A DNA stretch of 20,905 bases, from assembly GCA_036867785.1 (NCBI GenBank), contig CP145420.1, positions 1,240,001-1,260,905 of the forward strand, in the 5' to 3' direction. The DNA is from Plasmodiophora brassicae (taxonomy: Eukaryota). The position numbers and the translations under genes are program-made. Of the stretch, positions 1 through 20,905 are shown piece by piece (position 1 is the stretch's first letter; each line of letters starts with the position of its first letter). Under the pieces are notes generated by a model that worked only from the letters and a program-made list of their open reading frames with translations, did no database searches and was not told where the DNA came from.

Positions 1-1
1 G

Positions 2-2500
2 TGGATTCCCGTCGCGTTCTTTCGCAGCGAGATCTGTTCCGCCGGGCAGGAGAACATTGGCAGGTTTGCCGACGCCCTCAATCGAACGTTCTGCGCCGAG
101 TGCCGGCCGGGGCACTTCTCGGCAAACGGCAGCGCGTGTGTGCCGTGCCCCATGGGGACGTTCGCCGACGCACCCGGTATGTCGTCATGCCAGCCATGCC
201 CGTACCTGTCGACGACGCTGCATACGGGAAGCAGGTCGCTGTCCGACTGCCTGTGCACAGCGGGGTCCTACGAGCGCATACGGGCGAACACCCAACTGGT
301 CTGCATCGCCTGCGACCCGACCGGGTATGCGTCATCGATCGGGCAGCTCCAGTGCACGCCCTGCCAGTCGCACTCGACGACGAACACGACGGGAGCCACC
401 TCAGCGGGATCCTGTGCCTGTACGGAAGGGTACTACGAGGCGCAGGAAGGGCACTGCCAGGCCTGCCCAGGTGGAGCCCAATGTGCTGGCAGCGGCGCCA
501 TGCCATTGGCGAAGGTGCACCACCGTTATGCGCTTGCTGCAGCGACGACGACGTTAACGGCATGTGTGTGTGTGTGTGTGTGTGTGTGCAGGTCGGGTAC
601 TGGAGCAGCGCAGGCAACCCGCTGGAATTCTACCTGTGCTCGTCACCGGGTCGCTGCCCTGGCGGCTTGCAGCCTGGCACCTGCCCAGCCGGGTACGACG
701 ACGTGCTGTGCGCCGACTGTCAATCGGGCTGGTACACCAGCGGCCCCATCTGCAAGGAATGTCGCAGCTCGATCTGGCAGGTCACCCTGACGGCCGCCTT
801 CTTCCTGCTGATCGCCGTACCGTGCCTGATCATCTTCATTGTGAGTCCATACGCCTGCCCCAGACGTCCCAGGACCGTTCGTCGATGGGCCTGACCAATC
901 TACAATATGCACGCAGACGATCGATATGACGAAGAACAGGCAGAACGAGCATTCGTCGGTGAGCTGGACGGTGGCCGTCCGCCAGGCCGTCGAATTCTGC
1001 CAGCTCCTGTCGGTGGTGGGCGGACAGGTCATCCGCGACGTGACGTTCGCCGTCCCCAAGTATATTACGGCGGTCGGCAGCGTGTCGACGGTGTTCTCGT
1101 TGTCGCCCGGTCAGTTCGAGGTCGAGTGCCTGCTGAAAACGTCGTGGACCCTCTCGTACACTGTCCGGACCACTGTGCTGAACACGTTCGCTGCGCTGGT
1201 CATCACCGCCACCGTCCTCAAACAGTACTCGCCCAGGTTCTTGCCACTGCCACACGCCAACAAACTGCTGTCGGGGTCGTTGCGATTGCTCGACATCCTC
1301 TACATCTACGTACGTGTGTGTTTTCACAGCCAACCCTAGATTGACGATATGCTGCTTACAGTACTTGTCAACGTTGCTGGAGTTGTTCAAGTGCTATGAG
1401 CAACCAACCAGCCCCGGGTTGTACACGTCCGAGTACGATGCCAGGATCCGCTGCTACGCTCCCGGCCAATGGATGGCTCTGCTTCCAACGGCCATTGTTG
1501 GCCTCTTCCTGGCCACGATCGGTACGAGTACGGATGCGCCAGTGTCCACGCTTGGTCCTGACATGTACGTGCGTGCCTTGTACAGCGTATCCGCTCATGG
1601 TGGGCGCCATTATGTGGAGCGCCCCGTCGCAAACGTCCAACGACGATTTCTTCGAGGTCGGCCACGTTTGCACCGACCACACGAACTATACGTAATTGGC
1701 GACTGATCGTTGGTCGCTGTTCAACCTGCAGATCTTCGCCCACTACTTCCGCCCGTATCACAACAAGGTCCCACGACCTGCCTCCAACGACATGTGAAGG
1801 AGCTAACGCTTCGTGTTCCGTTTCGTAGATGTGGTTCTGGTACTGTCCGACATTGTTGCGCAAGCTGTTAGTATCGTTCCTGCTGTCCTCCATTGGGTCG
1901 GACGACTCGTCGACAACGGCCATTGGCGCGATGATTGTCTGCGCCCACCTGGCCGGCTCCGACCTGTGCCGGCCGTACTTCCACAACGTCAACAACCGCC
2001 TGGAAATGGTACTCGGCACGTCGCTGCTGTCTGTCCTTATCCTTTTGCTGGCCATGGAGTCGGTCCCGGCGAACCACCAGGCCAGCGTCAACCTGATTAC
2101 GGTGCTGATCCTGATCCTCCTGATCGGGTCGCTCTGTATCGCCCTGTGGACGATCCTGACCGAGTTGGCCCGAACACTGGACGCGAACAAGCACCCGATA
2201 CTGTGCACGGCCCTACGATGGTGCACGATGCGGCAGCACGTGACGCAACCGATGCTCGTCAATGCCGTCGTGGACCAGGCCGCGCGAGCTCACGACACGC
2301 ACCTCCTGTCTGAACCGCACGTTCGTCAGTGGATCGAGCTGGCCAGCGATGATGAAATCGTAGCCCTGAAAGACGCCATTGAATCACTATCAATCGCGTC
2401 CGGTGCCGACCCTGGGGCGACGGGCGAACCAGGTCCCACCCCGAAACCGCCATTATTGCCTGGCAATCGTATCCACAGACCGTCCTACGTGCGGTTCTAA
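2..2500 (+). CDS. Cys-rich (ephrin-receptor-like/GCC2-GCC3-type repeats) multi-pass membrane protein, 5'-partial, 7 exons visible
   Basis: Exons <2-514, 592-840, 917-1309, 1362-1521, 1586-1656, 1732-1767 and 1829-2500 join in frame across GT..AG introns of 52-77 nt. CxxCPxGxF repeats and PLAK|VGYW are followed by several hydrophobic helices and a FRPYHNK|MWFWY...LRKLL motif typical of these protist membrane proteins. TAA stop at 2498-2500. Confidence 0.88.
563..588 (+). repeat. (TG)13 microsatellite in intron 1, directly before the CAG acceptor
   Basis: Read directly from the sequence. Confidence 0.95.
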
Positions 2501-2649
2501 TACACGCAAACCAATAGTTCGATCATGCCTGCTGAAACGTGCGACTATCCGCTGCAGATTGGGTGCAGCAGACACGTACCCCAACCCCTCTACTGGACAG
2601 GGGCACTTGGGGGACTTGATACTTAACAGCAACATCCGAAATGCATTGA

Positions 2650-2920
2650 ACCAACACCTGCTGGACGCCTGCCGTCGCGTTCGGTACGTCTGGGTGAACG
2701 CCCTCCGCCTCCAGAACCGGTACGAGTCGTCGTCGTCTGATGATGCACAAGCGTCCAGACCCTCTAACACGCTGGGAGAGTCGCCTGCCGTCGTCTGTCC
2801 AGCATGAGCATGCCTAGGCGGGGCAGGACCAAGGCGCCTGCCTGCCCTGCAGGTCGTCCAGCAGAGCGGGGGCGCCTAGCGCGCGTTGCCGCCTGTCGAC
2901 ATGCAAACGCCTGCCTGCCG
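2650..2920 (+). repeat. Diverged direct duplicate, copy 1 (copy 2 at ~5023-5461); intron-bearing gene relic
   Basis: Both copies share ctgctggac...gtctgggtg...ggtacgagtcgtcgt...agaccctctaacacgctgg...ctgtccagc and gcgcctgcctgccctgcaRgtcgtccRgcagagcgggggcgcc. Confidence 0.8.
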
Positions 2921-2985
2921 TAGGCCCGGGAGAAGCTGACAGACCCATGGTCCCCTGACCCCTGAGTGACCTTACGCACACGGCA

Positions 2986-3051
2986 CACCCCGCGGCACGG
3001 CAAAAACAAGGCGCGCACCACGCGGCACGGCAGAAACAAGGTGCGCACCAC
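2986..3051 (+). repeat. 30-bp tandem repeat, ~2.2 copies
   Basis: cgcggcacggcaRaaacaaggYgcgcacca recurs at 2991 and 3021. Confidence 0.85.
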
Positions 3052-3199
3052 CCTCCGCAACATCACTGGACCTGGCGCGATAGACTTGAACAGGGATCGA
3101 TGGAGGACGACGATGCAGATGAAGGGCCATTTGCTACGTCGCCGGTAGGAGAGTCCATTGTGCGGGTGGAGCAGTCGTTAAGGGACGCGAACATGCTAC

Positions 3200-4699
3200 T
3201 AACCAGTGTATAGACTGGGTTGGGTGATCGGGGCCGCCTGCAAACAACCATGGGAACGAGGTGTACACCTGTCAGCACGGTCTACTCCCGGGGACTTTTT
3301 CATGGCTGTCAAGCGGATATCAGAGAACGGCGCGCAGAATGAGCTGGATGGTCGGCCTTGTTTAACATTGGCATGGGACACGTGAATGCACCAAAGGCAA
3401 CAAGGACTCGGATTGCCACAGGTGCCTCGTTGGGTTGGCATCGTACACGTACAGGGGTGTGACGCAACCATGCACGAAGAGTAGGCCAGGTAGCGCTCGG
3501 TGGAGAAAAGTGCCTCAGTGATGCACGTGCCGTGCCGAGGTTACGAAGCCGACCATCCAGTTGATCTCGCCGTTCTCATATATCCGCTTTACAGGCATGT
3601 CGATAGGTTCAGGCTGGCGCCCGGCCATGCGGTTTCGCTGTTCGCGTTCACATCGTGGGACAAGGCCAGGCGAAGATGGATCGCGCCTTCTGGAGTGCAA
3701 TGGAACGTGGATCGCCTGTCCTGGCGGGCATACGCGTTCGGCGAAGTGTCACCGTCGACCATTTAGGCGTACGTGACCCAGCTCCGCCACGACGACTGAT
3801 TGCATTGAACCGAAGGCGGTGCGGACGATATTGCCCTAGAAATAACGGGCGGACGCGGACGAAACTTTCACGCGGGCAAGCTGCGGCGATTCCTGATGAG
3901 CGCTGAGCACAGGTTTGGCAACTTCGCCATTGAAGGGAAGCCGAAACGATTCGCAGCCCTTGACGCTGCAGTGACACATATTGCTGTGTCACTGGCTACA
4001 ACCCGTGTCATATCGGGGACGCCCGCGTGAAAGTTTCGTCCGCGTCCGCCCGTTATTTCTAGGGCATCGTCCGCACCGCCTTCGGTTCAATGCAATCAGT
4101 CGTCGTGGCGGAGCTGGGTCACGTACGCCCAAATGGTCGACGGTGACACTTCGCCGAACGCGTGTGTCCGCCAGGACAGGCGATCCACGTTCCATTGCAC
4201 TCCAGAAGGCGCGATCCATCTTCGCCTGGCCTTGTCCCACGATGTGAACGCGAACAGCGAAACCGCATGGCCGGGCGCCAGCCTGAACCTATCGACATGC
4301 CTGTAAAGCGGATATATGAGAACGGCGGGATCAACTGGATGGTCGGCTTCGTAACTTCGGCATGGCACGTGCATCACTGAGGCACTTTTCTCCACCGAGC
4401 GCTACCTGGCCTACTCTTCGTGCATGGTTGCGTCACACCCCTGTACATGTACGTAGATGCCAACCCAACGAGGCACCTGTGGCAATCCGAGTCCTTGTTG
4501 CCTTTGGTGCATTCACGTGTGCCATGCCAATGTTAAACAAGGCCGACCATCCAGCTCATTCTGCGCGCCGTTCTCTGATATCCGCTTGACAGCCATGAAA
4601 AAGTCCCCGGGAGCTAGACCGTGCTGACAGGTGTACACCTCGTTCCCATGGTTGTTTGCAGGCGGTTCCGATCGCCCAACTCAGTCTATACACTGATTA
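3200..4699. repeat. Long near-perfect inverted repeat: arms 3200-3877 and 4021-4699, 143-bp spacer
   Basis: Manual arm alignment gives 13 substitutions and 3 small indels over ~680 bp. Mirrored ORFs appear in the track (3500..3766 + versus 4096..4395 -). Confidence 0.97.
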
Positions 4700-5022
4700 A
4701 GCATGCGCCGTCATTCGACGCCTCGTGCACGAAGTCACGATGTGCATACCGGATGGAGGGCAGTATACGCCGTAAAGGTGGACGCTGCGCAAACGTGAAG
4801 CAGGCGACGACCCCGTGGGGGACGCCGTCGGCGCGACCGACGACGCTACCGATCGCCAACGGCGCCCACAGCTGCATCGTCGTACACGGCCGCCCGACAT
4901 GCCGTTGTATTCGTCATCGCACGTCGCAAATCATCGACGTCCTGACGCGGCTGCCTACCCTGCCTGCACCCTCGCCGACGTCGCCGGGGATAAGCAGCAC
5001 GGCACAACGGACCCACGTCGAC

Positions 5023-5461
5023 CACAACGCGTCCTGCTGGACCCCTGCCAACGTGGCCGACCCGTCTGGGTGCACGTCCTGCACCTTCAGCACAGGTACG
5101 AGTCGTCGTGTGATGCACGGGCGCGCAGACCCTCTAACACGCTGGACAGGACACGCCTGCCGTCTTCTGTCCAGCCTGAGCACCTGCAGGGCAGTAGTCC
5201 TCGTGCCTAGGCGGGGCTGGTCCAGCGTCGCGCCTACCTGCTCCTCAGCTGAGGCGGCGCCCTGGCCGTCCGCCGATCCCTGTAATCGGTCGCGCGCACC
5301 CCCGCCCTGCACCATGCGTCGATGGCGGGCCGACCAACCAAGGGCGTCGCCGACCTCCCCGTCTGACTGGTGAGCGGCGCCTGCCTGCCCTGCAAGTCGT
5401 CCGGCAGAGCGGGGGCGCCCAACGCCCGTTGCCGTCGATCGACATGCGAACGCCTGCCTGC
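5023..5461 (+). repeat. Diverged direct duplicate, copy 2 (of ~2650-2920)
   Basis: Same blocks as copy 1, with extra internal sequence. Confidence 0.75.
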
Positions 5462-6140
5462 CGTCGACGACCCGCCGCCATCCCTGCCGGCATATATCGC
5501 CTCAGCCAGAACCGTTCAATACAAGCAGATGAGGTCGACACGCGCGTACGCCGACCCTGCAGGTCGTCCTGGCGTCAGACGGCATCGTTCGCTGAAATGG
5601 GGCGGCGCTCGACAGCGCCGACGTCGTCCCCGCGTGCGTGTCGACCATGGCAGATCAGGCCAGACGAGCGATGGCCTGTTTGCGCTGGCACATGTGCCAC
5701 CGTTCTTCTCGTGTCGCGAAGATGTGGCGCAACTTGGGCAGAGGTTTGCTGATTTCACTACCTACTCGTTTGGCGTGGCAGGTGAACCATGGATGGCGTC
5801 GCCTGGCGTCGCGTTGCCCAGCGCAAACGAAACTGGCAAGCGTCCAGAGCTTTGTGGCACGAAGACACGCCCTGTGGTCAGTTTGCTACAGCGTACAGCG
5901 GGATGGGTGTAATGATTAACCGGCATGACGTTGCAGAAACCCCCGCCGGCTGCGCCGATGACATTGAGCAAGGACATTGCTAACAAGCGCAGCATGCCGC
6001 GTGCACCGGTCGGTGATCATTGTACCCGTCTCGCCTGCTTTACTGACCGTCCATTCGCTGTAGGCACTGGACAAGAGGACGAGTAAAGTCGCTTCTGGAC
6101 TTGCGAACCGTCCTTTCAAGGCACCCAAACTGGTTCGAAA

Positions 6141-6325
6141 TTTGCGCTTCTTTCATCGGTTCGCGGTTGACGTCTTGGACGGGCCGGCTCGCATGTTGGC
6201 CAGGTGTACGAAGATGACGTCTAACACGCGCGCGCGTTGACCGCAGACACACGAACGTACACCTGGCGAACATGCGAGCCGGCCCGTCCAAGACGTCAAC
6301 CGCGAACCGGTGAAAGAAGCGCAAA
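6141..6325. repeat. Nested 70-bp inverted repeat (6141-6210 / 6256-6325)
   Basis: 68 of 70 positions are complementary, with a 45-bp spacer. Confidence 0.95.
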
Positions 6326-6418
6326 GTCGCTTCACAGGCGTGGTATACTGCGTAATTGTCATAGTCGGCGCTGACATCGACATTTAGGAGCGCGGTCGCT
6401 CGGTCGTTACTGCCAGCG

Positions 6419-6670
6419 GGTAACAACGATGCGGCAGGCGTCTGCCGTTCGATTTGCTACGCGATTGCACCGATGCAGATCTTCCGTGCATTGCCCGGCT
6501 GGGAACGTGTCTCCGGCCCCGCGCCCTGGATTGGCCTGTACAATAAGGTGATGAACCCTCGTCTGGGTGTGCAATTGGCGTCCGACATCCTGGTGGACCT
6601 CATCAAGGCCATCAGCAACGCTGACCTGGCGACGAGGTCGTTTGATCCCGGGCAACAGCACGATGTCGAA
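6419..6670 (+). pseudogene. Fragment resembling the N-terminal Cys box and QQD box of a ubiquitin-specific protease (C19), left copy
   Basis: GNNDAAGVCRSICYAIAPMQ...RSFDPGQQHDVE resembles the USP motifs GLxNxGNTCYxNSxLQ...FxGxxQQDAxE. No His box is seen. Confidence 0.5.
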
Positions 6671-6920
6671 CGATCTTGTCGCCCGGTCAGCGTCGCTCAC
6701 GACCCTGATGAGCTCAACCAGTATGTTGGACGCCACTTGCAGAACCAGACGTGGGCTCATGACCTGATTGTACAGGTCAACCCAGGGCGCGTGCCCGGAG
6801 ACACGTTCCCAGCCGGGCCAAGCACGCGCGATCTGGATCGATGCGATGGCGTAGCAAATGGAACGGCAAACGCCTGCCGCATCATTGTTCGATATGCCCG
6901 CTCGCTGGCAGTAACGACCC
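6665..6920 (-). pseudogene. USP-like Cys-box fragment, right copy
   Basis: GRYCQRAGISNNDAAGVCRSICYAIASIQ...RSFD, truncated at the palindrome centre. Confidence 0.48.
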
Positions 6921-7352
6921 AGCATCACGCTCCTAAATGTCCAGTTCAGCGTCGACGATGCCAATTGCACAATGCCCCGCACCTGTGCAGGACGCTGCGC
7001 TTCTTCGATCGGTTCGCGGTCGACGTCTTGTGCGGGTCGGCTCGCACGTTCGCCAGGAGTACGTTCGTGTGTCTGCGGTCAACGCGCGCGTGTTAGATGT
7101 CATCTTCGCCTCAGTACCGGCGCTGTCTGTTTTCGCACCAGTTTGGGCGCCTTGAAAGAGCGGTTCGCTGGTCCAGCAACAACTTCTTGCGCCTACAGCG
7201 GGCGGACGGTCAGTAACGCAGGCGAGACGGGTACAAGGAACGCCAACCGGTGCAGGCCGGCATGCTGCGCTTGTTAGCAGGGTCCTTGCTCAGAGTCATC
7301 GCCGGCGGAGGCCTCTGGAACGTCACGCCGGTGTAGGCCTACACCCAGCTCG

Positions 7353-8097
7353 TCGGTCGCCGACACAGGTCAGCACGCCGGTGGGGCCAGCGCCCGCGCG
7401 CGATACACAACGACCAGCCCATTTTTCCCGCCGTGCGACACCAAGTCGACCGGGCGACGGCCGACGGGCGACAGCCTCCGGGTCTGCGGGGCGCTTTTTG
7501 ACATCGGCGTGGACCTGCGCCGCCGACAGCGCCTTGTACCCCTTCGACAGCTCGACGACTGCATCGACTGCCGCGTACGGGACCAGCAGCTGGTCCGTTG
7601 TGCGGGGGTCGCTCAGGAATACGTACGAGCCCCAGTCGATCCTGGCGCGGACGCCCACCCCGCGTCCCTCGTATCGCGGGAAACGATGGCGCCGCGTTCG
7701 ATATCGAGCATTGCGCCGCCGGCCAAGACGACGACGTCGCTGACAACTGCGAGGATGGGACGGGGCAGATCGGACCCAGCGTACCCGAACTGATCAGCGT
7801 ACCTGATCCAAGGTCGTGATCCGCCACGAGGTCGAGTATTGTCCGGACAAGGCGACGTGCCTTGTGAAAGCACTCATCATGCTGGACATGGTTGGCACTC
7901 GTGCTGGACATCGTTGCCGGATGCGTCGCAGTGGCGAGTGCAGATTTCGCCATCGTGGATGCCGCCACAGCGCTGGCCAGGTCGATGGTGGTGCCAGGGC
8001 GATGACGCGGCAACATCCTCAGGGCTCCTGCAGCGCCGGACGAATCCTGACGAGCCCTAACGCGCCGCACCACTTTATCGTCTCTCTGCCTTACCAC
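7353..8097 (-). pseudogene. Frameshifted coding relic of unknown family
   Basis: Protein-like segments hop frames: HDECFHKARRLVRTILDLVAD / YADQFGYAGSDLPRPILAVVSDVVVL / GVRARIDWGSYVFLSDP. Confidence 0.35.
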
Positions 8098-8175
8098 AAT
8101 CCCGAATCATTACAGCCGCACGCGAGTCAATCGTGGTTTATACGCAGAAGAAGGTCCAGTTCATTCATTGTGCCA

Positions 8176-8800
8176 TCAACGACGTCCGATATTGTTGCAA
8201 CGTCGTCCGATGAACGCGGCGATGTCGTCGACGCGCTCGCGTACGTACACGTTGACATCGAGGCTGCATAACGGTAGACCGGGACCGCGACGGGTGCGAT
8301 CTACGATGAGCTCCAGTATGAGTACGAACGTCATGCCGGTTGGAGAGCCGCGTGCGTGCATTAGCTGGCAAAAGCCGTCCAATGATGGCAACATGAAACG
8401 CAGGGAGATAACCGTCTGCGACAGCATCTCCATCTGACCGTGTAGGCGCTGACGCCATTCATGATGAAAACTGGGGAGAGCAACAACGGCGTGCCGTGCA
8501 CAATGAACAACAGAAGTCGCAACCGTATGCAGGACCGTCCAGCCATCACGGGTGTTGTTCTGTGCAATAACCTCACTTAGAATGCCCAGGCGTTGCGCTT
8601 GCTCCATGACATTCTCCACAGCAGTAAGGTCCGTCATGGCGGCCCAGTGGATCGCCGGCAATCCAGCGCGCCCTTCGAGAAGGAATGTCTGAAGGGCATT
8701 GTCGCCGTCACGAGCGCTGATCTGGTTCAGCATTGGCCCGAGCGGCTGGGCGCCGATCCTGGCCGACAGGAGATCCGCATGATGAGGGTCCACAACGCGG
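8176..8800 (-). pseudogene. Degenerate ankyrin-repeat-like gene
   Basis: GLPAIHWAAM and DGWTVLHTVA lie in ORF 8176..8916, and DGYLPAFHVAII lies in another frame (8165..8458), implying a frameshift. Confidence 0.55.
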
Positions 8801-9420
8801 GAACGTGCTCTCAGATGTCCGATGATCACGTATTTCGAGGCAGGCAACGCCATGAACGTGGCTTTGGCTGGAAGGCTATCCGCGCAGGCCATCGTCGCGA
8901 TTTCGTATGCGGACATGGTCCCATTTGCGACCGACGTCGTTCAGTACAAGCAGACGAGGTCGCACGTACACCGATCTGCAGGCCGTCCTGGGGTCAGCTG
9001 GCGCCGAACGGCAGCGCTGTCTGCAATCGGTGCAGGGTGCGGCGCTCGAAGGCGCCGACTTCAGTGTGCCGGCCTGGGGAGACGGCGCGACGTAGAACTT
9101 CAACAACGAATACAAATGAAAGCCTATTGCGGATGAGTTCCACATTTCTACGACATGACCAGGCAAATGAACTCACCGATGTGGCAAGGTTTATTCCAGT
9201 CGCAGTACTGCGATATATCGGTAGAACAGCAGTCGGTAGACACGCTGGCTGAGCAAGCCGACGACGTGCACGTCGGAATACCGCTTAAGGTGTCTTGTGT
9301 CGCAGAAGGCCCAGCCCCACGCGCCCGCTTCAACCTAATGAGAGAGCACATTACGACAACTGTCAGGAGGAGCACCTCCCGAATGGCCGTGCAATTCCGG
9401 TCGGGATGTGGAGCACCGCT

Positions 9421-9790
9421 TCATCACGGTGCGCCAGATGAAAGAGACGGTCGAGCAGGGACAGGTGATGCTGATGCGGCAAGATCCGATGGAAATCGTC
9501 CAGCAGCCCGGTCCCGATGGTCAGTCAGTATGGCGCGCCGCAAGACAGCGGTGGTAGGTGCATGGCCGACAACGATGGTGAGTGGATACCTTGGCATAGC
9601 TGATTTCTCCTTTGAGCAGGATGTGGTCCTTCAGGCGGTCGTCCAAGTCGGGCCACCGCTGTCTCGCGGCGCGCCATACTGCCCACGTGCCCATCGGAAC
9701 CGGGCTGCTGGACGATTTCCATCGGATCTTGCCGCACCAGCATCTGCTGCCCTTGCTCGACCTTGACCTTTCTCTGGCGAACCGTCGTGA
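9421..9790. repeat. Diverged inverted repeat: arms ~9421-9554 and ~9653-9790
   Basis: atgctgatgcggcaagatccgatggaaatcgtccagcagcccgg (9468) is mirrored at ~9700-9743. Spacer ~98 bp. Confidence 0.93.
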
Positions 9791-9899
9791 CACCCAACTC
9801 GCTGTACGGGTATAGCAACTGACCACATGGTGGCGTGTCGTCGTGCCACAAAGCTTCGGACGCTTCGCACCGTGATGGCTTCGTTTGTTCTGTGGCACA

Positions 9900-11260
9900 C
9901 ATCCATCGTCAGGATACGTGTCTGCAAACAGTGTCCAACAACGTTAACCTGGCTGTCGCGCGAGGTCGCGATGCCGATCATGGCCGACTCCGCCCCGGCC
10001 ATGCGGTCGCGCAGCTGCTGGGCGTGCTGTACGCGCCCGTGCTTCATGACGGCGCCCAGCAGGCGGTTCGTCTTGTCCAGGTCGTCGTCCCCGGAGATGA
10101 CGCGCCCAGCGATGACGATGTCCCTCGTCTTCGGGCTGTCCGCAGGTCGCGACACGAACGACTCGGCCGCGTTCCACTGTATCTCGTGGCGTTCGGCGTA
10201 CGCCTGACAGTGGCCCGCCATCTCCTGGGCCGTCTCCTCGTCGATGGCGTGCAGCGTCGTGTCGTCCGCGTACAGCTGGCAGGGCATGGGCATGTCGTCG
10301 ATCAGCACGTTGCACAGATCGGGGCGAGCCGATCGCGCCCTGGAACAGCCCGACTTGGGCCGGGATGCGACGCGATCGCTCGCCGTCCATGCTGATAATG
10401 AAGTAGCAGTTGTCGAACAGGGCCTGAATGACGGCGATACTCGCGGGCGGCACTCCACGTCCGACCAGCATGTCATACACAAGGCGACGGCGCGCGGTGC
10501 CATAGGCCTTGTGCATGTCGAGCAGGATCTGGGTCAGCGGGCGTTCGCGTGGTCACAGTACGACGTCAGCTCGTCGGCGCACCAAATGGCCTCTGGCACG
10601 TCGATGCCGCGACGGAAGCCGAATTGCAGCGGGTGCATGTCCAGGTACCCGGCGCCGTGCATGTACGCGAACAGGGCACGACTCGAACGTCTTGCGTAGG
10701 TGCGCCTGCAATGTGACCCCCCTCCAGTGTGTCGCCATGGCCGGGGATCAGTGTTGGCCTTGTGGTGCGGGATGACGAATGCTGAGCGCCATGTTGAAGG
10801 GATCATCTCGACCGTGTACAGGCGCTCGGCCAATGACGGATACCCAGGGTGCCGCCGCATCCCCATCCGCCTTGAGTAGATCCATCGGCAGATTGTCCGG
10901 GCCGATCCCCTTCACCCAATCGTGCTTGGCGATGACAGCCGCCACCTTGGATTCCGCGAGCATGGCCCGCTCGTCATCGGACAGGTCGCATGGTCGCCGG
11001 ACCGGTCTATAGCGCGGGCCATCGCGGGCGCCCGGCTGGCGGAACACGTCGTCCCAGTGGTCGGCGAACTCGTCGATCGACGGGCGGGCAGACGGCTTCA
11101 GGGCGGCAGCCTGCGAGAAACGATGGGCCTTGGCACGGGCGCAGGAAGAACCTCAGGGGCGCCCGCTGCAGAGCGCTCCAGTTGGGCCGCAGCGACGACG
11201 CGCGCCCTCGGTTGGACTTCGACCCCGGGCAGACGGCGACCTCCTCGAGGGTGCCACGCA
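9900..11260 (-). mobile_element. Degenerate non-LTR (LINE-type) retrotransposon, reverse transcriptase region, multiple frameshifts, 5'-truncated
   Basis: Ordered motifs across frames: EFADHWDDVF, KGIGPDNLP, IPSTWRSAFVIPHHK, WRGVTLQAHLRKTFE, LQFGFRRG, LDMHKAY, GLFQGAIGSP, QLYADD, IQWNAAES. No endonuclease domain is seen. Ends are approximate. Confidence 0.88.
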
Positions 11261-11338
11261 GTCAGTACACATTCGATTTACGCACTCCGTGGCTGCACCC
11301 CAAATTTCGTCCTTTATTGTAACGCACCGCTCGAGCTG

Positions 11339-12592
11339 TCAAGATTTGCGGGTAGTGCTTCCAGGGACCGTCTTGCTGAAATGTGGTGGGACAGCAGAGC
11401 CCGTTGTAATGGGCTTCATCGAAAAGAACCTACCCATTTTGGATGGGGTCGGGCGGAGTGCTGCCATTAGCGCTACTGGCGCCAAGCATCCGATCATCTG
11501 GCTGAGCGCATTAGCGACCAGGAAGTGCATCGGAGAGCTGTTCTGTACGGCAAGGACGATGAACTGCGCCAGGAGATATGCCACCGCTATCGTCCAGGAA
11601 CTCCCCATTCTGCGCAATAGCGTCTTGCGCTTTGCAATCTCGGCCGCCGATTGCCCGATCGACTTGAGCAAGAGCATGCCGACGCAGACAATCGCGTATC
11701 CCTGGACGGTCGCGAACAGTATGGCGGTGGCCAGGAAGAAAAAGTACGTTGCCACGATGCCCATCGGCATCACCTGAGTGACGGTCGCCATGGCGACCAC
11801 GACGACCTGCGCCAACATAATCGCAACGATGATCGGGAGCGCAACGCGTTCGGCCAGCGGGGTCTTGTCCTGCGAACGCGACAGGATCACCTGAAGCGAC
11901 ACCCGCGATAGGCACATGATAGGGAAGTCAGCGTAGGCGACGAAGACCAGGGCCGGGTACGTGATCGATTGCTCCTGCTGCCAGGCCGTGTTCTGGAACT
12001 TAACAATTCGAATGATCTGGGATGCGATGAACCCGACGAGGATAACGGCGGTGGCGACAGGGGGCGCCCGCGGCTTCCCGGTCTCGTCCACCACGTACTG
12101 CAGAAGGCGAAACACGGCGAACACGAGGGATGCGATGTAGATCAGGGTGAGGATCGTGTATAGAGTCGTCACAGCCGGGTGGCCGACCGCGATCGCTACC
12201 GAATTGCCACTGGCACCACCAGACTCCAACGTCACCTGTGCTGTGCCTGCGTCGATGAATCCATCGGACACGACAAGGATAGGGAGGGATGTTGGAACTG
12301 GGCGGTAAACCCATGCTAGGTATTGCAGGACGGTCCGCAGGAGTGATGATGATGACGCGTACAGGACAAGGCCGGCGCAGTCGTGGCAGGCGTTGGCAAG
12401 GGCGGCGACGTTGACCGTCACGGTCGTCACCTCGACAAACTGCACCTTGGAAGCATTCACAACCGCGAACGACACGTTCCCGAATGCGAACGGGTAGGCA
12501 GGGTAGGAGACGACTCGTCCACTGTCGTAGGTCAGCGCCAGACGACCGGCCGTCGCCAACCCCACAACGACCGCCCACACCACGAGACGCAT
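11339..12592 (-). CDS. Signal peptide + extracellular domain + seven-transmembrane (GPCR-like) protein, 417 aa, single exon
   Basis: N-terminal MRLVVWAVVVGLATA signal-like segment, ~125-aa ectodomain (possibly PA-like), seven hydrophobic segments, a basic loop (EIAKRKTLLRR) between TM5 and TM6, and a short S/T-rich tail. The ORF is uninterrupted. Confidence 0.82.
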   Translation of the reverse strand: MRLVVWAVVVGLATAGRLALTYDSGRVVSYPAYPFAFGNVSFAVVNASKVQFVEVTTVTVNVAALANACHDCAGLVLYASSSSLLRTVLQYLAWVYRPVPTSLPILVVSDGFIDAGTAQVTLESGGASGNSVAIAVGHPAVTTLYTILTLIYIASLVFAVFRLLQYVVDETGKPRAPPVATAVILVGFIASQIIRIVKFQNTAWQQEQSITYPALVFVAYADFPIMCLSRVSLQVILSRSQDKTPLAERVALPIIVAIMLAQVVVVAMATVTQVMPMGIVATYFFFLATAILFATVQGYAIVCVGMLLLKSIGQSAAEIAKRKTLLRRMGSSWTIAVAYLLAQFIVLAVQNSSPMHFLVANALSQMIGCLAPVALMAALRPTPSKMGRFFSMKPITTGSAVPPHFSKTVPGSTTRKS

Positions 12593-12683
12593 CTTCGGTT
12601 AGCAATGGGATAGATTGCAGTACCGTATACGATCGCCGGACTACCTTGTTCCTATATCAAGTAATAGCACGAATGAGTAGGGC

Positions 12684-12746
12684 CAGATGACAGGTGTACG
12701 CCTGCAGATGACAGGTGTACGCCTGCAGATGACAGGGGTTTTAGGG
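12684..12746 (+). repeat. 21-bp tandem repeat (2.5 copies) followed by one TTTTAGGG unit
   Basis: cagatgacaggtgtacgcctg at 12684 and 12705, a partial copy at 12726, and ttttaggg at 12739-12746. Confidence 0.9.
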
Positions 12747-13338
12747 GGGACTTGTTATGTATTTGAATACAATTGCTAAAGCGACGCAGGCGGCAGCGGG
12801 AAGCTCGCTGCCGTCGATTCATGCTGGATACCACCAGTACAGGATCACAGCGCTAACGGCATGGGTATGGTGGGCGCGACCACGGGGTGCGCTCCGAGAA
12901 CGGCGCTATCTATGGCGGATGCCATCTTGACGTCGGCGAGGCAGCCGTCTTGCGCTGGTTCATGCTTCGACGCGCCGAGGATGCCGCCACGTCATTGCCG
13001 GGCATCATCGGTGCATCCGGCTCTGTTACGGCATGCCCAGTCGCGTACCCTGCTCCGATCGCGGAGACGCACCTGACGACGGCGTCCAGCACGATCGTCC
13101 TTGCCATCTGGTAGGTCGCACGGCTGGTCGCAGCTTGCCTCGCTTCCTGACGGCGTCGTTGGTGCAGGGAACGGGGCGGGAGCAACGGGCGATCCGGGCG
13201 CGTGCCTTACGTGGCCCTGCTTGGTCCGGCCGGGGCGCTGTCACGATCGGCATCGGCGGCATCGCGTTCCTGCTCAATGTCCTGCTCGTCACGGCCGCAG
13301 GCGCGATCGGCGCCGTTCGCCTCGACGTGCGCTCCGCT

Positions 13339-15502
13339 CTACTGCTGGTCCTGGGGGTCCACCGGCTGCTCCTCGTCGTGTTCCTGCTGGTCGTCACCGG
13401 GCTGGGCGGCGGCTGACGCGCTGTCGGTCTCCGCGTGCTCGATGTCGTTCAAGTCGGGGCCAGCTGCGCCTCCTTCGATACACTGCTCCTGCATGGCTTG
13501 CTCGGCCGCCAGCACGGCCGTTCGCGCCGCCTGATTGTCCGGGTCGCCATCAGCGGGTCGTTGTCCAACGCGGCCCGGCCGCCGAACGACGCCAGCCCCT
13601 GGGCGGAGACCGCCGATAAGTTGTCCTGTCAAGTCGCCCAATCCTTTCGCTTGCATCATCGCAAGAATGTTGTCGATTTTCGCGTCGATGCTCTGATCCC
13701 TCGCCGGCAGGATGGCTTGTGAGAGCGCAATGATGTTCTTGGTCTTGTTCGGAGCCAGCACTCTTTGGGCAACCAAGTTCTCGATGAAGATCCGTACATG
13801 CGCGCCTAAACAGATCCGGCAGGCCGCCGATGGGATTCTCATTCAGAGCCACGAGTTCTCTGTGATCGGACATGCGGATCGCCTCCCATGTGTAATCCAC
13901 GTGTAACAAAGCGCTTCGCCTGTTGACGAGTCAGTTCCGAAATTGCGTTAGGTTCACATGAATGCGAATTACTTCTGAATCGATATCATCTTCAGGAAGC
14001 TGCTGCCGATCCGTAGTAACGTTTAGCGCTTTCAACGGTTTTGTGCCGTGCTGACAGCATGATCTGCCCCAGTTCACCTTTCCCCCAAATAGCTAACAAA
14101 TCGCCAGTTTTTCGGAGGGTATGCGTTCCCCAAACTCGCCCGTCATCGCGTCCAACAACGTCCGAGAGCAGCTTCTTCAGTCTATGGACACGATTCGCCG
14201 TCAAATACACATTCGTAAGTGCACCATACGAGACCTACTGGTTGTTAAAGGTGGTGAAATCGAAGCAGTCACTAGAACCCCTTCTTCTTGGGAAATAGGT
14301 AACCCGACGTTATGCCAGATACGCTGAGCCACAGTAGCAGGTGGCTAACCAAGCATAGTTCGGGAACGTCTGTACAGCGCCATACCATTAACGGGACAAA
14401 CGATCCATCAGCCTTGCCCTTGATCTTGACGCCCATGCAGTTAACGTCGCCATTATCGGGATTGACAGATACCAGACTCGTCAGAATGTCTTCAATTCGG
14501 AATGGACACCCTTCGGCGGATCGGAGGAAGAGCTGGCAGTGGAAAAGGATCATCGTATAGAGACGAAGTCCCTCATATCGATCTGCGCTGAGTAGCGCTT
14601 TGCGAATGGCGATCAATTCATGTGGCATCAGCGGCGAATCACCTTGCGCAGTGTAATCAACGAGGTCGATTTGCGTCACGCGACGGTACCGGTTCTTCAC
14701 GTTCTGATGCGATCGCGGGCAGCCCGATCTCCAGAAGCGCGGGACTCCAGCGTGAAAATTACACGATACACCATTGTCCCGATACGCGACAATACACGCA
14801 GGACATGGTTCTGAGTACTGTCCGCTCTGGTGCCTCGCAACATGCAAATCACTGACAGCTGAGGTTGCATGAGTTCGGATCGTTCCAGGCACCCGTTGCG
14901 AGGATAGGCTGTCTCGAGAAGTAATCCAGAACGGGATCAACGCGAAGAGAACTGACAGTATCGTCACGGTGCACAACAACGGGAGTGCCAGGTGACAGGA
15001 CCTTGAAATCTATGAACGCCATGAGTGTGTCTGCACTCATCGATGGACAGAATTCGGTGGGAGCTCGCTCGTCGAGAATGATCAATGACTCAAAATCACC
15101 AATTCGTTTGCAGAACAGGGCTAGCTGACGGTACAGCTGCCTGTACTGCTTGTGCGAGTTCTCCTTCAGGACGCGATTGCCAGTCAGTTGCCCGCCGTGA
15201 GCGGAGAAGCGCAGGCCCATGCGGGCCAATGCCTCGTCGACTCTCTGCCGAACCACATCTTCTTGCGACGCTGTGAGCGGACGCATTCGCAGATGCACAC
15301 CACTGTCAACCAAGTTGTCAACTGCAGACGCCCCGAAAGACCGCCTCTCTTGCCGTAGATTGCGCCGACGGGGTTGCAGTGCCCCCGATCCCGAAGGGGG
15401 AAGGGTACGGGGAACGGGAGGGGAAGGAGCGGGGAAGGTGGCCATTTTGCTACCGGATAACGTCTTTCCTATAGCACGATCTGCATCGGCGCCCAGCAGC
15501 AT
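13339..15502 (-). mobile_element. Crypton-like tyrosine recombinase gene, frameshifted, with two introns and an acidic low-complexity tail
   Basis: Catalytic set LFL-R-SAE, IKG-K-AD, GT-H-TL-R-KTG, SAR-H-K, KR-Y-Y. Predicted introns 14182-14238 and 13920-13972 (GT..AG on -). Frame changes near 14865, 14278, 13995 and 13810. Start ATG is at 15502 or 15445. Confidence 0.85.
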
Positions 15503-15526
15503 CTGGAGCGTGTTCCACCCCGGGGG

Positions 15527-15581
15527 TGCACCTGAAATGGTTAACTGATGTCAACATCAGTCAACCACCACTTCAAGTGCA
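15527..15581. other. 55-bp imperfect palindrome upstream of the tyrosine recombinase
   Basis: tgcacctgaa/ttcaagtgca (9/10) encloses tggttaactgatgt-ca-acatcagtcaacca (13/14). Confidence 0.85.
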
Positions 15582-15810
15582 TCACCGTGTGGTACACATC
15601 GCGGGCGTCGATCATGCAGGCGCCGGCAAACGGTGGACAACCGTATTATGCAGTTGTCACAACCGGCGTATCACCTCGATGAACGCACCAGACCAGTACG
15701 TAGCCGCGGATGTCTATCCTGGAAAGCTTCGTCTACATCTGTAGACGACATCGGCACATGCGATTATCTCGGCAAAGGAGGCCATTTCGCTTCCTCAATA
15801 CACACAATAA

Positions 15811-16944
15811 TTAAAAACCGCTGTCGAAGCGGCGTCGCATCTCGGCACCGGATAGCACGGCGTACGCCTCGCAGACGTCCTTGAACTTAGCCTCAACGGT
15901 TTTCAGCTCTTCGTTTGTCGCGCCGTAGTTCTTGTCTGGGTGGTACTGGAGCGCCAGCTTACGGTACGCCTTCTTGATCGCGCTTTGGTCGGCATATTCC
16001 GGAACGCCCAGGATCTGGTAGTAGTCCTTCCGCTTCGATTTCGCGAGCATCGCTTCTTGATTTCGTCTGGCCTGTTCCCCTGCCGCGTCCCTTTTGCGCT
16101 GCGCTCGTTCTCGAGCTTCCTTCTCGCGCTGCGCTCGTTCTCGAGCTTCCTTCTCGCGCTGCGCTCGTTCTCGAGCTTCCTTCTCGCGCTGCGCTGCTCG
16201 TTCTCGAGCTTGCGCCTCGCGCTGCGCACGTAGTAGAGCGTCGACCCTCTCGCGCTGCGCTGCTCGTTGTCGAGCTCGCGCCTCGCACTGCGCACGTAAT
16301 AGAGCGTCCCTCTCGCGCTGCGCTCGTTCTTGAGCTTTCGTCTCGCGCTGCTCTCGTAGTCGAGCTTCCCAGTCGCGCTGCGCTCGTTCTTGAGCTTTGG
16401 TCTCGCGCTGCTCTCGTAGTCGAGCTTCCCAGTCGCGCTGCGCTCGCTCTCGGGCTTCCGTCTCGCGCTGCGCTCGCTCTCGGGCTTCCGTCTCGCGCTG
16501 CGCTCGTTCCCGAGCTTGTTCCCATTGCTCGTTCACCTCTCGAGCTATCTTTTCCTGTTCTCGTTCATCCTGCAATCGCACTTCCCTTGCTATGGCTAGT
16601 GCGCATACGGTCAGACCCACCAGCGCAACACGTGTCCACGTTCTCGACTTCTTCTTAACGACAGGTGGCGCCGGTTTCCGTGTTGAGGAGAGGATGGAGC
16701 GCAATGCGACGACAGCGCCGCCTACAGCTGCAGCGGGCTTGACCCATGCGGGGATGGTCCGGATCCGGGTCGGGACGGGCGCTGCGCTCACGTCGGTAGA
16801 TCGCAAAGGAGTACCCCACGACGCCGACAACGCCGACGTCGGGTCCGGAGCGGGTTTGCGGAATGCAAACAGCCCGACGGTGACGCCGACGACGACAACG
16901 ACGGCGATGGCAACGACAACGCCCGCCACGTACGCGTATCGCAT
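15811..16944 (-). CDS. Membrane-anchored coiled-coil protein with C-terminal DnaJ (J) domain, 377 aa, single exon
   Basis: ATG at 16944 starts a hydrophobic anchor, followed by further hydrophobic segments, E/R/A/Q repeats, then [11 protein letters not shown]...[16 protein letters not shown]...[13 protein letters not shown] with an intact HPD. Confidence 0.9.
16094..16520 (-). repeat. Coding minisatellite (30-bp unit, [10 protein letters not shown]-type; one 60-bp higher-order pair)
   Basis: gcgctcgttctcgagcttccttctcgcgct is exact at 16101, 16131 and 16161, with variants up to ~16520. Confidence 0.92.
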
Positions 16945-17505
16945 GACTGTAGTACCGTGTCTGCAGACCCTTGACTTACACAATGACACGGAAACAGAAT
17001 GACGTTGATCGACCACCTCTCCACGACGACGTCAGCTTGCCACGTCATCGTGCTAAAATCCGTGCACGCAGTTTTCCTAAATATAAATATAGTCCAGTGA
17101 ACCGTCCGCGGACGCCGACCTCAGTCGGTTATTCCGTGTTGTGGAGACAATCGTCGTCTGTCATCATTGTCGCAACTTGTCCTCGCCTAACACTCGTCAT
17201 CGTGACGTATCGATGAGGCCACCGTGATGACCCATCGAGGAACTTATTAAAACAAGCAGGAACCAAGCAGGAACCAAATCCGTAGGGCAAAGGGTAGAGC
17301 GCAGGGGGCTCCAATATAGCGCTTCGCGGCGAGGCATGTGCTGCTGCTGGCCGCGAGCCGACCGTTTGCCAGCTTGCATGTGGTATCGGCGGGTCGTGTT
17401 CCCGGCCCAGGCTGGCCAGCCGGGCCAAGTTGGCATGGCAACAAATTGAGACGTCAACCGCGTCAAGTCATATTCGGCGCCACGAGCAGATCTCCCAAGC
17501 CGGTA

Positions 17506-20500
17506 CAGTAATTGCTCCTATTAAGGTTTCCTGTAATAAGCCCCGAACCCTGAATTCGATGGCTTATGACCCCGAACCCCGATTTCGAGGCATATCCGGG
17601 GTCTTAATAAAAGACATAGGGCTAAATTTAGATGTTTGGGGTCTTATTAGGAATTCCACATAACGTTTTGCTGTTTTTTTTGGTGCACGGACTACGCGGC
17701 GGTGCCGCGGCGCAAGCTCATTGACTCATTGTGCATTGTCGAATGGTGTTGTAGTGCTTCTGTGCGAATGTCATCGATGCTGGAAGAGCTCCGTGAGCTA
17801 TCTGGGCTGCTGAAAGATGATATTATAACACCTTCGGAGTTCGATGATATGAAACGAGCGCTTATCGCCCGATACAAGGGATCAGGCAACACAGGTCCCA
17901 GCGACAACAGTCACCTCGAGGAATCGAGTGAAGGTCAGCGAGTTTTTGCCACGAACGTTCGTGAATAACTGTCTCTCTCGTAGACGTGAATGGAAAGCAA
18001 GAAGCAAGACCCGCATCGTGTGCGTCTTCGTCAGACAGAACTCTTGACCCTTTCCGTCCTGGCTCTGCTGCTCACAGTACGTGTTGTGGTTACTTGTTCG
18101 TTCTTGAACTAATGACGTTTGCTGACAGGTAGTTCATCGAATGCAACGTCCGGAAAGACTGTGACGTCGCAAGCGACTCTGCATAAATACTTCGGGCCGT
18201 CCATGTTAATGTCCCGTGGCTCCGGCGAGATATTCGTGTCCTCCAAGTGTCCAGCTATGGTCAAGGACAGGTTCACATGCTCTGAATGTGATAAACGCTG
18301 TCAAACCAAACAAGCCCTGATTTCCCACATGAAAACGCACAAGGTCGAGGAAGAATGTATGCCGAATGGAGTTTCTACGCCCAATATTGTGCCTTGTGTG
18401 ATAATTCGTGGTTGTGTCATAGACCAAGCAAATCCCCAGCCTGATGAACAACGGGTTGATGGCCCTTCGTCGAAGCGCCAGCGTTATTCGTTTGAGCGCA
18501 AGGTGGATATTATCAAAGAAGTATTGGACACGCAGCGTCCTAGCTCGGGTGAGAAGCGGTCTCGTGCGCTGGCGGTTCAACTTGTATCCGATGATACTGG
18601 TATACCTGCAACGACCATCGCAAGATGGATGAAGAACGAAGATCAACTACGTGACCGTGTGGCTTCGTCGGCCGATCGTGCCAAGAAGTCCTCGTACAAT
18701 CGCTGTTGGTTGAAGGACTTGCGGCACCTCGAAGAGGTGCTTGCTCGCGAGATCCGCAAAGAGAGGGCGAAAGGTGGTTCCGGGTTAACCGTCAAAGGTA
18801 ACCGTTTTAACTGTGTAATTCCAGGTAGGAAAATATCGAAGAACTGGTCACTCTCAATGGCCAGGCAGATTCGTCGAAGGCCGAACATCGTAAATCCAAA
18901 CAACGCGAAGGAGATTAAGCTCTCGTATGGGTGGTACTATCATGGGTTCCTTCCGAGGCACGATTTCTCCATCAGACGCGGGAACAACCGAAAGAAGATT
19001 GATGCAGTAGCATACAAGCCCATCGTTTACGAATTTCATCAACTACTCGCGAAACGCAATTCCAGTCGTAGTGTATTTCCACATTCCATGTTCAACTTCG
19101 ATGAGGTCCATTCCGCCTAGATGCTCTGTATTGCACTTCTTTGATGCTTTGCAGGTTCCTCTTCCATTCGTGAATGATGGTGACAGACGGACCGTTGACG
19201 ACGTTGGCACAAAGCGAGTCTGGATCAGGCAGCCGGGTGCGGGAGATGAAAAGCGGCAGGCGACACTGTTCCTCTGCATTGGGGCGGATTGTGAGGTCCA
19301 ACCGCGACCCCATGTCATATTTCGCGGCAAGGGTACACAGATTCTCCGATCTGACGAGCCGAATCAATGGGTGTGTTCTTCACTGGACGCTTCAAATCAA
19401 CTTCTAAGTGCCATTTGTCACAGGACTCCAGGGTGTCGGTCCATTTTCAAGAAAACGGATGGGTTGACACCAAGACCGCTGTAAACATCGCGAAGGTCAT
19501 GCAGCAAGATCCTGCGTTCGTAAACCCTGACGAGAATCGGACCTTCCTCTGCGACAACCTTCAATCCCACAAGGCACCAGAGTTTGTCGATTCGATGAAG
19601 TCCTTGGGCGAAATCGTGCTGTTTCCGCCAAACGTTACTGATTTGTTGCAACCTGGTATGTATTTCGTTCACCTTGATTTTCCCATGCTAATTGTCGTTG
19701 ACAGTCGATGCCGGCGCCGGTCGGATGATGAAATATCTGATCGCATCGCGGCTTGATGCGCAGATGGACGATGACGCTGCGTTCTCATCCAAATGGTTAG
19801 GAGGAAAGTTCACGGCTTCCGAGCGTCGCGTCCTCATTACCAACTGGGTGGGTGAAGCGTGGGAGCGGTTGTGTCAAGCGGGGTACATTCATAAGTACTT
19901 CGAGAAGACCGGTTGCCTGCTTGGTACGGTGGGTGCGGATCCCGGCAGGATCAAGATCCAGGGTCTTGATGAGTACCGGTTTATCCCGAACGTCCCGTTC
20001 ATAATTAACGTCGATGACGGGACAGATTCCGACAGCAGCGACAGCGGCGAATTTTCTGAAGGCACCTACAAGGCCGCAGACCCTAGTTCATCGGACGAGG
20101 ACGCGCCTATCCTGTCGTATGAACCCGGACAAAACCGTTTTCGTGAAGGCGACTATGTCGAGGTGTTCGACTCCGATGGCCAGCCGCTACTCACCGGCTC
20201 TGTTACTGCACCGCGTACCTCTCTACACGGACAGCCTGTGCCCGACGGCCACATCGTGGTCGTTATCGCACGACTGCACACTACAAGTTGTCTGGGCGTG
20301 GATCACTTTGGAGAACCTGTTGGCGTCGGAGGATATACTGCCGTCCCTGTGAATCGAGCATTCCTGTGCTGCGACAAATAAATGTTCCGTTTCTTGTTGT
20401 TTGGGCTAATCGGGACCAGTCTGTGGTTGAATTACGCAACGTAACTCCAAGTATAAACTGTGCTCCTGATAAGACCCCAAGCACTGAACCTACCCAAAAA

Positions 20501-20537
20501 ATATTTCACAATAAGACCCCAAACCCTCACAATGCTC
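17506..20537 (+). mobile_element. pogo-family DNA transposon with its right end truncated by the telomere
   Basis: Left end TA|CAGT at 17504-17509. The subterminal motif ATAAGACCCCRAAC occurs forward (~17536, ~17565) and inverted (~17598, ~17634-17652). The right side has tcctgataagaccccaagc (20464-20482, 17/19 complementary to 17634-17652) and ataagaccccaaaccct (20511-20527). Encloses a transposase gene. Confidence 0.8.
17768..20381 (+). CDS. pogo/Tigger-like DDD transposase, 7 exons, 769 aa predicted, apparently intact
   Basis: Exons 17768-17933, 17984-18076, 18129-18773, 18825-19105, 19155-19370, 19424-19655 and 19705-20381 total 2310 nt in frame, with introns of 49-53 nt. Motifs: C2H2 finger CSECDKRCQTKQALISHMKTH, CENP-B-type HTHs (RYSFERK...GIPATTIARW; LSYGWY..FLPRH), catalytic FNFDE|VP, LCDN and LLQP|VD (DD34D). 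Confidence 0.9.
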
Positions 20538-20905
20538 TTAGGGTTTTTAGGGTTTTAGGGTTTTAGGGTTTTTTAGGGTTTTAGGGTTTTAGGGGTTAGG
20601 GTTTTTAGGGTTTTTTTAGGGCTTAGGGTTTTTTAGGGTTTTTTAGGGTTTTAGGGTTTTAGGGTTTTAGGGTTTTAGGGTTTTAGGGTTTTAGGGTTTT
20701 AGGGTTTTAGGGTTTTAGGGTTTTAGGGTTTTAGGGTTTTAGGGTTTTAGGGCTTAGGGTTTTTTAGGGTTTTTAGGGTTTTTTAGGGTTTTTAGGGTTT
20801 TTAGGGTTTTTAGGGTTTTAGGGTTAGGGTTTTAGGGTTTTAGGGTTTTAGGGTTTTAGGGTTTTAGGGTTTTTAGGGTTTTAGGGTTTTAGGGTTTTAG
20901 GGTTT
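20537..20905 (+). repeat. Telomere: TTTTAGGG-dominated array with T2-T7 and CTTAGGG variants
   Basis: A G-rich tandem array running 5'->3' to the window end. Confidence 0.98.

What the first reader, a model, noticed from the sequence alone, without database searches (positions are those of the whole stretch)
20461..20560. Telomere starts inside the pogo terminal repeat, at a telomere-like seed predicted in the element's own motif
Seen: the left end has TA-CAGT, two forward and two inverted ATAAGACCCCRAAC motifs. The right end has only the two forward (inner) motifs, and no outer inverted motifs or ACTG-TA terminus. The last motif reads ataagaccccAAACCCT. An inverted copy of it would begin AGGGTTT, and AGGGTTT is what follows 12 nt later, where the telomere starts. 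Inference: the chromosome broke in the element's end (possibly a transposase cut) and telomerase healed it on a built-in seed. This element family could therefore be prone to creating new chromosome ends.
Basis: partly seen in the sequence, partly recalled or inferred. Interest (0 to 1): 0.8.

Follow-up and report, generated by a model that had tools for sequence, protein, structure and literature searches.

The report
Telomere healed inside young pogo end
A chromosome of the clubroot parasite ends just short of the tip of a recently inserted jumping gene, where telomerase added a new cap in the way it did at many other ends of this genome, and not at the built-in landing site that was first proposed.

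Summary
The truncation is real; the proposed seed is not. Chromosome end C11R of a Plasmodiophora brassicae genome stops 53 nt short of the right end of a 3,086-bp pogo-like transposon with an uninterrupted transposase frame. Two interstitial copies differ from it by 1 and 5 nt. The overlap is 2 nt (CT). Healing on 1–4 nt overlaps is usual here: 19 distinct junctions at 20 of 40 ends. Only 1 of 40 ends lies in this family. The element's best seed, GGGGCTTA, lies 30 nt further on and was skipped. A transposase-made break is about even odds. No read was seen across the junction. The better lead came in passing: junction variants pointed to a single-copy gene with a U6-type promoter and the template AACCCTAAGCCC on C7, a candidate telomerase RNA; a 2021 search supported none in this order. 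The scan noted similar healed ends on other genomes.

The parts
17261..17505 (+). First 245 bp of a host repeat of about 4.4 kb into which the pogo-like element inserted; the rest is lost at this end
   Evidence: 96-97% matches at C6:12915 and C14:1114681 run on across an empty TA site; no Pfam family above cut-off in 29 of its 38 ORFs submitted
17504..17505 (+). TA target site, left copy
   Evidence: intact copies have TA on both sides
17506..20538 (+). pogo-like DNA transposon, 3,033 of 3,086 bp, last 53 bp missing
   Evidence: 1 difference from the C10 copy, 5 from the C19 copy
17506..17647 (+). Left terminal region: 20-nt imperfect TIR (18 of 20 match the intact right end), two forward and two inverted motifs
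18203..20381 (+). Transposase gene, six coding exons, 644 aa: C2H2 finger, weak CENP-B-type HTH, DDE_1, DD34D; stop codon 157 nt before the break
   Evidence: P0001 maps onto the window exon by exon; Pfam
20469..20482 (+). Right-end inner motif 1
20511..20524 (+). Right-end inner motif 2
20537..20538 (+). CT, the 2-nt overlap shared by element and telomere; also the first two bases of the third motif
20539..20905 (+). Telomere, T4AG3 with irregular proximal units and GGGCTTAGGG variants; end of contig C11

Best explanation
A very young pogo-like copy inserted at a TA in a subtelomeric repeat. The chromosome then broke at or near the element's right end, most likely through its own transposase: a cut at one end, or a right end that failed to join during insertion. 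The free end was trimmed by about 53 nt. Telomerase paired the terminal CT with the G-A at the 3' side of its template and added TAGGG onward. Everything distal was lost. Shown: truncation, 2-nt overlap, youth, uninterrupted transposase frame, same junction signature as other ends (about 0.9 for ordinary healing). Inferred: that the transposase made the break (about 0.5) and the template pairing.
For: 53 nt missing against 2 of 2 intact copies. Overlaps of 1-4 nt at 19 distinct junctions, mean 2.1 against 0.6 in the null; 0 of 5,000 simulations reached it. A random break in the element falls in the last 53 nt with probability 1.7% (a post-hoc figure). The family looks active: copies differ by 1-5 nt, and element-to-flank depth is about 3, 5 and 10 in runs X3, X2, X14 (the tool warns that depth is no copy number). 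Three older copies have internal deletions. One older copy has its right end joined at a TA to its own interior in inverted orientation, as expected from a one-ended event. Seeds of 1-4 nt are usual in Magnaporthe (PMC7367193, passages).
Against: One event only. The join is 53 nt from the cut site, not at it. Ends stop inside repeats throughout this genome without any DDE transposase, so the prior for generic erosion is high. No read or contig across the junction was displayed. Transposase activity was not assayed. The telomerase template is a candidate.
Confidence: 0.5

Rival explanations
1. Generic telomere failure. The old end eroded or broke further out, and healing landed in the element by chance, or resection stalled at the protein-bound, hairpin-forming terminal region. 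The transposase did not cut.
For: 20 of 40 ends stop inside a sequence that continues elsewhere; nested truncations such as C17L, C17R and C5R; 10 ends stop inside retroelement frames. The same pattern in Pyricularia is read as telomere failure (PMC8381367, passages). The lost tail folds into a hairpin, -9.8 kcal/mol for the last 66 nt (no shuffle control).
Against: It needs a 1.7% coincidence of position, or a stall that was not shown.
Confidence: 0.33
2. Two steps with a built-in seed of another kind. The telomere was first added at GGGGCTTA in the outer inverted motif, 16 nt from the cut end. A 35-nt deletion between two CT dinucleotides flanking the hairpin then gave today's junction.
For: GGGGCTTA is the longest telomere-like seed on this strand of the whole element (8 nt). 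GGGCTTA occurs once per strand, 16 and 31 nt from the 3' end at each terminus, and equals 7 nt of the candidate template. The CT-to-CT span is 35 nt and would give the same letters.
Against: It needs an extra event. The one-step route gives the same letters and matches 18 other junctions. No end of this genome shows the intermediate: no terminal motif lies near any junction but C11R.
Confidence: 0.06
3. An LTR-retrotransposon integrase nicked this bond in an abortive insertion and left the 3' end that telomerase extended.
For: In an older copy on C10 an LTR element sits in the same spot. The left edge of its 5-bp target duplication ATGAC is the bond at which the C11R telomere starts.
Against: One coincidence, noticed after the fact (roughly 0.5% by position, my estimate). 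No LTR remnant at C11R.
Confidence: 0.04
4. Assembly artefact: a collapsed repeat copy joined to telomere reads.
For: The element is a near-identical three-copy repeat. No spanning record was displayed. Contigs of X2, X14 and X18 run from 20538 into the intact tail.
Against: Those contigs are expected from interstitial copies. All 40 ends have their own telomere. The overlap is 2 nt, too short for an assembler join. The irregular proximal repeats match other ends. X3 shows about three copies' depth and a single-copy path with this window's flank alleles at 17456-17457.
Confidence: 0.05

Closest known systems
Terminal truncation with de novo telomere formation in Magnaporthe (Pyricularia) oryzae (PMC7367193, PMC8381367; passages read)
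   Same: Abrupt join of repeat DNA to telomere on a 1-4 nt seed (19 of 24 events there); nested truncations; ends inside transposons.
   Different: There the elements are telomere-targeted non-LTR MoTeRs and rDNA. Here it is a TA-targeting DDE transposon with no telomere repeats, in a rhizarian.
pogo superfamily of IS630-Tc1-mariner transposons (PMC7386202; passages read)
   Same: TA duplication, short TIR, 3.1 kb, 644-aa DDE_1 transposase, DD34D within the reported DD29-59D range.
   Different: N-terminal C2H2 finger, long acidic and C-terminal extension, five introns, asymmetric subterminal motifs. Family not placed on a tree.
Ciliate chromosome breakage sequences (Tetrahymena Cbs, Euplotes E-Cbs) and Oxytricha telomere-bearing elements (PMC7599177; passages read)
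   Same: Break followed by short trimming (4-34 bp at Cbs) and telomere addition; TBEs are DDE transposons. That TBE ends carry telomere repeats is recalled, not read.
   Different: Those are programmed and recurrent. Here there is one event, the other young copies are intact and interstitial, and the ends carry no telomere repeat.
Chromosome breakage at Ac/Ds ends and healing in maize (recalled, no paper read)
   Same: A cut-and-paste element breaks a chromosome and the end is healed.
   Different: hAT element with genetic proof of transposase dependence; here the cause is inferred from position.
Pol III type-3 telomerase RNAs of plants, ciliates and Blastocystis (PMC8287931, PMC12133305; passages read), for the C7 candidate
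   Same: USE plus TATA at U6 spacing, template within 200 nt of the USE, about 150 nt, single copy.
   Different: The template AACCCTAA is exactly one 8-nt repeat with no one-base overlap, followed by GCCC. No homologue and no pseudoknot were shown.

Membership tests
pogo superfamily | TA target-site duplication | tested here: met
   TA on both sides of the C10 and C19 copies; single TA at empty paralogous sites
pogo superfamily | Terminal inverted repeats | tested here: met
   18 of 20 terminal bases match in the intact copy; right TIR lost in the window copy
pogo superfamily | DDE_1 catalytic domain | tested here: met
   P0001: PF03184 E 4.6e-9, 36.5 bits, cut-off 22
pogo superfamily | DDxD triad, x 29-59 | tested here: met
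   D269, D386, D421, DD34D, assigned from local motifs and not from an alignment
pogo superfamily | CENP-B_N or HTH_Tnp_Tc5 DNA-binding domain | tested here: inconclusive
   CENP-B_N E 0.0051, below cut-off; none at E 0.001 in the spliced protein
pogo superfamily | Placement in the pogo clade and in a named family | not tested
   The homologue search returned 4 proteins, all P. brassicae; no tree built
De novo telomere at a terminal truncation | Abrupt junction with a 1-4 nt in-frame seed | tested here: met
   2-nt CT overlap
De novo telomere at a terminal truncation | Junction spanned by raw reads | tested here: inconclusive
   Only contigs were available and the tables were cut; no spanning record displayed
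   Intact copies read ATGACCCC after the junction
Programmed chromosome breakage sequence | Recurrent breakage at the motif | tested here: not met
   1 of 3 young copies and 1 of 40 ends; other isolates' ends not seen
MoTeR-type telomeric retrotransposon | Non-LTR element inserted in telomere repeats | tested here: not met
   DDE transposon in a subtelomeric repeat, no proximal telomere tract
Pol III telomerase RNA (C7 candidate) | USE and TATA at U6 spacing | tested here: met
   Found at 3 places in 410,504 held bases (overlapping loci): both U6 genes and L089
Pol III telomerase RNA (C7 candidate) | Template at least one base longer than the repeat | tested here: not met
   AACCCTAA is one 8-nt unit and the next base is G; the GCCC flank matches the GGGCTTAGGG variant instead
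Pol III telomerase RNA (C7 candidate) | Pseudoknot, boundary element, terminator | tested here: inconclusive
   Fold z -0.88; T4 run 148 nt after the inferred start; no Rfam family near cut-off
Pol III telomerase RNA (C7 candidate) | Expression, conservation in relatives, activity with TERT | not tested

The most novel reading that the evidence does not exclude
The termini of this pogo family double as telomerase landing sites. The outer transposase-binding motif GGGGCTTA lies on the cut strand 16-31 nt from each end and matches 7 nt of the candidate telomerase template. A one-ended transposase cut would then be healed as a new chromosome end. C11R would be such an event followed by loss of a 35-nt hairpin, and the family would truncate chromosomes across isolates.
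Probability: 0.07. Interest if true: 0.75.

Novelty: new member of a known kind. Interest (0 to 1): 0.4.

Why it matters
The junction is one more telomerase-healed end. It shows that a recently active DNA transposon sits at a freshly made chromosome end of a major crop parasite. Two things found while testing it matter more. First, at least half of this genome's ends are nested truncations of repeats, so chromosome ends seem to be remade often; my searches and the passages read from three P. brassicae genome papers did not describe this. Second, the C7 gene is a testable telomerase RNA candidate (my odds about 0.7) in an order where Fajkus et al. 2021 searched CCCTAAAA and could support none. 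If right, it would make an 8-nt repeat from an 8-nt template with no overlap.

Tried and rejected
AGGGTTT as an element-encoded seed: rejected. A second natural truncation 5 nt away in the old C10 copy: rejected, it is an LTR insertion with a 5-bp duplication and the terminus lies about 18 kb further on. Run X18 was laid in the hope that it was RNA; its contigs cross introns unbroken at depth 3-4, so it gives no evidence on expression. The reads did not settle the junction, and absence of a displayed spanning contig proves nothing. X2 shows none of the window's flank alleles at 17456-17457 while X14 does; this hints that C11R differs between samples but was not resolved. GGGCTTAGGGTTT as template: 37 of 37 matches are telomeric. 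Other template candidates: 30 of 31 non-telomeric AACCCTAAGC sites lack the USE-TATA pair, including L100 and L085, which have longer A runs. Metagenome scan for relatives of the candidate: 10 matches, none homologous beyond the pattern. Host repeat: unidentified. Literature on transposase-caused, telomere-healed breaks at an ITm end: nothing direct in the listings. The supplement of PMC8287931, which may list its ten TR-like loci, could not be read, so the C7 locus may or may not be among them; the supplements of the pangenome preprint are closed and may bear on end variation.

Full report
Setting. The window is the right end of contig C11 of a 25.3-Mb genome in 20 contigs. All 40 ends carry T4AG3 telomeres. 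The four homologues of a transposase exon are all named Plasmodiophora brassicae proteins, and T4AG3 is that species' repeat (PMC6823432, passages).

The element. It runs from CAGT at 17506 to 20538. Two interstitial copies, on C10 and C19, are 3,086 bp long, flanked by TA, and differ from the window copy at 1 and 5 of 3,033 positions. A 644-aa protein, P0001, maps onto the window in six exons from 18203 to a stop at 20379-20381. It has a C2H2 finger, a DDE_1 domain above the Pfam cut-off, a weak CENP-B_N match and a DD34D triad. These fit the pogo superfamily as described in PMC7386202 (passages); I did not place it on a tree. It inserted at a TA 245 bp into a host repeat of about 4.4 kb, whose empty copies lie 13 kb and 8 kb from the ends of C6 and C14. 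If the host copy was whole, at least 4 kb beyond the element was lost.

Intact copies continue after CACAATGCTCT with ATGACCCCGAAC, then one inverted motif and ACTG-TA, 53 nt in all. Three older, complete right ends on C2 and C6 read alike. AGGGTTT is not in them at this place, so it is telomere, and the predicted seed is refuted. Element and telomere share two bases, CT. A seed of two or more bases is on offer at 40% of positions in the element. The longest seed on this strand, GGGGCTTA (8 nt), lies in the lost tail, 30 nt past the junction, and was not used.

Background from the other ends. Among the loci I held, 20 of 40 ends have a paralogue that matches up to the telomere and then runs on. 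C9R and C16R share one junction, so there are 19 distinct junctions. I left out C8R and C19R, whose paralogues diverge 8 and 2 nt before the boundary; 18 ends had no paralogue among my loci. Where several paralogues existed I took the longest match, which leans upward. Overlaps are 1-4 nt, mean 2.1, against 0.6 for random breaks; 0 of 5,000 simulations reached the observed mean. Counting the two left-out ends as zero gives 1.9. C11R is typical. I scanned 54 of 109 listed frames, from 36 of the 39 other ends. Eleven ends carry reverse-transcriptase or other retroelement domains, and at 10 of them the frame runs to within 30 nt of the telomere. The pogo family occurs in the last 5 kb of 1 of 40 ends. 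This is the pattern of Magnaporthe, where 19 of 24 new telomeres used 1-4 nt seeds (PMC7367193, passages) and nested truncations are common (PMC8381367, passages).

Is the join real? Four runs were laid, all as contigs. No spanning record was displayed, and the tables were cut. Contigs of X2, X14 and X18 pass 20538 into the intact tail, as interstitial copies would make them. X3 has about three times flank depth over the element and a single-copy path with this window's flank alleles. The 2-nt overlap is too short for an assembler join. The irregular proximal repeats match other ends: T6 in 90 of 315 units in the first 80 nt, against 50 of 1,222 further out. I put the artefact risk at 5%.

What broke the chromosome? 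For a transposase cause: the break is in the last 53 of 3,086 nt (1.7%, post hoc); the family is young and seems to vary in depth between samples (about 3, 5 and 10 times flank, a rough measure); three older copies have internal deletions; and one has its right end joined at a TA to its own interior, inverted. Against: it is one event, it is not at the cut site, and many ends here break inside repeats with no transposase. I judge it even odds. One coincidence is unexplained: an LTR element in an older C10 copy has a 5-bp duplication whose left edge is the same bond. This hints at an exposed spot between motifs 2 and 3. A two-step route through the GGGGCTTA seed and a 35-nt CT-to-CT deletion gives the same letters and is not excluded, but needs an extra event.

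A lead on the enzyme. Of 40 telomeres, 21 have a C-containing unit in the first 14 nt, against 46 of 1,575 interior units (the boundary rule accepts such units, which inflates the first count somewhat). That points to a template flanked by the complement of GGGC. AACCCTAAGC occurs 79 times, 48 in telomeres and 31 elsewhere; the reversed control gives 62, so the count alone is chance. One of the 31, at C7:884164-884153 (minus strand), has the USE GTCCCATT with TATA 36 nt on. That is the spacing of both U6 genes, and only these three places have it in the loci held. It extends to AACCCTAAGCCC, is single-copy, matches no Rfam family near cut-off and meets a T4 run 148 nt after the inferred start. 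Paired with this template, 17 of 19 junctions have 1-4 matching terminal bases and 2 have none; the CT of C11R pairs with its G-A. Against it: the template has no one-base overlap, the fold is no better than shuffles (z -0.88), no homologue was found and expression was not tested. Fajkus et al. 2021 searched CCCTAAAA in this species and could support no candidate (PMC8287931, passages; supplement not readable). A 2025 review's displayed passages name no rhizarian telomerase RNA (PMC12133305). Searches for one in print.

Verdict. A real, recent, ordinary healing event in the end of a young pogo-like copy. The built-in AGGGTTT seed is refuted, a transposase cause is open, and a family tendency to make ends is not shown. 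Earlier scan notes describe similar healed ends in other genomes and none on this sequence. The score of 0.4 rests mostly on the genome-wide pattern and the telomerase RNA candidate; the junction alone would rate about 0.25.

Noticed in passing
L089 (G000:C7:884303-884089, minus strand): Candidate telomerase RNA gene: U6-type USE and TATA, template AACCCTAAGCCC, T4 after about 148 nt, single copy.
   Followed up: partly
L015-L053 and window end (all 40 ends): At least 20 of 40 ends are abrupt truncations of repeats, several nested in the same element (C17L, C17R, C5R; C8L, C12L, C12R; C20L, C19R). C5L with C10R, and C9R with C16R, share junctions.
   Followed up: partly
telomere arrays, all ends: T6 units outnumber T5 near the junctions (90 against 47 in the first 80 nt), and GGGCTTAGGG variants recur; both fit a short template with 2-nt stutter.
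   Followed up: partly
L057 and L076 (G000:C10:382028-401733): An LTR retrotransposon nest of about 18 kb in the right end of an older copy; its ATGAC duplication starts at the same bond as the C11R telomere.
   Followed up: partly
L059 (G000:C6:1221902-1225103): Older copy whose right terminus is joined at a TA to an inverted 494-bp piece of its own interior, 98% alike. A C16 fragment also folds back (L079).
   Followed up: partly
L038 (C4 right end): A 2.3-kb inverted duplication, 99% alike, with a spacer of about 190 nt, ending 4 nt before the telomere: a fold-back end in a Gypsy-type frame.
   Followed up: no
window 13618-15474: A 1.86-kb repeat with 95-96% copies on C7, C9, C10, C14, C18 and C19. 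Its frame 14272-15009 looks like a tyrosine recombinase by eye; no Pfam match at E 0.1.
   Followed up: partly
window 3200-4699, 5953-7304, 9421-9790: Long nested inverted repeats, arms up to 388 nt at 98%. The frame at 9631-10533 has a YADD motif like a reverse transcriptase by eye; no Pfam match at E 0.001.
   Followed up: no
window 15811-17031, minus strand: Frame with a C-terminal DnaJ domain (E 2.9e-22) after a 30-bp tandem repeat, about 470 bp from the transposon.
   Followed up: no
window 17651-17968: Short frame inside the element upstream of the annotated transposase, SHOCT-like by eye; no Pfam match at E 0.001. The one base private to this copy (17815) is silent in it, and laid contigs all show the other allele.
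   Followed up: partly
window 2-790: Ephrin-receptor-like cysteine-rich repeats (E 7e-17), followed by what looks like a membrane-protein gene.
   Followed up: no
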